This document shows, piece by piece, positions 1-64,000 of a DNA stretch of 64,000 nt. The notes beneath the pieces were generated by a model. It was given only the letters and a program-made list of their open reading frames with translations, was not told where the DNA came from and did no database searches. The translations under genes were made by a program, and so were the position numbers. How positions within the stretch are numbered: the first letter of the stretch is position 1; each line of letters starts with the position of its first letter. This DNA is from Aggregatilineales bacterium (GTDB lineage: Bacteria > Chloroflexota > Anaerolineae > Aggregatilineales > Phototrophicaceae), in the NCBI GenBank assembly GCA_044226855.1, contig JBGAGF010000013.1:95507-159506 (forward strand). Direction: 5' to 3'.

Positions 1-986
1 AGGACTCCGGTGGTATCATCGAGACCTTGCAATCTGCCAGCGCGGTTGCGCCCATTGCCTTGCCGGATATTACGCTGGTACGCCGGAGCGACCTCACCAC
101 CGCCGCTGAATCTGGTTTCATCCAGCCCCTCCAAGGCCGGGTGACTTCCGCCATCCTCGGCGATTTGTATCCGACGGCGCTTGATCTGGGCCGCGTGGAT
201 GGAACACTCTATGGTCTTGCTTATACCTTGGATGTCGAGCAGATTGCTTATCGTCCGGTGATCCTCAATGGCAGCTTCGCCCATTTCTCGGATGTCCTCA
301 AGGATAAACAGAAATTTGTTTTTCCTGCGGGCGTGACTGAAGGCTTGAGCGATGTCCTGCTTCTGCAATACATCTCAGCGGGTGGCACACTGAACGAACT
401 GGTGCAAGGCAATCCAAATGCCAATGCACTGCTGACTGTCTTGACCTTCTACAAGCAGGCAGTGGATGCCGGAATCATCGACCGCAGCGTGTTGGATTAC
501 GCCCGCCCCGATGATTACCTGTTCCAATTGGGGCAGGGCAAATTTGATGCGGGTGTCGTGACCTCGACCCAATACTTGAACATGCTCTCGAATGGTCAAT
601 CGTTGGAAGCGGCGCCCATCCCCTTAGCAGATGGCGAACCGTCGACCGTGCTCAATGGCTGGATGTGGGTGGTGGTCACGAAGGATAAAGATCGTCAGGC
701 ACTAGCGTTTCGCTTCATCGAGTGGATGCTGGAAGCCAATCGGCTGACCGCTTACAGCCGTCAGATCAATATGCTGCCGTCACGCCGTGCGGCTATGCGC
801 TTATGGAATGCGGGAACCTTTACCGATTTGGCCAACCGTTTGTTGGCGAATGCGCGCTTGCCGTTGGTCGATGGCAATGCCACGACCCTTCGTGCGATGG
901 AGAACGCGCTGGCGGCAGTTATCGCCGGACAGCGTACCCCCGAAGAGGCCGTTTCTGATGTGGTCGAACAGGGGCAGACCCCGTAA
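1..986 (+). CDS. ABC transporter extracellular solute-binding protein, C-terminal part (5' end lies upstream of window)
   Basis: ORF 27..986 stays open in frame back to position 3 with no stop. Composition is typical of family-1 sugar/solute-binding proteins. Confidence 0.65.
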   Translation, partial: DSGGIIETLQSASAVAPIALPDITLVRRSDLTTAAESGFIQPLQGRVTSAILGDLYPTALDLGRVDGTLYGLAYTLDVEQIAYRPVILNGSFAHFSDVLKDKQKFVFPAGVTEGLSDVLLLQYISAGGTLNELVQGNPNANALLTVLTFYKQAVDAGIIDRSVLDYARPDDYLFQLGQGKFDAGVVTSTQYLNMLSNGQSLEAAPIPLADGEPSTVLNGWMWVVVTKDKDRQALAFRFIEWMLEANRLTAYSRQINMLPSRRAAMRLWNAGTFTDLANRLLANARLPLVDGNATTLRAMENALAAVIAGQRTPEEAVSDVVEQGQTP

Positions 987-987
987 G

Positions 988-1350
988 CTACTTGAGCCCT
1001 GCGTTGGCGAGGGCGGTCTTCAGCATATCTAGCTTGATGGGCTTCATGAGATAGCCGGTCGCGCCTGCGCTGGTCGCTTCCTCGGTCATGGGCGGGAAGT
1101 GCGCCGAAATCATGATGATGGGCGTGTTGCGAGTCGCCTCATTTAAGCGCAGCTTGCGGCAAATCTCCAACCCATTGTCATCCGGCAGCATGATGTCCAG
1201 TAGCACGAGGTCAGGTTCCTCATAGGCCAGCCTATCCCACGTTTGCCGTGCGGAAAACGCGGTTATCGCTGTATGACCGATGAGCTTGAGGAAAGTACTG
1301 AGCATCTCGCACGTCAATTGCTCGTCGTCAACCACCAAAATTTTCGCCAT
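988..1350 (-). CDS. single-domain response regulator (CheY-like receiver)
   Basis: 120 aa. MAKILVVDDE..., conserved phospho-acceptor Asp context LLDIMLPDDNG, then K in YLMKPI. No output domain. Confidence 0.85.
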   Translation of the reverse strand: MAKILVVDDEQLTCEMLSTFLKLIGHTAITAFSARQTWDRLAYEEPDLVLLDIMLPDDNGLEICRKLRLNEATRNTPIIMISAHFPPMTEEATSAGATGYLMKPIKLDMLKTALANAGLK

Positions 1351-1453
1351 ACAACCTTATTTCCTTGCAGCGTCCGCGCTGGATAAAAGTGTAATAAAAA
1401 GTGATATACGCCGCAGCAGGACATAAGTCAGCACTTATGAAGATAATTAGCCG

Positions 1454-2611
1454 CTATGCCTGCAACTTCTTTTCATACAGCCGATGCGTTTTGTAAATCG
1501 TCGAGCCAAAACTGAGGGCGATACTTACCATGTTTTCGTTAACTTCCAATATCCACCCTGAATCGGAATATTGAATATTGGGAGACTGTAATAGCGCCAT
1601 CAATACATAATAATATAGCACTGCATCAACACCCTTGTTGCGAAAGGTTTCTTTGACGCCCATCAAGGGGATACGCGCCGTGTCGATGATCGGGCGGAGT
1701 TTCCAATGCCACAGTGCCCGCAGCAGAGAGACAATTTCGGGTACGCCGGGACGGGGATTAGCCGCCTTGAGCACCTGATTGAAATCCGGCACGGCCATCA
1801 CGAAGCCTGCTGGTTCGCCATCCACATTCGCAAAGAACGCGAAACGCGCGTCGAAGAACTGCCCCAAACTCTCGACCATCGCATCCAGTTCTTTAGGGGT
1901 CATCGGCGTGAAGCCCCAGTTTTTGTCCCATGCCGAGTTGTAGAGTTCCTTGAAAAGCTTGAAATCTTCTTTTAGGTTCTTACCATTAATAGGCCGCACG
2001 GTGATCTTATTGCGCTTCATGACTGCCTTAGTCAATCGCTCCAGACGGTCGCCGGTCGCGTGTTCCGCCGCGCCTTTTCGGCTGAGTTCGAAGCTGTATA
2101 AGTCCATCGACTTGGTGAAGCCCGCGCCTTCAATCAGAGTTTTATAGTAGGGATAGTTGTAGGGCATCAGCAGCACTGGACGGGTGAAGCCATCTACCAG
2201 CACGCCGGTATCCTCATGCGTCGTGAAGGTCTGCGGCCCGCGTATCGCGTCGTATCCCTTGGCCTTGACCCACTCCGCAGCCGTGTTCAGTAAGGCCGTC
2301 GCGGCTTCTTGATCCTCAAAAACTTCAAACGCCCCGAACCAGCCGACATGTTCCTGATGGAATTCGTTGTGTCGGTGGTTGATATACGCTGCAATGGTCC
2401 CGACGATCTTATCCCCGCGCCACGCCGCGAAGTAATCACCTTCCATGTATTCCCAGCTCGGGTTCTTCTTATGGTCAAGCTGGTCACGTCGCATTGAAAG
2501 CAGCGGTGGTACCCAATTCGGGTCGTTCTTATATACTGTCCATGGGAACTCGAAGAACGCTTTGAAATCATCCGCATTCTCTACTTTGCGAACTATTACT
2601 GCCTGTGACAT
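1454..2611 (-). CDS. GNAT-fold acyltransferase-like protein (two-lobed, about 385 aa)
   Basis: Long ORF. The N-terminal half has an acetyltransferase-like pattern. Specific family not resolved from sequence. Confidence 0.5.
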   Translation of the reverse strand: MSQAVIVRKVENADDFKAFFEFPWTVYKNDPNWVPPLLSMRRDQLDHKKNPSWEYMEGDYFAAWRGDKIVGTIAAYINHRHNEFHQEHVGWFGAFEVFEDQEAATALLNTAAEWVKAKGYDAIRGPQTFTTHEDTGVLVDGFTRPVLLMPYNYPYYKTLIEGAGFTKSMDLYSFELSRKGAAEHATGDRLERLTKAVMKRNKITVRPINGKNLKEDFKLFKELYNSAWDKNWGFTPMTPKELDAMVESLGQFFDARFAFFANVDGEPAGFVMAVPDFNQVLKAANPRPGVPEIVSLLRALWHWKLRPIIDTARIPLMGVKETFRNKGVDAVLYYYVLMALLQSPNIQYSDSGWILEVNENMVSIALSFGSTIYKTHRLYEKKLQA

Positions 2612-2767
2612 ACCATCGTTTCCAGTCTAAAGCTCGGACAATTCCTGCTTTTGGAGTGCGCATTTTAAAGGGTCAACCGCGCGACTGATAAGTTTACTCT
2701 CTTTTGCTCAGCCCGCAAGAAATCACCTTGACAGCCCTCCCTGCCTTTGCTAACATTCCAACTACCT

Positions 2768-2839
2768 TCCGCAGTAGCTCAACGGCAGAGCAATCGGCTG
2801 TTAACCGATGGGTTCCTGGTTCGAATCCAGGCTGCGGAG
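2768..2839 (+). tRNA. tRNA-Asn (anticodon GTT)
   Basis: Manual fold. 7-bp acceptor stem TCCGCAG/CTGCGGA, D-arm GCTC..GAGC, anticodon stem ATCGG/CCGAT with loop CTGTTAA, T-arm TCCTGG-TTCGAAT-CCAGG, discriminator G. CCA not encoded. Confidence 0.9.
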
Positions 2840-2847
2840 CAAGTCGA

Positions 2848-2875
2848 ACGCCCTGCGCCATGCGGGGCGTTTTCG
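2848..2875 (+). terminator. putative intrinsic terminator after tRNA-Asn
   Basis: Hairpin ACGCCC...GGGCGT followed by TTTT. Confidence 0.5.
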
Positions 2876-2915
2876 ATTCTAAAGCCCATTATTGAAAAAG
2901 GATTTTCGAAGTCAT

Positions 2916-3638
2916 ATGGTTGTCGCTTCCAGCAGCCTCGAATTCTGGCAAAACCCCACCGGCGTTGACATTCTCCACGACCCCCTAAAATTCTTATACA
3001 TCACCGACGAAGCCGAGCACATGATGGTTTCATGGCTGGCACATCGCGTTTTCGAATACCAGCAGCGCAACAGTGGCACCGAGCGCCAGTTCACAAAAAT
3101 GATCATGATCACGATGGGTGCGCTATTACCCGGTGTCTACCTGCAAGATTACATTACCCACTGTGCCACGCCTGATATGCCCAACATCGAGTTCGGGACG
3201 TTCGGCGTTAAATGTTATCTGGGGCCGGGGCAGCCGCTCCAGTATCCGGAGATTGTCCAGCCGTTGTCGATTGATGTGCGCGGCCACACCGTCGGCATGA
3301 TCGAAGACCTCATCGATCTCGGTGGCACGGCTCGCTTTGTGCAGGATACCCTCACCTCACCGCAGTATGGTGCGCGTGAAGTAGTCATCATTGCGCCCTA
3401 TCGTAAGAGTGCTGCCGCCACCAACCAGATGGAAGCCATCACCTTCGGCTTGATCCCGCACGATACTTGGGTCATCACGCCCCGTGAACGCGTCGAAACC
3501 ATGATCAAGCGCGTTCCCTTCTGGGCGCAGCAGGGCGCGGATCGTGCCGCCTGCATCACCAACTTGCGCCGCATCGGCTACCCGCAATATTTGATTGATG
3601 ACTGGTTCGATACCGCTTGGATGCGCGTGGATGTCTAA
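2916..3638 (+). CDS. phosphoribosyltransferase-fold (type I PRTase-like) protein
   Basis: Contains a PRPP-binding-like motif VGMIEDLIDLGGTA (hydrophobic run, two acidic residues, then GGT). Substrate specificity unknown. ATG at 2916 chosen within ORF 2892..3638. Confidence 0.5.
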   Translation: MVVASSSLEFWQNPTGVDILHDPLKFLYITDEAEHMMVSWLAHRVFEYQQRNSGTERQFTKMIMITMGALLPGVYLQDYITHCATPDMPNIEFGTFGVKCYLGPGQPLQYPEIVQPLSIDVRGHTVGMIEDLIDLGGTARFVQDTLTSPQYGAREVVIIAPYRKSAAATNQMEAITFGLIPHDTWVITPRERVETMIKRVPFWAQQGADRAACITNLRRIGYPQYLIDDWFDTAWMRVDV

Positions 3639-3685
3639 AACATCATAATCAACAAAATAGAGGGGATAACCCCTCTTGAATGTTG

Positions 3686-4714
3686 TTAGGCTGCTGCTTC
3701 GACTAACCCCAGTTGTTGCAGCCAACCCAGACGGTTGTATTCTTTATAATCTTCAACGCCGATGCCGTCTTTATTGAAGCGCACGAACACATTGATGATG
3801 AACTTGATCGGTTTGCCACTGGCAGCAAGGGTCACGTCATCCTGTGAAATCGGCTGTTTGAACGTGCCGGTGTATACCAACCGGCCTGCCAGCCAATCGC
3901 CTTCAGCGACCGTGATTTCCATAGCCACATGTAAATCCGGCACCACCTGACGAAAGAGCTGGACTACCTTTTTGAAGGTGTCGCGGGTGAAGTTACCAAA
4001 CGGTTCGTGTGTCAGATAATCTTCAACCATGTATTTATCGATAGCCGTCAAGTCACCCTTGTTGAGCGAATCGTCGATCACCCCTGCGTAACCCTGTTTG
4101 TGGGCTTGTTCCATACCTGCCGATACAGGTTCGCCCAGTACAATCGGGCTAATTTTCCCTGTAACCAATGTATAGGCAATCAAATCCGGCAGCTTGGGCG
4201 CAGCATCCATTTGCAGCAGCATACTCAGCGGGTCAAAGGCGGTGAAGTCTTCGGCTATTTTGCCTTCAGCATCAAAGCGGTGCAGGATATTAAATGCGAT
4301 TTGGACAGCTTTATTGTTTGGTTCAATTGCTTGAGTGCCCAATATCCACTTGTCATTAAATGTTCCTTTAAAGATGACACGGCTGGCCGCCCACTCATCA
4401 TCCTTGTTGGCAATAATCACTTCCGGTGTAACGCGGAAATCTGGCATGGCCGAAACCCACGCCTTGATGAACCCTTTGAATCCGCTCAGGTCGAGGTCTT
4501 CACCAAAGCCGTGATTAACATAATCCGTACTGTAATGGGCATCCAGCAGATCAACATCGCCCTTGCCGATGGCCGTGTCATAAATACTTTGCAGCGTTTG
4601 TTTATGCTGAGCCGCTGCGGCATCGTCCTGTGCCAGACTGATCTCAAACACAAAACAGACCAAGATAACAACAGATAAAACTCGGCTCAGGACGGTTATC
4701 GTTGTGCGCCACAT
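3686..4714 (-). CDS. secreted protein with tandem SnoaL/NTF2-like (ester cyclase-like) domains
   Basis: N-terminal hydrophobic signal-like segment, then two internally similar domains of about 150 aa resembling SnoaL-like polyketide cyclase folds. Confidence 0.5.
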   Translation of the reverse strand: MWRTTITVLSRVLSVVILVCFVFEISLAQDDAAAAQHKQTLQSIYDTAIGKGDVDLLDAHYSTDYVNHGFGEDLDLSGFKGFIKAWVSAMPDFRVTPEVIIANKDDEWAASRVIFKGTFNDKWILGTQAIEPNNKAVQIAFNILHRFDAEGKIAEDFTAFDPLSMLLQMDAAPKLPDLIAYTLVTGKISPIVLGEPVSAGMEQAHKQGYAGVIDDSLNKGDLTAIDKYMVEDYLTHEPFGNFTRDTFKKVVQLFRQVVPDLHVAMEITVAEGDWLAGRLVYTGTFKQPISQDDVTLAASGKPIKFIINVFVRFNKDGIGVEDYKEYNRLGWLQQLGLVEAAA

Positions 4715-4829
4715 ATGTTTTTCCTAATCTAATTGATAGGGAGAGGATAGAAAACAGTATAATAGTGCTTGAGATTAAGGGCAATTTGGCCGCGTGACCG
4801 TGTGTCAGTCAGATGGAAAAGTTGATCGA

Positions 4830-5441
4830 ATGAAACGCAAGTGGTTCTTCAGCGCTTTAGGACTGCTTCTCATCGGTGGGATGTGTTGGATGCTGGTCGG
4901 CATCACTATCAACATTCCGCCCAAATCCCCGCTGCAAAAACTCAATGACGCCCGTGCCTTGTGGCAGGCGAAGGGCAGTCCGAATTATCAGATGGATATC
5001 GCCTTTGGCTCGTTTTCTTATATTGGTGGTTTTAGGCTAATCGTCCATGACAACAAAGTGACAGAAATTTCGGAATTTCCTCTGCTGTACCAAAACGTTA
5101 CTCCCACACCTTTAAGTGACTTGGAAGCGAAATCATTCCAAGCAACTTATTTTGCTCAGACGATTTCGCCTGATTTGAAGCAATATACAGTTGAAAGTTT
5201 ATTTGAAATTGCATCCTCAAAAGTGTCCAATGATGCGTCTCTAATTGCATTTTGCAGTGGTACGATTATGCCAACATTCCCCGATGTTCGCTTCAACTCG
5301 GAATATGGTTACATCGAATCTTATGACTTAGGAAATTGTCCCAAATGGGAAGTGGGTGGAGGGTTAATGTGCCCCATTATTTCAGACTGCAATATGGGTA
5401 TGCATGTTCGTCATTTCGAAATTTTGCCGCAGAGTGAGTGA
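4830..5441 (+). CDS. membrane-anchored hypothetical protein
   Basis: ORF 4794..5441. Internal Met MKRKWFF is followed by one TM helix, which suggests the true start. Confidence 0.45.
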   Translation: MKRKWFFSALGLLLIGGMCWMLVGITINIPPKSPLQKLNDARALWQAKGSPNYQMDIAFGSFSYIGGFRLIVHDNKVTEISEFPLLYQNVTPTPLSDLEAKSFQATYFAQTISPDLKQYTVESLFEIASSKVSNDASLIAFCSGTIMPTFPDVRFNSEYGYIESYDLGNCPKWEVGGGLMCPIISDCNMGMHVRHFEILPQSE

Positions 5442-5449
5442 TTTACAGC

Positions 5450-6243
5450 CTATCCCATCAGAACGGTGATCTGTTTGTAATAGATGCGGATGAACAGTGT
5501 ACCGAGTTGAATTAAGGCGTCGTTCTTGAGGGGAACCGGAACTTGAGCCTGTATGCGACGCCGGTCAACCATCGTGCCGTTAATCGAGTTCAAATCCATC
5601 AGGGTGAGTTTGCCGTTTTCCATCGAGAGCATGGCGTGCTGCCGTGAAACGCCGCATTCCTCGCCGTGAAAATTCTCCAGATTGATATCCATATTCATCC
5701 CGCGCCCGATAAACATCTTGCTGTTTTTGAGCTTAACCTTCAGCGTTTGCGGCAGATAGTCAGGGAAAATCAGCAGGAGTTCGTTGGCTTCCAGTGACGC
5801 CTCTTGCGTTTTAATGACGTCATCGCTGGCATTCATCAAGCTGACGATGGTGGTTTCTTGGGTAATCCGGCTGGAAAGTTTGGTCAGTGATGTAGCGTTC
5901 AAATCCGGCGTGGGCAGCGATTTGATCAGTAAACTCACCTGCTCGTCGTATTTCGCTTGGTCAGCAAAGTCAATCCGTTGCAGATGCCGGATCAGCAGCG
6001 GCAGCGGAGCAGGGCGGTATACAATCGGGATAATGAGCTTGTTCTTCGTATGAAATTCGCGCCATTCCACGCTGACGTTGTTGGAAGTCGAGGCCGTGGG
6101 TGACCAGACCAGCAGCAATACTGTCCTGCCGGAACACTGTGTAGATGGTCAACCCACACGTCAAATGCGTAGCGTTCCAAGCTGTGGCTCAGGTTGTTGA
6201 CGAACTCATCTTCAGCGGAAGAATGGCTAATGAAGACCAGCAT
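5450..6243 (-). pseudogene. TIR-FHA domain protein, disrupted (deletion plus frameshift between TIR beta-B and beta-C)
   Basis: ORF 5992..6243 encodes a TIR N-terminus MLVFISHSSAEDEF...FDVWVDH. Overlapping ORF 5450..6118 in another frame continues with TIR-like LLVWSPT...NNVSVEWREF...IIPIVYRP and ends with a canonical FHA domain (FIGRG...VSRQHA...NGTMV). The frames switch near 6118-6150. Confidence 0.6.
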
Positions 6244-6411
6244 TAATAAAACCTCTGACCGTGATCATGGTACGTCAAAAGTATAGCCATAAAAATATAA
6301 ACCAACCACTAATAGTGCTCAAGGAAGATCGACTTGAAAGCCGTTCATTTCTGGATTTTGATGGTGCCATCAATTATTCGTAACAAGGTTTACTTTGGGG
6401 TTGTCGGCAAA

Positions 6412-6800
6412 CCGTTTCCTAACCCTGCCGCAACCTCGTGCAGAAAATCCTCCCTCACAACGTTAGTGCCACCGGCTTGAAACAGTTACAAAATGTTCTT
6501 CCAAAATGTAACCCGCTACTTTCCTATATGTCGTATGCTCTTTGTAGGGAAAGATGGTTCTTGCCCCTGCAGCGCGCTAACGGGTTAGGCATCACGACTT
6601 TGTCCCACCGTATTTGTATTGGACTAAAGACTGGCTATTTGGCAAAGCTGGCGGCGGACACTCCCCTGCTACGTTTGCCAAAAAACCGGCGGATTCTCGG
6701 CTAAAGCACGTACAAAAGTCATCAAAATGGGCTAATTGCCGCCATCGCCGCCAAAAAATTTGCCAATTTCGCCACCGCCGTTGTCGATCACCTGCCCATT
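6412..6800 (+). repeat. dispersed non-coding repeat, copy A (31-nt conserved core at 6484..6514)
   Basis: Core AGTTACAAAATGTTCTTCCAAAATGTAACCC is identical to 42776..42806 and is the reverse complement (2 mismatches) of 24005..24035. Flanks are recognisably homologous to copies B and C. Confidence 0.7.
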
Positions 6801-6880
6801 TGGTGAGGTTCACAGCTTAACCATAATCGTGTATATAAATATGCACACGATCAGCCACTCACCAACAAAGGACGAACGAC

Positions 6881-7471
6881 ATGGGCAAGGGACGCTTAGA
6901 AGCCTTCAGTGATGGAGTCATCGCCATCATCATCACCATCATGGTGCTCGAACTCAAAGTTCCCCATGAGCCGACGTTTGCCGCGCTCGGCGAACTCATA
7001 CCGATTTTTCTCAGTTATGTGCTTAGCTTTGTCTATATTGGGATTTATTGGAACAACCATCACCACATGCTTCATCTGGCGCGCTCGGTCAATGGCCGTA
7101 TTCTTTGGGCAAATCTCCATCTATTGTTCTGGTTGTCGCTGGTGCCGTTCGTCACCGCGTGGATGGGCGAAAATCATCTCGCCACCGCTCCGGTCGCGCT
7201 TTACGGGGTGTTATTGGATCTTAGCGGTCTGGCCTACTATATTTTGAGCCGGACACTGATTGCTCATTTGGGGCACGACTCGGAACTGGCTGTCGCTGTC
7301 GGTAACGATCGCAAAGGGTTATTGTCGCTGGTCATTTATACGACAGGCATTATTGTGGCTTTTTTCAATACGTGGATTGCGTTTGCTTTGTACGTGGTCG
7401 TCGCGCTCATCTGGTTCGTTCCCGACTCGCGGATTGAGCGTTTGGTCATGAATAGAGATGGAAAAAGCTAA
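6881..7471 (+). CDS. TMEM175/DUF1211 family membrane protein (putative K+ channel-like)
   Basis: N-terminal RLEAFSDGVIAIIITIMVLEL signature and multiple TM helices. Confidence 0.65.
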   Translation: MGKGRLEAFSDGVIAIIITIMVLELKVPHEPTFAALGELIPIFLSYVLSFVYIGIYWNNHHHMLHLARSVNGRILWANLHLLFWLSLVPFVTAWMGENHLATAPVALYGVLLDLSGLAYYILSRTLIAHLGHDSELAVAVGNDRKGLLSLVIYTTGIIVAFFNTWIAFALYVVVALIWFVPDSRIERLVMNRDGKS

Positions 7472-8061
7472 CCGAGGCTGGCTTTGAAACCCATTGGATA
7501 ACGGGCTGTCCATTCTTCTCGCAGCACGCCGTAGCCCATCCCGTCATAATATTGGCCGTCCACAATTCGCGCCTTACGGAACCGGGCTTCTTCTTTATAG
7601 CCGAGCTTTTGCGCCAGCCGCATCATACCTGCGTTGCCTGACCATGTCCGCAGGTCAAGCCGTGCGAAGGCCGGTTGTGTTTGGAGGAGATAATCGCTCC
7701 AGAGTCCTAGCGCTTCGTAACCGATCCCTTTGCGCCAGTTTTGAGGGTCATAAATCACAATGCCCAGCGCGGGCCAATGGGTTTCCTCACTGATCCAGTA
7801 CCATGACACTTGCCCGACCATCTGGTTGTTGTCTGGTGTCACGACGATCAGTTGATGCCGTGGGCTGGGCCAATCTGCGAACTCAATCGCGTTCTGCTGG
7901 TTCTCGATAATCTCTGGAATTTCATCCGTTGTCGGGCCGGGATAGTAAGGACCATCAAGTTTCTTCCACTCATGACCGGGTTTTAACCAGTGGGCATAGG
8001 CTTTGAGATCGGTTTCTTCCCAATCGCGCAGAATGAGTTGTTTTCCAGAGATTTTCATCAT
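7468..8061 (-). CDS. GNAT family N-acetyltransferase (RimJ/RimL-like)
   Basis: 197 aa with an acetyltransferase fold pattern. 4-bp overlap with the upstream gene. Confidence 0.65.
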   Translation of the reverse strand: MMKISGKQLILRDWEETDLKAYAHWLKPGHEWKKLDGPYYPGPTTDEIPEIIENQQNAIEFADWPSPRHQLIVVTPDNNQMVGQVSWYWISEETHWPALGIVIYDPQNWRKGIGYEALGLWSDYLLQTQPAFARLDLRTWSGNAGMMRLAQKLGYKEEARFRKARIVDGQYYDGMGYGVLREEWTARYPMGFKASLG

Positions 8062-8063
8062 TG

Positions 8064-8645
8064 TTAACCTTTCACGGCTGGATGATAGAGCGTTCCGACT
8101 ACCTGAAACCAGAATGGTTCGCCCGGTGTTGGGTTCTGCTCGACCACCATGCCCAGCTTACGCATCACGGCTTGGGAGCCTTCGTTCTCAAACTCGGTGG
8201 TCGCGATAATCCGGCGAAGGTTTAGTTCGCTAAACATGTAATCAATTAGTGCCTGCGCTGCCTCGGATGCATAGCCTTTCCGCTGATGCTCCGGCGCAAT
8301 CGCCCAGAATAATCCAAACTCCGGTTGGTTGAAGGTGTCTTCAGGTTCTCCATTTTTCCGGAAGGAGGGCAGCCGTTGATAGGGTCCAAGCGCGGGCGCG
8401 ATGCCCACGGCACCGATCAATTCGCCTGTCGCTTTGAGCACAACGCCTCGCTCACCATAAAGCGGCTGATGAAGTCGGGCGAGTGCGACATAATTGCGCA
8501 CCGTCCAGTCCAGCCATTCACGGCGTTCGTCCATCGGGGAGTCTCCGAAGCAGGCGTTCAGAATGACATGGATGCGATCCAGATCATCCAGTTTCAGCGG
8601 GCGAATGGTGAGGCGTGAGGTATCAAAGTTAAGGCCATCAGTCAT
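8064..8645 (-). CDS. GNAT family N-acetyltransferase (RimJ/RimL-like)
   Basis: 193 aa. Start LTIRPL...DLDRI is typical of RimL-like GNATs, with a QRKGYASEA acetyl-CoA motif. Confidence 0.7.
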   Translation of the reverse strand: MTDGLNFDTSRLTIRPLKLDDLDRIHVILNACFGDSPMDERREWLDWTVRNYVALARLHQPLYGERGVVLKATGELIGAVGIAPALGPYQRLPSFRKNGEPEDTFNQPEFGLFWAIAPEHQRKGYASEAAQALIDYMFSELNLRRIIATTEFENEGSQAVMRKLGMVVEQNPTPGEPFWFQVVGTLYHPAVKG

Positions 8646-8753
8646 GTGTTCAACTTTCTGTGAAATTCGGTTAATAACAGGTCAAATTGTGTCATAACAC
8701 GCATAAAAGGGCAATACTGTACGGTCCACACCCATTACTCAGGCGGGGAGCAA

Positions 8754-9815
8754 TTACTCCCCGGCATTCACGAGATAACGCGCGATCAAATGCGCCGTAT
8801 GCTCGATGCTGCTCTTGTGCGTGCGCTCATAACCATGTGAGGCATCAATGCCCGGGCCAATCAACGCTACCCGCGCTGCGCCACCTGCCCGCCAGTAGGC
8901 CGAACCATCCGAGCCGTAGTACGGATAAATATCCATCTTGTAGGGAATGTTGTGGGCTTGCGCGAGCTGTCGCATCTGTGCCGTGAAGGCATAGTGATAA
9001 GGTCCGCTGCTGTCCTTGGCGCAGATGCTCACCGAAAACTCGTCGGAGTTCTGCCCATCGCCCATCGCGCCCATATCGATTGTGAGGAGTTCAGCTAGTT
9101 CACTCGGCCAATCCGCCGAGCCACCATGTCCAACTTCCTCATAATTCGCGATCAAAATGGTCGTATCTTGAACAGGCTGTTGTTTGGCCGCTTTAAGGGC
9201 CATCAATGCGCCATAAATCGCTGCTACACCCGCTTTATCATCCAGATGTCGCGAGCGGATGAAACCCGTATCGGTCACTTCAACACGCGGATCAAGGAAT
9301 ATGAAGTCACCGACTTCAATACCGAGTTCACGCGTGTCGGATGCGCTGCGGGTCATCGCGTCCAGACGGATTTCCATATTATCCGCGTCTCGCTGAATTG
9401 AGTTGAGTTTACTGTTGACGTGTGTGCTGGGATTACTTAAAAGCATGGTTCCACGAATACGCTGGTTATCAGCCGTTCGAACAGTCACCCCTTCATACTC
9501 GACCGCATTCCACGCGTAGCCGCCCAACTGAGTCGCCTTTAAACGTCCGCTTCCTTTGATCTCTTTGACCATCAACCCCAGTGTATCGACATGCGCCGTA
9601 ATACCGCGCGGTGCGTCACTGGATGCGCCCTTTAGCTGAATGCTCAACGCGCCTTTCTTGGTACGGTTGAGTTTCATGCCGTTAATTTTGAGTTTCTTGA
9701 AGGCCGCTTCTACATAATCAATGGCCTCAACCGCGTAGCCGGTTGGGCTAGGGGTATTCAATAAGCCCGTCAGAAAAGTGATTGTTTCATCAAGATTGAT
9801 CTTTAAATCGCTCAT
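8754..9815 (-). CDS. M42 family metallopeptidase (glutamyl aminopeptidase/FrvX-like)
   Basis: About 350 aa with M42-like metal-binding His/Asp/Glu pattern (HVDTLG, GDGQNSDE). Start taken at MSDLKINLD. Confidence 0.65.
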   Translation of the reverse strand: MSDLKINLDETITFLTGLLNTPSPTGYAVEAIDYVEAAFKKLKINGMKLNRTKKGALSIQLKGASSDAPRGITAHVDTLGLMVKEIKGSGRLKATQLGGYAWNAVEYEGVTVRTADNQRIRGTMLLSNPSTHVNSKLNSIQRDADNMEIRLDAMTRSASDTRELGIEVGDFIFLDPRVEVTDTGFIRSRHLDDKAGVAAIYGALMALKAAKQQPVQDTTILIANYEEVGHGGSADWPSELAELLTIDMGAMGDGQNSDEFSVSICAKDSSGPYHYAFTAQMRQLAQAHNIPYKMDIYPYYGSDGSAYWRAGGAARVALIGPGIDASHGYERTHKSSIEHTAHLIARYLVNAGE

Positions 9816-9964
9816 GGGACTCTCCACGATTAGGATAACAACATGCAATACTATAACACTGCCTCTAGGATGATGGGGTTCAAGTCCAATTGAAATTGGT
9901 TTTCAGGGCGAATCAGGTAGAGCAGTGTTACAATTGCGCCATTCTATCATGTGTGGAGCAGGGC

Positions 9965-10915
9965 ATGACTTCTATTCACATACGCGGGGCAACACTGGAT
10001 GATACACAGGCCATTAGCGCCTTGTTTCGGACACATATCTCAGTCTGGCAAAGGCTCAACTCTGCGGGCACGGTTGAGGATGTGGCGTACGAGTCGCTGA
10101 CAATCTATGAACGCTGGCTTCACGGCGGCCCATGGATGAGCGTGGAAACTGCCTCAATTCATCTCAGTCATTTGCTGCGTGGTGCGGGGATTCCACTGGT
10201 GGCAGAAGTCGAAGGTCAAATTGCTGCCTATGCCGAAGTGTATCGTGGAACTGAGCCAGAACCATTCGGCAGTCACTACCATTTGGCGCAAATCATAGTT
10301 CATCCAGATTTCGGGAATCAAGGTATTCAAGACCTTGTCTTGAACGACCTGCTTGAACAAGCTCGCATTGCCCGTGTAAGCCGTGTGACCGCCAATGGTA
10401 TAGCGGGTGATGTCCAAACCCAGAGCCTTTATGCTCGTCATGGATTGACAGTGCTTTCTCGTGTCAGCCGCTTCAGCTTACCGGCTAAATCGGGACAGGG
10501 TTTTTACAAAGTTGTCGAACATCTGAATGACAATGCGCAGCAAATCAACAACTGGTTTATGCCTGTGGGGCGGCTGGGCAGCGCACGTCAACAGTGGGAA
10601 ACCTTTTGGCCGCAAACTTGGTATGCCATTTCCGAAATACGCGAACGTCGTACCCATCGGTTAAACTTCTCAGCTTCCGGACAGGAAGCCCTCATTTACT
10701 GCCAGCAGCAGCTTTATGCCCCGCGCAACGTCGAGGTTTACATGTGGTCGCCAAAGCCGCTGACTGCTCAATTACTCACGGCGCTGCGCGATTGGACACA
10801 CCGCGAAGGTTATCGCACCTTGATACTCGGTGTGAATGATGACAATGCCAAGGTCTTGGGCACAGAGGCTGAAGCAGACGGTTACTATGAGGATGTTTAC
10901 GGGGTAAAAATATAG
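9965..10915 (+). CDS. GNAT family N-acetyltransferase with C-terminal domain
   Basis: Start at MTSIHIRGATLDD. N-terminal GNAT-like core, C-terminal roughly 150 aa unassigned. Confidence 0.55.
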   Translation: MTSIHIRGATLDDTQAISALFRTHISVWQRLNSAGTVEDVAYESLTIYERWLHGGPWMSVETASIHLSHLLRGAGIPLVAEVEGQIAAYAEVYRGTEPEPFGSHYHLAQIIVHPDFGNQGIQDLVLNDLLEQARIARVSRVTANGIAGDVQTQSLYARHGLTVLSRVSRFSLPAKSGQGFYKVVEHLNDNAQQINNWFMPVGRLGSARQQWETFWPQTWYAISEIRERRTHRLNFSASGQEALIYCQQQLYAPRNVEVYMWSPKPLTAQLLTALRDWTHREGYRTLILGVNDDNAKVLGTEAEADGYYEDVYGVKI

Positions 10916-10960
10916 GTCGGATTAGGGTTTGCAATCCAACCTATTGAATAAAACTCTAGG

Positions 10961-11238
10961 CTACTTCTTCCGATGTTTAGGCTTGGGCGGTTTGGGTTCT
11001 TCCTCATCACCGGTATATTGTTCCCAGTCAATAGTCTCTTCTAAATCGCTGGTTCGCTTGGTCGCATGACCAGATTCCTCAAGCGCATGCCTTTCATAGT
11101 CATGTGCCAGATAAGCATGCTGTCGCGCTTCGTTTTCTTTGCCCTCATCAATGAGCTGCGCGGCGACATCATGTACTTTGGCGGCTTCCCGCAAATATAC
11201 AGCACTCCAACGGTGATGATCTGAAATCTTCGGTGGCA
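10961..11238 (-). CDS. small charged hypothetical protein
   Basis: Start MPPKISDHH preceded by GGAG. Lys/Pro/Glu-rich C-terminus. Confidence 0.4.
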
Positions 11239-11368
11239 TATCCCTTGCTCCAATAAATACAAAGAGGTGGGCTGAACTGCACCCACCTCTCAGTATCGAC
11301 ACTGGAGTCTGTCAGGGAATGAGCCGGTTAGCTAACCTTCACATTCCACCTAGACTATTATCAATGGA

Positions 11369-12385
11369 TTAACCGGCAGGCGTTGGCTCTGGTGTTGTTT
11401 CCGGCATTGCTGCGTCTGCTGTCGCTTCGGAAGACATTGCTGCCGAGGGTGAGCTAAAGGTCACCTTCTGGATGAAATAGGATGGCGCATCCGATTGGCT
11501 GAACTGGGCATCGGTCGTGTAGGGCACGCCGTCACGAATAGCGATGGTCGTCACCGAACCGGATGCGGGATGATAGTCACCCGTGATGGTAGCAGTGGCG
11601 AAATCGTCCTCACTGGTCAGTTGGACGACATGTTTGGGGTTGCCGACTGCTGCGACAAGTGTCTTGGCATCCGAGAAGATGATGCCATCACCACCCGAAA
11701 CGTCGCCATCAACCTCAACGACCGAGAACGATTGCGGATTGTCCAGCGGAATCTTGATCAGGTCAGTACCGCGAACGGCGACCAAATAGCCATTCGGATT
11801 ATAGTCAATCCCGTTCAGGACGAATGATCCGACAAAGCTAGGGTCTTGAAGGAAAATCGAGGCATTGCCATCGACATCCACTTTGTAGAAGACGCCTGCT
11901 GCGCTGTCGGAAACATATGCATTGCCGTCCTTATCAACCGCGATGTCATTGGGGAAGTGCCCCTGAGCATCGGGCGTCACGGCTGCTAGATCAACTAGAT
12001 GAATTTGCTGGCCCGTCGCGAGATCATAGATGCCAAGCTGACCGATCTTATTTTGGTCTGTCGAGCCGAAAAGCAGCCGGTTGCGTTCGGCGTCAATTTG
12101 CAGGCCAATGATCGATTTCAAATTCGGGTCTTGAACAAGCGTGGTTAGCGTTCCGTCGTCTGCTATTACCGAAACACTGCTTTGTGAAATGGAGCCGAGA
12201 AGAAACTGCCCGCGCGTCGCATCATATTCGATGCCTTCTGGCATTAAGCTGGGGACATTGATGGTAATCGTATCTGGAGCGGCTGACATAGTGCTTTCAG
12301 GGGTAGCTTCTTGCGCAGCGACCGCCAATACGCCGGTGCTAAGTGCAAGAGCCGCCGATAAAAGGACAATATTTCGTTTCAGCAT
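11369..12385 (-). CDS. secreted beta-propeller protein (SMP-30/gluconolactonase/LRE-like)
   Basis: Signal peptide, then repeated GxxxD/NG-like blades and a Pro/Thr-rich tail. Confidence 0.55.
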   Translation of the reverse strand: MLKRNIVLLSAALALSTGVLAVAAQEATPESTMSAAPDTITINVPSLMPEGIEYDATRGQFLLGSISQSSVSVIADDGTLTTLVQDPNLKSIIGLQIDAERNRLLFGSTDQNKIGQLGIYDLATGQQIHLVDLAAVTPDAQGHFPNDIAVDKDGNAYVSDSAAGVFYKVDVDGNASIFLQDPSFVGSFVLNGIDYNPNGYLVAVRGTDLIKIPLDNPQSFSVVEVDGDVSGGDGIIFSDAKTLVAAVGNPKHVVQLTSEDDFATATITGDYHPASGSVTTIAIRDGVPYTTDAQFSQSDAPSYFIQKVTFSSPSAAMSSEATADAAMPETTPEPTPAG

Positions 12386-12570
12386 ACGTTCTTATCTCCT
12401 CATAGTGAACATCGAAGGTCGCTTTCGCGACTACTTACCGAGCGTATCGCGCAGTCAAGCCTTACCCTTATGACGGTGCTTCTCACACATTGTTCATATC
12501 AACTGGGTACAGAGCTTTATTCCTAATTTCGCTATAATGAAGGTAGGACGCACTGTTGAAGGAGCCGCCC

Positions 12571-13323
12571 ATGTCTGTCTACGAAACCAATCGTGCTGAA
12601 TATGGCTTTACCAGCGGGCACATCCATATCGTGATGGAAGGTGGTAGACAGTTACCTGCCTATTGGGCGCATCCGAATACAGGACGTTTATTTCCGGCGA
12701 TTGCACTCATTCATGACTGGTGGGGCATCACGTCGACCATCCGCCGGATTGCCCATCGTTTCGCACAGGTCGGTTATTATGTGATCGTGCCCGACTTATT
12801 CAACGGGCAGGTTGCGTCCACGCCGGAACGTGCCATTGAACTGGTTAAGGAACTGGGAGACTCTGGTTATCCGCGTGTGGATGCGGCACTGGGCGTGTTG
12901 GAAACCCATAACAACACCAATCATGATGTGGCGGTTGTGGGGATCGGCATGGGCGGCAGCTTGGCTTACGAGGCGGCTATTATCCGCAAGGATATGGAAG
13001 CGGCAGTTGTCTACTACGGTTTTCCACAGCGTTACTTTGGACGCCTAAAAGATGTGCGTGTGCCGCTGCTGGCAATCTATGGACAGCAAGAGCAGTATGT
13101 GACCAAAGCTGATCTTACCCGTGTGCAGCGTGAACTGAACAGTAACCTACTCGGTCTGCAACATGAGATGTCGCTGCTGCCGGATGTCGCACACGACTTT
13201 TTTAGTGATGATTCCGGTGAAGTCGGGCGTGTCCAAGGACATATCGCGCTGAATACAGCTTTTAGTTTTCTTGAAAAATATCTCAAAGGGCCGTTACGAA
13301 CTGGCCCGATCAAACAGATGTAA
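12571..13323 (+). CDS. dienelactone hydrolase family protein
   Basis: DLH-like alpha/beta fold. A GIGMGG nucleophile-elbow-like motif is present. Confidence 0.65.
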   Translation: MSVYETNRAEYGFTSGHIHIVMEGGRQLPAYWAHPNTGRLFPAIALIHDWWGITSTIRRIAHRFAQVGYYVIVPDLFNGQVASTPERAIELVKELGDSGYPRVDAALGVLETHNNTNHDVAVVGIGMGGSLAYEAAIIRKDMEAAVVYYGFPQRYFGRLKDVRVPLLAIYGQQEQYVTKADLTRVQRELNSNLLGLQHEMSLLPDVAHDFFSDDSGEVGRVQGHIALNTAFSFLEKYLKGPLRTGPIKQM

Positions 13324-13347
13324 TGTGAATGGATAAGGATATTCGAC

Positions 13348-13701
13348 ATGGCACAGATGACCAACGATCCTCTGCGTGATTTAATTCGCTCAACGCTCGA
13401 ATTTTATGCCCGTTTTGATTGGCAGCCGCTCAAGGATGACGCCATCCGTGTGTTCGAGGAAGAAGTTCGCGAAGTCAAAGAGGCCGCACTCGACGGCACC
13501 AATACCAACCACATCGCGGAAGAAGCGGCGGATGTGATTGTCACGTTGATCGGCGTGTGTCAGGCATCCGGTGTTGAACCGGAGCAGTTGATTGACCAAT
13601 TGTACGCGGTTATCGCCAAGAACGATGCCAAAAATCATGACACGCACGTCTATACTGACGGTAAAATTCGGCGGCGTTTTCCCAAGACGCCCACCACATG
13701 A
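13348..13701 (+). CDS. MazG-like nucleotide pyrophosphohydrolase domain protein
   Basis: EExxE/EEAADV metal-binding helix pair typical of all-alpha NTP pyrophosphatases. Confidence 0.55.
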   Translation: MAQMTNDPLRDLIRSTLEFYARFDWQPLKDDAIRVFEEEVREVKEAALDGTNTNHIAEEAADVIVTLIGVCQASGVEPEQLIDQLYAVIAKNDAKNHDTHVYTDGKIRRRFPKTPTT

Positions 13702-14378
13702 CCGCTATTTGTGAAGTTTTGCAGCCCGGTTCCATGCCTTACCAACAGGCATGGGATTGGCAAAATCAATTGGCTGATACGCGTGGGCGCGGCGAAGTTC
13801 CTGACCGTCTGATCTTGCTGCAACATCCGCATACTTATACGCTCGGTACGTCGGCTCATGAAGAGAACTTACTGCTCTCTCCGTTGGAGTTGGCCGAGCG
13901 TGGGATAACAGTTTTCCGCGTGGATCGGGGTGGGGATATCACCTATCACGGGCCGGGGCAGTTGGTTGGTTATCCAATCGTTCAACTGCCACGCGCCTCC
14001 GACACCTTGCGTATGGATGTAACCGGTTACGTCCGTAACATTGAGCAAGTCATTATTCGTACTTTGGCGGATTACGGTGTGATGTGTAGACCGATCGCCG
14101 GACTAACCGGAGTCTGGGTGGATACGCCAGCAGGCGAAGCCAAAGTCTGTGCTATTGGAGTACGGGTCAACGTCCGTGCTGTGACCAAACACGGCTTCGC
14201 GCTCAACCTGAATACTGACCTCAGTTACTTTGAGGGGATTATTCCCTGCGGCATTCGTGACAAAGGCGTGACCAGCCTCGCCCAACTGTTGGGCTCACCC
14301 GTTGACGAAGCTGCTGTGGCACAACGTCTGATCAAGCATTTCGGAGATGTATTTGGCTACGAGATGGCGATGAGCTAA
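13698..14378 (+). CDS. lipB: lipoyl(octanoyl) transferase LipB
   Basis: LLQHPHTYTLG..., DRGGDITYHGPGQ, and catalytic Cys in IPCGI with K in CAIGVR. 4-bp overlap with the upstream gene. Confidence 0.8.
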   Translation: MTAICEVLQPGSMPYQQAWDWQNQLADTRGRGEVPDRLILLQHPHTYTLGTSAHEENLLLSPLELAERGITVFRVDRGGDITYHGPGQLVGYPIVQLPRASDTLRMDVTGYVRNIEQVIIRTLADYGVMCRPIAGLTGVWVDTPAGEAKVCAIGVRVNVRAVTKHGFALNLNTDLSYFEGIIPCGIRDKGVTSLAQLLGSPVDEAAVAQRLIKHFGDVFGYEMAMS

Positions 14379-14388
14379 TCAGGATTAA

Positions 14389-14952
14389 CTATTCGGCTGC
14401 GGTATCTTCGAAAATGGCGCTTACAGGCATTAGAAAACCGGGGAGCACTGTACCACCATCGAGCATTTCGCCCTCAATCAGCACCTGCTCTTCATCCAGT
14501 GTATAGACTTCAACCAATCGCTTTTGAGGATCAACCAACCACACGAGTTTTGTACCATTTGCCAGATAATAATGAGCTTTAGCGCGCATATCCTTTAGTG
14601 AATCATCGGGCGATTTCACTTCAACAGCTATATCCGGTAGTTCAGGAACACTGCCCCTTGTGGTGAGAGGTGTATTACCCGCACGGTACGATACGTCGGG
14701 AATGCGAGCATTTCGTCGATCTTCTTTTGAACGGTAACGAACTTCGGTCAGCACACGGCCTTTGATGTTATTGGAGAGAATGAAATTGAGAAGCCAGTGT
14801 GCAATCAGGATGACGATCATCCCATGTTGTTCGGTGGGCACTTTTTCTACAATCTCCCCATTTATGAGTTCGAGCAACCGGTCACGGTTTTCGGGCAAGT
14901 CAGCGTATTGCTCGAATTCGTCCACCGTATAGTAAAGTTTTCGGGCTTCCAT
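14389..14952 (-). CDS. Uma2 family (DUF820) restriction endonuclease-like protein
   Basis: Typical Uma2 pattern. N-terminal YTVDEFEQY...GEIV and C-terminal PDIAVEVKSP...VWLVDPQKRLVEVY. Confidence 0.65.
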   Translation of the reverse strand: MEARKLYYTVDEFEQYADLPENRDRLLELINGEIVEKVPTEQHGMIVILIAHWLLNFILSNNIKGRVLTEVRYRSKEDRRNARIPDVSYRAGNTPLTTRGSVPELPDIAVEVKSPDDSLKDMRAKAHYYLANGTKLVWLVDPQKRLVEVYTLDEEQVLIEGEMLDGGTVLPGFLMPVSAIFEDTAAE

Positions 14953-15051
14953 TCGCTTACCCTTCGTCTCCTCAACTTCTGATGTGATTTTATCACGTTT
15001 CATAGCTTCAACGTGTAACATGAGGAATAATGCTGTTGGACGGAGCTACAC

Positions 15052-15711
15052 ATGCCGCGTTTGCTGCTTAAAGTGGCGCTATTGTTGAGTCTTGTTTTGA
15101 CACTTACCAGCTTTGCGATCCATGCGGCCAACGCTCGATCCGATAACGTGACCGTGCGCGGCTTCACCGAAGGTTGTGACACTCAGCCCTGCTGGTATGG
15201 ACTTGTGCCGGAGAAAATAACTTTTGAGGGAGCTGTGCAAGAATTAACTAATCAGGGATTTCCCGTAACCAAAGCGTCTAGTGCAACAGATTATCCCGCT
15301 GCGACGATCAAGTCTGGTGTGATGGATTGTGAAGTGGGCTTACTGCGTTTAGACAGGGACGCTTCCTTGTTTGGAGGTTTTTACTTCCATAACTGCCAGA
15401 CTTTGACGCTAGGTGACCTGTTGGATGCTATTGGCGCACCTGACAGCCTTTCTACGACGCTCAGTTGCGAGCCTCAGTTAGCACCAATGTCTTACTATTG
15501 GATGCAGTACGCAGGGATCGGCAGTGTGGGATTAAGTTCGACGCCCGACTCGTGGACATGGCTGTCAACGAGTGATCCTGTGGTGTCGTTTGATTTCGGT
15601 GGGAGTGCTGCCCATCATGATTCGCTTCAGACATGGGAAGGATTTATCCCGTTCTGGCGTTACAATCAACTTCATCCGGAACAAATCCTATCCTCACGCT
15701 GCGGCCCGTAG
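15052..15711 (+). CDS. secreted hypothetical protein
   Basis: Signal peptide MPRLLLKVALLLSLVLTLTSFA. No recognisable domain. Confidence 0.5.
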   Translation: MPRLLLKVALLLSLVLTLTSFAIHAANARSDNVTVRGFTEGCDTQPCWYGLVPEKITFEGAVQELTNQGFPVTKASSATDYPAATIKSGVMDCEVGLLRLDRDASLFGGFYFHNCQTLTLGDLLDAIGAPDSLSTTLSCEPQLAPMSYYWMQYAGIGSVGLSSTPDSWTWLSTSDPVVSFDFGGSAAHHDSLQTWEGFIPFWRYNQLHPEQILSSRCGP

Positions 15712-15754
15712 TAAATGGAAGTTGCCTTCAAGTGATTGGGGCGCTCGGCAATAG

Positions 15755-15795
15755 AAAGCGCGGATAGCCGTTCTGACCATCCGCGCCTTTATCTT
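15755..15795. terminator. bidirectional intrinsic terminator between convergent genes
   Basis: Hairpin GCGCGGAT...ATCCGCGC flanked by an A-run on one side and a T-rich run on the other. Confidence 0.5.
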
Positions 15796-15835
15796 GCTTT
15801 AGACTATCAACTGAAAACTGTTGACTGTCACATTC

Positions 15836-17239
15836 CTACATGTTAATCATGTGGCCTTCAAGACCATGAGCCGCTTCTTTGATCGCTTCGCTCAGTGTCG
15901 GATGAGCATGGACGTTACGTGCGATCTCATTTGGAGTCAACTCAGCAAGTCGTGCTAAGGTCAGTTCCGGCAGCAGTTCGGTGACATCCGGGCCGATGAG
16001 GTGTGCGCCCAACATTTCGCCGTACTTCTTGTCGCTGATCAGCTTGACAAAGCCCACCGTTTCACCCAAACCATGTGCCTTGCCGTTGGCTTGGAAGGGG
16101 AACTTGGAGACGTTGATGTCGTATCCCTTTTCCTTGGCCTGTTTCTCCGTCCAACCAAAGCTGGCAATCTGCGGTTGGCAGTATGTCGCACGTGGCATCA
16201 TCTCATATTCGAGTTCGACGGTTTCCACGCCAGCGATATTTTCTGCCGCGATAATCCCCATGTTTTCGGCAACGTGCGCCAGCATCAGCTTGGAAGTCGC
16301 ATCGCCAATGGCGTAAATATGGGGCACGTTGGTCTGCATCTTCTTGTTGATGTCAATCGCGCCGCGATCCGTTAGCTTCACACCCGTCTTTTCCAAGCCG
16401 TAGCCTTCGGTGCGCGGCTTGAATCCAATCGCTTGCATAACCTTATTGGCTTCGAGAACCACTTGTTTACCATCGGCGGGCGTTACCGTCACCTTGACGC
16501 TCTTGCCCGTGTCCTCAATCTTTTCGACCTTGGTGCTGGTCATGATCTTGATGCCCAGCCGTTCATACTGCTTGCGCAGTTCAGCCGAGACTTCCTCGTC
16601 TTCCAGCGGAACCATCCGGTCAAGGAATTCGACAATTGTGACTTCGACACCGTAGTTGTGCATCACATAACCGAACTCGACCCCGATTGCGCCCGCGCCC
16701 GCAATGATGATGCTCTTGGGCAGCGACTCTTCCATGATCTGTTCTTCATAAGTCACGACACGTTCGCTCAGCTTAGTGCCGGGAATGAGACGTGTGGTGG
16801 CGCCGGGAGCCAGAATTAGATTCTTAAAGGTCAGCGTTTCCTTGGTACCACCATTCAGCGCCACTTCAATCGTATGCGCGTCGGTGAAGGTTCCCCAACC
16901 GTCGTATTCGTCAATCTTGTTCTTGCGCATCAGGAAGTGGACGCCCTTGACGCGACCATCGGCTACGCGGCGGCTGCGCTTGAAAGCTTCACCGTAATCG
17001 AATGTGACCTTGCCTTCGATCTTCATGCCAAAAGTCTTAGCTTCCGTGTTGACGATATGCGCCAGTTCGGCGTTACGCAGAAGCGCCTTTGAGGGGATGC
17101 AGCCTACGTTCAAGCAGACACCGCCCCAATACTTCTTCTCGACAACGGCAGTCTTCAATCCAAGCTGCGCTGCGCGAACAGCAGCGGTATAGCCGCCCGG
17201 CCCTGCGCCCAGCACAACGACATCATATTCTTTTGCCAT
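15836..17239 (-). CDS. lpdA: dihydrolipoyl dehydrogenase
   Basis: FAD motif GAGPGGY, redox disulfide [16 protein letters not shown]-binding GAGAIG, interface domain HAHPTLSE. Confidence 0.9.
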
Positions 17240-17429
17240 TCGTAGTCTCCTTGGCAGACGGCAGTTTGACGGGTTCAGCCGTCCGTAGATGTGAAAATTC
17301 TAAATCACAATTGATTCTAATATGTTGATAGGGAAGAAAGCAATGTTCTTACCTGCGAGTTCCCCAGCCTCTACGATTCTCAAGTACCGGTGAGGCTGAG
17401 GATACCAGATGAAGTCTATTTGAAGGGAT

Positions 17430-18623
17430 TTATCTGTTGGGTGTTGGGGTGGCCTTCGGCGGTTTAATTCCCGGCCTGACAATCCCGATAGAGGTGGGCA
17501 GGACAATACTGCCATCGTTCGTTGGGGCTGGCGGTGGCGGGCATAATGGCCGTTTCTCGCTCGGAGGCAGCGGGGGTTCGCCCGGCGCTGGTGGCATCAC
17601 ACAGTCATTCGGATCGACGGTCGGCACAATCTCAGCCGTCGCCTCTGCCAACGGATCTTGGAAGCCTGCCTCACAGGCTGGCATCGGTCCTTCGCCGCAC
17701 AGCGCTCCACCCGCCTTGACGTGATCGTTGATCGCTTTGACTTGGTCGTCACTCAACGGTGGAACAATCTCAATTTTACGCTCGAGCATCCCCAGTGGCA
17801 GCGAATCCATTTTAAGGAATTGTTTCTTATAGGCTTTTGGCTCTTCAGGTGCGCCGTCTGCCATCATCATCTTCATTTGGATGATTCTGCCACCTGCTGC
17901 GCGCAGCGGAACAATGCGACCCGCCACTGGGACTTTCGCCCATGTGCCCGGCACGATGACCTGCGTATTCTTGCGTGAGGTCACGTAAGCCGCACCTTCT
18001 AGGGTGCTGACCGTCATGCCGTCTTCCTCCGCTGTGGTCTGGAAGAACACGGTCGAACCCATCTGCACATCGACGCCATTCACGTTGAACGCCACTTCGC
18101 CCACACCCTTTGGCGTTTGAACGAGCAGGCCGCTTTCAGGCGCTTCGTCGCATTGAGCATCACCCGCGCCTGTTCGCAGATAAAAAGCCTGCATCGGCTT
18201 CTTATCTGGACTGATGTCGGTGTTCACCGCGTTGGTAATCTCAACATCACCGAATAGGAGGAAGGTGACGTTTTGCCCGGGCAGAGTATCAGGAATGTTG
18301 GCCTGCAGCTTCATGAGTGCTACGCCCCATTGCCCTTGATCGACGCTCATCGGACTCAGCTTGAGGGTTTGTACATCCGCGATACTGACGATATCCCCCA
18401 CTTTATCAAAGGTGAAATTTTCGGCTCCCGGTTGCCCCGTTGCCGTTAGGTTGAAGTTGCCATAGCACGCTTGATTACGTCCCGTTTTCTTGCAAGCCGC
18501 ATCCGCAGCGCTCAGCGCCTTTGAAACAATTTCAGGGCATGTATTCAGTTGGGCCAGCACCAAAGCAGGCGCTAACCATAAAAAGAAGGTAAATGAGAGA
18601 ATCGTTTTTAAATGATGTTTCAT
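17430..18623 (-). CDS. secreted hypothetical protein with Pro-rich C-terminal tail
   Basis: Start MKHHLKTILSFTFFLWLAPALVLA (signal peptide). C-terminus is PP-rich. Confidence 0.5.
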   Translation of the reverse strand: MKHHLKTILSFTFFLWLAPALVLAQLNTCPEIVSKALSAADAACKKTGRNQACYGNFNLTATGQPGAENFTFDKVGDIVSIADVQTLKLSPMSVDQGQWGVALMKLQANIPDTLPGQNVTFLLFGDVEITNAVNTDISPDKKPMQAFYLRTGAGDAQCDEAPESGLLVQTPKGVGEVAFNVNGVDVQMGSTVFFQTTAEEDGMTVSTLEGAAYVTSRKNTQVIVPGTWAKVPVAGRIVPLRAAGGRIIQMKMMMADGAPEEPKAYKKQFLKMDSLPLGMLERKIEIVPPLSDDQVKAINDHVKAGGALCGEGPMPACEAGFQDPLAEATAEIVPTVDPNDCVMPPAPGEPPLPPSEKRPLCPPPPAPTNDGSIVLPTSIGIVRPGIKPPKATPTPNR

Positions 18624-18711
18624 GGCAGTTCTACATAACCTATAGCATTCGATAATTGGACGCTGACCATATTTCAATTATAAGACAAAAATCTCTGCAA
18701 CTGCTCAACGC

Positions 18712-19071
18712 CTAGTCACGGTGATAGCGTATCCCGACTGCACGCTCAACATCAATCACGAAAAAAATCCCGTTTTCAGGCTCGTGCAAGTCGCCTAATA
18801 TCGTTTGTGTTCGGCTCAACATGGCGTCGATGATCTGGTCATTCTCCAAAAGCGTCAACAAGATAAAACTGCTGGGTGCGTTAGCCCGCAGGATATCCAC
18901 CAGCGACAGCATTCCCGGCAAAATTTCCCCGTTGCGTGATAACTCGCGAATACGCTGCAGCCCATGTCCCTCAATAATAGTCACACCCGGCGCGCCTGCT
19001 TCTTGCCAGCTTTCACCCACTTGTTGGGCGACATCATCACGAGCAGTAATTAAGACGACCAATTTTGCCAT
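18712..19071 (-). CDS. P-II-like (GlnB-fold) regulatory protein
   Basis: KLVVLITARDDV...GVTIIEGHG and GIFFVIDVERAVGI resemble the P-II beta-alpha-beta core. Its start overlaps the end of the CPA2 gene. Confidence 0.55.
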   Translation of the reverse strand: MAKLVVLITARDDVAQQVGESWQEAGAPGVTIIEGHGLQRIRELSRNGEILPGMLSLVDILRANAPSSFILLTLLENDQIIDAMLSRTQTILGDLHEPENGIFFVIDVERAVGIRYHRD

Positions 19072-19090
19072 TTGGTTCCCTCCTAGATAG

Positions 19091-20311
19091 TTATGCAGTT
19101 TTGAAGACGCGCCGCACCAGCGGTGGAGTAACAACGGTCGTCAGCAAGATGACGAGGAACAAACACGCAAACAGGGGATGATCCAGTGTTAGAATGCCGC
19201 TGCTTATGCCGAGTGAGGCGATGATTAACCCGACTTCCCCGCGTGACACCATGCATACGCCTAAGCGAAATGACTCCTGATTGTTGAAGCCGCCCAATTT
19301 TGCGCCGAGTCCACATCCGACGATTTTCGTGATGACCGCTAGCACAAGGATGATGAGTGCTAAGGGCAGGGCATCTAAAGGAAATTGGCTTAAATCCGTT
19401 TGCAAACCGACGCTCACAAAAAACACCGGAACGAGAAGAGCGTAGGCCAGCGCATTTGTAGCTTCCTCGACGGGATGCCTGACGTGATGGGTTGTCCGGC
19501 TGATGCCCACTCCCGCGATAAACGCACCGGTGATTGCCGCGACACCGCCGAAGGTTTGGGCTGCCCATCCGAACAGGAAGGCTAGCACCAACCCGACTGC
19601 GGCATTGCCATAGGCTTTGCCCAGATCGAAATAGCGGTTTAATAATTTCATCAAGAGCGGCACGCCGTACCATGCCAGTAGGAACGCGATGACCAGATAC
19701 AGACTCATACGCACAATAATTTGTACCAGATCACCTACCGCTACGCTGCCAGTGGTCGTGGTGATGGCTACTGTTAATGAGACTAGCAGGATCGCAATCA
19801 CATCGTCAATGAGTGCCGTTGCCAGCAGTGCGTTGCCTTCTTTGGTTTGCAGCAGCCCTAATTCCAGCAATACCTGTGCTGAGATGCTCACCGAAGTCGC
19901 TGCTAGTGTTACCCCGGCGAATAAAGCGGGCTGCCAGCTGTAGCCGAAGAGCATGATGACAGGCAGCACGATCACGACAGGAAGTAGCGCACCGGCTGTT
20001 CCGGCGATGCCTGCGACAACCCCCACTTTTTTTAGCTCATCAATATTGACTTCCATCCCGACTTTAAACATCAGAAGCATCACACCCAGTTCGGCCAATT
20101 CAATGATGGTTTCGTCAATGTGTGCGTCGGCCAGCCCCAGAGCTTGGGAATGCAGCATATTTAGAAGCGTCGGCCCCAATATGACGCCGATAATCAATTC
20201 GCCGAGTACGCGTGGTTGATCGAATTTCCGCGCGATTTCTCCCGCGATTCGGGCAGCAAATACAATAATGCCGAGTGCCAGCATAAGGGCAACCACTGGA
20301 TTATTCTGCAT
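19091..20311 (-). CDS. cation:proton antiporter (CPA2 family, Na+/H+ exchanger-like)
   Basis: 12-13 TM helices and an N-terminus typical of KefB/NapA-type transporters. Confidence 0.8.
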   Translation of the reverse strand: MQNNPVVALMLALGIIVFAARIAGEIARKFDQPRVLGELIIGVILGPTLLNMLHSQALGLADAHIDETIIELAELGVMLLMFKVGMEVNIDELKKVGVVAGIAGTAGALLPVVIVLPVIMLFGYSWQPALFAGVTLAATSVSISAQVLLELGLLQTKEGNALLATALIDDVIAILLVSLTVAITTTTGSVAVGDLVQIIVRMSLYLVIAFLLAWYGVPLLMKLLNRYFDLGKAYGNAAVGLVLAFLFGWAAQTFGGVAAITGAFIAGVGISRTTHHVRHPVEEATNALAYALLVPVFFVSVGLQTDLSQFPLDALPLALIILVLAVITKIVGCGLGAKLGGFNNQESFRLGVCMVSRGEVGLIIASLGISSGILTLDHPLFACLFLVILLTTVVTPPLVRRVFKTA

Positions 20312-20335
20312 ATTCTTTTGTCCTTACTTTAGTGC

Positions 20336-21142
20336 TTATGGCACGAGCATCATCACTTCGATGGCGCTGTCGGTCACCGCAATGCTCTTGAGCTTCTGCT
20401 GCGGGCCGATGCGTGCCTTTACAATCGTATCGAGCATATTAATCATCATCACGAACAGATCGCCGGTTGCGACGTCAATATAGCTTTGGGGTGTTGGCTG
20501 TTGATCGGTCTGAATGTCACTGATGGTGATGCTTGCTAGATCATTGACCAGTGTGACGGGGATCGTTACGGTGCCGCTGATCGGAGTGGCTCCGCTGGTT
20601 GTCATCTGCACCTTGATCGCGCCCGGAACGAAATCGACCACCGCGCTTTGAATGGTTTGCGTACTCAGCAGTTTAAGGTTGACCTCTTCTTGGAACTGCT
20701 CCTCGGTGATCGTGACGTCCGCCACTTGCTTGAAGTTGCTGGCGGGGGGCAGTGTGCCCGCTGGCGCAGCCGTAAAGGTGGCATAGCTTGGCCGTTCGAG
20801 AATAGCCTGCGTCGCCGTGCCAATGGCCGCTTGGGTTGGCTCGACGGTAGGGGTGGCTGTCATCGGGCGCGGGGTAACGGTTGCCGTGCTGGTAGGCTGT
20901 GGCGTATCGCTGGGCAAAATACCGGGCAAAGCCGCTTCTGTCACTTCAGCCGTTTGCTGAGCCGTTACTTCTGACGTGACTTCGGCTGTTTTGGCTTCAG
21001 TAGCTGTCGACTCGGCTGTGACTTCAGCCGTGCTTGAATTGGGCAACGCAGCGACCGTCGGCAAGACTTCAGTTGGATTAGTGCTCGGTTGGCAGGCCGC
21101 CAACATCAATATTAAGGTGAGTAGTGGGATGGTGAGCTTCAT
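20336..21142 (-). CDS. lipoprotein, hypothetical (Thr/Ala-rich)
   Basis: Lipobox LAAC after a signal peptide. Low-complexity T/A/E repeats follow. Confidence 0.5.
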   Translation of the reverse strand: MKLTIPLLTLILMLAACQPSTNPTEVLPTVAALPNSSTAEVTAESTATEAKTAEVTSEVTAQQTAEVTEAALPGILPSDTPQPTSTATVTPRPMTATPTVEPTQAAIGTATQAILERPSYATFTAAPAGTLPPASNFKQVADVTITEEQFQEEVNLKLLSTQTIQSAVVDFVPGAIKVQMTTSGATPISGTVTIPVTLVNDLASITISDIQTDQQPTPQSYIDVATGDLFVMMINMLDTIVKARIGPQQKLKSIAVTDSAIEVMMLVP

Positions 21143-21242
21143 GACTCATCTTTCTTTAAGTGCCGGATACGCGTTCATTCGGCTGAGACCTACCTAAAGA
21201 TAGCACAAGTTCGCACGTCCCTGCATAAAATCGCCGTAAAGG

Positions 21243-22490
21243 TCACCGCCAGTTCTCAATGGTATCTTTTAACTTCTGCATGAATGTGTCACCTGTTGCG
21301 CCATCGGCTACACGATGATCGAATGTCAGCGTCACATAGCAGCAGGGGCGGATCGCGATCATGTCGTTAATGACCTTGACGCGCTTTTCCATTACGCCGA
21401 CACCGAGGATTCCGGACTGTGGCTGGTTGATAATCGGCGTTGCGAATAGACTGCCGCTCACACCGTGATTGGTAATCGTGAATGTGCCGCCTTGCACCTC
21501 ATCACTTTTGAGTTGTTTGCCTCGCGCCCGTGCTGCTAGATCATTTACGGCTCGCGCCATGCCTATCAGGTTCAAATCGCCTGCGTTCTTAATGACCGGC
21601 ACAATCAAACCATCATCAATCGCCACGGCAATGCCGAGGTTCACTGTGCTGTGCAGGAAAATACCTTCGTCCGTCCACTGCGCATTTAGATAACGTTGGC
21701 TTTGCAGTGCTGCAACGGTGGCCACCGCCAGATAAGCGGTCAGCGTCAAATTGACTCCTTGCTTAGCAAAGGATTCTTTGTTCGCCTCTCGATGAGCCAT
21801 CACGGCGGACATATCGAACTCGAATACCGTCGTGACGTGAGGTGCAGTTTGCAGCTTGCTCCGCACCATATGCTCAGCGATGGTTCGCCGCATCGCGCTC
21901 AACGGCATCAATTCTCCCGCGCTCTGTGGCACGCTGGCTGGCGGACGGGGTTGCACAGGGATTACTTCAGCCATTTTCAGTTGTTTGTCTTCTGCTTGCA
22001 CGGCCTTGCTTGTAGGGAGGGCGTTAGAGGGTGGGGGCAGTGCCAGATAGGCTTCAACATCTTTCTTTGTGATACGACCATCACGTCCTGTGCCGGTAAT
22101 CTGTGATAAATCGAGATGATGTTCAGCCACCATTCGCGCAACGACCGGCGACACATAACCGGTATATTCCACCACATGTCCATTACTTACGGACGCTTGT
22201 TGTAGGGATATATGGTTATCGGTCCGCGTTTCGATACGGGCTTCTGTTTCCTTGGCCTCGCCGATCACCGCTAGGCACACGCCTGCCGTCACCAATTGTC
22301 CGACCGGAGTCATAATTTTCAGCACCACGCCGCTAATAGGCGCAGGAATTTCAGTGTCAATTTTGTCGCCGCTGACTTCGAGCAGCGGATCAAACTGTTC
22401 GACGTGCTCGCCTTCCCGCTTTAGCCACTTGCTAACAGTGCCTTCACTAACGCTGTCACCAAGCTGCGGCATAATCACTTCAGTTGGCAT
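21243..22490 (-). CDS. 2-oxoacid dehydrogenase complex E2 component (dihydrolipoamide acyltransferase)
   Basis: N-terminal lipoyl domain (EVIMPQLGDSVSEGTV...SGDK), linker, and catalytic domain ending in DHRVADGA. Confidence 0.85.
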   Translation of the reverse strand: MPTEVIMPQLGDSVSEGTVSKWLKREGEHVEQFDPLLEVSGDKIDTEIPAPISGVVLKIMTPVGQLVTAGVCLAVIGEAKETEARIETRTDNHISLQQASVSNGHVVEYTGYVSPVVARMVAEHHLDLSQITGTGRDGRITKKDVEAYLALPPPSNALPTSKAVQAEDKQLKMAEVIPVQPRPPASVPQSAGELMPLSAMRRTIAEHMVRSKLQTAPHVTTVFEFDMSAVMAHREANKESFAKQGVNLTLTAYLAVATVAALQSQRYLNAQWTDEGIFLHSTVNLGIAVAIDDGLIVPVIKNAGDLNLIGMARAVNDLAARARGKQLKSDEVQGGTFTITNHGVSGSLFATPIINQPQSGILGVGVMEKRVKVINDMIAIRPCCYVTLTFDHRVADGATGDTFMQKLKDTIENWR

Positions 22491-22663
22491 GTATCCTCAC
22501 CATAACATTATTTTTAATGAATGCTTGCTTCTACAACCTCTTTTTACAACATTTTTGGATACCTTGCACGGTCTATTAAGCATTGTCTCAGCGTAGCTAT
22601 CCCGTCCGGTACAAGATGAGTAAATCATTTAAGCTAGAGTCACAGACTACGAAAGGAAATGAA

Positions 22664-23578
22664 ATGAAGCTCATACAGATGGTGTTTTGTGCAGTGGTGC
22701 TGACGCTGCTGACACTTAGTTCCGCGATGGCCCAAGATGAGCCAGATTATCCGCTTGACTTTCCGGTGCCTGAACTTACAGATGCCCAACTGAAAGAGGC
22801 CCGAGCGTGTGATTTGCAGGCCAAAGCTGCATCCACAGTTTCTAAACCAACTGCCTGTCAACTGGCGCAGCGGGCATTAGCGCTTGCCAAAACCAGAGGC
22901 GACAACAGCAAGCCTGATGACAAAGAACTCGAATTAATCAAGCAGATCACTGCACTCAATCCCGCCTTACTCTTACGTCTCGATATGATCGTTCAATACT
23001 TTGGGGCGATACCCCTGATTGCACCACCTGACTTTGCGACTAAACCCATCACCAAGTTGACGCTCAAATACACCTTCAGCGGTCTAGGAGCCAGTGTGGA
23101 TTATGACATTACCATCGCCAACGCTGATAAATCACCAGTGGTGGCTGGAAAAATTAAGACGGATAGTTCATTTGAGTCAGACAATACCAAGCCAACCGCT
23201 ACGCCTGTGCCTTTGCCCAAAACCGTCGATGTGGGTGTCGTGCAAGCCTTTGGCTCTGCTCTGTCGGATTTTCTGCCCATCCAAACCCAATTTAGCAGCA
23301 CACCGTGTTGGGACTATTACCCCGACTGGACTATCGAGCTAACTTTTGCTGATAAAACGACGCTTACATTGGTCACCAAAGACTCTAACGTCGTTGGAGT
23401 CGGTGGGCCATGGCAAACCGAGATTGACGGCAAATTCTATATGCAGTATTCGGCATCCCTACAGGTGGCCATTGGAGATCTGTTCAAAGCCCTTGATCTC
23501 AAATTTGGTGAGACGGCTGCAATGGGCTGCGGCGGCATCAATGACCCGCTTGACGACGCGTATCCGCCACACACATAA
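22664..23578 (+). CDS. secreted hypothetical protein
   Basis: Start MKLIQMVFCAVVLTLLTLSSAMA (signal peptide). No recognisable domain. Confidence 0.5.
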   Translation: MKLIQMVFCAVVLTLLTLSSAMAQDEPDYPLDFPVPELTDAQLKEARACDLQAKAASTVSKPTACQLAQRALALAKTRGDNSKPDDKELELIKQITALNPALLLRLDMIVQYFGAIPLIAPPDFATKPITKLTLKYTFSGLGASVDYDITIANADKSPVVAGKIKTDSSFESDNTKPTATPVPLPKTVDVGVVQAFGSALSDFLPIQTQFSSTPCWDYYPDWTIELTFADKTTLTLVTKDSNVVGVGGPWQTEIDGKFYMQYSASLQVAIGDLFKALDLKFGETAAMGCGGINDPLDDAYPPHT

Positions 23579-23849
23579 GATTTGTCATTTGGGATACGAA
23601 GAATTTGAAGACGCTGAATCAGGGTTACGGGAGAATCTTCGCGAAATTCTTCAGATTCTGCATTTTCACTGTGCAGTTTGGCTTTTGGCAGTTATCGATT
23701 GGCTTTCGCTCCGGACAACGAGATGATATGTCGACGTTGGCATCTGTTTAGGCATGTTGGGCTGCTTCTACGACATCGGTTGAAATGGTTGATGTGTCAG
23801 AAACGTCGTCAATGTTAGTATTCCATCGATACCGCGTTGGAGGTGTGCT

Positions 23850-24090
23850 CATAAAGCAAAATTGGCAGCAATTTCGGCAAATCTGGCATGCCAATTGTGG
23901 AAATTTGCAGCGATTGATGGTTGTTACAATGCGCTTTGGAGAATCGACCGCCGGCAAACACCTAAGAACATCATAGCTTATTTGAGGAAAGTGTGGGTTA
24001 CCTTTTGGAAGACCATTTTGTAACTCATTTGCAGCTTGGACACAAACTTAACAGCCGAGGTTGTTAGGAACAGGGTATATGGACGGTTTC
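23850..24090 (-). repeat. dispersed non-coding repeat, copy C (core at 24005..24035, minus orientation)
   Basis: Reverse complement matches the 31-nt core with 2 mismatches. Flanks share ACTTTCCT, CCTAAC..AACCTCG and TAACAACC.TCAATCG.TGCAAAT blocks with copies A and B. Outer limits are uncertain. Confidence 0.6.
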
Positions 24091-24239
24091 AAAACGGTTT
24101 GCCGACAAACCAGAATTAAACTTATTGTCGATAATCGTATAGAAGGTCGAACAAAATGAGCCGAATATCCCTCTTGTCAGTTCATGGAATGTCCTTCACA
24201 CTACAAAGAGAGATTCACGTCATGGGATTGAGGTAAGTC

Positions 24240-24827
24240 ATGCAAAAACGACATCTTTTGTTGATTGTTCTGTGCACAGTGCTGCTGGCCGCTTGCAACA
24301 ATAACACGACTCCCCCTCCGACTTCGGCTGCGGCGGTACAGCAAACTGGACCACTTTCCGGTACGGTTTTTCCGCCAACGCAAATTATTCCAACACAAGG
24401 ACCGCGTGAGTATGCAGAAGGTACGCAAGAAGTCGTCCTTCCGCTCGCGGGTACGATCGTGCCCCCTGCTACAGAGGATCCTGCTTCGGGCCAACCATTT
24501 GACCTCGTTCAACTGGACCGGACTGGCGGCGTTGCTGGTAAAGAACTGGTGATCGAACTTTTAGCAGATGGTACAGTCACACGAGATGGTGTGAAAAGCA
24601 CGATTCCGGCTGACCAAGTGAAAGAAATCGCAGATGTACTCGACCAGATGGGTTTCTTTGGGATGCAAGGTGTATTCCAAGGAGTCGGGACTAGCCCCGA
24701 TGTGTACACTTACTACATCACCGTTGAGCGGGCAGGATCGAGCCGCACGGTCACAGCCCAAGATGGGTATATCCCACCCCAACTAGGGAATTTGCTGCAA
24801 CTGTTGTCAAACTTGGGGACGAAGTAA
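24240..24827 (+). CDS. lipoprotein, hypothetical
   Basis: Lipobox LLAAC after a signal peptide. Confidence 0.5.
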   Translation: MQKRHLLLIVLCTVLLAACNNNTTPPPTSAAAVQQTGPLSGTVFPPTQIIPTQGPREYAEGTQEVVLPLAGTIVPPATEDPASGQPFDLVQLDRTGGVAGKELVIELLADGTVTRDGVKSTIPADQVKEIADVLDQMGFFGMQGVFQGVGTSPDVYTYYITVERAGSSRTVTAQDGYIPPQLGNLLQLLSNLGTK

Positions 24828-24914
24828 GGCTGCCTGTAAGTCAGGAACTTCAATAAATATGAGGGCGAGGCTTAGGCTTCGCCCTTCGTTTATATACGCA
24901 TCAGACAAGCGGGT

Positions 24915-26084
24915 TTATTGCAGGGCTTGGACGTTGACAATGTAATTAGCCGGCTGTCCGCCCATCTCCGGCACGAGAATACGGAAGGTGGTCGTATCGG
25001 ATGGATTAAGTGCAGCACTCAGGTCAACAAACCCGGCAGCAATGACATTACCCGATGAACCGAAAACGGTTGCCACCACACGCGGTGAGAGAATAGGCTT
25101 TTGGCTGATATTGGTCACTGTACCGTCGATCACCATTGTGCCGTCGGCTTCAAACGACGATTGATCATCCCACTTCAATTCATCCTGTCCGTAAACAGCG
25201 CGATCCGTTTCGGGTTTCCAATCTGCGTTCCCCAACTGCAAATCAAAGGTCGTTGTCTGAGCAGGCTGACCTTGCCCGAAGCGCAGGCTAAACGGCGCAA
25301 ATCCACCGGGCGGCAAACTGTAGCCCATAACTGTATCGACCGCCTCTGCAATCGGCACTCCATCAGCTGTTTTGAGGATAGCACGAACAGGAATATCCGT
25401 AAGCTGGCTTATCCCTCGATTAGCCACTTCACCTGTAATGAAAAAGACATTCTTGGGTGTCGTCCACGAGGTGATATGTATAAATTCAACTGCGCTGGGG
25501 CTGGCATAGGCCAGCACTTTGGGATCAGCCACTTCGAGCTTGGCATCGAGGTTTACCGCAAAAGTGTTGATGATCTCCTGAAGCTGGGACATGCGTTTGG
25601 CGTCATTATTGATGAGAACATCAATGATGCTCAGAAATGTGCCGGACTGTTGAATGAACGTGTTTAGAGGCTGTGTCAATCCGCCGGAGAGATGCCGGAG
25701 ACCACTGATGCGCCAACTGCCGTCCCCCATCGCTTGACGGCTGATCTCGCTGTAGTAAGTGACATCCGGACGGATTTGCTGCTGGTAGCGGTCAAGTAAG
25801 GCGGCAAGCGTGCTGGAGTTCGACGGTTGGCCAGTATTCATGACGGCGAATTCGAGAGCCGGTTGATCTTCACCGGGCGGCGTAAAGGCCGATGCGGCGA
25901 CCACGGTTGTGTTTTGCTCATAGACCGACCAGTTACGAGGAACCGATACGCTAAAGACGCCTGCTGGTTGGGTATAAAGTAAGGCCGAAATATCGGCTGG
26001 TGGCGGCGGTGGGGCAAAGACGACTGCGCCTCCAGTACAACCAGCGAGGAACAAGAGACACAGCAGCATTAAACGACGATGCAC
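24915..26084 (-). CDS. lipoprotein, hypothetical
   Basis: Signal peptide with lipobox LAGCTGG. 389 aa. Confidence 0.5.
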   Translation of the reverse strand: MHRRLMLLCLLFLAGCTGGAVVFAPPPPPADISALLYTQPAGVFSVSVPRNWSVYEQNTTVVAASAFTPPGEDQPALEFAVMNTGQPSNSSTLAALLDRYQQQIRPDVTYYSEISRQAMGDGSWRISGLRHLSGGLTQPLNTFIQQSGTFLSIIDVLINNDAKRMSQLQEIINTFAVNLDAKLEVADPKVLAYASPSAVEFIHITSWTTPKNVFFITGEVANRGISQLTDIPVRAILKTADGVPIAEAVDTVMGYSLPPGGFAPFSLRFGQGQPAQTTTFDLQLGNADWKPETDRAVYGQDELKWDDQSSFEADGTMVIDGTVTNISQKPILSPRVVATVFGSSGNVIAAGFVDLSAALNPSDTTTFRILVPEMGGQPANYIVNVQALQ

Positions 26085-26241
26085 ATTGACTCCATAAGAT
26101 AGTTTCTGCGTTCAGCGGTTAAGCGTAATCCGTTTAAACTCTTCGTGCAACCGATTATAGGACTTAAGTCCTATTTGTGATATGCTGTGAGCGAATATGA
26201 TGAGGTGTGACAAGAAGTGTCACAGTACGAAAGCAGCATCC

Positions 26242-26583
26242 ATGTACACCAATAATGAGATCTTGTTTCCTCACCACGTTATCCCCACGCTCCGAAAATT
26301 ACGTGGTCCCAAATGGCAAGCACTGGTCGAGCGGATTGCCAAGCTCCCCGAAACACATGAAGAAACATTGGCTTTCATGATGATGATGATCCGTTTAGAC
26401 GGCTGTATGGCCTGTGAAACGGACAGCTACCGCGCTATGCGGGGCTGCGCGTCCTGCGCGTTACAAACGCTGCGGCGGTATAAAGGTGATGACGATGAAC
26501 TGCTAGGTGAATTCAGCAATGCCTTGGAAGAGGTGCGGAAGTTCGCTGAAAGCCATACCTTGTTGGGTATTGTCGGCAGTTGA
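26242..26583 (+). CDS. hypothetical Cys-rich small protein
   Basis: ORF 26197..26583. Start uncertain. Confidence 0.3.
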   Translation: MYTNNEILFPHHVIPTLRKLRGPKWQALVERIAKLPETHEETLAFMMMMIRLDGCMACETDSYRAMRGCASCALQTLRRYKGDDDELLGEFSNALEEVRKFAESHTLLGIVGS

Positions 26584-26694
26584 GCGGGGATTGGGAACAC
26601 ACCCCGCAGCTCCCCGGATTGAATGCATCAATAAGTTTCATTACAGACATTTAAAGAAATCTTCTACGCACTTATATTCTCTCCTAAGCCCGTA

Positions 26695-26723
26695 TTGACA
26701 CTGATATGGTCGTATGCTAGACT
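26695..26723 (+). promoter_or_regulatory. candidate sigma70-like promoter upstream of infC
   Basis: TTGACA, 17 nt, TAGACT. Confidence 0.3.
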
Positions 26724-26799
26724 TCGTCCACTCAATTGACAGTTGTTAGACAACTGAAATATCTGTTAGGCAACAGAAGGGTGTAAGGCTATCAGCGCC

Positions 26800-27315
26800 A
26801 TAAATTATCGCGTCAACGAACAGATACGTGCCCGAGAGGTTCGTCTGATTACAGACACGAACGAAAACATCGGTGTCGTGTCGGTACGGACTGCGCTTCA
26901 GATGGCAGAAGAAAAAGGCCTTGATTTGGTCGAGGTTTCGCCTAACGTCGAGCCGCCTGTTTGCCGGATTATGGACTTCGGCAAATTCCAGTACGAAAAG
27001 CGGCGGCGTGAGCGCGAAGCTAAAAAACTGCAAAAAGTTATTGAAGTCAAAGAGATTCAACTGCGGCCAAAAACCGACTCGCATCATCTGGGCTTCAAAG
27101 TGCGCGATGCACGCGAGTGGATCAAAGAAGGTATGAAGGTTCGTGTACGGGCGCGTTTCCGTGGTCGTGAACGAGATTATCCCGATATTGCCTTGCAGCG
27201 TATGTTACAGATTGCAGCAGATTTACAGGATGTCGCGGTGGTTGAACAGCAACCCCTGATGGAAGGCAATACCATGCTGATGGTATTGGCTCCGGCAGCC
27301 GACAAGAAAAAATAA
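26800..27315 (+). CDS. infC: translation initiation factor IF-3 (non-AUG start)
   Basis: The ORF track begins at internal Met 26878. The protein homology (INYRVNEQIRAREVRLI...) continues in frame upstream to ATA 26800 or ATC 26791, immediately after an in-frame TAG. The IF-3 C-terminal domain is conserved. Confidence 0.8.
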   Translation: MNYRVNEQIRAREVRLITDTNENIGVVSVRTALQMAEEKGLDLVEVSPNVEPPVCRIMDFGKFQYEKRRREREAKKLQKVIEVKEIQLRPKTDSHHLGFKVRDAREWIKEGMKVRVRARFRGRERDYPDIALQRMLQIAADLQDVAVVEQQPLMEGNTMLMVLAPAADKKK

Positions 27316-27331
27316 ACTCTGGAGCAAAATC

Positions 27332-27574
27332 GTGGGTAAGTTGAAGAAGTATAAGCAGAAGACTCATAAGGCAACCGCTAAGCGCTTCCGCGTGACGGGT
27401 ACCGGTAAGGTTGTTCATACGCCGCAGGGCAAGAGCCACTTCCGCCGCCGCCGTTCCGGACGTCATAACCGTTCGCTGGACAAACTGGTCGGGCTAGCCA
27501 ACTCAACCGTGGCACGCAAGATCAAGAAGTTAGCCCCCTACCTGAGCAAGTATCGCCAGAATCCGGGTCGCTAA
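27332..27574 (+). CDS. rpmI: 50S ribosomal protein L35
   Basis: GTG start after GGAG. KTHKATAKRFRVTGTGKV matches the L35 signature. Confidence 0.75.
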   Translation: MGKLKKYKQKTHKATAKRFRVTGTGKVVHTPQGKSHFRRRRSGRHNRSLDKLVGLANSTVARKIKKLAPYLSKYRQNPGR

Positions 27575-27646
27575 ACAACCTAAAGAAACCGATTTTTAGC
27601 AGCCCGGAATTACCATCCGGGTCTTTAATGTGCAGGAGTTCGTGAG

Positions 27647-28456
27647 ATGGCTAGAACAAAAACTGGTTTTGTGCGCCGCCGCTGGCACAAAAAACTACTC
27701 AAGTTAATGAAGGGACAGTGGGGTACGCGCCACCGTCTGCACCGCCGCGCTAATGAGGCGATGCTGAAGAGCTTCTTCTACGCATACCGTGATCGTCGTT
27801 CACGCAAGCGTGATCTGCGTAAGCTGTGGATTATCCGCATCAACGCAGCCGCCCGTTTGAACGGCATGAGCTACAGCAAGCTGATGTACGGCTTGAAGAA
27901 TGCTGGCGTGGAAGTGGACCGCAAGATGCTGGCCGATGTGGCTGTACGTGATCCGCAGACCTTCACTAAGATTGTTGCTCTGAGCCTGCAAAATCCGACT
28001 CCGCGCACGACTGCACCCGAAAAGAAATATGTGGTGATTACGACACCGAAGTCCGGACCACAGGTTCAAGCGGCTGTCGCTGCTGCCCCTGCTCCGCGCG
28101 CAACCAAGAAACAGGCTGCGCCAGTGGCTGAGGCTACCGCTCCGGTGGCAGAAGCGCCAAAGGCAACCCGCAAGAAGAAGACTGAGGGTGACGATCTGAC
28201 GACGCTTGAAGGTTTGGGGCCGAAGAGCGCCCAAGCGCTGATCGCCGCTGGTGTTACGACCTTCGCGCAAATTGCTGCACTGAGCCCTGAAGAATTGGAA
28301 GATATCGTCAAGGTTAAGGGCGGCGTGCGCGTCCTCGATGGACAGACCAAGACATGGCCGAAGCAAGCACAGTTCCTCGTGGACGGTGACGAAGCTGGCT
28401 TCAAGAAGTACACTGACCATCTGGTGGGTGGACGCGAACCGGACGACGCTCAATAA
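27647..28456 (+). CDS. rplT: 50S ribosomal protein L20 fused to a C-terminal Ala/Pro/Lys-rich linker and helix-hairpin-helix domain
   Basis: The first roughly 118 aa are canonical L20 ([16 protein letters not shown]...). A continuous ORF adds about 150 aa, including [31 protein letters not shown] (HhH). Confidence 0.8.
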
Positions 28457-28483
28457 CAGCGTATCGGTTACCAAGACTATAAA

Positions 28484-28506
28484 AGGGGCGAATGCCCCTT
28501 TTTTGA
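28484..28506 (+). terminator. intrinsic terminator after rplT
   Basis: GGGGC-GAAT-GCCCC followed by TTTTTT. Confidence 0.7.
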
Positions 28507-28537
28507 TTCTAGGTGATTGGCCACAGGGTCATGCCTT

Positions 28538-29557
28538 TTAAGGTGCTTTGAATTGCAGCAGGTACTTGGGGAATTTGACGCCCAGCGCTTTGCGGATAAC
28601 AGCGGCATGATCGAGGTAATGATCTAAGGCCGCGACGAAACAGTGATAGGCGGTGGGATAGTCGCTGAATTCGCCGCCATAAGGATCAGCCAGCATGTCA
28701 TCGCTGACGGTTTGCAATTCGGTTAGCAGCGCTTGACGCGCGGCGAGACAATGCTCGGCGATCTTCTTGTAGGATTTCTTGCGGCTGGCGGTCACCAACT
28801 TTTCGTTTAATCCGTCGGGATCGCCGTCATCTTTCCAACCAAGTTTGATTGTGGGTTCACCGACCATCGCATAGTAGGTATTCAGATACCAATCATCCCA
28901 GTCAGCCAGATGTCCCAGAACATCTTTGAGTGTCCATGTGCCGCAGACAGGTAGCGTTTCCCGTTCACTCTCCAGCACGAGGGCCGCAGTTGCCCACAGA
29001 TCATCACGGGCGGATTCAATCGCCGCATAGAGGATGATTTTGGAAGGCGGCAGTGGCGATTCGGGTAAGGCTTTGCGCCACTCTTCCAGATCATCCATGT
29101 GTCCGGCATCATGCGTAAAACGCCACTGTCCCCATGTTTTGATGGTGCCAGTGCTGTTGCCTTCTTTATTGCCGAATTTCCAATGAAAACGGTAGCGCTT
29201 GGTAAGCTGGACGTCAGGAACGCTAGAGAAAATTTTAACGAACGCTTCGCGGTTGGTCAGCATGAACTCAACTGATTGATCCAGTGACCAACTGCCCACA
29301 CGGGTCGGAACCAGATGATCGCGCGTATCAGAGTAATCAACACCTATTTTCGCCAGTTCACCGGACAGGGCGTCTGTGACCATCTGGGTGTAGAGTTTGT
29401 CCTGTTCGCCGAGATGGGCCAGCAGGTTAGCGGCTGTCCAATCGCCATAGAGGCGGCTTTGGGTCAGGGCATCTTCATCGATGTTGATGAGTTCACGAAT
29501 AAGACGGGCACGGACGGCGGCCATACGGGCGAGGATGAGTTCTTTTTCAGTGGGCAT
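28538..29557 (-). CDS. DinB/YfiT-like family protein (tandem domains)
   Basis: Two DinB_2-like four-helix-bundle halves, each with a conserved His-rich pattern. Start taken at MPTEKE. Confidence 0.5.
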   Translation of the reverse strand: MPTEKELILARMAAVRARLIRELINIDEDALTQSRLYGDWTAANLLAHLGEQDKLYTQMVTDALSGELAKIGVDYSDTRDHLVPTRVGSWSLDQSVEFMLTNREAFVKIFSSVPDVQLTKRYRFHWKFGNKEGNSTGTIKTWGQWRFTHDAGHMDDLEEWRKALPESPLPPSKIILYAAIESARDDLWATAALVLESERETLPVCGTWTLKDVLGHLADWDDWYLNTYYAMVGEPTIKLGWKDDGDPDGLNEKLVTASRKKSYKKIAEHCLAARQALLTELQTVSDDMLADPYGGEFSDYPTAYHCFVAALDHYLDHAAVIRKALGVKFPKYLLQFKAP

Positions 29558-29741
29558 AGATATTGTTAGCCAGAAACGGCACGTTAGAATACACAATAAA
29601 GTTGATGATTACTTTCAGTATACGGGGAAAGCGAAGCTCCTGCCAACATCGAAATGATGTGCAAACGAACTGTAACACACCCGTCAAGCGAGAGAACATT
29701 ATAATGAAGTGGTGTGATGGTTACGGTCGATTAGGATTGAT

Positions 29742-30509
29742 ATGATTACGAGCATCCAGAATGAGAAAGTGAAGCTGGCGAAAGCGCTCCAAGGAGCCTC
29801 CAAGACACGTCGCAAAGAAGGCTTAATTGTGTTGGAAGGCCTGCGCTTGGTGCGTGACGCGATGCTCAGTGGACATAAGCCGGTCTTTCTATTCGCGACA
29901 CCGGAGTTCCACGACGACGCCGTAATGGGTTTAGCACGGGCACATGGGGTAGAGATGCTCAATGTGGATGCAGCGGTCATGCAGCACGTCAGTGATACGC
30001 AGCAGCCGCAGGGTATCTTGGGGGTTTTCCCGATGCCTAAAGCAGCGCTGCCCGACCGGTTACAGCAGGTGCTGATCCTAGACTCAATCCGTGATCCCGG
30101 CAATCTTGGGACGATTTTGCGGACAGCCGCTGCATCCGGTGTGCAAGCCGTCATTCTCTCACCGACCTGCGCCGATCCCTATAATCCCAAGGTGCTGCGC
30201 GGAGGGATGGGCGCTCATTTCCGTGTACCAGTCGTCAATATGGAATGGGCACAGATTGAACAAGTTTGTGCGGATAAAGCGGTGTATATCGCGGACGGGA
30301 CAGGCCAAACGCTGTACGATGAAGCGGATTGGTCAAGCAGTTGGACGCTGATCATCGGCAGTGAAGCACATGGAGCGGGTGACACGGCGCAAAGACTGGC
30401 AACCACCCGCATTCGAATCCCGATGGCAGCGGATACTGAATCACTGAACGCAGCCATCGCGGCAGGCATCATTCTGTTCGAAGCGCGCCGTCATCAATCT
30501 AACAAGTAA
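29742..30509 (+). CDS. TrmH/SpoU family RNA 2'-O-methyltransferase
   Basis: SPOUT motifs GNLGTILRTAAASGV and IGSEAHG...IPMAADTESLNAAIAAGIIL. Confidence 0.75.
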   Translation: MITSIQNEKVKLAKALQGASKTRRKEGLIVLEGLRLVRDAMLSGHKPVFLFATPEFHDDAVMGLARAHGVEMLNVDAAVMQHVSDTQQPQGILGVFPMPKAALPDRLQQVLILDSIRDPGNLGTILRTAAASGVQAVILSPTCADPYNPKVLRGGMGAHFRVPVVNMEWAQIEQVCADKAVYIADGTGQTLYDEADWSSSWTLIIGSEAHGAGDTAQRLATTRIRIPMAADTESLNAAIAAGIILFEARRHQSNK

Positions 30510-30513
30510 TGAC

Positions 30514-31038
30514 ATGAAGTTCCCAATCGACTTACGCACGTTAACGGCTGTGATATTGATCCTAGCATTCGCTCATGAGGGCTTAGGGCGTGATTTACCA
30601 TTTGATACGTCTGATGGCGTCACGTTCGTCAGTCAAGTGGCGCTGTTTGCCAGTTATCTCTATTTGATGCGCACATTGATTCGCCTGCCCTTCGCGGTGG
30701 CTATTACGTTGCGGCGTACCCGATATGCTCAACAGCAGTACAAACTCAGTGCCATCGAAAGCCTGCGTGATGGATATACTCGCGGCTTTTTGGATAACCG
30801 TCGCTGGTCGGTTGAACCGCTGGCCTTGGTCGATCGTGTCATGATTTGCACGGCGACGCTGCTAGTGACCATTCCGGGGTTAGGTGGATTACTCATCACG
30901 CTCGGCGGATTTCTCGGTATGGCCTTGCTGCTGATGCTGTATCTGATGCGAGGAACCTTTAGCTGGTTGGTGGCTGACCAACTGGAAAGTCCGGTGCAGT
31001 CGTCGTTACAACTGCCATTCATTAATCGACGGGATTGA
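30514..31038 (+). CDS. hypothetical membrane protein
   Basis: Several predicted TM helices. No recognisable domain. Confidence 0.45.
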   Translation: MKFPIDLRTLTAVILILAFAHEGLGRDLPFDTSDGVTFVSQVALFASYLYLMRTLIRLPFAVAITLRRTRYAQQQYKLSAIESLRDGYTRGFLDNRRWSVEPLALVDRVMICTATLLVTIPGLGGLLITLGGFLGMALLLMLYLMRGTFSWLVADQLESPVQSSLQLPFINRRD

Positions 31039-31093
31039 GCAATAAAAAAGGGATGGCTTGTGTGCCATCCCCCAAAAACTACACCGCAATTGT

Positions 31094-32908
31094 CTACGAC
31101 TTCTCAACCTTTACAGGTGCGCTGTTGCCGTTGGTTGTGGGCGCAGCCATCTTCTGAAGTTCGCCACGCAGCATCACACCCAGCAAGGCTTCGACGACAC
31201 CACCACCCTGACCACTGCCATTGACCGCGATGTCGGGGATGATACGGACTTTCTGATCACCCACGATTTGCATCAGTTGGACAGCGGTAAAGCCCTGTTG
31301 ACCCATCGCCTCGGCACCGGCGCGGTAGGCCGCAGCCTTCGCTTCACCGATAGCACGGACGGCTTCGGCTTCACCATTCGCCTTGAGACGGATGGACTCC
31401 GCTTCACCTTCGGCACGCTTGATCTCAGCTCTCGCCTGCAGCTCGGAGATGCTCACGCCCTGTTCGGACTTGACCATCTCCTGCTGAATTTCGGCAAGCG
31501 CGGTTGCACGAACCAACTGCTGGCGCTGAGCCTGCGCTTCTTCCTGCACTTGATAGGTCTTGTTCTGCTCCTCAGCGATCTTACGGTCGGTCAGTGTTTG
31601 CATCAGTGTCGGCGGCGGAACAATCTTACCGATCAGCGTGTCGATGGCTTCCACATCATAAGCATTAATCGCTTTACTGACGTGAACCGTCGCTTCTTCC
31701 TGCCGTTCACTACGGGCAATCAGGAAGTCAAGAACGGTAAAGCCCTGCGCCGCATTACGGAAGTAGTTGCTGACAATCGGCTGTAAGACATGGTCAACCA
31801 TGTTTTGTACCGACCCGATCCGGCTGATGACCTTAGGCGCTTCCAATGCACCGACGTGAATGATCTGCGCCACATCGAGTTCGAAGGTAAAACCGTCCCT
31901 CGAGTTAACCGTGATCGAGTTCAGCGACTTATCATAGCTGTGATCCTCGGTACGCGGTGACCAGTTCAAGACAATGTTGGTAGTTGGCACCAGTTCGACT
32001 TTCATCACGCGAGTATTGAGCGGATGCTTGCCGGGATACAGCGGCGTGACCCACACACCTTTATGACCCTGATTCACAAGGTCGCCGTGCTTAAATTCCG
32101 CACCGCTAACATCAATGTGTGCCTTACCGACGAACGAGATGACCACACCAACATAACCTATCGGAATTTGGGTCATCGGCACCTGCTCGACGCCGACAAA
32201 CCAAGGGTTCAGGTTCCATGAACCGGAGAGCAAAACCTGTTCCTGCAAACCACGCCGTCCGCCTGCTTGCAGAAAAGCCTGTGCATTTTGGAAATTATCA
32301 TGCGCCGGAATATAGAGACCTGCGATTTCACCGTCATCAATCGGCGCACCATCCAGCGTCGTAACGATACCAACCATATCCGGCTCGACACGGTAAATCA
32401 TCAAGTCGTCCGGATTCATGCCCTGCTGTGCGGCGTTGGCTCGGGTGATGACCGTGAAAAGCGCGGTATTGATACGATACGCACCGGCTGTCAAAATGCC
32501 TAACTGACGACCTTTTTCACCCCCGTTGGTCAAGAACTTGCGCGCATCCTGAAAGTCGTTGCAATCGACGACTTTGCCGAGAATACGTTCCGGCGGAATG
32601 GATGAACCATCAGCGGCGACGACCAGACCGATTTCACCCTGCGGAATAACGGTTACCGGTACTTTGCGAACGTTATAGACCCACGGAAAATAACCGAGGT
32701 GGAAACCGGGAGCCAGCGTATCCGCTTGGTAACCCGCTTCCCCATGTAGGGCGATCAAACGATCAGGCGGCAAGGATTTGCCTGAAAAGCGCTTCACCAC
32801 CACACCCACTTGACGTTCACTGATGATCACCAGACCTGTCGCGGCAAAAACCCCCAAGATAACCAGAATGACCACGACAATCGGGATCAATAAGCTAAAC
32901 AGCTCCAT
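31094..32908 (-). CDS. flotillin-like SPFH/band-7 family protein
   Basis: N-terminal TM anchor and an SPFH domain. A long EA-rich coiled coil (EEAQAQRQQ...AEGEAESIRLKANGEAEAVRAIGEAKAAAYRAGAEA) is typical of bacterial flotillins (YqiK/FloT). Confidence 0.75.
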   Translation of the reverse strand: MELFSLLIPIVVVILVILGVFAATGLVIISERQVGVVVKRFSGKSLPPDRLIALHGEAGYQADTLAPGFHLGYFPWVYNVRKVPVTVIPQGEIGLVVAADGSSIPPERILGKVVDCNDFQDARKFLTNGGEKGRQLGILTAGAYRINTALFTVITRANAAQQGMNPDDLMIYRVEPDMVGIVTTLDGAPIDDGEIAGLYIPAHDNFQNAQAFLQAGGRRGLQEQVLLSGSWNLNPWFVGVEQVPMTQIPIGYVGVVISFVGKAHIDVSGAEFKHGDLVNQGHKGVWVTPLYPGKHPLNTRVMKVELVPTTNIVLNWSPRTEDHSYDKSLNSITVNSRDGFTFELDVAQIIHVGALEAPKVISRIGSVQNMVDHVLQPIVSNYFRNAAQGFTVLDFLIARSERQEEATVHVSKAINAYDVEAIDTLIGKIVPPPTLMQTLTDRKIAEEQNKTYQVQEEAQAQRQQLVRATALAEIQQEMVKSEQGVSISELQARAEIKRAEGEAESIRLKANGEAEAVRAIGEAKAAAYRAGAEAMGQQGFTAVQLMQIVGDQKVRIIPDIAVNGSGQGGGVVEALLGVMLRGELQKMAAPTTNGNSAPVKVEKS

Positions 32909-33293
32909 ACTGAACCTCTCTACCCTGCATGAAAAAAGCAGGTATAACAATTTAAGTATCAAATGTATCAACTACAACTGTACACCTGTTTTTCCCTCGT
33001 GATGGTTACAGTTTCTACATTTGACGATGACTATTATCTAACCAATTTCTCAGCTTGTACCCCCTACACATTGGGGGGCACAAACGGATTTTATATTTCC
33101 TAAGAGGGGGAGTGGACGCTTTAACTCATCGTCTATTCATAAATTGAAGCTGAGAAATATAGGCAGGTTTGGTAGAACAAATCGGGGTTTTGAGATACTG
33201 AGTGCTGGGCTAGAAAAGTTGGAACAAGATGGTATGTGAGTTGCAAGACATGAGGAGAGCAGATTATTCGCCTGCTCTCATGACTCACAGATT

Positions 33294-33893
33294 TTACATC
33301 TGAGCGTTTGCCGAATTGGGCTGGAAGTGGGAGGCGGTTTCGACCACCATCTTGCCGAGTTGGGTCAGACGTGCGGCAATCTTCTCGTTGATGACGACAC
33401 CATTTGGGTCAAATGTCTTCTTTGCGCCATGAATCGGCACCGAAAGCGGCAGTACATAACCCCGCAGGGAATGAACCACATTGACCATGGCGTTAATCGA
33501 GTGAACATCGGCCATATCGCCCGACGCAGTCGCGATCAATCCAACCGGCTTGTTGTGCAGATAGGGACGCGGGGCATCCGCCAAAAACTCCAGATAGTCG
33601 AGTGCATTCTTGGTCACGCCAGCCAACGTGCCATGATAAGCCGCCGTGCTGAACAGGAAGCCATCGGCATGGCGCATAATTTGAATGAAATCCTGCACAT
33701 TTTGCCCGTAGTCTTCCAATTCATAATCCGGTTGGTACATGGGCAAATCGAGGCGGCGTAAATCCAAGAGTTGAGTCGCTGCGCCCTCGGCACGGGCCGA
33801 TTCGAGTGCGTGTTGCAGCGCCCACAGGCTGGTCGAGTTTTCGCGTAAGGTTCCGCCGAGGCCAACGATACGAATTGGAAGGTTGGTTGCCAT
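33294..33893 (-). CDS. NAD(P)H-dependent FMN reductase family oxidoreductase
   Basis: Flavodoxin-like pattern. LGGTLRENSTS near the N-terminus (SsuE/ArsH-like). Confidence 0.65.
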   Translation of the reverse strand: MATNLPIRIVGLGGTLRENSTSLWALQHALESARAEGAATQLLDLRRLDLPMYQPDYELEDYGQNVQDFIQIMRHADGFLFSTAAYHGTLAGVTKNALDYLEFLADAPRPYLHNKPVGLIATASGDMADVHSINAMVNVVHSLRGYVLPLSVPIHGAKKTFDPNGVVINEKIAARLTQLGKMVVETASHFQPNSANAQM

Positions 33894-34192
33894 AACACTA
33901 AATCCTTTGAAGCGGTGAAATTACAGTAAAAGTGATTAAACTCGGATGTGATGAGGTCTCAATCACTTACGCTTATGTTTTATCATCGTCGATCATGCGT
34001 GGAAATGGTACTGAAAACTAGACGTTTGGCAACATGTACCTTCGTACAGCATTCGCTAGGACATGCAGCGGAAAAAGGGACAAATCCGGCAAAAGGCTGA
34101 GCACACAATCCGACCATCAAGGGACGCCGAATCACAGCAGAGGTAATAAGCTGTTGTCAATCACTTTTCAAAGTATGTGCGAAGGATTGCCT

Positions 34193-34393
34193 ATGACCTC
34201 AACTCACCGACTGATTGCACTGATTTTTATCTGGATTGTGCTCGGTGTGGCACTCTTTTATGCCTTTGGCATCAGCTTATTTGTGCCACCCTATGCCGTG
34301 ATTACGCTCGCCGTGCTGCTTGTTGTGGCAGGCTTAACCGCAACATGGTTTGTGACACGTTCACCACGAGTAGAAGCATCAAAGCTTGACTAG
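34193..34393 (+). CDS. small two-TM membrane protein
   Basis: MTSTHRLIALIFIWIVLGVALFYAFGISLFVPPYAVITLAVLLVVAGL. Lies next to the two-component system. Confidence 0.4.
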   Translation: MTSTHRLIALIFIWIVLGVALFYAFGISLFVPPYAVITLAVLLVVAGLTATWFVTRSPRVEASKLD

Positions 34394-35026
34394 GCCACGT
34401 TGAACGGCCAGCGTGACCGCTTCGGTACGGTTGCCAGCGCCGAGTTTGCTGAGAATAGAACTAACATAAAACTTGACGGTACGCTCGGTGATGACCAGTT
34501 CAGCGGCGATTTCTTTATTTTGGAGACCCTGCGCCAGCAGCTTAAGGACATGCTGCTCGCGGGGTGTCAGCGCGTCCATATCGGGCGTAGGTTTATGATC
34601 ACCGGAAACTTGTCGCAGCAGCTTGGAGGCGACTACGGGCTGAAGCAGTGACCCGCCTCCATTAACCACGCGGATGGCGTTGAATATCTCTTCACGCGGG
34701 ACGCCTTTGAGCAGATAACCCTGCGCTCCGGCTTGCACCGCGCTGACGATTCGCTCATCGGTGTCGAAAGCCGTAAAGACAATCGTGCGGACAGTGGCGT
34801 GCGAATCACGAAGTTGGCGCAGCGTTTCCACGCCATCCATTTGTGGCATTTCAAGGTCAAGCAGCAGGACATCCGGCTTGACGGATTTGACCTGTTCCAG
34901 CGTTTCACGGCCATCGCCCGCTTTGCCTACGACTTCAAAATCGGACTGTGTGCCCAAGATCGAAATGAGACCATCGCGGACTATCGGATGATCATCCGCG
35001 ACCAGAATACGAATAGGAGTGTTCAT
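34379..35026 (-). CDS. LuxR/NarL family response regulator
   Basis: Receiver domain (ILVADDHPIVRDG...LLLDLEMP) plus a C-terminal HTH (LTPREQHVLKLLAQGLQNKEIA). Overlaps the kinase gene by 4 bp. Confidence 0.85.
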   Translation of the reverse strand: MNTPIRILVADDHPIVRDGLISILGTQSDFEVVGKAGDGRETLEQVKSVKPDVLLLDLEMPQMDGVETLRQLRDSHATVRTIVFTAFDTDERIVSAVQAGAQGYLLKGVPREEIFNAIRVVNGGGSLLQPVVASKLLRQVSGDHKPTPDMDALTPREQHVLKLLAQGLQNKEIAAELVITERTVKFYVSSILSKLGAGNRTEAVTLAVQRGLVKL

Positions 35027-36192
35027 AGGTTCGCCTCCAATGGGACGGTAATATCGAGTTCGGTGCCCGCACCGGGGCTGCTGCTGATTTGGAGTTTGCC
35101 TGAAAGAAGCTTGACCCGTTCGTTCATACCGATGAGGCCGAAGCGATCCGGCGCTGTTTTCTCAGGATCAAATCCCCGCCCATCATCGCCGATCAGCAGC
35201 TGAATTTGTTCGGGCATGACCATGAGGTGAACTGTCACGTGGTGAGCCTGCGCGTGTCGGCCAATATTCGTGAGCGCTTCTTGCACAATCCGGTAAAGTC
35301 CAATCTCGATCCGAACCGGCAGCATCCGCCCTGCCCCGACCACATTGAAATTGACGTTCACTTTGCGCCGTGACGCCCACTCATTCACCAGCGCCTTCAA
35401 GGCCTCATCAAGCGGGCGGCCTTCCAGTGGCGCGGCACGTAAATCCATCACCGAGCGGCGCGCTTCTTCCAGATTGGTTCGTGCTAGATACAGCGCTTGC
35501 ATGACCGATGCGTGTGCCCGTTCCAGTGAGCCACCGCTGTCCATCAAGGCGTCCGCCGTTTCGAGATTGAGCGCAATCGCGGTTAGCCCTTGCGCCAGCG
35601 TATCGTGAATTTCTCGCGCCAGACGGTTACGCTCCTCAATTGCGCCGATCTCAGCACTGCGGTTGAACAATCGGGCACGTTCAATGGCAATGGCGAGCAA
35701 ATCGCCCACCAGATACAAGAGCTGCAAATCCTCAGCACGCAAATCCCCCCAATCCGGACTCGCGACATTCAGGATACCCAACGGTTTTCCACGTGCATTG
35801 AGTGGGATGCTGGCGTGCTGGCGCAAACCCGCCGTCCCGACCGTCAAGTTTTCGAGACGGGTGCAGGTGATGTTCTCCGGCGCGGGCAGTTGATCATTAT
35901 TGAAGTACCACATGCAGTCACATGAGCCAGCCATACGGCGGGGATGTTCAGCTAACGCTGGCGGCAGGTTCTGCGCGGCAGCTAGATAAAATTTATTCTC
36001 GGCGTCCAGCAGAAAAATCCAACTGGTTTGCAGGTCAAACAGTTCAGCCACATCATGCAGCGCGACGTTCAAAGCACGTGTCAAATCCACTTCCTGATTA
36101 AGCGCCTTGGCAATGGTATTCAATATGGAAAGTTCGCGGTTTCGCCGCTGGAGCTTTTCGGTATCGGATTCCGATTTGGAACGACTCGCCAT
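35023..36192 (-). CDS. GAF-domain sensor histidine kinase (HisKA_3/NarX-LiaS type)
   Basis: GAF-like N-terminal half. H-box EERNRLAREIHDTLAQ and an HATPase_c domain (GDDGRGF...GLIGMNER). Confidence 0.8.
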   Translation of the reverse strand: MASRSKSESDTEKLQRRNRELSILNTIAKALNQEVDLTRALNVALHDVAELFDLQTSWIFLLDAENKFYLAAAQNLPPALAEHPRRMAGSCDCMWYFNNDQLPAPENITCTRLENLTVGTAGLRQHASIPLNARGKPLGILNVASPDWGDLRAEDLQLLYLVGDLLAIAIERARLFNRSAEIGAIEERNRLAREIHDTLAQGLTAIALNLETADALMDSGGSLERAHASVMQALYLARTNLEEARRSVMDLRAAPLEGRPLDEALKALVNEWASRRKVNVNFNVVGAGRMLPVRIEIGLYRIVQEALTNIGRHAQAHHVTVHLMVMPEQIQLLIGDDGRGFDPEKTAPDRFGLIGMNERVKLLSGKLQISSSPGAGTELDITVPLEANL

Positions 36193-36307
36193 GAACAATA
36201 TTCTCGCCTATCAGCACTGATTGCATTATACATCGCCCGATTGCAGAAATGATTGTCCACTGGTACAGTGTACGAAAGTAGCGAACAAACGAGCTAAGGA
36301 GAATACA

Positions 36308-37123
36308 ATGACAACTCGCCAGAGCGGTATGGCAGCCATTAACGGTACGCAGATGTATTACGAAATGGCAGGCGATGGTCATCCATTGGTGATGGTGCAC
36401 GCCGGTGTAGCTGATAACCGCATGTGGGACGCCCAATTTGATGTCTTCGCCGAAAAGTATCGAGTTATCCGCTTTGATCAGCGCGGATTTGGACAGACCA
36501 AGCCAGTCGATGGCGAGTTCAGGCGCTACGAAGACCTCTATGCGATGCTGACCTTCTTGGGCGTCCAGCAAACGTATTTGATAGGCTGCTCGATGGGCGG
36601 CGGTGCCTGTATTAACTTTGCGCTGGAACATCCCGACATGGCAAAGGCGCTTATCACGGTTGGGTCTGGTCCAGCGGGCTTTGAGTTTGATGGGCCGCCC
36701 CCACCGATTTGGGACGAACTGGTGAAAGCCGATGAAGCGGACGATATCGAGCGAGTCGCAGAACTTGAGGCACATATCTGGTTGGATGGGCCAAGCGCAC
36801 CGGCTGGACGAGTCGGAGGTGCTGTCCGTGAGAAGATGATGTCTATGAACTGGATTGCACTGCAAAACGAAAAACTCGACTTGGGCAAAGAACTCCCGCT
36901 CGATCCGCCAGCAGCCACACGATTAGGCGAACTTAACTTGCCAACACTCGTGCTTTATGGCGATCTCGATACGCCTTACATTCAGGCTGCAGGGAAATAC
37001 ATGGCGGAACACATCAAAGGCGCAAAAGAGGTCATCATGCCCAACACGGCGCACCTGCCGAGTATGGATCAGCCGCAAGCCTTTAACGAGCATGTTCTAT
37101 CATTTCTTGCATCACTGCCATAG
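36308..37123 (+). CDS. alpha/beta hydrolase fold protein
   Basis: ATG after AAGGAG. Nucleophile elbow GCSMGG and an HAGV oxyanion region. Confidence 0.7.
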   Translation: MTTRQSGMAAINGTQMYYEMAGDGHPLVMVHAGVADNRMWDAQFDVFAEKYRVIRFDQRGFGQTKPVDGEFRRYEDLYAMLTFLGVQQTYLIGCSMGGGACINFALEHPDMAKALITVGSGPAGFEFDGPPPPIWDELVKADEADDIERVAELEAHIWLDGPSAPAGRVGGAVREKMMSMNWIALQNEKLDLGKELPLDPPAATRLGELNLPTLVLYGDLDTPYIQAAGKYMAEHIKGAKEVIMPNTAHLPSMDQPQAFNEHVLSFLASLP

Positions 37124-37235
37124 TGAAAACAATCGACGCCTGTCATGCCCTAAACATTACGATTTCTTCTACCGGAAAAAATGGAGTGGACTGATCATAG
37201 GAGGGTAATCACTATCACATTGTAGAGGAATAAGA

Positions 37236-37928
37236 ATGACCACGCTCGAACAGAAACTGCGCGAAGAAATTTGTCTGGTTGGCAAACAGATGTACCAGAA
37301 CCGCTACGTCGATGGTACATCCGGGAATATTTCTGCGCGGTTGGACGACAACCACATCTTGATTACCCCATCCGGCTTATCCAAAGGCTTTATGCAGCCC
37401 GAGCAATTGCTGGTCGTCGATTTTGATGGCAATATAGTTGACCGGGACGCAGCAACCGCCAACCTGAAGCCCAGCACCGAGACACCCATGCATATCGAGG
37501 CCTACAAATGCCGTCCCGATGTTGGTGGCGTCGTTCATGCTCATCCCGCTTTTGCCGTGTCCTTGACGATGGCTGGAATTAACCTCCAAGCCTATACCAT
37601 TCCCGAAGCGATTATCCTGCTGGGCGAAGTGCCGAACGCCCCTTATGCCACACCGGCCACGACGGAAGACCGTGACGCCATTTCCAATTTGGCAGGCAAG
37701 CATGACGCCATCATGCTCTCGTTTCATGGCTCGCTGACCATGGGTAATGACCCGTGGCAGGCCTACATGCGCTTGGAAACCTTGGAACACACTGCCCATC
37801 TGACCTATCTCGTGCATCAACTGGGCGGTGGCAAATCACTGCCGGAACATCAAATCCGCAAGCTGCTGACGCTGCGTGAAAATTTCGGCTTGATGCATCC
37901 TGAGGAAAAGGAACTGGTCCTCGCCTGA
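37236..37928 (+). CDS. class II aldolase/adducin family protein (L-fuculose-1-phosphate aldolase-like)
   Basis: GTSGNISAR, HAHPAFAV and SFHGS zinc/His motifs. Confidence 0.7.
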   Translation: MTTLEQKLREEICLVGKQMYQNRYVDGTSGNISARLDDNHILITPSGLSKGFMQPEQLLVVDFDGNIVDRDAATANLKPSTETPMHIEAYKCRPDVGGVVHAHPAFAVSLTMAGINLQAYTIPEAIILLGEVPNAPYATPATTEDRDAISNLAGKHDAIMLSFHGSLTMGNDPWQAYMRLETLEHTAHLTYLVHQLGGGKSLPEHQIRKLLTLRENFGLMHPEEKELVLA

Positions 37929-38155
37929 ACCCTTCAAATGACTGTTTGAATATTCCACTCAAGCCCCTTTGTGACGGAATGACGCCGTTCTTACTCCCTC
38001 TTTCTCCAGTGCGAAGCCTCCCGTGGGATGCAATGGGGAAAGAGGGTTGGGGAGATAGGGGAGTTTCAGCGGTGACCTAACGCTTCACAAGGCTCATCAA
38101 ATAAGGAGTACGGGTATAATAACCATAGCGCATTGATGATGACAAAGGCTGCTCT

Positions 38156-39226
38156 ATGGCTAATAACCCGACTCCACCACCCGGCGGTGCAAAAGTCTAT
38201 GAAATGCAGTGGGACTGCAAGTTCTGCGGTACCAAAAAACTGCTGGGTAAAACCCACCGTTTCTGCCCCAACTGCGGCGCTCAGCAAGACCCGACGTGGC
38301 GCTATTTTCCATCGGATTCCGAGAAGGTCGCCGTTCAAGATCATGTCTATGTCGGCGCGGATATAATCTGCAAAGCCTGCCAGACCCTAAACAGCGGTAA
38401 ATCGGAATTCTGCACCAACTGCGGTGCGCCGCTCAGTGATGCCGCACGCGCCAAGCAGGGTGCAAGCCGCACCAAAGGCGATGGCGAATCCTTTACAACC
38501 GAGGACTTGAAGCAGCGGCAGTTGGGAGATCAAGTCCCTGCGCTCGCCGCTGCCGCCAAACCTGCGACAAAGAGCGGCGGCATCCTCAGCAAATGGAAGC
38601 TGATCGCACTGGTCGTGGTCGTCCTTATTGGCGGCGCGATTTTTGCCCTCACCCGTACCACCAAAGCCACGGCTTATGTCACCGGCTATAAGTGGAATCG
38701 CAGCATTCAAGTCCAGTCGCTTCAGCCTGTCCATAACAAGACACGCTGTGAAAGTATGCCCAGCGCGGCCTACAACGTCTCGCGCAGCTACGAACAGGTC
38801 GATACTAAGCAAATTCCGGATGGGCAAACCTGCCACACCAAGCAGGTTGATCAAGGGGATGGCACCTTCCGCGAAGAGCAGCAGTGCGAAACCAAGTATC
38901 GCAGCGAGCCGGTCATGGGCTACATGTGCTCGTTTGTGACCAACCAGTGGGTCGGCGTCAGTCCGGTGGTCGCCAGTGGGGATAAATCAACCGCGCCGTA
39001 TTGGCCGAATTCGAACGCCACCAACTGCTCGACCATTGGCTGCACCCGTGAAGGTGGACGTGACGAAACCTATACCTTGATGCTCAAAGGGGACGGTGAT
39101 CGTCCCTTCGAATGTAAGGTCGCCTATGACCTCTGGCAAAACACGTCCTTGGAGAAGACCTTTGATGTGGAAGTCGGTACGCTGCTGCACAATTTCCTGT
39201 GCAGCACCTTGAAGCCGAAGTCGTAA
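38156..39226 (+). CDS. double zinc-ribbon membrane protein, hypothetical
   Basis: Two CxxC...CPNCG/CTNCG pairs N-terminally, one TM helix, and a Cys-containing extracytoplasmic domain. Confidence 0.5.
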   Translation: MANNPTPPPGGAKVYEMQWDCKFCGTKKLLGKTHRFCPNCGAQQDPTWRYFPSDSEKVAVQDHVYVGADIICKACQTLNSGKSEFCTNCGAPLSDAARAKQGASRTKGDGESFTTEDLKQRQLGDQVPALAAAAKPATKSGGILSKWKLIALVVVVLIGGAIFALTRTTKATAYVTGYKWNRSIQVQSLQPVHNKTRCESMPSAAYNVSRSYEQVDTKQIPDGQTCHTKQVDQGDGTFREEQQCETKYRSEPVMGYMCSFVTNQWVGVSPVVASGDKSTAPYWPNSNATNCSTIGCTREGGRDETYTLMLKGDGDRPFECKVAYDLWQNTSLEKTFDVEVGTLLHNFLCSTLKPKS

Positions 39227-39242
39227 ACTGTAAAAGCTATTC

Positions 39243-39827
39243 TTAAGCGGGGAAGATGTCTTTCACGGCGAGTGTAAAACCGGGCAGAACGTCTTCTCCA
39301 TCCAGCACGCCATTCAAATCAAGCTTTTCGACAGATGCACGGCCTTTTCCATCTGGACGCCACACCCGCACCAGTTTTTCTTCAGGATATACCGCCCATA
39401 CCAAGCGCGTTCCGCACTCGATATAACTTTCGATTTTGAGCAGCATATCATCGGGTTTGTTGCTGGGTGAAATGATCTCGACGGCCAGATCAGGTGCAAT
39501 ATCATAACGCTCCGGAATGACTGGAACGCGTTCCTTGGACACAAACGCCGCATCAGGAATGACACGATCACCATTCGGCAAGTAAAACATACAGCCATCG
39601 GCGTAAGCAAAACCCAGCTTGTGAATGTCTAAGAAACTCGCGATCAGGTGATAAATAAGTGAGCCGATAAAAGAATGAAGGGGCGTTGGCATGATAACCT
39701 CATAGATGATTCCGCGCAGCATCTCAAACCATTTATCGGCGTTTTCCGGCGCGTTGATGATTGCTTCAAACTGTTCGGCAGTTGGTTTTACTGGATCAAT
39801 ACTGACCATGCTTAACCTCTCAACCAC
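39243..39827 (-). CDS. Uma2 family (DUF820) restriction endonuclease-like protein, second copy
   Basis: PDLAVEIISPSN...LVWAVYPEEKLVRVWRP. Paralog of 14389..14952. Confidence 0.65.
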   Translation of the reverse strand: MVERLSMVSIDPVKPTAEQFEAIINAPENADKWFEMLRGIIYEVIMPTPLHSFIGSLIYHLIASFLDIHKLGFAYADGCMFYLPNGDRVIPDAAFVSKERVPVIPERYDIAPDLAVEIISPSNKPDDMLLKIESYIECGTRLVWAVYPEEKLVRVWRPDGKGRASVEKLDLNGVLDGEDVLPGFTLAVKDIFPA

Positions 39828-39854
39828 TTATTCCCTGTTATTATAATCGAACTT

Positions 39855-41717
39855 TTACCCTTCCAGCAGTAAAACGCTTCCAGCAGCCAAGCTCGTGATC
39901 GTGATGCCGCCTTCCTCAACCCTGAATGTCGCGCCTGTGAGCTTGTCCGTCAAGGTCGTGCCATCGGCTAGCCCGCCGTGACGAACGGCCAACCGAGTGT
40001 TCAACGCAGCTTCCGTTCCTCGGTAAACCACGACGATCATGCGCTGTTCAGCCGACTGGCGTTGGTAAGCCAGCCATTCGCCTTCCGCCTGAAGCATCTG
40101 GAAGCCGCCGTGTCGCAGCGCCGGAGCGGTCTTCCGCAGTTGGATCAGCCGTTGGAAGTATCCCCGCAGATCATGATCCCACTGCGATTCGTCCCACGGC
40201 ATACAGCGCCGGTTATCAGGGTCGCGCCCGCCTTCCAAGCCGATTTCATCGCCATAATAGATACACGGCACACCGGGAATCGTCATCAATAATGTCACAG
40301 CCAACCGGACTCGCGCTTTATCTCCGCTGAGGATGGTCAGTATGCGCGGCGTATCGTGGCTGTCGATCAGATTGAACTGCTGCGCCGTAATCGCCCAAGG
40401 GACAGTTGCCCAGAATCGCCGCCACTGTTCAGCCAGCGCTTCGGTTGAAAGGGGGATAGGATCGTGATGAGGCGGCAGTTCCGCCGCCGGAATATCGTGG
40501 TGCAGCCAATCCCACAGCGGCAGCGTAAAGCCCTGATAATTCATGATGGCGTCCAGTTCATCACCCTGCAAATGAGGCGTGCCGTCATAAAAATTCTCAC
40601 CGAACAGATAAGCCTGTGGATTATCGGCTTTCACTGCCCGCCGCATCTCGCGCCACACCTTGTGCGAAAGCTGCACCATGCCCTGCCGCGCGGTCATATT
40701 AGCGACATCCAAGCGCCAGCCGTCAATCCGGTACGGTTCGTGCATCCAGCGGCGGATCACCGAGTCCTCGGCTCGGTACATCACATCACGTAGCTTTTGA
40801 CTGCTGTAGTTTAGCTTGACCAGCGACTTATGCCCCAGCCATGACTCGTAATTGTCCGGATAGTGATTAAAGGTGAAGTATTCTGCCGTTGGCGCGTTCG
40901 GGTCTTTCAACGCCTCCAAAAACCAGACATTCTCCGAACCGCAGTGATTCGGCGTCACGTCCAGAATCAGACGCATCCCACGTTCGTCCAGAGCACGGCG
41001 TAAATCAGCCAGTGCTTGGTCGCCGCCCAGATGCGGATCAATCTGGTTGTAATCCGCCACATCATAACGGTGATTGGTGTACGCTTTAAAAATCGGGTTG
41101 AGAAACAGGGCATTCACGCCGAGGTCTTGCAGATAATCCAGCTTTTGGATGATCCCCTGCAAATCGCCGCCGTAAAAATCGAGCGTGCCGGTTTCCCGCG
41201 CTGATAGAGGTGGTGCGCCCCATTCGCGCTTTTGGGTGGTAAAGCCGCGTCGGCTCCATGCTCCGTCCGGCACATCATTTGTGGGGTCACCATTGCAGAA
41301 TCGGTCAGGGAATATTTGATAGAAAACGGCGTCATCCAACCAGTTTGGAGCGGCGAAATCAGCCAGCAGCTTGAAGTCCCATAGATCCGGCGCATCCGCA
41401 CGGCTCATACCCATCGCGTTCAGCCAGTATCCGCCTTCAGCCGAGATAATTCGGAAGCGGTACGGAATATAAGGCATACTTACTCGCAGCTCGGTCGCCC
41501 AATAGGCGTTGACTGCATCTTCTCGCTCAACATGCATTTGCGCCAGATGCTGCTCGCCATCCGGAGCCGTGCGCAAGAACACCGCTTTTATAGGCGCGTC
41601 TTTTGGCGCGCGCAGCCGTATGCTGACCGTTTCGCCCTGCTTGGGCAGTGGATGAGACACACATAACGCAGAGCCGTCATGGTGCAGCCCTGCCGTCCAG
41701 TGAAGTTCATTCGTCAT
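39855..41717 (-). CDS. GH13 alpha-amylase family glycoside hydrolase (maltodextrin glucosidase/neopullulanase-like)
   Basis: GH13 regions I DVTPNH, II GWRLDVANM, III FGENF and IV IDSHDT, plus an N-terminal domain. Confidence 0.8.
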   Translation of the reverse strand: MTNELHWTAGLHHDGSALCVSHPLPKQGETVSIRLRAPKDAPIKAVFLRTAPDGEQHLAQMHVEREDAVNAYWATELRVSMPYIPYRFRIISAEGGYWLNAMGMSRADAPDLWDFKLLADFAAPNWLDDAVFYQIFPDRFCNGDPTNDVPDGAWSRRGFTTQKREWGAPPLSARETGTLDFYGGDLQGIIQKLDYLQDLGVNALFLNPIFKAYTNHRYDVADYNQIDPHLGGDQALADLRRALDERGMRLILDVTPNHCGSENVWFLEALKDPNAPTAEYFTFNHYPDNYESWLGHKSLVKLNYSSQKLRDVMYRAEDSVIRRWMHEPYRIDGWRLDVANMTARQGMVQLSHKVWREMRRAVKADNPQAYLFGENFYDGTPHLQGDELDAIMNYQGFTLPLWDWLHHDIPAAELPPHHDPIPLSTEALAEQWRRFWATVPWAITAQQFNLIDSHDTPRILTILSGDKARVRLAVTLLMTIPGVPCIYYGDEIGLEGGRDPDNRRCMPWDESQWDHDLRGYFQRLIQLRKTAPALRHGGFQMLQAEGEWLAYQRQSAEQRMIVVVYRGTEAALNTRLAVRHGGLADGTTLTDKLTGATFRVEEGGITITSLAAGSVLLLEG

Positions 41718-41853
41718 AAGAATTACTTTCGAAACCTGTTAACTTGGATGCGGTCAGGGGCAAGCATACATGAATGAGGAAAAGGCTGGAAGGATAGGTC
41801 GTAGTTCAGTATTAGATGTTGAGTTTAATTTTGGTTGAGGGTGTTTAAAAAGG

Positions 41854-42237
41854 TCAAAGACGGGAAAGACGACGGAGGACGAGAGCAGTCATGGCGAGAA
41901 AAATAAAGGTGCGAGAAGAAGAAGTGAGAAACTCGTAATCCTTGCTCAGACGACGATAACGACCGAGCCAAGCAAAAGTACGTTCAACCACCCAACGGGA
42001 AGAGAGAACCTGGTGGGGTTTGGCAAATTGTGAACGTTGCTCAATTTGGAGACGAATATGCAAGCGGTTCTGGATGGTTTGGTAGAGCGGACCGCGATAG
42101 CCTTTGTCGACCAAGACTGTGGCCAAACGCGGATACTGGGTTTGTGCCTTATGCAATAAGGCCAAGACGGGACGACGATCATCAACGTCGGCGGCGGTCA
42201 GCAGCACCTGCATCAGCAAACCTTGAGTGTCGACCAA
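41854..42237 (-). CDS. IS5 family transposase orfB (DDE C-terminal part)
   Basis: VLVDKGYRG...RWVVERTFAWLGRYRRLSKDYE is the conserved IS5-family C-terminus. Probably expressed via a -1 frameshift from orfA. Confidence 0.8.
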   Translation of the reverse strand: MVDTQGLLMQVLLTAADVDDRRPVLALLHKAQTQYPRLATVLVDKGYRGPLYQTIQNRLHIRLQIEQRSQFAKPHQVLSSRWVVERTFAWLGRYRRLSKDYEFLTSSSRTFIFLAMTALVLRRLSRL

Positions 42238-42284
42238 CAGATGCCGTTTGCGGCCGGTGACATGCTTGTAGCCATCCCAGCCTT

Positions 42285-42632
42285 TCAGCCCCCTTTTTCA
42301 GTCGTTTTGACCGACTGGCTATCCAGTATTGCTAACCACGGACTGGCTTCTTTTCCCTGGTGCTGGCGCAGCATCTCGTGCAAGGTCTGATACAGCTTTT
42401 CCCAACTCCCATCCTCGCGCCAGATGCGAAAGTAGTAATACACACTCTGATAAGGTGGAAAGTCATGGGGCAGCATCCGCCACGAGCAACCACTGCGCAA
42501 CACATAACGCATGGCGTTGATTATGGCGCGCATCGAATATTTGCGCGGTCGTCCGCCACCCGGATTCGGAATCATGCCTTCCAAGATTGCCCATTCTTTA
42601 TCGCTCACATCACTTGGATACTGTTTTTTCAT
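42285..42632 (-). CDS. IS5 family transposase orfA (N-terminal part)
   Basis: WAILEGMIP...RPRKYSMRAIINAMRYVLRSGCSWRMLP is typical of the IS5/IS427 group N-terminus. Confidence 0.8.
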   Translation of the reverse strand: MKKQYPSDVSDKEWAILEGMIPNPGGGRPRKYSMRAIINAMRYVLRSGCSWRMLPHDFPPYQSVYYYFRIWREDGSWEKLYQTLHEMLRQHQGKEASPWLAILDSQSVKTTEKGG

Positions 42633-42696
42633 CTTTTCCTCCCTTTATTCCCTCTCTTTTACCTCCTTTACCCTTTTTAAACACGCTCTTTGTTGG

Positions 42697-43500
42697 GTTA
42701 ACCCTTTACCAACCATCCATCAACCTGAAGAAGCGGCTGTCTCGCTCATTTACGTTAGAGCCAAACCCGCAAACGAGTTACAAAATGTTCTTCCAAAATG
42801 TAACCCCTTTGCGTATCAGTTCCCTTACAATAGACGATAGGATTGGCTGTAGGGATTTGCCGCTGGCAAATCCTCACACTGGCAAACCCCTGCTGAAACC
42901 AAATCCAACCGCATCTTAACAACCGTCAATCGTTGCAAATGTGATAAAAAAGACCGTTTCTCAACTGCAATATTTTCAACATTTGCCACACAGCTAGCGT
43001 AAATGTCACCACAAAACGTGTGTTGTTTCCGCCGCTTGTGCTGCTTTTGCCGCATATTCCGCATTAACTACGGTTCACTGCCCTTGATGCACTCAAGCAA
43101 TAGGCTGAGCTACTGACTGATTGACAACGACTATGCCGACATTTTCGACATCGAAAACACTTGGAATTTGTGGATCTTGCGGTTTTTGCAGTTTTTCGCA
43201 TCTCAAATGGTGAATGGTCGGGGGAATAGCCAATCACAAAAAGTAAAATATTCTGAATCTGAAGAATCCGACGAATTTTCTGAATCAAAAAGGAGTGAAG
43301 ATGAACCATGCTCCGCCGCCATCGCCGCCGCCAAGAAAGTTGTTGCCGCCACCGCCATCTCTTGTATTCGGCTAACGACTGAAGACTTATCATATGGCAA
43401 TCTTGGCGGCGGACACTCCAACAAGCTTTTGCCGCATTTCTAGCCGAACGTCCCGCCGAATTGCCGATAAATTTGCCAAAAACAGGGGGTGAAATTGTCA
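42697..43500 (+). repeat. dispersed non-coding repeat, copy B (core at 42776..42806), extended version
   Basis: Identical 31-nt core. Shares ACGTTAG.GCCA, TGTAGGGA, TAACAACCGTCAATCGTTGCAAAT, TGGCGGCGGACACTCC and GCCGCCATCGCCGCC blocks with copies A and C. Starts about 9 bp after the IS5 right end. Confidence 0.65.
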
Positions 43501-43508
43501 AAATTGCC

Positions 43509-43538
43509 AATAAAAAACGGTGAGCTTCCACCCACCGT
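43509..43538 (-). terminator. intrinsic terminator of malQ (hairpin usable in both directions)
   Basis: ACGGTG...CACCGT hairpin with a run of As upstream on the plus strand (a T-run on the minus strand) and TCTTTT downstream. Confidence 0.65.
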
Positions 43539-43563
43539 CTTCTTTTATCTTGAAACTGCAATT

Positions 43564-45117
<1,554 letters not shown>

Positions 45118-45189
45118 TCGCTGTTAATAAAGCGAATATTCAATGACCGCTATTCTACCTGATTTCGAAAGATCGCGAAGTGACAGAGA

Positions 45190-45657
45190 TCAGGTTGGCA
45201 AAGCGGCTCGCATCTGCTCAATCGTGAACTGCTGCTTGAAGGTAAATGCCAGCGGGGTCGGGCCATATTTTTCAAGTAATCCGAGCTTTTCTTTGGCTTC
45301 AGCAACCGTTGGAATATGTCCTGCTTCGATCCACCACAAGGCAACTGCAGGCGTTTCCAGTTTTTCAAACCATTCACGGCGGCGTCTAAAGAAGTCGGTG
45401 TGATCGCTGTAATAAGCATATTGGTATAAGGCGTCAATCGACTTCCATGCTGACATATTCACGATAATGCGTTCATCTTCGTAGGGACGAAGTGAGGTCG
45501 CATCATTGCCATCGCCTTTGAGCCGCCAAACGAAACCGGAGGCTGACTCCGCAAGGGCATTAATCCGGTCAAGGTTCGAAACGAAATCCTGCATCGCAGG
45601 ACTATCAAGGGGCGCAATCATACGGGCGATATTAATCTGAGCAATGTGATAAGCCAT
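45190..45657 (-). CDS. DUF3291 domain protein
   Basis: MAYHIAQINIARM...VNMSAWKSIDAL pattern. Confidence 0.45.
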   Translation of the reverse strand: MAYHIAQINIARMIAPLDSPAMQDFVSNLDRINALAESASGFVWRLKGDGNDATSLRPYEDERIIVNMSAWKSIDALYQYAYYSDHTDFFRRRREWFEKLETPAVALWWIEAGHIPTVAEAKEKLGLLEKYGPTPLAFTFKQQFTIEQMRAALPT

Positions 45658-45862
45658 TTTGGTCTTGACCCTCATCAATCAATATTCTTTCGTAGGACAC
45701 CGGCACTATATAACAAAAGCGTTTTCTTGTCATCCTAGCAAACGGCTTAGCATATTACGCAATATTCTTGACAACTCTTAACATAAAACAAAATACCTTT
45801 ACGAAATTTACGTAAAATCCACATTATATTTATGAAAGATGTAAATTATAGAGGGTCGAACC

Positions 45863-46264
45863 ATGCCGTTAAAAATTGAGTGGCTCGATAACGAACAAAC
45901 GATTATTTGCTGTACTGGTGAAGGCACTTGGACATGGGATGACTACCACCAAGCGCTCGATGAAATTGTAAACATGTTTAAAACGGTCCAGCATCGGGTT
46001 GATCTCGTAATTGACCGTGCACCCGGTTCGGCCATGCCCAAAGGCTCCTCGATGCCCCATTTTCAGCGTGCAATGCGCATCATGCCGCACAACGTGGGGT
46101 TACTGGTGATGGTGACCTCGAATGCCTTTGCGCGAACCATCGTAGCGATTTTTACCAAGGTTTACCCTAACAAGGATAATGCTAAACTCCTGATGGTTGG
46201 CTCACTTATTGAGGCTCGCGCCCGTATCGCACGGGATCGGCTTAAGCAGGTCGCCGCAGCATAA
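45863..46264 (+). CDS. hypothetical protein
   Basis: 133 aa ORF preceded by an AT-rich promoter-like region. No recognisable domain. Confidence 0.45.
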   Translation: MPLKIEWLDNEQTIICCTGEGTWTWDDYHQALDEIVNMFKTVQHRVDLVIDRAPGSAMPKGSSMPHFQRAMRIMPHNVGLLVMVTSNAFARTIVAIFTKVYPNKDNAKLLMVGSLIEARARIARDRLKQVAAA

Positions 46265-46319
46265 AACGAATAAGGAGTGTGCTGGCTCAGTAAGTATGTA
46301 GCCAGCACACTGAACGAAC

Positions 46320-47651
46320 TTAGCGGATCATGCTGGTGATTTTCTCAACCACGTCATTGAGAGGAACCGTAACTTCTGAACCATCACTGAGGCGTTTCAG
46401 TTTGACGACCCCTGCTGCGATTTCTTCCGGCCCCTGAATAGCGACCAATGGAATATTCTTCTTATTCGCGTACTCAAACTGCTTGCCCAGCGCTTTATCT
46501 TGCATATACAGTTCAGTACACACGCCACCAGCCCGCAGATTAGCCGCAAGCTTGGAAGCCGCAGCGCGAGACGAATCATTGAAGACCGTAACTAGAGCCT
46601 CAACCACAGTCCCAACAATATTTAGCGGGTAGAGTCCCAGAATGTCCATCAGGTCAATGATGCGCTCGATACCCAAGGATGTTCCAACAGTAGGCAAACT
46701 CTCCTTACGGAACATGCCGATTAGATCATCATAACGTCCACCACCGGTCACGCTGCCGAGATTAGGATCAGTGATGACAGTCTCAAAGATTGGGCCGGTG
46801 TAATAGCCTAAGCCGCGCACCATCGTGAAATCGAACTCATAGTTTTCTGCGGGAACATCAGACGCTTCGAGATAAGCTGCCAGTTCACGCAATTCGCGCA
46901 GCCCTTCTGTTGCGGCCGGGATATCGTCCATGACCTGCTCGACATAATCCAAGTTTGCAATCCCCGGCTGGCGTGTCGTGATCAGTTCGATCATACGGCT
47001 GACGGCATCCTGAGCGATGCCCCGTTCCAGCAGTTCTTTCTGAACGCCTTCCGCACCGATTTTGTCAAACTTATCTACACTGCGATACAAGTCCGGCAAC
47101 TGAGCCTCCGTCACACCCGAATACTTGCCCATCCCGGTAAGCAGTTTGCGGTTGTTGATTTTGACAACAAATTCGGTAAAGCCAAGACGACGTAACGCAG
47201 TCGTGATCAGGCTGATAATCTCGGCGTCCGCTACCATGCCGCCAATACCAACAATATCAGCGTCGCACTGATATAACTCGCGATAGCGACCACGTTGAGG
47301 ACGCTCGGCACGAAATACAGGTGATAATTGATAGCGTTTAAAAGGCAGCTTGATTTGATTTTCGTACTGCGCCACGACACGGGATAGGGGCACAGTAAGA
47401 TCATATCGAAGCGCAACTTCTTCCTTGCCACCGGGATGCTGCGCGCTGTAAATCAGTTTTTCCGCATCTTCCCCATATTTTCCATAGAGCGTCTCTTTTA
47501 ACTCGATAATTGGGGTTTGCAGCGGTTCAAAACCATACAGGTGAAAGACCTCACGCACGATGCCAAACACATATTCACGTTTGAGCATGTCGGCGGGTAA
47601 GAAATCGCGCATTCCTTTCGGTACACGGGGAACAATCTTTACAGCGGCCAT
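46320..47651 (-). CDS. hisS: histidine--tRNA ligase
   Basis: Class II aaRS motifs: PKGMRDFLP, motif 2 FRAERPQRGRYREF, motif 3 GGGRYDDL, and a C-terminal anticodon-binding domain. Confidence 0.9.
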   Translation of the reverse strand: MAAVKIVPRVPKGMRDFLPADMLKREYVFGIVREVFHLYGFEPLQTPIIELKETLYGKYGEDAEKLIYSAQHPGGKEEVALRYDLTVPLSRVVAQYENQIKLPFKRYQLSPVFRAERPQRGRYRELYQCDADIVGIGGMVADAEIISLITTALRRLGFTEFVVKINNRKLLTGMGKYSGVTEAQLPDLYRSVDKFDKIGAEGVQKELLERGIAQDAVSRMIELITTRQPGIANLDYVEQVMDDIPAATEGLRELRELAAYLEASDVPAENYEFDFTMVRGLGYYTGPIFETVITDPNLGSVTGGGRYDDLIGMFRKESLPTVGTSLGIERIIDLMDILGLYPLNIVGTVVEALVTVFNDSSRAAASKLAANLRAGGVCTELYMQDKALGKQFEYANKKNIPLVAIQGPEEIAAGVVKLKRLSDGSEVTVPLNDVVEKITSMIR

Positions 47652-47969
47652 CGTTTTATCCTTCAGCTTCAGTCCTAGAAATAAAAAAGCGCAGACCAAC
47701 GCCTGCGCTCAAAAGTTATTCGCAACGGTTGGTTAACAGTTATTCACATAATGGTGATGATGCAACATGATAATCCCTTTGGCTATCTATTCTAAGGGTA
47801 GCCGAAAATGGCTGCGGGCGCAACTATTTCTGTTGAAGAAATAGTCACTATCTTAATTAATGAGCGTAAGGAAAACCACACTAAATTTATACGAAATTCA
47901 CATACGTTATCGAAAGCAGGCGGATATTGGTATTACAGTAAGTATAGACATTATCAGAGGATTATATTT

Positions 47970-48764
47970 ATGCCGAATCTAAGTGAAGTGCAGACCGCAC
48001 TTAAACAAGGTGATCGGGCAAAAGCCAGCCAACTGCTCAAAACAATTCTTCATGAGCATCCAACTGCAGATGCATGGGTCATGGCTGCCCGTATGTCCAG
48101 TAACCCTGAAACTCAAAAACTCCATCTCCAACGAGCGTTGGCATTTGACTCGAAGCATGTTAAAGCGCGAGATATGCTGCGTGATCTTGGCGGTAAACCG
48201 ATGTCCACATCAGCAGCCTTGACAAGTGGGTTGATACCTGCAATCCAAAATGAATTGGAAAAATTCGGAGCCAATAAGCCGCTTCTACGGGACTTCAGCC
48301 CAAAGTTGAGAATGATGACCGCCCTCAGTTTATACACCGTTATTATCGCGGTCGCACTGTTGATGTTGAGTACATTACTGACGCCTGCACCAGTTCCTGA
48401 AAAGCCAGTGATTACACCCATCACTGTTTTTCAAAGCGATACCCTTATAAACCAGTGGAACACCGCGGGCTTAAATATCAGCAAGCTCGTCAATGTCGCG
48501 CAAGAACCAAATGTTCTCTCGAGTGAGCAATTTAACTTCACGGTTACCGACGACAAAGGCAACCATAACGTCAGCGTGTTTCTTTATAAAGATATTGCAG
48601 GCATCGTAAATGATGGGCATCGTCTAACCCCGCTAACCGCTGAAGGCAAAAACAAACTGGATATTCTTCAAACTGCCGTCATCATTTATCCGGCAGACAT
48701 GAATGAAATGACCGTCTCATTATTGGAAAGCGCTTTTAATCCTGCGCCGACCGAGTCAGCATAA
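47970..48764 (+). CDS. membrane protein with N-terminal TPR-like cytoplasmic segment
   Basis: Start MPNLSEVQTALKQGDRAKA. One TM helix, then an extracytoplasmic domain. 25 nt upstream of the pilin-like gene. Confidence 0.45.
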   Translation: MPNLSEVQTALKQGDRAKASQLLKTILHEHPTADAWVMAARMSSNPETQKLHLQRALAFDSKHVKARDMLRDLGGKPMSTSAALTSGLIPAIQNELEKFGANKPLLRDFSPKLRMMTALSLYTVIIAVALLMLSTLLTPAPVPEKPVITPITVFQSDTLINQWNTAGLNISKLVNVAQEPNVLSSEQFNFTVTDDKGNHNVSVFLYKDIAGIVNDGHRLTPLTAEGKNKLDILQTAVIIYPADMNEMTVSLLESAFNPAPTESA

Positions 48765-48789
48765 TCATTGGAATTATCGAAGGAGTATT

Positions 48790-49221
48790 ATGAATACGGG
48801 AGTAAATAACAATCATAAGCGCCTCCAGCGTGGGCAGGGGCTGGCTGAATACAGCCTCATCCTCTCACTGGTTGCGCTGGTATGCATAAGCATACTCGTA
48901 GTGTTAGGCCGCACTACGAAAAGCACGATCCAAAAAGTAAACTGCGCTGTTGGAAGCACAGACCCTCAATGTTCCTGTGTGAATGAAAAACTAACCGTGA
49001 CCTCAACCTTTGCCAACGGCTGCAGTGGCAGCAATTTGGTGGTGACGGTAAGCAGCAGCTGCTCAGGGACGGTGCTTCAGGTGAATGGCGTGAATGCAAC
49101 CACGCCGGGTAGCTTTACGTGGAATAGTGCCCCTGTCTGTACAGGAGGCGCAACGATCTTCGCAGTGAAATCAACCCAACCGGATGGCACTGTGAAAAAT
49201 TACTCGGCATCACGACCATAA
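48790..49221 (+). CDS. Flp/Tad-type (class III signal peptide) pilin-like protein with Cys-rich C-terminal domain
   Basis: N-terminus ...RGQGLAEYSLILSLVALVCISILVV fits the Flp prepilin G/XXXXEY motif followed by a hydrophobic helix. Six Cys in the roughly 90-aa C-terminal extension. Confidence 0.5.
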   Translation: MNTGVNNNHKRLQRGQGLAEYSLILSLVALVCISILVVLGRTTKSTIQKVNCAVGSTDPQCSCVNEKLTVTSTFANGCSGSNLVVTVSSSCSGTVLQVNGVNATTPGSFTWNSAPVCTGGATIFAVKSTQPDGTVKNYSASRP

Positions 49222-49287
49222 CCTGCTATTTCGATAACCCAAAAGAGCGTAGCACCACGGCCACGCTCTTTTTGTTTGTATTCAGGT

Positions 49288-49896
49288 CTATACACTGGCA
49301 GTTGCAACTGGAGATGCAGCTTTGGCTTGTCGTGCAACCTCACGGAACTGGGCATAATGTCCGAATTCATGTTTCAGACCGAAAAGGAAGCAGGCTGGCG
49401 CATTAAACTGTCCAAACTTCTCGATAAAACGCGGCGACAGCTCACGCTTGACTTCCAGATTTGGTTGATCTGGCCATGCAGCGAGATAGCCTAAGCGGAT
49501 GCGGCGGCTTTCCTCAAGGCGCTGGATGCATTGGGCTGTGCTGGTTACGGTTTTCCATTCAGTTTCGTAGCGCAAGCGCGGCTCTGCCGGATAGGGAATA
49601 CCGCGTGCTAAAAAGCTGCTGTAGGTTGCCCATTCTTCACTGCTGGCGGTGACGTGAACAACCAGATGAGCAATGCTCCAACCGATTTTTTCTTCACCGG
49701 GCTTGGCATAAGGATCATCCGCTTCGGGATCATGGGGCAAAAAAGTGACCTGTGTGTCATTCAAACCTTGAACAATTTTTAAAAGGGTATCAATAGATTG
49801 ATTTGTGATAGCCCGTAAATCTTCAATCGTAAAACTCTCAGAATATTGCAGCAACGTCATTTCATGGTTTTCAACAGGGGCAAAGTCGAATGACAC
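49288..49896 (-). CDS. DinB family protein
   Basis: DinB_2-like four-helix bundle with conserved His (HLVVHV...HYAQF). Confidence 0.45.
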   Translation of the reverse strand: MSFDFAPVENHEMTLLQYSESFTIEDLRAITNQSIDTLLKIVQGLNDTQVTFLPHDPEADDPYAKPGEEKIGWSIAHLVVHVTASSEEWATYSSFLARGIPYPAEPRLRYETEWKTVTSTAQCIQRLEESRRIRLGYLAAWPDQPNLEVKRELSPRFIEKFGQFNAPACFLFGLKHEFGHYAQFREVARQAKAASPVATASV

Positions 49897-50102
49897 AGTA
49901 TTCTCCTAGCGACTACTCAATATATTCATGACAATATAAGAATGTGAATGGGATACACCATACCTAGAGGCAGAAGGATAACGTATTCTTACAACGACTA
50001 ACGACTTTTTACGCAATCCCCATGATTTGTGTTTAGCGTTTCGATTCGAGCAGTGTTACACTTCTGAGGTGTGTCGTTCGCGCCCACATCAAAATACACT
50101 TC

Positions 50103-52160
50103 ATGAGGGATATTATGCTGACACCATTTGAACAATTTCTGTTTCTCCTGCTGGCGGTGCTGGCCGTCGGCGCGACATACAGCGGCTTCCGAGAAATGTA
50201 CCTCATCATCAATCGCGGAGAAGGCCAACTGTATTTGGATCATCTTCCCCAGCGTTTATGGACCGCTCTAAAAATCTATTTGGGACAGCAAACTACGCTC
50301 AAGACCCGACGCGTGAGCAGTTTGTTTCACTTGGGGATTGTATGGGGCTTTACTTATTACTTCCTCGTCAATGGTTTAGATACTTTTAAAGGATTTATTC
50401 CTAACTTTTTGGATTGGTTGAAAAATTTCGGGATCATTTATGACCTTTACCGGCTGGTTGGGGATGTGTTGAGCATCGCGGTACTGGTCGGCGTGGTGTA
50501 CTTCATCCTGCGGCGGTATGTGCTCCCCAACAAACGGGAGTTGGACTATCACGATAATGTGCTTTTGCATCCTAAAGTGAAGGCAGGCGCAGTCAGGACT
50601 GACTCGCTGATTGTGGCAATATTCATCCTGATCCATGTGGGTTCACGCTTCTTAGGTGAGTCGGTTTATGTGGCTCACAATGGGGCTGATTTGTTCATGC
50701 CTTTCGCGACGTTGATCTCACCCATCTGGGGGGGGATGAACGGTGACACATTGACCATGATGGAGCATGTCTTCTGGTGGTTGGCACTCGGCGGTATCCT
50801 CGTCTTTACGCCCTATTTCGCTTACTCGAAGCATGCTCACTTGTTCATGGCTCCCCTCAACTTCTTGACCAAGCCAAAGCGAACCTCGCTCGGTGAAATG
50901 GACAAGCTTGATCTGGAAAATCCCGATATTGAGCAGTTCGGCGTGAATAAGCTGGAAGATTTGCCCAAGACCAATATCTTTGACGGGTTCGCCTGTATCA
51001 TGTGCAATCGCTGTCAGGATGTTTGCCCGGCTTATACAACGGGCAAAGAACTTTCGCCGGCGGCCTACGAAGTCAACAAACGTTATTTCATGCGCGACCA
51101 CATGACCGATTTGGCCGGTGGATCGGAGTCAGAGTTCTCGCTGGTGGGGATGGCGATCAGCGAATCGGCAGTGTGGGCATGTACATCCTGCGGTGCGTGT
51201 ATCGATATTTGTCCGGTGGGCAATGAGCCGATGCTGGACATCCTGAACATCCGGCGTGACGCGGTGCTGATGCAGTCTGAGTTCCCGGCTGAACTGCAAG
51301 GCGCGTTCAAAGGTATGGAACGTCAGGGCAATCCGTGGCAGGCTCCGCGTGAAGATCGCTTCAAGTGGGCTAAGGGGCTCGACATTCCTGTTCCGACGGT
51401 AGACGAAAACCCGAACTTCGACATCCTGTATTGGACAGGCTGCGCGGTGAATTATGATCCGCGCGCACAGTTGACGGCGAGGGCACTGGTCAAGGTATTG
51501 AACGCGGCAGGTGTGAACTTCGCAGTGCTCGGTGAGATGGAAAACTGCACGGGTGATGTGGCACGGCGGGCAGGCAAAGAAGACCTGTATTATGAACTGG
51601 CGACGGGCAACGTCGAAACCCTGAACGAGGTCAACCCGAAGCGGATTGTGGTCACCTGCCCGCACTGTTACCACAACATCGGGAAGGAATATCACCAGTT
51701 TGGGGGGAACTATGAAGTGGTTCACCATACTGAACTGATCGAAGAACTGATCGGTGCGGGGAAGGTCCCGACAAGCACCAAGAAGATGAGCAACGTCACG
51801 TTCCATGATCCATGCTATCTGGGGCGGCATAATGACGTGGTCGAAGCGCCCCGCACGGCGCTGGGGTTGGTGAGCGAGAATCTGATTGAGATGCCACGCA
51901 GCAAGAAGAAATCCTTCTGCTGTGGGGCGGGCGGCGCGCAGTTCTGGAAGGAAGAGGAACACGGCACCAAAGCGGTCAACGTCGAACGCTACGAGGAAGC
52001 CAAGTCAACTGGAGCGGACGTGCTGGCGGTGGGGTGTCCGTTCTGTGCCCAGATGTTTGAAACGGCCAAGGCGAACGATGCTGATAGCAAGCTGGTGATC
52101 AAGGACGTGGCCGAGCTGATCGCCGAGAACCTGACGATGCAGGCGATCGTTCACGACTAA
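50103..52160 (+). CDS. membrane-bound Fe-S oxidoreductase, HdrD/GlpC/DsrK-like, fused to an N-terminal integral membrane domain
   Basis: About 270 aa of TM helices. Two 4Fe-4S ferredoxin motifs (CIMCNRCQDVCP, CTSCGACIDICP). Two CCG-type Cys-rich domains (CPHCYH...HDPCYLG, CCGAGG...GCPFC). Confidence 0.7.
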   Translation: MRDIMLTPFEQFLFLLLAVLAVGATYSGFREMYLIINRGEGQLYLDHLPQRLWTALKIYLGQQTTLKTRRVSSLFHLGIVWGFTYYFLVNGLDTFKGFIPNFLDWLKNFGIIYDLYRLVGDVLSIAVLVGVVYFILRRYVLPNKRELDYHDNVLLHPKVKAGAVRTDSLIVAIFILIHVGSRFLGESVYVAHNGADLFMPFATLISPIWGGMNGDTLTMMEHVFWWLALGGILVFTPYFAYSKHAHLFMAPLNFLTKPKRTSLGEMDKLDLENPDIEQFGVNKLEDLPKTNIFDGFACIMCNRCQDVCPAYTTGKELSPAAYEVNKRYFMRDHMTDLAGGSESEFSLVGMAISESAVWACTSCGACIDICPVGNEPMLDILNIRRDAVLMQSEFPAELQGAFKGMERQGNPWQAPREDRFKWAKGLDIPVPTVDENPNFDILYWTGCAVNYDPRAQLTARALVKVLNAAGVNFAVLGEMENCTGDVARRAGKEDLYYELATGNVETLNEVNPKRIVVTCPHCYHNIGKEYHQFGGNYEVVHHTELIEELIGAGKVPTSTKKMSNVTFHDPCYLGRHNDVVEAPRTALGLVSENLIEMPRSKKKSFCCGAGGAQFWKEEEHGTKAVNVERYEEAKSTGADVLAVGCPFCAQMFETAKANDADSKLVIKDVAELIAENLTMQAIVHD

Positions 52161-52214
52161 TCCAATTCAGCTAACCGCCAAGGCGCCAAGTTAATACAAA
52201 GAAAACGTCGTTCG

Positions 52215-52384
52215 AGAGGGCGGCGTTTTTGATTCAGCGGATTATGCGCAATATGCAAAATTTGCACATTTATCCGCCGAAATGACTGGCGGGAAGCCGC
52301 CGAGAAGCCGCTGAATTGACACTTTCACGCCGCGGGAAGTTCGGCTGGCGCCGCTGAATTGGCGCAAATGCCGCGGATGACCCC
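52215..52384 (+). repeat. partial copy (3' module only) of the dispersed repeat, truncated by the IS3 element
   Basis: CAAAATTTGCACATTTATCCGCC and GAATTGGCGCAAATGCCGCGG resemble the 3' blocks of copies A and B. No 31-nt core. Confidence 0.35.
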
Positions 52385-52489
52385 TGTATGTCCGCCGCTG
52401 CACAGTTGGCAGTGCTGTGGACTTGCCCCGTTTAAGTGGAGAGTGTGAAATTGCACAGGTACACTTAAATAAGGAGCAAGGAGAAAAGC

Positions 52490-52777
52490 ATGAGCAGACA
52501 CCGTAAGCAGCAAACCGAGGCCTTCAAAGCGGAAGCAGTAGCATTAGTGAAGGCGAGTGGAAAAGGGGTGCCGGAGATTGCGGAAGAGTTGGGGATTAAT
52601 GCGCGGACGCTGTACACATGGGTAGCGAGTGACAAGTCCAGTTCAGCCGTGACAGATGAAGGAAACGGACGGGATTTGGAAGCAGAAAACCGACGGCTGC
52701 GGCGGGAACTGGAGATCATGCGGCAGGAGCGGGACATCCTAAAAAAAGCTATGAGCGTGTTCGCGAAGGGGTCATGA
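52490..52777 (+). CDS. IS3 family transposase OrfA (HTH)
   Basis: EAFKAEAVALV...GVPEIAEELGINARTLYTWV and a leucine-zipper-like end. A7G slippery site at 52741..52748. Confidence 0.8.
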   Translation: MSRHRKQQTEAFKAEAVALVKASGKGVPEIAEELGINARTLYTWVASDKSSSAVTDEGNGRDLEAENRRLRRELEIMRQERDILKKAMSVFAKGS

Positions 52778-52818
52778 TGCGCTACCAGTTCATCGCTGAA
52801 CACGCCTAGGAGTATCCA

Positions 52819-53640
52819 GTGCAGCGACAATGTCAGGTGTTGGAAGTGGCTGCAAGCGGCTACTATGCCTGGTGCAAGCGCCAACCGAGTGGGCGACAGC
52901 AAGCGGATGCGGCCTTGGTGGCGGAAATCCAGAGAATTTACCAGCAAAACCGGGGAACGTATGGCAGTCCACGGGTGCATGCCGAACTACGAAAACGGGG
53001 ACACCGCTGCAGTCGCAAACGGGTCGCCCGCCTGATGCGCCAAAGCCATCTGCGCTCGGTGCGTCAAGCCAGGCGACGGCAGCTCACGACCGATTCTCGC
53101 CATCCTTATCCCGTTGCCGCCAATGTCCTCAACCGAGACTTTCAAGCTCAACGTCCCAACCAGAAGTGGGTAGCGGATATCACCTTCATCGCCACGCAGG
53201 CGGGATGGTTGTATCTGGCCGTGGTCTTGGATCTCTTCTCACGCCGCGTTGTCGGCTGGGCGATGAGTGCTCGTTGTGATGCCACTCTGGTTCAGCATGC
53301 CCTCCAGATGGCCCTCTCCCAGCGCCAACCTACTGGCGCTTTACTACACCACTCCGATCGCGGCAGTCAGTACGCCGCTCTCGCCTACCAAGCCCTGCTG
53401 GCTCAGCACCACATCATCGTCAGCATGAGCCGCACCGCCAACTGTTACGACAACGCCGTCATCGAGAGCTTCTTTCGCACCCTCAAAGCTGAGTGCATTG
53501 ACCTACATCTCTTTCACTCACATGCTTATGCCCGAACCGTTATCTTTGAGTACTTGGAGGTCTATTACAACCGTCAACGCCTACATTCCACCCTTGGCTA
53601 TTGCACACCTGCTGCTTTTGAGGCAGCCTACCTTTTATGA
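52819..53640 (+). CDS. IS3 family transposase OrfB (DDE integrase core); an in-frame TAG lies between the frameshift site and the conserved domain
   Basis: ...YGSPRVHAEL...DRGSQYAA...YDNAVIESFFRTLKAE integrase core. In the -1 frame after the slippery site, TAG at 52807..52809 interrupts the conserved FIAEHA-x-EYPV segment. Confidence 0.7.
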   Translation: MQRQCQVLEVAASGYYAWCKRQPSGRQQADAALVAEIQRIYQQNRGTYGSPRVHAELRKRGHRCSRKRVARLMRQSHLRSVRQARRRQLTTDSRHPYPVAANVLNRDFQAQRPNQKWVADITFIATQAGWLYLAVVLDLFSRRVVGWAMSARCDATLVQHALQMALSQRQPTGALLHHSDRGSQYAALAYQALLAQHHIIVSMSRTANCYDNAVIESFFRTLKAECIDLHLFHSHAYARTVIFEYLEVYYNRQRLHSTLGYCTPAAFEAAYLL

Positions 53641-53780
53641 ATCTCTTGTCTCTCCACAATATCAGGTCAAGTCCAGCTGTCGCAGCGGATGTGAGGGAGT
53701 GAACCGCCGAAAATGCAAAAGCAAAAACAGTTGAACCGCAAAGACGCAGAGAAAGAGGAGAAAAAGATAAAATCATCATA

Positions 53781-54697
53781 GGAATATGGTAGTGGTTGCA
53801 AAGTAAGTGATGGTGGATAAAGATCTGCCACATGATCGAAGAGACTACCAAATACTCGTGTCGATCATGCGGCAGTGAGCCTATTATACGCAACGGGCAC
53901 AATAAATGCGGGAGTCCGCAGTACAAGTGCAAAGCGTGTGGTGCCTGCCGCGTGTTGACACCGAAAATCAAATATACGCAGGAACAGAAAGTCACCATTT
54001 TGCGTGCTTACCGGGAACGGATCAGTTTACGCGGCTTACAGCGCGTGTTCGGTGTATGGCGCACTACCGTCTTGCGCTGGTTAAAGGCGTGGGTGGCATC
54101 CCTACCATCATTGCCCGAAACATTGCTTCCGGTTCAAGCGACCGATGTGCTGGAACTGGATGAACTGGTGAGTTTTGTGTCCGAGAAGTTCTTCAAACGC
54201 TGGTTGTGGCTGGCCATGTGTCGTCGAACGCGCCAGATTGTGGCTTATGCCATCGATGATCGCTCCGAAACCACGGCGCAGAAGCTCTGGGAAATGCTTC
54301 CCGACAGCTATCGAAGTTGTCCCATGTACACAGATGAGTACGATGTTTATCCACGTATTATCCCACTTGAGCAGCATCGGGCGGCCCCCAAAGAGGCACA
54401 TCAGACCAATCATCAAGAGCGTTGGAACAATACGCTCCGTCAGTGGGTCGGGCGATACACTCGCAAGTCCTTATCTTTTTCCAAGGAGGATCTGTACCAT
54501 TCTCTCGTCACTCATTGGTTCATCCTCGAATACAATCTTCGTATTCGATCATCACTTACCTTGTGACCACTACCAGGAATATGGTGGTGGTCATTTGGTA
54601 AGTGATGATTGAACCCTCACCCCTAGCCCCTCTCCCTCAAGGCGAGGGGAACTAAACAAGTTATCACTTACTATGCAACCACTACTAGGAATATTGT
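53781..54697 (+). mobile_element. IS1 family insertion sequence (single fused InsAB-type ORF)
   Basis: Inverted repeats with core TAGTGGTTGCA(A/T)AGTAAGTGAT at 53781..53815 and, reverse complement, 54661..54697. An extra direct partial copy of the left end lies at about 54573..54608. Confidence 0.6.
53832..54566 (+). CDS. IS1 family transposase (InsA zinc-finger/HTH fused to InsB DDE domain)
   Basis: N-terminal CRSCGS...CKACGA zinc finger. C-terminal ...YTDEYDVY...ERWNNTLRQWVGRYTRKSLSFSKE matches the IS1 InsB signature. Confidence 0.8.
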   Translation: MIEETTKYSCRSCGSEPIIRNGHNKCGSPQYKCKACGACRVLTPKIKYTQEQKVTILRAYRERISLRGLQRVFGVWRTTVLRWLKAWVASLPSLPETLLPVQATDVLELDELVSFVSEKFFKRWLWLAMCRRTRQIVAYAIDDRSETTAQKLWEMLPDSYRSCPMYTDEYDVYPRIIPLEQHRAAPKEAHQTNHQERWNNTLRQWVGRYTRKSLSFSKEDLYHSLVTHWFILEYNLRIRSSLTL

Positions 54698-54809
54698 AGC
54701 ACAAAAATTCTGTTTTGAGCGTTCGAATATACAAACTTATTCGACTTGCGCTCGTGATCGTCTCAGGTCATACTATCGTTTAGATTATTGCATCCAAATC
54801 GAACCATTC

Positions 54810-56260
54810 ATGCCTAAGGTTTTTATTTCCTACCGTCGTGCAGACAGCCAAACCATTACAGATCGTATTTATGATCGATTAGCGGCGGTATTTGGTGAAG
54901 AAAATGTATTTCAAGACGTGGATAGTATTCGCGCGGGTGCTGATTTCCGTGTGGTGCTGAAGGACGCTGTCGAGTTTTGTGATGTTGTACTGGTAATAAT
55001 CGGTTCGAAATGGGCTAGAGTCACGGATGACCTAGGACAGAAGCGACTGATGAATCCGGCTGATTTCGTCCGGATCGAGTTAGAAAGCGCACTCAACAGT
55101 CAAAAGGTTGTTATTCCTGCACTCATAGAAGGGGCGATGATGCCCGATGCGGATGATTTACCGCCATCCCTGCATGAATTGTTATTTCGGAATGCCGTCA
55201 AAATCCGCCATAATCCTGATTTCAAACGCGATATACAGCGGCTAATCGAACAGATTCAAGCTATTGATGCAGACAAACAAACAAGCAGCACACCATATGT
55301 CAGCAACGCCAGTTGGCGACGTTGGCGCAAACCCGCTATTGGTCTTGTCATCACTGTTCTTGTATCAGTAGGTATTGTTGCTGCAATACTGTCACGACAA
55401 CAAACACCCAATAGAGTCACGCCGACCGCTGCACCAACGAATATACCTCTAGCAGCAGTATCGGCAGCTACACTGCAAGCAATTGTACAACCAACGCAAA
55501 TACCAACTGTCATGATGCCTATTGTGGTTTCCCGCAACGTCGACTGGAAACCCGTTGAGCGTGATGTTAACGGGGTGATGATGGTGCAAGTGCCAGAAGG
55601 GTGTTTTGATATGGGCAATGATCCACAAGCTTTTGATGGTCCGATACAAGGAGTAGGCAATGGTGGTCACATTTGTTTTATCAGTGCTTTTTGGATAGAC
55701 AAAACAGAAGTGACTAACGCGCAGTTTACACAGTTTGGTGGCAAGCAGCACAGCCAAGCAATTGGACGAATCCCAACCACCCACGCGAAACGATTACGTG
55801 GTTTGAAGCACGCGACTTCTGCGCTGCGCGCGGCGGGCGTTTACCTACGGAGGCGGAGTGGGAATATTCAGCTCGCGGACCAGATAATCTGGCATATCCG
55901 TGGGGCAATTCATTTGTAGGCGATAACGTGGTCTATTCTGAGAACTCAAATTATCAAACAGCGGATGTTGGCAGCAAACCTAAAGGGGCATCGTGGGTAG
56001 GAGCGCTCGATATGAGCGGTAATGTGTGGGAATGGGTTTCAACACTCTACTGGCGGTATCCGTATCCTATACCAGACAGCAATGAAGAAGCTATACTGTG
56101 GATAAATTATAACGATATTGCTGATTATCGTGCCCTGCGCGGCGACTCATGGTATCCTACATATTTAGAGTACTTGCGGTCAGCCTCCCGTTACAGGGAC
56201 TTGCAGGATTATTCGTATAATGATCTTGGCTTTCGGTGTGTAGTTTCCCTCTCACAATAA
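54810..56260 (+). pseudogene. TIR - transmembrane - FGE-sulfatase (SUMF1/EgtB-like) domain protein, disrupted by internal deletion plus frameshift
   Basis: ORF 54810..55919 has an N-terminal TIR_2-like domain (MPKVFISYRRADS...RIELESAL...VVIPAL), one TM helix, and the start of an FGE domain (GCFDMG...FWIDKTEVTNAQFTQF). The rest of the FGE domain (HPRETITWFEARDFCAARGGRLPTEAEWEYSARG...DMSGNVWEWV...LRGDSW...GFRCV) is in another frame (55718..56260). Confidence 0.6.
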
Positions 56261-56500
56261 CGACAACAAACTGAATTGATTATGCCGCAACTCGGTGACA
56301 GCGTGAGTGAAGGCACTCTCAGCAACTGGCTTTAGAAGGCGGATCAATCCATTATCAGATAGACTTGGTTGATGGATAAGTATCGTCTGGAAGGTTGTCT
56401 ATGCTGCCGCAATAGATTGCTATTGATTTGCTCGATACACTGGACTGTGTAATTCGCTTGGACTTGAAAGAAAAGCCAATTGCTATATCCTAAGAAGCAT

Positions 56501-57856
56501 TTAGCGATTGTGGAACGGATTTGCGGAGATCTGGCGAATTAGTGTGTGTATGCCAACAGCGGTTAGCAGGGCAGCGATGGGATATAGGGCTAAATAGTAG
56601 CGCTGCCAAGGCAGAGGATTAATTAGCAAGGTAACGACGACAACTGCCAACCAGACCAGCACGCCGATTTCCCGTGTTCTCCATCGGGGCAGGAGGGAGA
56701 TAAGGCCAATGAGTGCAAGTAAGGTGAGTAATCCACCGGTCACGACGCCTGTGTGAAGTCCGCTTAAAACTGAAGCATCATATTGGGCGATTTCAGCCTG
56801 TACGGGGGCAACGCCCGCCCAGAACTCGACCTCATAATAGACTGGCGCTTGCATATAGGGCTGCGTCACAATTCCGCTGATCCGGTCGCTGATAGTGGTG
56901 GGCGCGGTTGGTTCGGCCTTGACCTGTGATTCCAGCAGCTTTGCTCGTTCGCTGATGAGGTCGCCAAATCGCTCAAGCGGATTATTCCATTGGGCAGGCG
57001 ATAGGGCGATAAACAGCGCCACCATGATGACCAGTGCTGTCACAACTTTTGTGAGTGTCTCAAATGCGCTTGTTTCTCTGCGTCTCTGCGGTTCAAACCG
57101 TATTTGCATCTGTCTGACCACAATCCATCCGAACGCCGCTGCCACAAATACAATCCCGCTGTGCTTGCTGGCGAATGTCAGTCCACCTGCAATGCCGAGC
57201 GCCAGCCACCAGCGCCAACTCTTGCGACCTTTGCAGATCAGGATTGCTATCAAGATGACCAGCAGCCCGAAACACAACACCGAGCCTTCCATCATGGCTC
57301 GCCGCCCGTTGAGTAAGATTATTGGATTGAGGGCGTATAAGCCACTTGCAATGAAGGCTACCAACCGTCCGCGAACCTGCCATCCAATCTCGAAGAGGAC
57401 TGCCGCGCTGAGGGCAAGAAAGAGCGCCGATGAAACGCGGCTGACGTTGAGCATAGCCTGTTCAGGGCGGCTTCCGCGCGTGACATTGTCGTCGTAGCTC
57501 AACGGCCACTGCCACAAAGGAGGTAGGGTCTGCTGGCTGTAGCCTGCGGCTTGCAAACTGAAACCAACGGTATACAGATTGATCGATCCGTTGATGAGGC
57601 GCAGCAGAGCAGGGCTGTCGACGATATAGGGCGGCATCACCAGAAGGGCTTGTGGTTGACGATCGACAAACAGGGTGAAGTAATCACGGCTCATAGTGAT
57701 CTGCATAGCTTCATCACCATGAAAGGGCACGGTCGTGATACCTGCGAGGATGTAAACCGCTAATGCCAACAACCAGAAGGCATCCAACAGTGAAAACCGT
57801 GATTTGGATGACGGGACATGTTGGCTCGGCGGTTCAACCATGGTTTGCATATGCAT
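56501..57856 (-). CDS. GT-C fold membrane glycosyltransferase (PMT/ArnT-like, GT39/GT83-like)
   Basis: Multi-TM protein with a conserved first-loop motif VPFHGDEAM. Resembles polyprenol-phosphate-sugar dependent glycosyltransferases. Confidence 0.5.
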   Translation of the reverse strand: MHMQTMVEPPSQHVPSSKSRFSLLDAFWLLALAVYILAGITTVPFHGDEAMQITMSRDYFTLFVDRQPQALLVMPPYIVDSPALLRLINGSINLYTVGFSLQAAGYSQQTLPPLWQWPLSYDDNVTRGSRPEQAMLNVSRVSSALFLALSAAVLFEIGWQVRGRLVAFIASGLYALNPIILLNGRRAMMEGSVLCFGLLVILIAILICKGRKSWRWWLALGIAGGLTFASKHSGIVFVAAAFGWIVVRQMQIRFEPQRRRETSAFETLTKVVTALVIMVALFIALSPAQWNNPLERFGDLISERAKLLESQVKAEPTAPTTISDRISGIVTQPYMQAPVYYEVEFWAGVAPVQAEIAQYDASVLSGLHTGVVTGGLLTLLALIGLISLLPRWRTREIGVLVWLAVVVVTLLINPLPWQRYYLALYPIAALLTAVGIHTLIRQISANPFHNR

Positions 57857-57860
57857 TCGT

Positions 57861-59186
57861 CTAAGCAGGCTTTTGGCGCTGCTGGATGAGTTTGACGATG
57901 CTCATCACACCGATGGCGACCAAGATCGTCATGATGGGGATTTCGGGCAGGTAATAACGCTGCCACGGCAGGGGATTAATCAACAAGTTCAGTACGGTAA
58001 TCAACAGCCATACCAGCAGCACGGCGGATACTGACCACGACTCATAAGGACGAATGCGCGGCCATAACACCGCGACCAAGCCAACTGCGGCGAGTAACGT
58101 CAGGGGGATGCCGATTAGTGGGCTGACCGACAGACCTCGCAGCGGTGAGGCTTCGTAGGTCGCGATTTCGGCGGTGATGGGCGCGGCTTCCGACCATGAC
58201 GCCTGCTCAAAATAGGCGACTGGCGTCATGAACGGTTGGGTCACGATATCCTCGATGCGCTGGGGTATGGTGGTCGGCGCATTCGGCGCAAGGATCGACA
58301 CCACAATATTGACCTGCTCGGTCAGCATTTGTGATAAATCACGTACGCGGCTGACCGGATCATTCCAGAGAGCAGGGGATAGGGTGACGGTTAAAACCAG
58401 CGCCAACACGCCGCTGACTGCTAATTTAAATGTGGAAGAAATGAGACTCCCCAACTGGTCTGATAGCAATGCTCCAGACTGCCGCCACTGACGGACTGCG
58501 TGCAGCACTTCGGCAAAGAAGATGCCGCCGAATGCGCCTGCTAGAAAAATCGTGTCGGTGTATTTGCTAACCAACGCCAAGCCGCTGGCGATGATGAGAG
58601 CTATCCACCAGCCCAATAGACCTTTGCCGCCTTGTTCACGCTGTCGCGCAATCCGTAAGGCTATCCAGATTGTCAGCAGGCCAAAGCCGAGCATGGCGCT
58701 TTCGACCAGTGCCCGCCGCCCATTCAAAAGAATAATCGGATTGAGGGTATAGAGCGCGCTAGCAATATAGGCCGTCCAGCGTCCGCCAAAGTGCCAACCG
58801 ATCCCAAACAGGGCAATGATGCTCAGGGCAAAGTAAACCAGCGCGGCGCTTCGAGCGGAAGTCAGCAGCGCATCAGACGGGCGGTGTCCGGTAGACACGT
58901 TATCGGCATAATGCAGCCCCCAATCCCAACCGGGGCGGGGTGGCAAATCTTGTGCCGTTAGTCCGGCTAACTGCCAACTGAGGCCGACGGAATAACGCAT
59001 GACCGAACCGTTGAGCAAACGCAGACGCGGATCACTGTCGATGTCGTAAGGGGGATTAACGGGCAGACTTTGCAGATTATGGTCGATAAAAACAGTCGCG
59101 TAATCCTTGCTGGTATAGATATGCATGGCTTCGTCGCCATGAAACGGCGCAAGTTTTAGGCCCAGCGCAGCATAGACAATGAGCAC
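57861..59186 (-). CDS. GT-C fold membrane glycosyltransferase, paralog of 56501..57856
   Basis: Same architecture and motif (APFHGDEAM, NPIILLNGRRA). 4 nt from the downstream paralog. Confidence 0.5.
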   Translation of the reverse strand: MLIVYAALGLKLAPFHGDEAMHIYTSKDYATVFIDHNLQSLPVNPPYDIDSDPRLRLLNGSVMRYSVGLSWQLAGLTAQDLPPRPGWDWGLHYADNVSTGHRPSDALLTSARSAALVYFALSIIALFGIGWHFGGRWTAYIASALYTLNPIILLNGRRALVESAMLGFGLLTIWIALRIARQREQGGKGLLGWWIALIIASGLALVSKYTDTIFLAGAFGGIFFAEVLHAVRQWRQSGALLSDQLGSLISSTFKLAVSGVLALVLTVTLSPALWNDPVSRVRDLSQMLTEQVNIVVSILAPNAPTTIPQRIEDIVTQPFMTPVAYFEQASWSEAAPITAEIATYEASPLRGLSVSPLIGIPLTLLAAVGLVAVLWPRIRPYESWSVSAVLLVWLLITVLNLLINPLPWQRYYLPEIPIMTILVAIGVMSIVKLIQQRQKPA

Positions 59187-59245
59187 TGCCAGCCAGAGCG
59201 CATCACCAACCTTTGGTAAATAGCGGTTTATGAGTACTTCCTCGC

Positions 59246-60868
59246 TTAATTCTTAATCTCAACCTGATGCGCATGGCGCACGAAATCCAGTTGGCTGAGC
59301 TCATCCAGTACCGGAGCAGGCAGAGGAGCATCCAAAGCCAGAACGGTGAGCGTATGACCACCCGGTTCGCGGCGTCCGGTATGCCAGCTGGCGATGTTGA
59401 CTTTGTTGGTCGCCATTAAGGTACCGACCTTGCCGATGACGCCCGGTTGGTCGAAGCTGCCCATCAATAACAGATGACCCTCCGGCACGAAATTCATCTT
59501 GTACTGGTTGATCTGGACGATGTGCGGTTCTTTGCCATCGAGCAGTGTTCCGGCCATCAGAATGGTTTCGCCGTCTTCCAGCGTCACCTGACAAGAAACC
59601 ATCGTCGCATAGTCACCGGTTTTCATGCCTTTGGTTTGCATCACCTGAATGCCGCGTTCAGCCGCCAGCACCGGCGCATTGACGGTGTTGACCTTGTCAC
59701 CGAGAACCGGTTGGAGCAACCCCTTCAAAATGGCGACGGCAATCGCTTTCACAAGCCCGCTCATTTCCTCACCGCGATACTCGACCGCGACGCGGCTCAC
59801 CGGACTGCGGGATAGGGCATGGATCATCTTGCCCACGCATTCCGCCAACCGCATGTAGGGCTGGGCTGTCTCAAAGTCCAACCCCGGCACATAAGGCATA
59901 TTCACAGCGTTACGGAAATCGATGCCATGCAGCGCATCTAAGACTTGCTTCACAATTTGTAGCGACAGGTCTTGCATGGCCTCAATCGTGTTATCGCCGA
60001 TGTGCGGCGTGTGAATGACGTTATCCAAACCGACTAAGGGGCTGTTATAAGGTGGCTCGTTTTTGTAAACATCGACTGCGACGCCTGCCAATTGACCATC
60101 TTTAACGGCTGCGGCAACAGCGGTTTCATCCATGACACTGCCGTGTGAGGCGTTAATCAGACGCGCTCCGGGCTTCATCTGGGCGAGTGTGTTGGCGTTG
60201 ATGATGTTGGCGGTTTCGGCGGTAGCAGCCACATGTAGTGATACGAAGTCGCTGCGCTGGAGCAGTTCTTTTAAGCCGACTAACTGAATGCGCTGGTCGA
60301 GGATTTGATCTTCATTGACGTAAGGATCATAGGCGAGGACGGTCATCCCAAAAGATAAGCAGCGTTTGGCGACGATGTTCCCCACGCGCCCTAGCCCGAT
60401 AATGCCGAGTGTTTTCTCGTAGAGCTGCGTGCCTGCCTGCCGCTTGCGGTCAAGAAGCCACCAGCCATCTTTGAGGCTGTCATGGGCAACAACTAAGCGT
60501 CGGCTGAGGGCCAGCATCAAGGCAATGGCATGTTCACCTGCGGCAATGGCGTTGGTGCCGGGTGTGTTCATCACAATAATACCGCGATTGGTGGCCGCTT
60601 CGATGTCGATGCCGTTCAAACCCGCGCCGACATGCCCGATCAACTTCAGATGCGGTGCTTGGTCGAGCAGCGCTTTATCAACACGCACATCGTCACGGGC
60701 GATCAAGGCATGGGCTTGAGCAAGGCCGTCCCGCACAGCGGAAGGCGTCACTTGATGGACAATAACATCGGATGTTTCATGGAGAATTTTGAGGCTGTTT
60801 TCAGCCAGATCGGTCGCGACAAGAATATGGAAAGTCGTCAACTTATTCCTCGTGTGCTTCTCAAGCAC
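59246..60868 (-). CDS. serA: D-3-phosphoglycerate dehydrogenase (with C-terminal ACT domain)
   Basis: NAD-binding GIIGLGRVG and the catalytic His/Glu/Arg region of D-2-hydroxyacid dehydrogenases. C-terminal ACT-like domain. Start (GTG at 60868 or internal TTG) uncertain. Confidence 0.8.
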   Translation of the reverse strand: MLEKHTRNKLTTFHILVATDLAENSLKILHETSDVIVHQVTPSAVRDGLAQAHALIARDDVRVDKALLDQAPHLKLIGHVGAGLNGIDIEAATNRGIIVMNTPGTNAIAAGEHAIALMLALSRRLVVAHDSLKDGWWLLDRKRQAGTQLYEKTLGIIGLGRVGNIVAKRCLSFGMTVLAYDPYVNEDQILDQRIQLVGLKELLQRSDFVSLHVAATAETANIINANTLAQMKPGARLINASHGSVMDETAVAAAVKDGQLAGVAVDVYKNEPPYNSPLVGLDNVIHTPHIGDNTIEAMQDLSLQIVKQVLDALHGIDFRNAVNMPYVPGLDFETAQPYMRLAECVGKMIHALSRSPVSRVAVEYRGEEMSGLVKAIAVAILKGLLQPVLGDKVNTVNAPVLAAERGIQVMQTKGMKTGDYATMVSCQVTLEDGETILMAGTLLDGKEPHIVQINQYKMNFVPEGHLLLMGSFDQPGVIGKVGTLMATNKVNIASWHTGRREPGGHTLTVLALDAPLPAPVLDELSQLDFVRHAHQVEIKN

Positions 60869-60960
60869 ATCACGTTTCAGACTTATGAAAGGTGATGAAC
60901 TAGGGGTTCAACTCATGATGGCAAGGAATAATAGCATCCGGCTATAGCGGAAGGAAGGGC

Positions 60961-61662
60961 TTACTGAGTGGCAAAGCGCTTACCGTGCCGGATGCACCAA
61001 TCCACATAGAAGCTGCTCACCAGATAAAAGATGGGGTAGGACAAGCTAATCAGGATCAGTGTGGGGGAAGGTTGTTCCTGCGTCAGCATATACAAAATCA
61101 TGGCTGCCCAGATCAGAGAGAGTATCCAGTTGGTTTTGCTGAAGAGTGGATTTTTGCTGGGATACAAATAGCGGGTCGGGATGAATGACAGAATCCCCGG
61201 AATGACGACCATCAAAATGGCGACCACAGGCTGGGGATGCAGCCAGAACAGATAGAGTGCGATGGCATTCCAATAGCTGGGGAAACCGAGGAAGAAGGCG
61301 TCATCGGTTTTCATATTGGTCTGACCATAGGCGTAGAGCGCCGCGATGACTGGTACAGCAGTCCAGAGCACACTGGGCAGCAAATTTTGCGAAGCCATGA
61401 TGAAAACCGGAACCCAGACGTAGGTGAGGACATCGATGACATTATCGATCATCGCCCCGTCAAAATTCGGCAGGATACGGCGAACACCGATTCGCCGCGC
61501 CAGCATTCCATCTGTACCGTCGATTAACATTGAGATGCCGAGCAGAAAGAAGGCGTGTCGTGGCTGTCCCTGTGCTGCCCAATAGAGAGCAAACATTCCT
61601 ACCACGCCACCCGACGCGGTATAGAGGTGTACGAGCCATGCAGCGATTTTTTGCTTAGGCAT
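60961..61662 (-). CDS. CDP-alcohol phosphatidyltransferase family protein (phosphatidylcholine synthase-like)
   Basis: DGTDGMLARRIG...D...D matches the CDP-OH phosphotransferase motif D-G-x2-A-R-x8-G-x3-D-x3-D. About 8 TM helices. Confidence 0.6.
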   Translation of the reverse strand: MPKQKIAAWLVHLYTASGGVVGMFALYWAAQGQPRHAFFLLGISMLIDGTDGMLARRIGVRRILPNFDGAMIDNVIDVLTYVWVPVFIMASQNLLPSVLWTAVPVIAALYAYGQTNMKTDDAFFLGFPSYWNAIALYLFWLHPQPVVAILMVVIPGILSFIPTRYLYPSKNPLFSKTNWILSLIWAAMILYMLTQEQPSPTLILISLSYPIFYLVSSFYVDWCIRHGKRFATQ

Positions 61663-61682
61663 GTGGATGTCCTATGGAAGTT

Positions 61683-62351
61683 TTATACGGTTTCGTTTAA
61701 TCGTTCCAGTACCTGATGTAGGGAGTCGAAAAGATTGTCTGTGACCCCTTGGAACGCCTCAATTCGCGTATGGGACAAATCGGGTACCGCGTAACAGGTC
61801 ATCCCTGCCGCGACGGCGGCTCTTGCGCCGTTCGGGCTGTCTTCAAGCGCTAGACAGTTTACAGGGTTTACACCCAAGGCTTTGGCCGCTTCAAGATAGA
61901 CGTATGGCTCCGGTTTGCCCGCGATGAGGTGCTCCGCCGAGCATCGCACCGGAATATACTTCGCCCAGCCTTGGTGACTGACGACGGCCTCTATAATCGC
62001 GCCGGGTGAACTTGAGGCAATTGCAGTCGGGATGCCATTGTCGACCGCGTAGTGGATTAGTTCTAATGCACCCGGCATTGGCTTGGCTTTGATTGGGATC
62101 AGCTTCAGCATCCGGCCAATGATGTCAGCTTGCAAGTCATCAAGGTCAGCCTGAATATTGTACTGATTAATCAACCTGCTCAAAAAAACATCGTTTCGCA
62201 GGCCGATCAAGCTCATGCGAACTTCGGCGTCCATTTTCACATTATAGACCGCGAGCATTTCGGTTTCGGCTTCTTCCCAAACCGGCTCGGTATCCACCAG
62301 CAGGCCGTCCATATCAAAAATGATTGCGTCAAATTGTCCGGGTCTGATCAT
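61683..62351 (-). CDS. HAD-IA family hydrolase (phosphatase/beta-phosphoglucomutase-like)
   Basis: Motif I DAIIFDMDG, motif II S, motif III K...EDS. Confidence 0.7.
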   Translation of the reverse strand: MIRPGQFDAIIFDMDGLLVDTEPVWEEAETEMLAVYNVKMDAEVRMSLIGLRNDVFLSRLINQYNIQADLDDLQADIIGRMLKLIPIKAKPMPGALELIHYAVDNGIPTAIASSSPGAIIEAVVSHQGWAKYIPVRCSAEHLIAGKPEPYVYLEAAKALGVNPVNCLALEDSPNGARAAVAAGMTCYAVPDLSHTRIEAFQGVTDNLFDSLHQVLERLNETV

Positions 62352-63193
62352 GTCGTCTCAAAAGCTTTCTTAAAGGCGGTTTTCAATTCACTGTCTTTAA
62401 TCATCATACCGATGTCGTTGGCGAGCGCTAGCCCTTTGTCAAATAGGTCTTTATAGGGTGTATTGGCAAGCCGTGTGTATCCTGCTGGCCCCACCGCTAA
62501 CGGCAAAATAGGCGCTAAGGAATTCACCGAGACAAAAATGTCCGCGCCGTTCATGACCTTTTCACGGCTGACTACGCCGCCAAAGCCCACGAACAAATCG
62601 ACCACTGGACGGGTCGCCAAGTCGGATGCGCCATCCCCAATCATCAATCGCCGTCCGTGTTTGCCCGCAGCCAGTGATTGAATGATGGCAGGCTTGCCAC
62701 TTGATACGGTCAGCGGCCCTTCATTGTAGTCGAGATATGTTTGGCGATGCTGCGTTTGTGGGTGGTAGTAATGCCACCAATCGCCGGAAAGCTCATTATA
62801 TTCCAGTTCAACGGCACGGATGTTTTCGGGCGGTACGCCTAACCGTTTGCCGAAACCGCGTACAGGTTCTGCCAGACCACCACTCACGATGAACACCTGC
62901 TTACCGAGGTGACGTAATGCGGCCAAGACTGCTTCAGCATCAGGAACAAGCGTGTCCCAGTAGCGCTCTTCAATGGCTTTCAATTCACCGCGTGTTGGGC
63001 GGATGGCTTGCAGCCGTTTGCCGTAGACCTCACTCAAGTCGAGGTCGCCATTCATGGCTTTTTCGGTTAAGACGCCAACGCGCCACTCTTTACCTTTAAA
63101 GCGTGCAAGTTCGTCAATACCTTCAATTGCCGAAAGGGTACTATCGCAATCAAAAAAGATGAGATCGAAGCTAGTCCAGCGAGTTTCATCCAT
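62348..63193 (-). CDS. phosphoserine phosphatase-like HAD-IB hydrolase with extra C-terminal segment
   Basis: DLIFFDCDSTL motif I typical of SerB-type HAD-IB. About 100 additional C-terminal residues. 4-bp overlap with the HAD gene. Confidence 0.55.
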   Translation of the reverse strand: MDETRWTSFDLIFFDCDSTLSAIEGIDELARFKGKEWRVGVLTEKAMNGDLDLSEVYGKRLQAIRPTRGELKAIEERYWDTLVPDAEAVLAALRHLGKQVFIVSGGLAEPVRGFGKRLGVPPENIRAVELEYNELSGDWWHYYHPQTQHRQTYLDYNEGPLTVSSGKPAIIQSLAAGKHGRRLMIGDGASDLATRPVVDLFVGFGGVVSREKVMNGADIFVSVNSLAPILPLAVGPAGYTRLANTPYKDLFDKGLALANDIGMMIKDSELKTAFKKAFETT

Positions 63194-63483
63194 AGGTTTT
63201 TGGGGTTTTCCTCATAAAACTATTGTTGCATTCTACTGTTTACCAAGAAATTTGTGAACCCTTCAGGCCTTTAAATTTTGTTAAACTTGCCTTGCGTACC
63301 CCCAAAAAGTGGGGGTGCCTAGTCGCTTATAGGATAAACCGCTATTGAGTCATTTTCACAATTTGTGCATAATGTCGGTATGAATTGATGTACTTTAACC
63401 GTTTCCCATCCTCAAAGTCTTAGTACTATTGTGGCTGGGAAATTTCATGTGTAGCCTGAACACTAACTGAAAGTTTGTACTCT

Positions 63484-64000
63484 ATGAATGTCGGTCGTAT
63501 ACTGATTGGCAAACCCCTCGAAACCAAAGATCTCATCCATCAAGCAATTAGTAAACCTGTCGGGCTAGCCGTTTTTGCCTCAGATGCATTATCTTCCACC
63601 GCTTATGCAACTGAAGAAATTCTCCTTATTTTGTCGCTTGCCGGCGGTGGCGCGGCGATTCTCGGCATATCGATTCCGATTGCTATCGCCATTGCGATTC
63701 TGCTAGCCATTGTCACTATTTCCTATCGTCAAACAATTTTCGCTTACCCAAAAGGCGGCGGTGCATACATTGTTGCCCGTGACAACTTTGGTGAAATTCC
63801 TGCTCAGGTGGCTGGCGCGGCACTTTTAACGGATTACATTCTGACGGTTGCCGTCAGTATCTCGTCCGGTGTGGCCCAAATTACATCGGCCTTCCCGGGT
63901 TTGCTCCCGTATCGCGTAGAAATCGCGGTGGCAGTCATCGTATTGATGATGGTTGTTAATCTGCGCGGAGTTAAGGAAAGCGGGCGTATTTTTGCGGTTC
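63484..64000 (+). CDS. APC family amino acid permease (3' end beyond window)
   Basis: ATG start. TM helices with the APC-like N-terminal cytoplasmic segment and GxG-containing TM1. ORF open to the end of the window. Confidence 0.7.
   Translation, partial: MNVGRILIGKPLETKDLIHQAISKPVGLAVFASDALSSTAYATEEILLILSLAGGGAAILGISIPIAIAIAILLAIVTISYRQTIFAYPKGGGAYIVARDNFGEIPAQVAGAALLTDYILTVAVSISSGVAQITSAFPGLLPYRVEIAVAVIVLMMVVNLRGVKESGRIFAV

Follow-up and report, generated by a model that had tools for sequence, protein, structure and literature searches.

Bacterial TIR domains are best known as NAD+ hydrolases or signal generators, for which AbTir, ThsB, SPARTA and the SARM1-type enzymes are the obvious points of reference, and FHA domains, which bind phosphothreonine, are best known here from FHA-gated regulators. 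Among the latter we would single out DgcB of Bdellovibrio, an FHA-GGDEF protein, and GarA/OdhI of Actinobacteria, which carry an ETTS phospho-acceptor motif in a disordered N-terminus and bind it with their own FHA domain. In the searched text of a survey of conflict systems in multicellular bacteria (Kaur, Burroughs, Iyer and Aravind 2020; PMC7159879), TIR, FHA and FGS are listed separately as effector or sensor modules, and that same text holds no description of a TIR-FHA fusion. Our literature searches likewise found no description of a TIR-FHA protein, and those for the run accessions gave nothing specific; the family is already annotated in public databases, where it is without experimental characterisation. 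The copy that concerns us here lies in a stretch of 64,000 nucleotides from an Aggregatilineales bacterium, the whole of which we call the window, and on balance we favour the view that it is a recent null allele, made by a 43-bp deletion, of a single-gene TIR-helix-FHA protein of about 278 aa in Anaerolineae, whose intact form would be a kinase-gated TIR effector. The gene is laid out as follows.

5450..6243, minus strand: the disrupted TIR-FHA gene as a whole, of which 794 bp are present (the intact allele has 837 bp and encodes 278 aa)
6118..6243, minus strand: native N-terminal part, codons 1-42 (MLVFISHS...VPAGQY), with betaA, alphaA, betaB and the BB loop; TIR_2 positions 1-36; 100% identical to contigs L089-L091
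6116..6118, minus strand: deletion junction, placed by DNA alignments A2 and A3 and by blastn
5992..6117, minus strand: the part of the 83-aa ORF that is read out of frame, some 41 non-native codons ending at the stop, from the ORF translation
5927..6115, minus strand: rest of the TIR domain in a second frame, betaC to alphaE (LLVWSPTASTSNNVSVEWREF...IIPIVYRP...); TIR_2 positions 54-121 at ORF residues 1-64
5711..5926, minus strand: linker, one long helix (residues 131-164) in the model of an intact orthologue (AF2 model m93b7271aa729)
5501..5710, minus strand: FHA domain with GR, S-R-Q-H and N-G-T, from Pfam FHA, Foldseek and invariant columns (A5)

An earlier note on this DNA had described two ORFs in different frames, one with the start of a TIR domain and the other with the rest of it and an FHA domain, and both ORF calling and Pfam find them just so. 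ORF 5992-6243 (-), of 83 aa, has an ATG start, opens MLVFISHSSAEDEFVNNLSHSLERYAFDVWVDHLHSVPAGQY and then runs into unrelated sequence, while ORF 5450-6118 (-), of 222 aa and in another frame, opens (M)LLVWSPTASTSNNVSVEWREFH and has the FHA domain at its end. Against Pfam TIR_2 (PF13676, cut-off 28 bits) the 83-aa ORF scores 27.6 bits at positions 1-36 of 122 and the 222-aa ORF 26.6 bits at positions 54-121, each just below the cut-off, as a split domain should score; when the fragments are joined in silico, they reach 50.9 bits over positions 1-121 of 122. The FHA domain of the 222-aa ORF matches PF00498 (cut-off 20.7 bits) at positions 3-67 of 67 with 53.9 bits, and the TIR remainder at 5927..6115 includes a Ser and a Glu that are invariant in the family (S68 and E74 in the numbering of the intact protein; alignments A5 and A6).

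What has been lost can be stated with some precision. In the protein alignment the window protein lacks about 15 residues relative to 12 intact orthologues, all 12 of which read PAGQ-YWDE(Y/F)VDxKLEDSKVM-LLVWSP at the point where the window reads PAGQ(Y) followed directly by LLVWSP. At the DNA level, alignments and blastn against four orthologous genes and three strain-identical contigs give a gap of exactly 43 bp, which bears out the proposal that the gene is broken inside its TIR domain by an internal deletion that is not a multiple of three. The missing 43 bp are TGGGACGAATTCGTCGATAGGAAGCTCGAAGACTCCAAGGTGA, that is, codons 43-56 plus one base of codon 57, and the frame changes because of that one extra base. 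Comparison with intact orthologues, the check that the earlier note had proposed, thus places the missing segment at codons 43-56, over alphaB and the start of betaC. Its count of about nine codons remaining between WVDH and LLVWSP was right; its expectation of 25-30 was somewhat high, since the intact proteins have 24. In the AF2 model of the orthologue P0001 the lost residues, W43-V56, correspond to helix alphaB (H43-53) and the start of betaC (E56-61), and the deletion is accordingly predicted by the model to take out part of the pocket-forming face of the TIR domain. Translation of the window copy from its ATG yields 42 native and about 41 junk residues, with the FHA part in another frame. 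The reading frame is therefore interrupted and alphaB lost, in a segment present in 20 of 20 relatives (12 close, 8 distant). A TG at both ends of the gap leaves the breakpoint ambiguous by 2 nt, and this 2-nt microhomology, the only one there, is no strong mechanistic signature.

Several other ways of accounting for the break were tried and set aside. Programmed frameshifting or recoding is ruled out: the intact sequence is just 43 bp longer, there is no slippery site and the break is not conserved. An insertion in the other genomes, in place of a deletion here, is likewise ruled out by the fact that all relatives, down to 33% identity, encode the segment as alphaB. A hairpin-mediated deletion is unsupported, the intact region folding no better than its shuffles (z = +1.06).

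The intact protein itself is well represented. A protein search with the joined sequence returned intact homologues of 275-278 aa, all of them TIR_2 plus FHA, from Anaerolineaceae and Aggregatilineales MAGs and from metagenomes, at identities of 51-88% in the best local BLASTP matches and 54-93% in the MAFFT alignment A1; the lengths of intact orthologues in Anaerolineae and Aggregatilineales MAGs range from 273 to 281 aa. The AF2 model of P0001 (m93b7271aa729; pLDDT 88, pTM 0.79) has its elements in the order of a flavodoxin-like TIR domain (E2-6, H9-24, E28-30, H43-53, E56-61, H69-80, E84-89), and in this model a 34-residue helix (131-164) joins TIR and FHA. Foldseek pairs the P0001 TIR with the TIR of Hydra TRR-2 (TM 0.82) and its FHA with Rv0020c and GarA (TM 0.82-0.85; the range is 0.75-0.85 once OdhI and DgcB are included), in keeping with the 11-strand beta-sandwich of FHA domains, and sequence matches of the TIR in the PDB include SPARTA TIR-APAZ, AbTIR, PdTIR and SARM1. 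Among the invariant columns are S68, E74, W75, S214, R215, H217, N236, G237 and T238 (A5 and A6). E74, which lies within H69-80 (alphaC) and is invariant in 18 sequences down to 35% identity, may correspond to the catalytic Glu of TIR NAD+ hydrolases, to judge by the spacing from betaC in AbTir and in the consensus of TIR_2; HMMER, however, places a gap here and misaligns the stretch against SPARTA. The residues by which FHA domains bind phosphothreonine are present (G194-R195, S214-R-Q-H217 and N236-G-T238), and in the distant half of the family the Arg of the GR motif is replaced by Trp. The linker of the close subfamily has a nearly invariant TQETT motif, which distant members lack and which lies inside the predicted long helix; for these two reasons we do not rely on it for mechanism.

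The mechanism that we infer for the intact protein runs as follows. A Ser/Thr kinase would phosphorylate a threonine of a partner protein or of another protomer; the FHA domain would dock on this phosphothreonine, and the docking would cluster or release the TIR domains and so control their self-association. The TIR domain, with its invariant Ser and with Glu at the putative catalytic position, might then cleave NAD+ or make a nucleotide signal. Such a kinase-gated TIR effector would follow a logic comparable, by analogy, to that of the FHA-gated diguanylate cyclase DgcB. In the window copy this function would be lost.

Full-length relatives occur in about 13 species-level genomes, all of them Chloroflexota (Anaerolineae, Aggregatilineales, Phototrophicaceae). 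When the family profile was searched exhaustively, at least 40 clusters (at 50% identity) matched it once from end to end, their proteins being 269-312 aa long, and many proteins of 1000-2300 aa with three to seven TIR-like stretches came up besides. Among orthologue pairs with finite dS, the only ones that enter these figures, dN/dS is 0.03-0.15, alike in the TIR half and in the linker plus FHA half, and we read this as a sign that the orthologues are under strong purifying selection. With the full-length architecture of so many clusters and the synteny kept across species, it speaks for a gene that is functional elsewhere. Tandem duplicates exist on two contigs, at 10001-11881 of L005 (equal to L012) and at 2456-4231 of L018; the paralogues on L005 share about 76-85% identity with the query family, and their mutual dN/dS is 0.06. 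A 930-aa WD40-repeat protein encoded near a TIR-FHA gene (L015, 1177-3969, minus strand) clusters by BLAST with the family and presumably, to judge from that clustering, shares its TIR or its FHA module.

In layout the TIR-FHA gene is monocistronic, with a divergent neighbour upstream and a convergent one downstream. In close relatives the synteny is kept across species and is of a housekeeping type (peptidase M42, two GNATs, TMEM175, a response regulator and SBP_bac_8), distant members adjoin an ABC transporter and a peptidyl-tRNA hydrolase (Pth) instead, and there is no homology between the genes that recur downstream in the two subclades (fam7 and fam11). Beside TIR-FHA, in the window and the related loci, we see no conserved kinase, phosphatase or other partner. 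A defence-island context with conserved partners is ruled out as well: neighbours vary by subclade, and the PADLOC matches are at the level of the TIR domain only. The neighbourhood has seen some local rearrangement. A 215-aa membrane-anchored protein (4794-5441, a weak DUF6174 match) lies downstream and convergent here and in L089, and its homologue lies upstream and divergent in L002 (9207-9815) and L005 (9193-9813). A SnoaL-domain gene (3686-4714) is present in the window, L001, L010 and L011 and absent from L002 and L005.

On the other side of the gene lies a conserved intergenic element of about 55-150 nt, which occurs in at least three copies in the window (6373-6514, minus strand; 23968-24123, plus strand; and 42750-42806) and has the core GGGTTACATTTTGGAAGAACATTTTGTAAC...AAACGGTTTGCCGACAAAC...GTAAAC.TTGTTACGAATAAT. 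L002, L005, L010 and L011 have it at the syntenic position, upstream of TMEM175, with about 77% conservation. Two to three small hairpins are predicted in it, with little covariation, and an Rfam search of the upstream copy gave a chance-level match only and no family. The Logan contigs L089-L091 all break at the edge of this element (about 6508).

Is the deletion real? It is here that the other samples come in. The 90%-identity cluster of P0001 includes P0015 (278 aa) and P0016 (222 aa). P0015 consists of both window fragments at 100% identity plus the missing residues, and because both fragments are identical to parts of an intact protein, the split TIR-FHA gene is not a chance pattern; P0016 is the window's own truncated ORF, from the NCBI genome with the 249,312-bp contig. 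P0015 is encoded on three Logan contigs, L089 (SRR28480383), L090 (SRR28480388) and L091 (SRR14092368), all of which carry the extra 43 bp. On either side of the gap, L090 and L091 match the window at 100% identity; L089 differs from the window by two mismatches and one gap, all far from the deletion site. The earlier note had reckoned with the discovery of a single uninterrupted ORF, and half of that has come about: three independent assemblies of other runs, with flanks 100% identical around the gene, show such an ORF, while the deposited assembly keeps the deletion, which is therefore private to it. Apart from the deletion there is no difference between the window allele and the intact allele over about 1.2 kb, and since no further differences have accumulated, the event, provided that it is biological, is extremely recent in the strain that the MAG represents. 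Two possibilities follow: a loss-of-function allele that arose very recently in this strain, or an error peculiar to the deposited MAG.

Contigs from SRR14092382, SRR14092383 and SRR14092369 are 100% identical to the window over 2811-5761 and end before the deletion site. In exact-product look-ups, neither the 83-aa nor the 222-aa product is encoded on any Logan contig on record, and the product of the TMEM175 neighbour is not on record either. When the deletion junction and the intact string were searched in JGI metagenome contigs, neither was present, from which it follows that this collection is without the strain and uninformative on the lesion.

The strongest rival to a genuine null allele is an artefact of assembly or consensus, in which the organism would carry an intact gene and the gap would stem from mis-polishing, from a chimeric or erroneous long read or from collapse onto a rare variant. 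We regard this as a serious possibility, on which we would nevertheless not wager. Three run-level assemblies from two run series (SRR28480383 and SRR28480388; SRR14092368) have the intact ORF, the truncated products are on no independent contig on record and the deletion allele is found only in the deposited NCBI assembly (as P0016). In addition, the source contig spans two IS elements within its 249 kb, which hints at a long-read or hybrid assembly with local consensus errors. Set against this, the loss of 43 bp from sequence that is neither repetitive nor homopolymeric is atypical of sequencing error, the rest of the window has no excess of frameshifts and its only other frameshift is independently confirmed. 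Moreover, a bona fide IS1 insertion sets the assembly apart from other samples and implies that it represents a distinct clone. Indeed, because the window clone differs from SRR28480383 by a genuine structural variant (the IS1 insertion), a genuine 43-bp deletion is plausible as well, which is not to say proven.

Systematic sequencing error, which the earlier note had also raised, finds no support. In 14.6 kb that are syntenic with L002, L005, L010 and L011, the 13 neighbouring genes have the same length as their orthologues and only TIR-FHA is short. Pfam examination of 20 further ORFs, including every suspicious pair of adjacent or overlapping ORFs on the same strand, found no second split gene, each of the 20 having either a complete, distinct Pfam domain or no match. 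The frameshift in the second TIR gene, finally, recurs in an independent contig. This leaves two frameshifted ORFs in the window, out of about 64, and these are the two TIR genes, which are also the only two TIR_2 genes detected. We list the second of them with the IS element beside it and the only RNA gene detected in the window.

54810-56260, plus strand: second TIR gene, with TIR_2, a transmembrane segment and an FGE-sulfatase domain (C-type-lectin fold)
53788-54685: IS1-family element of 898 bp with transposase ORF 53832-54566, flanked by 9-bp target duplications at 53779-53787 and 54686-54694
2768-2840, plus strand: tRNA-Asn (GTT)

The second TIR gene had been thought to be disrupted in the same way as the first, which was mistaken as to both type and place. 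Its TIR is intact (TIR_2 positions 1-121), and what breaks the gene is a -1 frameshift of a single base around 55742-55746, within the C-terminal FGE-sulfatase domain. Repaired in silico, the protein can be aligned over its full length with intact homologues (451-559 aa) and nothing is missing; the TIR-FGE-sulfatase family of Chloroflexota is very large, with 3389 matches at E <= 1e-20. An independent Logan contig, L092 (SRR28480383), encodes the identical truncated product of 369 aa, and so the frameshift is real and shared between clones. A diversity-generating mechanism (DGR) acting on the FGE-sulfatase domain of this gene was considered and ruled out, there being neither a template repeat nor a reverse transcriptase in the window.

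The IS1-family element has inverted repeats of about 23 bp, and the 9 bp duplicated at its target are TAGGAATAT. L092 still has the site without the insertion, which is consequently recent and polymorphic. At 52810-53640 there is the OrfB of an IS3-family transposase (rve, HTH_21), and upstream of it lie 650 bp poor in ORFs, probably its OrfA region (the region as a whole being 52160-53640); together with IS1 it makes a small IS cluster beside the second TIR gene. Also nearby is one copy of a 63-bp inverted repeat pair of 89% identity: the copy at 56269-56331 lies just past the stop of the second TIR gene, the one at 22423-22485 overlaps the 5' end of ORF 21243-22496 (-), and the pair may be a shared terminator or a small repeat element.

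Taken together, the two TIR genes invite a grander reading, in which TIR-FHA would be an undescribed kinase-gated TIR NADase, or a suicide or signalling switch, of filamentous Anaerolineae, its TIR domains assembling once the FHA docks on phosphothreonine, and the window would have caught one clone in the course of purging or deregulating its TIR effectors, with a null TIR-FHA, a TIR-FGS protein deprived of its sensor and a fresh IS1. We consider this a long shot. Slightly more doubtful still, in our view, is directed counter-selection against TIR effectors, by which the cost of TIR activity, in autoimmunity or NAD+ depletion for instance, would have led to the inactivation of both genes. It does have in its favour the coincidence that, among about 64 ORFs, frameshifts were found in two genes only and TIR_2 was detected in these same two and no others, and the fresh IS1 lies 124 bp upstream of the second one. 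The sample, however, is two genes, and the second cannot carry the argument that the earlier note drew from it, since its TIR survives: it keeps both TIR and transmembrane segment and loses only the sensor-like FGE-sulfatase, which would if anything deregulate the TIR. The strong purifying selection on TIR-FHA orthologues and the persistence of an intact TIR-FHA allele in the same population also speak against counter-selection. Least probable of all, and in our opinion very unlikely, is a functional truncated allele, in which the predicted 222-aa ORF, started from the junction TTG, would serve as a TIR-less FHA decoy, a dominant negative or a phosphothreonine adaptor, for although the junction makes ...GGCAGGACAGTA-TTG with an SD-like AGGA 5 nt upstream of the TTG start, public annotation treats the 222-aa ORF as a protein (P0016) and FHA and linker are untouched, the TTG start is an accident of the deletion inside an overlapping upstream ORF, a half-TIR without betaA, alphaA, betaB and alphaB is unlikely to fold, and no orthologue has such a form, the full-length relatives being of 269-312 aa with both domains.

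For annotation, our preferred reading of a recent null allele means that 5450-6243 should be treated as one disrupted gene (or be corrected, should the artefact prove true), in place of the 222-aa protein that stands in the public record. The lesion as such is an ordinary event, whether null allele or consensus error, and the only part worth follow-up, which we find modestly interesting, is the TIR-FHA family. The TIR-helix-FHA architecture would make a compact test case for TIR activity controlled by phosphorylation, and the intact allele P0015 on L089-L091 is there to be used.

How, then, does all this compare with what is known? In its lesion the window gene resembles an ordinary strain-level pseudogene or MAG consensus error, namely an out-of-frame internal deletion with an intact, otherwise identical allele elsewhere, and the only departure from this is that the affected family is uncharacterised. 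With the conflict systems of Kaur, Burroughs, Iyer and Aravind (2020; PMC7159879), so far as the searched text describes them, the locus shares its host lineage, Chloroflexota, and its TIR, FHA and FGS modules; it differs in having no STAND/NTPase, vWA-MoxR, EAD or DGR components near either TIR gene.

Among the TIR systems, the likeness is to the bacterial NAD+ hydrolases and signal generators (AbTir, ThsB, SPARTA, SARM1-type). The joined TIR fills the whole TIR_2 profile, and alignment suggests that TIR-FHA has the invariant Ser...Glu pair at the start of alphaC, although N70 stands where the usual S-x-W...E motif has its Trp. Unlike the known TIR systems, TIR-FHA is without ThsA, pAgo/APAZ, SAVED, STING or NLR partners or fusions and stands alone among housekeeping genes, and the copy in the window is broken. 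For Thoeris, there is no ThsA (SIR2/Macro-SLOG) neighbour in the window or in 14 related loci, where TMEM175, GNATs, SnoaL, an ABC transporter and Pth are found, and the PADLOC match to ThsB is at the level of the TIR domain only (E = 3e-5). For SPARTA, the PADLOC match covers the first ~130 of 430-443 model positions, the C-terminus is FHA and there is no pAgo nearby.

The FHA-gated regulators are the other natural comparison. In contrast to DgcB and GarA/OdhI, no kinase is linked to the TIR-FHA gene, and where GarA/OdhI have their disordered ETTS phospho-acceptor, the TQETT of TIR-FHA lies in a predicted helix and is limited to the close subfamily. The output of TIR-FHA is a TIR, not a GGDEF, and it is placed N-terminal to the FHA domain, which again differs from DgcB. 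The FHA domain itself superposes on those of DgcB, GarA/OdhI (Actinobacteria) and Rv0020c, and members of the close subfamily have GR/SxxH/NG. The model predicts that a helix connects this FHA domain to an output enzyme domain, which is also the arrangement in DgcB.

Follow-up and report, generated by a model that had tools for sequence, protein, structure and literature searches.

The 64,000-nucleotide stretch of Aggregatilineales DNA analysed here (the window) contains a 31-nt sequence, AGTTACAAAATGTTCTTCCAAAATGTAACCC, that recurs between genes, and the question arises as to what holds such a short segment constant. The original prediction saw in it the core of a diverged, non-coding repeat, and proposed either a constrained promoter or protein-binding site of an sRNA gene family, or a MITE-like element. 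Judged from its sequence context, the motif is the unvarying centre of a promoter-like module, about 180 bases long, which stands at the front of numerous scattered non-coding units.

The motif and its copies

A motif scan of the window recovered the two exact plus-strand copies at their predicted positions (copies A and B, Table 1). The third core (copy C) does lie on the reverse strand and does carry two mismatches, but the coordinates first given for it, 24005-24035, were wrong by 10 nt. Zero matches to the 31-mer were found in 100 dinucleotide shuffles, and each 16-nt half of the core, searched separately in the window, gave no sites beyond the three known copies. The motif is not absent from relatives: among the matches listed from genomes and metagenomes we count at least 222 copies, namely the 3 of the window, at least 99 stretches of DNA drawn from the genomes of six Anaerolineae/Aggregatilineales species, and at least 120 metagenome contigs. 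The copies are dispersed by the dozens, in both orientations, and occur in one fixed context, the head described below, which holds for 222 of the 223 pattern matches listed. Across at least 222 copies, from at least seven species and soil metagenomes, 26 of 30 consecutive core positions are invariant, which to our knowledge goes well beyond the constraint usually seen at transcription-factor sites. Copy C differs by T>G at +11 and +22, two of the four variable positions of the family. A repeat search of the window copies confirmed the dyad GTTACA-N16-TGTAAC in the core, which also contains a direct repeat, TTACAAAATGT / TTCCAAAATGT, spaced 13 nt.

Homology around the cores, followed with a profile HMM built from 93 copies, is real and more extensive than had been stated. 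The conserved core stands, but the picture of an isolated 31-nt block within 0.4 kb of evenly diverged sequence has to be revised: each copy has a head of about 180 bp with hardly any indels, then an unconserved body of about 0.25-0.6 kb and, in many cases, a conserved tail. The blocks originally noted near the cores have family-wide counterparts: upstream, CCTAAC..AACC corresponds to phased CAACC repeats and ACGTTAG.GCCA to GGTTAGCGCCAAC; downstream, TGTAGGGA is the family's GTAG-tagged hairpin, and TAACAACC.TCAATCG.TGCAAAT is the module CTTAACA...CAATCGTTGCAAATG. As predicted, the three window copies are intergenic and differ in orientation relative to their neighbours. The body of copy A, which includes modules TGGCGGCGGACAC and GCCGCCATCGCCGCC, heads toward a co-oriented TMEM175-like gene (6881-7471; Pfam). 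The head of copy B adjoins an IS4/IS5-type (DUF4096) ORF (42285-42632, minus strand; Pfam), and this copy is convergent with malQ (43564-45117, minus strand; Pfam), while the end of the copy C body meets the 3' end of a convergent ORF (22583-23578, plus strand). The HMM also matches two head-less body fragments, the 3' and 5' parts of a body called type II; they are split by an IS3-family insertion, and an IS1-family transposase gene abuts the 5' part. By nhmmer, the 3' part matches the family HMM with E = 8e-07 and the body of another locus (L042) with 2.9e-10.

Table 1. Coordinates of the repeat copies and their parts in the window
Feature	Position	Strand	Remarks
Copy A, HMM match	6368-6775	+	E = 3e-50
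Copy A head	6372..6550	+	-113 to +65 from first G of 28-mer (6485); alignment A2, HMM
Copy A head motifs	GGTTTA 6387-6392, CAAACC 6408-6413, CAACC 6431-6435, CTCCCTC 6450-6456, GTTAG 6462-6466	+	
Copy A invariant core AGTTACAAAATGTTCTTCCAAAATGTAACCC	6484..6514	+	
Copy A -10-like hexamer TATGCT	6534..6539	+	20 nt after GTAACC
Copy A body	6541..6797	+	HMM envelope; no canonical tail
Copy A GTAG-tagged hairpin TTGTAGGG...CCCCTGCA	6542-6572	+	fold -20.3 kcal/mol
Copy B, HMM match	42697-43389	+	E = 2e-69
Copy B head	42697..42842	+	left ~35 nt missing; HMM match begins at model position 51
Copy B invariant core	42776..42806	+	
Copy B -10-like hexamer TACAAT	42826..42831	+	then ATAGG 42837-42841
Copy B body	42833..43396	+	HMM, repeat search
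Copy B GTAG hairpin GGATTTGCC-GCT-GGCAAATCC	42848-42878	+	
Copy B module CATCTTAACA	42912-42921	+	
Copy B 9-nt-periodic tail array	43255-43287	+	ends in CTGAATCA, then GCCGCCATCGCCGCC block
Copy C, HMM match	24143-23536	-	E = 5e-52
Copy C head	23959..24137	-	HMM, alignment A2
Copy C core	23995..24025	-	2 mismatches
Copy C -10-like hexamer TATGAT	23970..23975	-	
Copy C body	23536..23968	-	HMM
Copy C module CATTGTAACA	23922-23931	-	
Copy C tail array GAATCTGAAGAAT	23646-23658	-	
Type II head-less body remnant, 3' part	52234..52458	-	repeated ATTTCAGCGG units; HMM match over the same positions
Type II body, 5' part	53611..53760	-	HMM (match 53611-53720)

This repeat family of Aggregatilineales (Chloroflexota) genomes and soil metagenomes is undescribed. 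Searched against Rfam, the whole window gave just a tRNA above the gathering threshold, copy A gave chance-level matches only (E of 10 or less), and 18 loci gave no match inside any element. The head and two bodies had no match in phage, plasmid and viral collections. In the literature, full-text matches to parts of the core were unrelated primer sequences only, and a keyword search returned nothing relevant.

The head as a candidate promoter

The head, aligned over 100 copies (alignment A2), begins at a sharp left boundary, TATTAT, and carries five GGTTT/CAACC motifs phased at 11 bp, then the core, then a TAnnnT hexamer at +49 to +54 in head coordinates. The hexamer is found exactly 20 nt past the core in all 95 copies from the genomes and the window and in 112 of 117 from metagenomes (207/212 in total), the five metagenome exceptions including 1-nt shifts (GATAAT, CATAAT) and TGTGAT. 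Its only fixed positions are T-12, A-11 and T-7, a hierarchy that is the known pattern of sigma-70 -10 elements. The idea of a constrained promoter is borne out to the extent that the core sits upstream of this invariant hexamer at a fixed distance. From the core to ATAGG there are 34-35 nt in 83 of 84 copies, and subsequent spacings range from 8 to 468 nt. Relative to the putative start site, which would fall near 6546-6549 on the plus strand in copy A, about 42838-42841 on the plus strand in copy B and about 23961-23964 on the minus strand in copy C, the core occupies about -61 to -32. The aligned copies show no -35 box; the tRNA-Asn gene of the same genome has a canonical promoter (TTGACA-17-TAACAT), so that the absent -35 box is specific to the head. 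These observations support the view that the core is a constrained DNA-level site and probably part of a promoter region.

Two other promoter assignments were considered and discarded. A second promoter at the left-end TATTAT was excluded because this hexamer alternates with TATTCG and lacks a -35 box, and an ECF-type promoter, whose consensus TGTAAC-N17-CGAA recalls, because in the alignment of heads CGA is unconserved and TAnnnT is conserved.

A test for compensatory base changes gave no support for a structured RNA in the head. RNAalifold returned only the invariant dyad (-2.5 kcal/mol, 0 covarying pairs), and head positions -110 to -41 have a mean folding energy of merely -5.8 kcal/mol. 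Having no RNA structure, the head probably works as DNA rather than as RNA.

Bodies, reading frames and neighbours

Past the head, the body opens with a GC hairpin carrying a GTAG tag, beyond which short modules, many of them 9-nt periodic, form a mosaic. The hairpin has a constant place and is formed by unrelated sequences in different copies; its median z is -1.2, and z is below -2 in 29% of copies versus 5% in a control region. This first module alone combines the GTAG tag with a GC-rich imperfect palindrome of 20-40 bp, as in GTAGGGGCGGGAT-TCAT-CCCGACC and GTAGGGATTTGCC-GCT-GGCAAATCC, in keeping with the definition of REPs, whose tag may be GTAG or CGTC (PMC3733652). Body hairpins and short modules are also found outside the element. 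The presence of the 5' hairpin is the sole conserved RNA-level feature: in alignments A3 and A4, which cover the type II body and the tail and in which covariation is weak or lacking, the tail has no consistent pairing and the type II body has a covariation term of about 0, and a TGCCGAA/TTCGGCA stem is apparent only, with no covariation. An AAAA-hairpin-TTTT follows the canonical tail directly in 8 of 21 cases; in a crude general scan, terminator-like sites were no commoner downstream than in upstream control regions. The ends of the family consensus, TATTAT... and ...TTTGAATCA, are unrelated to each other.

The conservation might instead reflect a family encoding small proteins or peptide precursors, with a leader MVSAN..KELQNVLPKCNP running through the core into a variable peptide, or with an 'AAIAAKK' or 'GGDGG' block as the conserved part. 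One plus-strand frame is indeed open through the core in most copies, and periods of 3 or 9 nt are common among body modules. However, an in-frame ATG occurs in just 66 of 176 copies, and the core frame closes after 10 to 191 codons. Over 10 consecutive codons there is zero synonymous variation in at least 222 copies, and the variants that do occur are mostly non-synonymous (GTT>GGT, TGT>GGT, CTT>CGC; CTT>CTA is synonymous). Spacing between body blocks has no preference for multiples of 3, and the frame and strand in which a given DNA block is open change from copy to copy. As originally argued, the 'AAIAAKK' block has no conserved reading frame. Six-frame ORF clustering of 93 copies gave matches from DNA-level conservation alone; as for the reverse-strand 'GGDGG' reading of the 'AAIAAKK' block, inspection by eye showed a frame of only 19 codons in copy A and, in copy C, part of the C-terminus of a real protein. 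The element is non-coding, and we consider the small-protein hypothesis almost certainly wrong.

Elements lie outside genes, with an excess beside gene 3' ends. With genes taken as the longest ORFs of at least 110 aa, a crude call, the gene on the tail side is directed toward the element in 60 cases and away from it in 31 (z about 3), while the gene beyond the head shows no orientation bias (42 vs 45). A bias restricted to the tail side fits selection against read-out into downstream genes. Dispersed repeats in general are enriched between convergent genes (PMC3049150). Co-oriented downstream genes have no common function, and among the 99 loci listed no transposase, regulator or other protein recurs beside the copies; nor, in 8-kb loci, does a Cas-, TnpB-, IscB- or RAYT-like gene or an integrase. 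Exact-protein look-ups of two flanking genes gave no match. At two loci (L028 and L086), the conserved head and a leader stand upstream of a prohead-protease/capsid fusion gene. Some heads may thus drive ordinary genes, here and at copy A, which precedes the TMEM175-like gene.

Several copies are syntenic across 2-4 species, the syntenic loci all carrying the element, and some copies are vertically inherited. Outside the core, syntenic heads are 67-82% identical, against a baseline of 69% among non-orthologous copies; syntenic bodies are 26-73% identical, against a baseline of about 50%, three pairs reaching 67-73% and most lying about the random level. The lack of conservation among syntenic bodies makes it doubtful that any RNA made from them would act through a specific sequence. 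Best hits between copies, within or between genomes, are 68-94% identical (mostly 70-85%) over 105-703 nt, and near-identical copies are absent among them.

Interpretation and related repeats

How could a strictly kept head be joined to such changeable bodies? We propose that the element is an activator-dependent promoter cassette driving mostly non-coding transcripts, a reading to which we give about an even chance. Each copy would be a self-contained transcription cassette, its head of about 180 bp being a promoter region that acts as double-stranded DNA. RNA polymerase with a housekeeping-type sigma factor would use the TAnnnT hexamer as -10 element, and the -35 role would be taken by the 30-bp core, presumably bound by one dedicated factor, the five phased GGTTT/CAACC motifs adding a platform that is curved or bound cooperatively. 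The start would lie about 7 nt past the hexamer, at an (A/G)TAGG motif. From there the transcript would enter the body through the stable GTAG-tagged hairpin, pass the shuffled modules and, in many copies, end in the conserved tail, after which an A-run/hairpin/T-run terminator sometimes stands. The products would mostly be non-coding RNAs, about 0.25-0.6 kb long, with a minority of heads driving ordinary genes. Counting against this reading are the extreme strictness of the core, the lack of a regulator gene that recurs beside the copies listed, the unconserved bodies, the lack of covariation in tail and type II body, and the general terminator scan without enrichment.

The sequence downstream of the head resembles a transcription unit of its own that is mostly non-coding, and we infer that transcription from the heads occurs and that a protein binds the core; the RNAs may have some function. 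The promoter of its own that is expected of an sRNA gene appears to be present, in the form of the invariant TAnnnT and the conserved 30-bp site at -61 to -32. The predicted sRNA gene family is partly supported by the sequence, as regards a non-coding, promoter-led unit, the actual making of an sRNA being presumptive. A bolder version, very unlikely in our view, would have the heads form one huge regulon of dozens to hundreds of promoters per genome under one factor that reads the invariant 30-bp site, possibly by base pairing of a guide RNA, with free-to-vary transcripts that matter because transcription takes place at all, or as an RNA pool that keeps diversifying, and not by virtue of conserved sequence. 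Such a regulon would be a bacterial genome-wide non-coding transcription system without a described counterpart, and the pool could serve to control convergent genes by antisense, to insulate chromosome domains or in self-recognition.

Alternatively, the element may be a DNA-level mosaic extragenic repeat like BIME or RIP, in which nucleoid or architectural proteins, such as a bending protein, gyrase or a domain-boundary factor, dock on the head, TAnnnT is part of the docking site rather than a working promoter, and the body has accumulated hairpins of REP type along with minisatellite modules. In favour of this, GTAG-tagged hairpins and modules that are present outside the element as well form the mosaic body, whose 9-nt periodicity (shared by the tail) has no coding or pairing logic and which is not conserved in syntenic copies; the 11-bp phasing of head motifs and, as for REPs, the extragenic location with an excess at gene 3' ends (PMC3733652) would also be accounted for. 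Yet invariance limited to T, A and T at a fixed spacing is exactly the signature of a -10 element, the orientation bias is polar, being confined to the tail side, some heads precede real genes with long conserved leaders, and known BIMEs have no conserved 180-bp unit. We therefore hold this scenario to be rather unlikely.

An old non-autonomous mobile element with an outward promoter, be it a MITE or a derivative mobilised by IS200/IS605 or RAYT, would explain the high copy number and the sharp left boundary, the core then being the site of a transposase or recombinase encoded elsewhere and constant because the element depends on it. A core hairpin is possible (6-bp stem, 16-nt loop), RAYT transposases act on GTAG-tagged hairpins (PMC3479197, PMC3733652), and at loci L023 and L033 an IS110-type gene is inserted right at the body hairpin (by eye). 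The core can also be read as an imperfect 11-6-11 recombinase-like site, GTTACAAAATG-TTCTTC-CAAAATGTAAC, whose arms agree by eye at just 8 of 11 positions. Against mobility, a repeat search of the three window copies found no terminal inverted repeats, and a single core per element means that there are no two matching ends. Near-identical copies are lacking, the best matches (68-94%) usually covering less than 350 nt; no transposase recurs in the 99 loci listed, copies are syntenic in 2-4 species, and phage, plasmid and viral collections are without the element. The MITE alternative of the original prediction thus fails on its main points, and mobility in the wider sense is quite unlikely. A tyrosine-recombinase site of the dif or attC-like type would be expected as a single terminus site, in a cassette array or beside an integrase; the motif instead forms dozens of dispersed copies in both orientations, and no integrase recurs at the loci listed. 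A further, highly improbable possibility is that pairing with a single trans-acting nucleic acid keeps the core constant. This partner could be the guide carried by a nuclease-dead, RNA-guided DNA-binding protein that turns all heads on or off at once, in place of an ordinary protein operator. Invariance at 26 of 30 positions in at least 222 copies, a length typical of guide-target duplexes and a remaining head degenerate to about 70% identity would all suit such pairing, but a second guide-like context is missing (222 of the 223 listed matches are heads, and the window has no further half-matches), genes resembling Cas, TnpB or IscB do not recur around the copies listed, and the dyad and 13-nt direct repeat resemble protein half-sites.

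Aggregatilineales and other Anaerolineae are abundant in soils, sludge and sediments, and genetically almost unstudied. In ordinary sRNA genes the RNA itself is the conserved part; here, a promoter module would have been kept over long evolution at many loci, its core unvarying, with the driven sequences free to change. One site, probably one factor and many targets would offer an entry for experiments, and possibly a portable promoter for a phylum without genetic tools; the motif may also serve as a marker sequence for tracking the lineage in metagenomes. Should the transcripts be functionless, the family would be a case study of a selfish or architectural promoter-bearing repeat persisting by vertical inheritance.

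Among known repeats, BOX of Streptococcus pneumoniae (boxA, a variable boxB array and boxC) is likewise dispersed, intergenic, non-coding and modular, with a variable middle between conserved end modules; it is also present in roughly 100 copies or more, over-represented beside convergent genes, and can influence or join its neighbours' transcription, its function being still unclear (PMC3049150). In contrast to the element, BOX stays under 200-300 bp, folds as a whole and has nothing like the conserved 180-bp promoter head that combines an invariant 30-mer with a fixed -10 hexamer; the two share no sequence similarity, and the BOX middle is a tandem array of one module where that of the element is a mosaic of many types. 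REP/BIME share with the first body module an (A/G)TAGG tag and a GC-rich imperfect palindrome of REP size (PMC3733652), and with the family several unrelated hairpin families, an extragenic location near gene 3' ends and a mosaic structure (PMC3733652, PMC3479197). REPs, however, measure 20-40 bp and BIMEs about 100 bp, and they lack a long, strictly conserved unique head or promoter signature; rather than being a unit made wholly of palindromes, the element has its conserved part dominated by a unique, non-palindromic 180-bp head without predicted structure. REP copies within one genome are also typically far more alike than copies of this element.

Correia elements (CREE/NEMIS) of Neisseria are, like the element, abundant intergenic repeats; they can give rise to working promoters and undergo co-transcription or processing, as summarised in PMC3049150 and PMC10969869. 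As MITEs they measure about 100-150 bp and have terminal inverted repeats, a TA target duplication and many near-identical copies; the element has neither the inverted repeats nor the near-identical copies. Multi-copy sRNAs under one upstream site are known in Qrr and RsmX/Y/Z, the latter with the GacA box TGTAAG-N6-CTTACA. There too, a conserved upstream site is common to several non-coding RNA genes, and it is an activator site rather than a good -35 box. Those families differ in having 2-7 copies and conserved, structured RNA bodies, whereas the element has dozens of copies or more per genome and unconserved bodies. The half-site TGTAAC of the element resembles the TGTAAG of the GacA box, but its half-sites are everted and 16 bp apart, and the whole 30-mer is invariant.

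Core and head of the repeat

The original prediction placed an exact 31-mer, AGTTACAAAATGTTCTTCCAAAATGTAACCC, at 6484-6514 (+) and 42776-42806 (+), and there we found it, with no match in 100 shuffles; the third copy does carry two mismatches on the reverse strand, but lies at 23995-24025, 10 nt away from the predicted 24005-24035. Each 16-nt half of the core occurs at three places only within the window. The three surrounding regions align across several hundred bases and all lie between ORFs, as had been claimed. The cores of copies A, C and B (at 6485, 24024 and 42777) are spaced by 17.5 and 18.8 kb, in alternating orientation.

The search beyond the window that had been proposed revealed a larger family. 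A scan of one genome per bacterial species with the pattern GTTACAAAATGNTCTTCCAAAANGTAAC gave at least 99 stretches with the motif, the listed matches all coming from six assemblies named Aggregatilineales, Anaerolineae or Anaerolineaceae bacterium, with at least 2 to at least 26 copies per assembly among the matches listed. Metagenome contigs, scanned with the nine central bases of the pattern left free, contributed at least 120 further stretches, mostly on Ga... and APMI01 contigs. The same sequence context was present in 222 of the 223 listed matches (genome, metagenome and window); the remaining one, whose centre is unrelated, was discarded as a chance hit. No match to the motif was found in phage, plasmid or IMG/VR collections, and no Rfam family matches the element. 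A full-text literature search with parts of the core returned unrelated primers only, and no description of the element appeared in the literature searched.

The head is nearly indel-free from about -113 to +65, on which an ungapped profile, an alignment of 100 heads and a profile HMM concur. Its GGTTT/CAACC motifs are in 11-bp phase (about -103, -92, -81, -70 and -59). Among the listed copies, 26 of 30 core positions are strictly invariant, variation being confined to +11 (T/G), +14, +15 and +22 (T/G). The core contains a direct repeat with 13-nt spacing (TTACAAAATGT / TTCCAAAATGT), and GCTCCCTCAAA recurs in both head and tail.

As predicted, the DNA is non-coding: the open frame and strand of a shared block differ from copy to copy, and ORFs cluster only because the DNA is shared. 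A frame that stays open across the core, reading ...KELQNVLPKCNP, was considered as a coding element and rejected, since its ATG is present in only 66 of 176 copies (the frame closing after 10-191 codons), and a stretch of ten successive 'codons' is without any synonymous change in 222 listed copies; variants at the four variable core positions are mostly non-synonymous, while CTT>CTA would be synonymous.

Features of the head, body and window (+ and - positions are counted from the first G of the core 28-mer; L-numbers are loci from the genome and metagenome scans)
Feature	Position	Strand	Description
Head, left boundary			TATTAT or TATTCG; sharp, no conservation further upstream
Head, after left boundary			GGTTTA, then GGTTTG-TCGG-CAAACC or a variant thereof
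Head, next			two CAACC motifs
Head, right of CAACC motifs			CTTAACAA, then GCTCCCTCAAAATGGTTAGCGCCAAC, then core
Hexamer	+49 to +54		19-20 nt (variable) past core
aTAGGg motif	~+60		downstream of hexamer
Body, past hairpin			CGCACCTTAACA, then shuffled module set
Body modules			CAATCGTTGCAAATGTGACAAAAA; runs of CAACAGCAT, GCCGCTTTTGC, GACGACAAC
Body modules, continued			TGGCA/TGCCA palindromes; GCGCTTCAGCGC...TCAGGCGGAGGCTTGAGCCTCTGA
G-tract hairpin modules	+70 to +140		in bodies of many loci, e.g. L015, L037, L060, L075
Flanking modules	upstream		e.g. L043, L014, L034, L064; L047, L024, L053
tRNA-Asn	2768-2840 (region 2728-2875)		textbook promoter TTGACA-17-TAACAT; GC-hairpin/T-run intrinsic terminator
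IS3-family element	orfA start near 52489; orfB 52819-53640	+	orfA start by eye; orfB with rve domain
IS1-family transposase gene	53832-54566	+	

A promoter signature in the head

The hexamer downstream of the core reads TAnnnT in 95 of 95 genome-plus-window copies, most commonly as TATGAT, TACACT, TACAAT or TATCAT, and in 112 of 117 metagenome copies, where the exceptions include 1-nt shifts (GATAAT, CATAAT) and TGTGAT. Positions 1, 2 and 6 are fixed and no others, as is well established for sigma-70-type -10 elements. At the expected site of a -35 box the head carries ACCCAT. With the tRNA-Asn signals of the window as in-genome reference for a normal promoter and terminator, the organism evidently uses ordinary promoters, and the absence of a -35 box is specific to the head and by design. 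The core lies at about -61 to -32 from the inferred start, where activators that substitute for the -35 box bind.

The best-supported reading of these sequence patterns is that the element is a promoter cassette driving mostly non-coding transcripts. The -10 hexamer, a 30-bp factor site replacing the -35 box and the phased upstream platform would together form the promoter, and the transcripts would carry a protective hairpin at their start; that transcription occurs, that a factor binds and that the RNA has a role are what we infer.

The orientation of neighbouring genes bears on this. By crude ORF calls, genes on the tail side are oriented toward the element 60 times and away from it 31 times (z ~3, p ~0.002), and no bias is seen for genes on the head side (42 vs 45). 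Repeats are generally tolerated between convergent genes (PMC3049150), but such tolerance would affect both sides, and a bias confined to one side agrees with an outward-firing promoter. The co-oriented genes downstream have no common functional theme, and some are clearly served by the putative promoter head: those of L028, L086 and window copy A. In L028 (5344-7543) and the orthologous L086, a ~300-nt leader with conservation across the two species separates the head from a 610-aa gene, read as a prohead-protease/capsid fusion, whose C-terminal part matches Pfam Phage_capsid and whose N-terminus is prohead-protease-like by eye only. This leader is without an Rfam match and may represent a regulatory RNA of its own. 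A TMEM175-like gene lies downstream of copy A; over 21 nt, the -10 hexamer and inferred start of this copy (6528-6548) are 76% complementary to the part of that gene with its ribosome-binding site and start codon (6862-6882), which may be chance. On a 3-kb metagenome contig (L196, 1415-1917), two convergent heads have cores ~470 nt apart, and their transcripts would be fully complementary if both fired. An Rfam 5_ureB_sRNA match (L099, 484-785 (-), 65 bits) lies ~1.3 kb past an element end and is unrelated to it.

Body, tail and rival readings

Homology reaches about +420, and often beyond, with large indels. In 83 of 84 copies ATAGG lies 34-35 nt from the core, and later anchor blocks are 8-468 nt apart with no multiple-of-three preference. 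As its first module the body has an (A/G)TAGG tag and then a GC-rich hairpin, whose sequences form several unrelated families (for example GGGTTTGCCGCTGGCAAACCC, GGGGCGCAAGGCTTTGCGCCC, CTCCCTTGCCC...GGGAAAGGG). Compared with shuffled controls, the segment has more structure (median z -1.2), z being below -2 in 29% of copies vs 5% at a far-downstream control. GTAG-type REPs have the same arrangement of tag and palindrome (PMC3733652, PMC3479197), and such units are present outside the element too. One hairpin family has runs such as GGGGAAAGGGTTGGGGTTAGGGG, with at least four G-tracts, and might alternatively fold into a G-quadruplex. In a second body type ('type II', ~15 copies), ATTTCAGCGG units are repeated, with little covariation. 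In many copies a tail follows, GAATCTGMMGAATTTGCAGAAT...TTCGGCA..GCTCCCTCAAATCCGCCG...TTTGAATCA, whose invariant bases (G, A, T) have an exact 9-nt period and whose apparent stems show no covariation. AAAA-hairpin-TTTT directly follows 8 of 21 canonical tails; a crude genome-style scan detected no overall enrichment of terminators.

Three main rivals to the promoter reading are considered: a DNA-level architectural mosaic repeat, an ancient non-autonomous mobile element and, less likely, a core that is read by base pairing. The covariation test that had been suggested was negative for the head: RNAalifold on 100 heads found no covarying pair, only the invariant GTTAC/GTAAC stem and a 2-bp inner helix (-2.5 kcal/mol), and head segments fold weakly (mean -5.8 kcal/mol), which indicates that the head acts as DNA. 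The MITE-like alternative of the original prediction is not supported, as there are no terminal inverted repeats between element ends, no protein family recurs beside copies except orthologous neighbours, and best inter-copy matches are 68-94% identical (mostly 70-85%, usually <350 nt), about 40% of them within a genome and 60% between genomes. The element is not recently mobile. Homologous proteins, 88-95% identical, flank both sides in seven copy pairs, and one side in many more. For one group of four species, good alignments are obtained for the downstream gene and its terminator, and the head too is conserved, with bodies unalignable. Head identity outside the core is 67-82% over 14 such pairs vs 69% for non-orthologous pairs, and body identity 26-73% vs a ~50% baseline; heads are thus kept at the family consensus while bodies mostly drift. 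Family-typical modules may possibly persist through constraint, gene conversion or turnover.

The element behaves similarly to modular intergenic repeats (BOX, REP/BIME), promoter-creating Correia elements and multi-copy sRNA families with a common activator site. It lacks defining features of a MITE and of a pure REP/BIME, and of what defines an sRNA gene it clearly shows only the promoter, by sequence. We rate it among dispersed mosaic non-coding repeats, unusual in joining a deeply conserved promoter head to an unconserved predicted transcript.

Small repeats and insertion sequences near copies

Short modules such as CAGTACTCGGCACTCAGAACTCA and CTCTGCGTCTTTGCGGTTCAA recur beside heads and elsewhere, and several families of small intergenic repeats seem to be abundant in the carrier genomes. 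In copy B, ~35 nt are missing from the left of the head (region 42285-42700), beside a minus-strand DUF4096 ORF (IS4/IS5-type putative transposase), which suggests truncation by IS insertion. In an IS-rich patch (52460-54570), a head-less remnant of a type II body (52234-52458 and 53611-53760 (-)) is broken up and bordered by the IS3 and IS1 genes. At L023 (~5290-5500) and L033 (~830-1050), an IS110-family transposase C-terminus, recognized by eye, lies on the opposite strand directly after the head. Some IS110-family elements target REP sequences, and the insertion point at both loci is the position of the GTAG-tagged hairpin.

Follow-up and report, generated by a model that had tools for sequence, protein, structure and literature searches.

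Copy C, a partly decayed element of a multi-copy intergenic family with a conserved, predicted promoter cassette in Aggregatilineales

Introduction

Mosaic intergenic repeats, multi-copy small RNA (sRNA) families, IS200/IS605-derived PATEs and UP-element promoters are the described systems closest to the element reported here. REP/BIME, pneumococcal BOX (boxA-boxB(n)-boxC) and Neisseria Correia repeats measure ~40-300 bp, and conservation within them takes the form of hairpins or terminal inverted repeats. In known multi-copy sRNA families, of 2-12 copies, conservation resides in the RNA.

The family to which our locus belongs shares with REP/BIME (REPIN-RAYT), BOX and Correia repeats an intergenic location, a high copy number, a modular build and a variable number of internal cassettes, and like mosaic repeats generally it is a hot spot for IS insertion and rearrangement. 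Correia elements can carry promoter activity, which is predicted here. The GTAG-headed palindromes of REPs also recur, but as one cassette inside the element and not as the element itself. Set against mosaic repeats as they are generally described, the conserved unit is a directional cassette of ~190 bp without terminal inverted repeats or target-site duplications, within an element of ~300-900 bp, and in contrast to REPIN-RAYT systems no link to a RAYT or other transposase was found for the family. PATEs are similar in lacking terminal inverted repeats and target-site duplications, in having hairpins near both ends and in an orientation bias relative to strand composition. However, neither a target tetranucleotide nor a cleavage motif was found to be conserved at the ends of the family's elements, the hairpins vary in sequence, conservation is strongest ~100 bp inside the element, and no Y1 transposase was detected nearby.

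As in the Listeria LhrC1-5 sRNAs with their UCCC loops, the Anabaena NsiR1 repeats and cyanobacterial Yfr2, a stand-alone (here predicted) promoter is combined with a noncoding body and, here in many members, a putative intrinsic terminator, and a C-rich motif (here CTCCCTCAAA) recurs near the 3' end. All copies carry one promoter type, which implies co-regulation. Unlike those families, ours has at least 15-26 copies per genome and a conserved promoter, whereas the RNA would be hypervariable and lacks covariation. In the E. coli UP-element layout, an A-tract at -57 to -54 is followed by T at -53 to -47 and A at -44 to -41 (PMC5664571). The core of the family has AAAA at -56 to -53, TG(T/G)TCTT at -52 to -46 and AAAA at -43 to -40 when the -10 hexamer is set as -12 to -7, which agrees with that arrangement within 1 bp, as a match of layout only. 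The cassette resembles promoters of the E. coli rrnB P1 type in that a T-rich tract separates two A-tracts spaced 13 bp apart, upstream of a sigma-70-type -10, and in that it is predicted to drive noncoding RNA. The cassette differs in having no -35 hexamer, in being near-invariant over 28-31 bp with GTnAC arms, a constraint far above the known need of alpha-CTD, and in occurring in tens of copies per genome with fast-evolving bodies instead of rRNA or tRNA. The family is previously undescribed, and literature searches on the motif, on Aggregatilineales repeats and on Chloroflexi noncoding RNA found nothing relevant.

Results

We analysed a window of 64,000 nucleotides (the whole stretch of DNA studied) from an Aggregatilineales bacterium, in which three copies of the repeat, A, B and C, had been recognised, and find that copy C does belong, in partly decayed form, to a large family of intergenic elements. 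The family profile matches the window exactly three times, at 6369-6556 (plus strand), 42689-42844 (plus) and 24136-23957 (minus), with E values of 1e-32 to 1e-41. When up to 3 mismatches in the core were allowed, 100 dinucleotide-preserving shuffles gave 0 chance matches, against the three copies in the window. The core repeat reported for copy C in the preliminary description is real, as the reverse complement of 23995-24025, AGTTACAAAATGGTCTTCCAAAAGGTAACCC, is identical to copies A and B at 29 of 31 positions; it had been placed at 24005-24035, which is 10 nt too high. The range given for the copy as a whole, 23850-24090, was the correct location, and the element proper, at approximately 23590-24147, is more than twice as long. 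Adjacent sequences said to be shared were also recovered, namely AGGAAAGT (the reverse complement of ACTTTCCT) at ~23985-23992, CAGCCGAGGTTGTTAGG at 24052-24068 and AAATTTGCAGCGATTGATGGTTGTTA at 23901-23926, the last of which matches copy B at 42917-42945.

Copy C occupies most of a 661-bp gap (23579-24239) that, as described before, holds no convincing open reading frame (ORF), the longest being 69 aa. It lies on the minus strand between two plus-strand genes and points toward the 3' end of the convergent gene 22583-23578. Its extent is set by the profile envelope, 24147-23951, and by body blocks homologous to the family down to ~23590. Target-site duplications, which it had been proposed to look for, were not found around copy C. 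No direct repeats flank 23590/24147, where the 3' boundary is fuzzy and short duplications could escape, and terminal inverted repeats, the hallmark of MITEs, neither link the ends of copy C nor appear in the family alignments.

One of the two conditions under which the preliminary reading would fail, a lack of additional copies elsewhere in the genome, is ruled out by the abundance of the family. We detected at least 99 loci in six Aggregatilineales/Anaerolineae metagenome-assembled genomes (MAGs), and 109 metagenome contigs carry the family when the search anchor is placed outside the core. Individual genomes hold tens of copies. Each locus has one core (99 profile matches in 99 loci among the matches listed), and a search of viral contigs gave 0 matches. 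From these searches, the range of the family so far appears to be Aggregatilineales/Anaerolineae only. Between species, an element has been retained in at least 30 pairs of orthologous loci whose flanks are only ~75-85% identical. In the three such pairs that were aligned, identity is 100% in the core and ~80% in the remainder of the cassette, and large indels separate the bodies. The cassette of copy C is missing from the orthologous gap in three relatives (L102, L104 and L106), where the locus is also rearranged, with a synteny break; one of the three, JACDGI, has the family elsewhere. Because this gap lacks the element in these relatives, copy C itself may be dispensable. Short-read contigs of the same species terminate inside the core.

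The near-invariant cassette has sharp conservation edges at approximately -115 and +65 from the core start in an information-content profile. It runs from an upstream hairpin through a C/A-rich spacer, a core of 28-31 bp, a 21-bp spacer and TAnnnT to an A/GGG start, and ~100 further conserved bp lie upstream of the core. The upstream hairpin region exists in four sequence variants across the family, each self-complementary. In copy C the predicted promoter cassette spans 23957-24147 on the minus strand (nhmmer 106 bits, E = 3e-32; family alignments) and is intact, and its upstream palindrome, GGTTTG-TCGG-CAAACC, followed by GTTTT, can be read from the sequence at 24096-24111 (minus). Two 13-bp units in tandem, both following the pattern TT(A/C)CAAAATGT(T/A)(C/A) and both with an A-tract, make up the core. 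In copy C (23995-24025, minus, 31 bp) these units are TTACAAAATGGTC and TTCCAAAAGGTAA, held between GTnAC inverted arms, and the core is predicted to lie at -61 to -34.

In 143 of 144 family copies, a -10-like TAnnnT hexamer stands exactly 21 nt past the core, with T, A and T as its first, second and sixth bases; it takes forms such as TATGAT, TATCAT, TACACT and TACAAT. The same three positions are at least 90% conserved in a metagenome set chosen without regard to core or -10. The predicted hexamer of copy C is TATGAT (23970-23975, minus). A conserved aTAGG follows 5-10 nt past the hexamer across the family, and by this context transcription of copy C would start at the A/G of TTAGG (23962-23963, minus). 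A -35 hexamer like TTGACA is absent 16-18 bp upstream of the -10, where ACCCAT, AACCCA or TAACCC stands, and a simple sigma-70 consensus scan called no promoter at the copy C site.

Variants of the core are uniform within a lineage and different between lineages. One of them, GTGACCAAATGTTCTGACAAATGTTCACC, was seen on at least 8 contigs from a single sample, with both tandem units and both arms altered together, and at locus L187 the core has collapsed to a single unit. This pattern points to a co-evolving binding partner that may read the core. A second promoter type, that of L102 and L106, is absent from the window.

The other two copies in the window are on the plus strand. The cassette of copy A (6363-6559; core 6484-6514; predicted -10 TATGCT at 6534-6539) has a short body after it, and a TMEM175-like gene follows at a distance of 324 nt. 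That of copy B (42689-42851; core 42776-42806; predicted -10 TACAAT at 42826-42831) is followed by a long body reaching ~43500; its upstream hairpin region is interrupted by an IS5-family insertion (41837-42688). Copy B, like copy C, aims at a convergent gene.

Downstream of the cassette the sequence is noncoding, mosaic and repeat-rich, typically for 300-600 nt; it contains arrays of 9-nt and 7-nt period and also shows a 3-nt periodicity. A CTTAACA-type block lies 60-150 nt past the core in 74 of 102 copies, and 29 of 102 retain the CTCCCTCAAA block at the sequence level; both motifs are found upstream of the predicted start as well as within bodies. A GTAG-headed hairpin cassette (GTAGGG or GTACGG plus hairpin) stands just past the start in 71 of 177 copies, and many bodies are closed by a hairpin and T-run block, GAATCAAAAAGCGGTG..CACCGCTTTT, of the intrinsic terminator type.

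The body of copy C (minus strand throughout) is a decayed version of this arrangement. Only half of the GTAG-headed 5' hairpin cassette is retained. The blocks GCGCATTGTAACAACC and CATCAATCGCTGCAAATTT at 23901-23934, which correspond to the CTTAACA and CAATCGTTGCAAATGTG blocks of the family, match the part of copy B noted above. They are followed by a cassette of GGCA/TGCC words (23853-23893), including a TGGCATGCCA palindrome and a 9-nt-period array, ATTTGCCGAAATTGCTGCCAATTTTGC, with homology, for example, to ...CTGGCACAAAACCAACCTTTGCCATTGCCGAAATTGCTGCCAGTTTTGCC of locus L030. The palindrome, at 23884-23893, is present as previously reported, but it is incidental in copy C and no family trait, because its exact form occurs in only 1 of 177 family bodies. 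The decayed 3' domain, CTGCACAGTGAAAATGCAGAATCTGAAGAATTTCGCGAAGATTC-TCCCGTAACCC... (23590-23676), was placed by 3'-domain alignment and the terminator block, and matches locus L009 at 86% over 74 nt; here the CTCCCTCAAA block is degenerate and has suffered a partial deletion, and there is no GAATCAAAAAG-hairpin terminator of the usual kind.

Structure is enriched directly past the predicted start in the family. The sRNA part of the preliminary reading found no support: the putative RNA has no conserved secondary structure, covariation or Rfam match. Searches of the window, copy C and 20 loci (including type-I L009 and type-II L102) against Rfam 15, at gathering and E-value thresholds, gave only tRNA matches or E > 1, and RNAalifold detected no covariation in the cassette, on either strand, or in the 3' domain. 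By MFE, copy C's putative RNA is no more stably folded than shuffled sequence (z = -0.37 sense, +1.34 antisense). Mismatches in body hairpins on the sense strand, which is C-rich rather than G-rich, are A.C in 59 cases and G.T in 30; selection for RNA hairpins on the sense strand would produce the reverse. A generic terminator scan was discarded as too permissive (93% in the antisense control versus 72% in sense). Judged by these alignments, it is the predicted promoter DNA that is conserved, and not the transcript.

The family is independent of its neighbours. Gene orientation around it is random, with all four arrangements present across ~100 loci, and a co-oriented ORF of at least 150 aa is present within 330 nt in only ~16 of 212 copies, several of these ORFs being IS transposases. 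When the 781 ORFs within 2.5 kb of 212 copies were clustered, no protein family was consistently adjacent and no RAYT (Y1 transposase) family was found among them; the sole recurrent neighbour is an IS5-like transposase, which at 5 loci lies upstream and points the other way. Orientation is strongly tied to local strand composition, independently of gene strand (98 of 119 loci, p = 4e-13). At 82% of loci, flanking DNA has negative GC skew on the sense strand, which is unexpected for strongly expressed genes.

Several other candidates were considered. A CRISPR leader with repeat is ruled out by the single core per locus and the absence of a repeat-spacer array. A riboswitch or 5' leader does not match a copy C that faces a convergent gene, nor the random orientation of neighbours in the family. 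A coding reading was rejected, since open frames extend only slightly beyond those of shuffles, are similar in antisense and have no conserved start codons. Sigma-54, ECF sigma and T7-like promoters, NtcA, CodY, cre, TyrR and PhoP boxes, DnaA 9-mers, a TnpB/IscB omega-RNA scaffold, the core site of a site-specific recombinase and a 9-nt identity of the AAGGTAACC variant to the 16S rRNA 3' region were dropped for lack of fit.

Discussion

We favour, with a confidence slightly better than even, the reading that copy C belongs to a multi-copy family of self-contained noncoding transcription units with a conserved promoter cassette. The preliminary description had preferred an autonomous element or sRNA over a cis-regulatory leader. 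Its first part is borne out by an invariant -10 of the element's own at a fixed distance from the core, because of which we regard copy C as self-contained, and by the occurrence of all four neighbour orientations; our data support copy C as a stand-alone unit and not the leader of a neighbouring gene. Under this model, the core, at approximately -61 to -34, would dock the alpha-CTDs of RNA polymerase in an UP-element-like manner and/or bind an activator that co-evolves with the lineage. A sigma-A-type -10 (TAnnnT) exactly 21 bp downstream would then direct initiation, with no -35, at an A/G ~7 nt beyond, and the upstream hairpin may shield the cassette from read-through. Copy C would fire leftwards on the minus strand from ~23963 into its decayed, repeat-built body, and since it lacks the family terminator, its transcript would be expected to enter the convergent gene 22583-23578 at its 3' end. 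Such RNAs might act by pairing through a C-rich motif (CUCCCUC) or as sponges, or the act of transcription itself might be what counts.

A somewhat unlikely alternative is a selfish interspersed repeat of MITE-, BIME- or PATE-like kind with an outward promoter, spread as single-stranded DNA (ssDNA) by a Y1 transposase (IS200/IS605 or RAYT-type) acting in trans, or by recombination, with neither transcript nor promoter having a host role. Such a history would fit the tens of copies per genome, the absence of copy C at a synteny break in three relatives, one of which carries the family elsewhere, and the short-read contigs that stop within the core. It would also fit bodies that are cassette mosaics with REP-like GTAG-headed hairpins, hairpins close to both element ends and repeated IS insertions into family members. 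ssDNA transposons display a strand-composition bias of orientation of the kind seen here, and this bias keeps a mobile-element origin in play. However, we found no terminal inverted repeats, target-site duplications or matches in viral contigs, and no transposase or other protein family is consistently adjacent. Conservation is uniform only at the promoter end and not over the whole element. Moreover, many copies stand at orthologous sites with flanks ~80% identical, where perfect cores amid drifted cassettes indicate host-level purifying selection on core and -10 rather than recent copying.

That the cassette DNA is far better conserved than anything transcribed from it would also suit an RNA-independent platform for protein binding, whether an operator array of a global regulator or a chromosome-organising or replication site, with transcription incidental or merely the means. 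The repeated AACC/GGTT words, tandem units and GTnAC arms, the CTTAACA and CTCCCTCAAA motifs on both sides of the start, the 9-nt and 7-nt periodic arrays and the orientation bias are in keeping with this idea. We consider it quite improbable, as an invariant TAnnnT at fixed distance and a conserved start context look like a promoter, and no candidate binding protein was identified. The sites are also strictly intergenic, each with a long noncoding tail, whereas known chromosome-polarity motifs lie scattered through genes. That the element serves a neighbouring protein-coding gene as its leader or promoter, or encodes a small protein, is in our judgement highly improbable. Copy A does precede the co-oriented TMEM175-like gene, and a few members precede real genes (such as a capsid-family gene in L028 and L086), but copies C and B face convergent genes and neighbour orientation is random. 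A small protein could be read into the 3-nt periodicity of bodies, their open frames of 74 codons against 64 in shuffles and the 69-aa Cys-rich ORF of copy C (23748-23957, minus). Yet antisense frames are nearly as long (70 codons), neither start codon nor ribosome-binding site is conserved, 28 core positions are invariant even at would-be wobble sites, and frame-breaking indels separate orthologous bodies.

Should the cassettes of these self-contained units be active as predicted, Aggregatilineales would be using dozens of strong promoters, all under identical control, to make barely constrained RNAs. A pattern in which the promoter is conserved and the RNA variable would be the reverse of known sRNA families, and would hint at a so far unknown regulator or mode of contact with RNA polymerase in a lineage that is uncultured but abundant in wastewater and soil; it could also supply a ready strong promoter part for Chloroflexota. 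A broader proposal, which we think unlikely as it stands, is a genome-wide system of tens to >100 co-regulated, fast-evolving noncoding units per genome, mostly head-on to replication, whose tandem core is read by one lineage-co-evolving factor. This would amount to a new RNA regulon or sponge system, or to a new promoter-carrying element mobilised as ssDNA. The orientation bias ties the family to replication or ssDNA transposition, and such a family would account for assembly and synteny breaks in the MAGs that carry it.

A widespread family with a conserved cassette

Copy C belongs to a large family of intergenic elements in which the conserved part is a cassette resembling a promoter, and we read the family, at somewhat better than even probability, as stand-alone noncoding transcription units. 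The 31-bp core of copy C, AGTTACAAAATGGTCTTCCAAAAGGTAACCC, is the reverse complement of window positions 23995-24025, and it matches copies A (6484-6514, plus strand) and B (42776-42806, plus strand) at 29 of 31 positions each; no match with three or fewer mismatches is expected by chance. The preliminary description was right about this core but placed it 10 nt too high, at 24005-24035. The other strings it quoted were all located, and the gap it described (23579-24239) has a longest ORF of 69 aa and lies, as claimed, between two plus-strand genes, encoding an unannotated 331-aa protein and an Emfourin/DUF6438-like lipoprotein.

A family profile detected three copies and no more in the 64-kb window, and copies are also present elsewhere, as the idea of a repeat family had implied. 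An exact-pattern scan of species-representative genomes gave at least 99 loci, with all those listed coming from six Aggregatilineales/Anaerolineae MAGs (at least 26, 19, 19, 18, 15 and 2 per MAG), and searching metagenomes with an upstream anchor that lies outside the core (CTCCCTCAAAANNGTTANNGCCAA) added 109 contigs. The viral contigs scanned and Rfam gave no match, our literature search found no paper describing the family, and the best named relatives of the protein beside copy C come from Anaerolineae MAGs.

Relative to the start of the core, on which copies were aligned, information content climbs steeply near -115 and drops near +65, with no conservation outside these limits. From its upstream end, the cassette in an alignment of 100 copies consists of a boundary motif (tATTAt), a hairpin region in four unrelated but always self-complementary sequence versions (for example, GGTTTG-TCGG-CAAACC), a C/A-rich spacer (CCAACC repeats, CTTAACAAT, CTCCCTCAAAA), GTTAgcGCCAAC followed by AAAGA, the core, a spacer of exactly 21 nt, and T-A-n-n-n-T. 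The T, A and T of this last element, which were in no search pattern used, are kept in 143 of 144 copies, and their conservation does not fall below 90% in the metagenome set, selected on neither the -10 nor the core. Hexamers include TATGAT, TATCAT, TACACT, TAAACT, TACAAT and similar forms, a conserved aTAGG follows 5-10 nt past the hexamer, and one sub-group has TGTGCTAnnnT, an extended -10. We read TAnnnT as a putative sigma-A-type -10 with a predicted start at A/G. No -35-like hexamer occurs 16-19 bp upstream of it, and a simple consensus promoter scan did not call the site.

The core as a candidate UP-like element

Setting the -10 at -12 to -7 puts the core at -61 to -34. Within it, a T-rich tract separates one A-tract at -56 to -53 from another at -43 to -40. 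These tracts agree within 1 bp with the Escherichia coli UP-element layout, which has A at -57 to -54, T at -53 to -47 and A at -44 to -41 (PMC5664571). The exact core is present in 44 of the 104 copies of an unbiased set, the rest differing at 1-8 positions, and variants are uniform inside each lineage; GTGACCAAATGTTCTGACAAATGTTCACC, for instance, is shared by at least eight contigs from a single sample. This variant shows that the core is made of two tandem 13-bp units, the main form having TTACAAAATGTTC / TTCCAAAATGTAA and the variant TGACCAAATGTTC / TGAC-AAATGTTC. In one metagenome contig (APMI01157973.1, L187) the core is cut to GTTACAAAATGTAACCC, with one of the two units lost. The outer GTnAC arms co-vary (T3/A26 to G3/C26; A6/T23 to C6/G23), and mismatched intermediates are common (A/G, for example, in 18% of copies); therefore, the arm data fit a dyad or tandem protein site and a weak hairpin alike. 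Uniformity within lineages and change between them suggest co-evolution with a trans-acting partner; candidates are an activator and the RNA polymerase alpha-CTD, alone or together.

The 99 listed loci include at least 30 orthologous pairs from species whose flanks are ~75-85% identical. In the three pairs aligned, the core is identical and the remaining cassette ~80% identical, and the bodies downstream of the predicted start have large indels and cassette swaps. Thus, purifying selection or very local conversion appears to hold the core and -10, and the transcript sequence would be largely free to change.

Mosaic bodies

The bodies are noncoding mosaics. Structure peaks directly after the predicted start, often as a REP-like palindrome that begins with GTAG (71 of 177 copies), and 74 of 102 copies have a CGCACCTTAACAwC block. 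Also present are degenerate 9-mer arrays (GCnGCATTT, GAAGAATCT, CAACAGCAT; lag-9 identity 0.338 against a background of 0.25), TTTGTATTnGACT cassettes with GACTnnn heptads, and a 3' block conserved in sequence (...TTCGGCAnTTCGCTCCCTCAAATCCGCCG...). Many copies carry GAATCAAAAAGCGGTG...CACCGCTTTT, a hairpin with an A-run on one side and a T-run on the other, probably a bidirectional intrinsic terminator. A second body type, with TTCAGCGG/TTCGGCGG hairpins, lies behind the same cassette in ~14 loci; in L102, a relative with a locus orthologous to that of copy C, its hairpins have CTCCCTC loops. Copies A and B have in their bodies a further common cassette, GACTaAAGACT...GGCAA.CTTGGCGGCGGACACTCC (window 6622-6664 and 43377-43419), located 138 and 601 nt after the respective core starts; it recurs at other loci (L012, L020, L052/L062) within a long GGC/GCC-word hairpin.

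Copy C at a synteny break

On the minus strand, the copy C cassette runs from 24147 to 23957, with the upstream hairpin at 24111-24096, the -10 (TATGAT) at 23975-23970 and the predicted start at about 23963; by these features its putative promoter is intact, but its body is decayed. Only the left half of the 5' hairpin is left (GGTGTTTGCCGGCGG), followed by CTTAACA and CAATCG..TGCAAAT blocks (23934-23901, minus strand). The reported palindrome is present because TGGCA and TGCCA abut in a GGCA/TGCC word cassette, but it is no family feature, its exact form occurring in just 1 of 177 copies. A 9-mer array comes next; the GAATCTGAAGAAT block is retained and the CTCCCTC block partly deleted. Homology reaches ~23590, 12 nt short of the convergent gene's stop codon. 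The body has no terminator, and shuffled sequence folds just as well as its predicted RNA.

Copy C is lineage-specific, as the orthologous gap in three relatives (L102, L104, L106) lacks the cassette. To its right the relatives instead have an Fe-S/CCG protein gene and a DinB gene, and copy C therefore lies at a synteny break; the GC skew also changes sign here (23579-24239). At the orthologous locus, L102 (1700-2360) and L106 (4950-5240) have instead, on the opposite strand, a noncoding unit of another kind, preceded by a different conserved extended -10 promoter (GAAAATTTGTGCTAyAAT) and without a match in Rfam; the L102 body has three hairpins with CTCCCTC loops, then a terminator. Two short-read contigs assigned to the species of the window by a 100% identical flanking protein (L100, 3985-4057; L101, 1715-1788) end inside the 31-bp core, consistent with a repeat breaking k-mer assemblies.

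The favoured reading and its alternatives

In the best-supported reading, that of a stand-alone unit, a noncoding RNA that evolves fast would be driven by a UP-like promoter that lacks a -35 and may depend on an activator. That the cassette is the leader of a neighbouring gene, or belongs to a small-protein gene, is very improbable. Flanking genes occur in every orientation, with 45 divergent against 42 co-directional neighbours upstream and 50 convergent against 41 co-directional downstream, and the first long ORF usually begins or ends 300-600 nt off. A co-oriented ORF of at least 150 aa lies within 330 nt in only ~16 of 212 copies, several of them inserted IS701-, IS4- or IS3-type transposases. 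Real exceptions include a capsid-family gene downstream of the cassette in loci of two species (L028, 5633-7543; L086, 1330-3000, minus strand). This solitary Phage_capsid-domain gene (Pfam E = 1.5e-10) has an N-terminal part that is prohead protease-like by eye, and there is no obvious prophage, since the upstream neighbours are housekeeping genes.

A selfish, promoter-carrying mosaic repeat is possible, if rather doubtful, and is compatible with a stand-alone unit; a DNA-level binding platform we consider unlikely. Body hairpins number 229 against 63 in shuffles, and family alignments gave no conserved structure or covariation. Sense-strand hairpin mismatches are A.C in 59 cases and G.T in 30, which lends no support to selection for sense-RNA hairpins. 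Flank GC skew is negative in the element's sense orientation at 98 of 119 loci (p = 4e-13; counting those of L001-L216 that have 3 kb or more of flank), and copies A, B and C all conform. This bias is independent of gene strand, and 57% of coding DNA is on the opposite strand. It points either to strand-specific insertion or, provided that skew reports the replication strand, to units running mostly head-on to replication, in which case their G-rich antisense strand falls on the G-rich strand. Such an orientation bias is similar to that of ssDNA transposons and differs from the arrangement of highly expressed genes. The skew and hairpin results together speak for keeping a mobile or DNA-level reading in view. 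The search for target-site duplications proposed earlier found none flanking copy C, nor were terminal inverted repeats found there. In kind, the family we favour reading as stand-alone units falls between intergenic mosaic repeats on one side and multi-copy sRNA genes on the other, differing from both because its conserved unit is the putative promoter rather than a transcript or hairpin.

Other repeats in the window

An IS5-family insertion sequence (41837-42688; 40-bp terminal inverted repeats, 75% complementary) lies within the upstream hairpin region of the copy B cassette, the halves of which are found on either side. Its transposase is split on the minus strand into a DUF4096 ORF (42285-42632) and a DDE ORF (41854-42237), and at 5 of 208 loci a similar transposase is located upstream and oriented oppositely. 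Other repeat families occur at 53731-53817, 54544-54685 and 57052-57096 (GTAGTGGTTGCAAAGTAAGTGAT with inverted copies, and TTGAACCGCAGAGACGCAGAGAAA), with related strings in L102 and in other loci (L013, L020, L022, L042). A 63-nt inverted repeat, 89% complementary, joins 22423-22485 to 56269-56331; one arm is at the 5' end of a 2-oxoacid dehydrogenase E2 gene (21243-22490, minus strand), and the repeat may reflect paralogous lipoyl-domain sequence.
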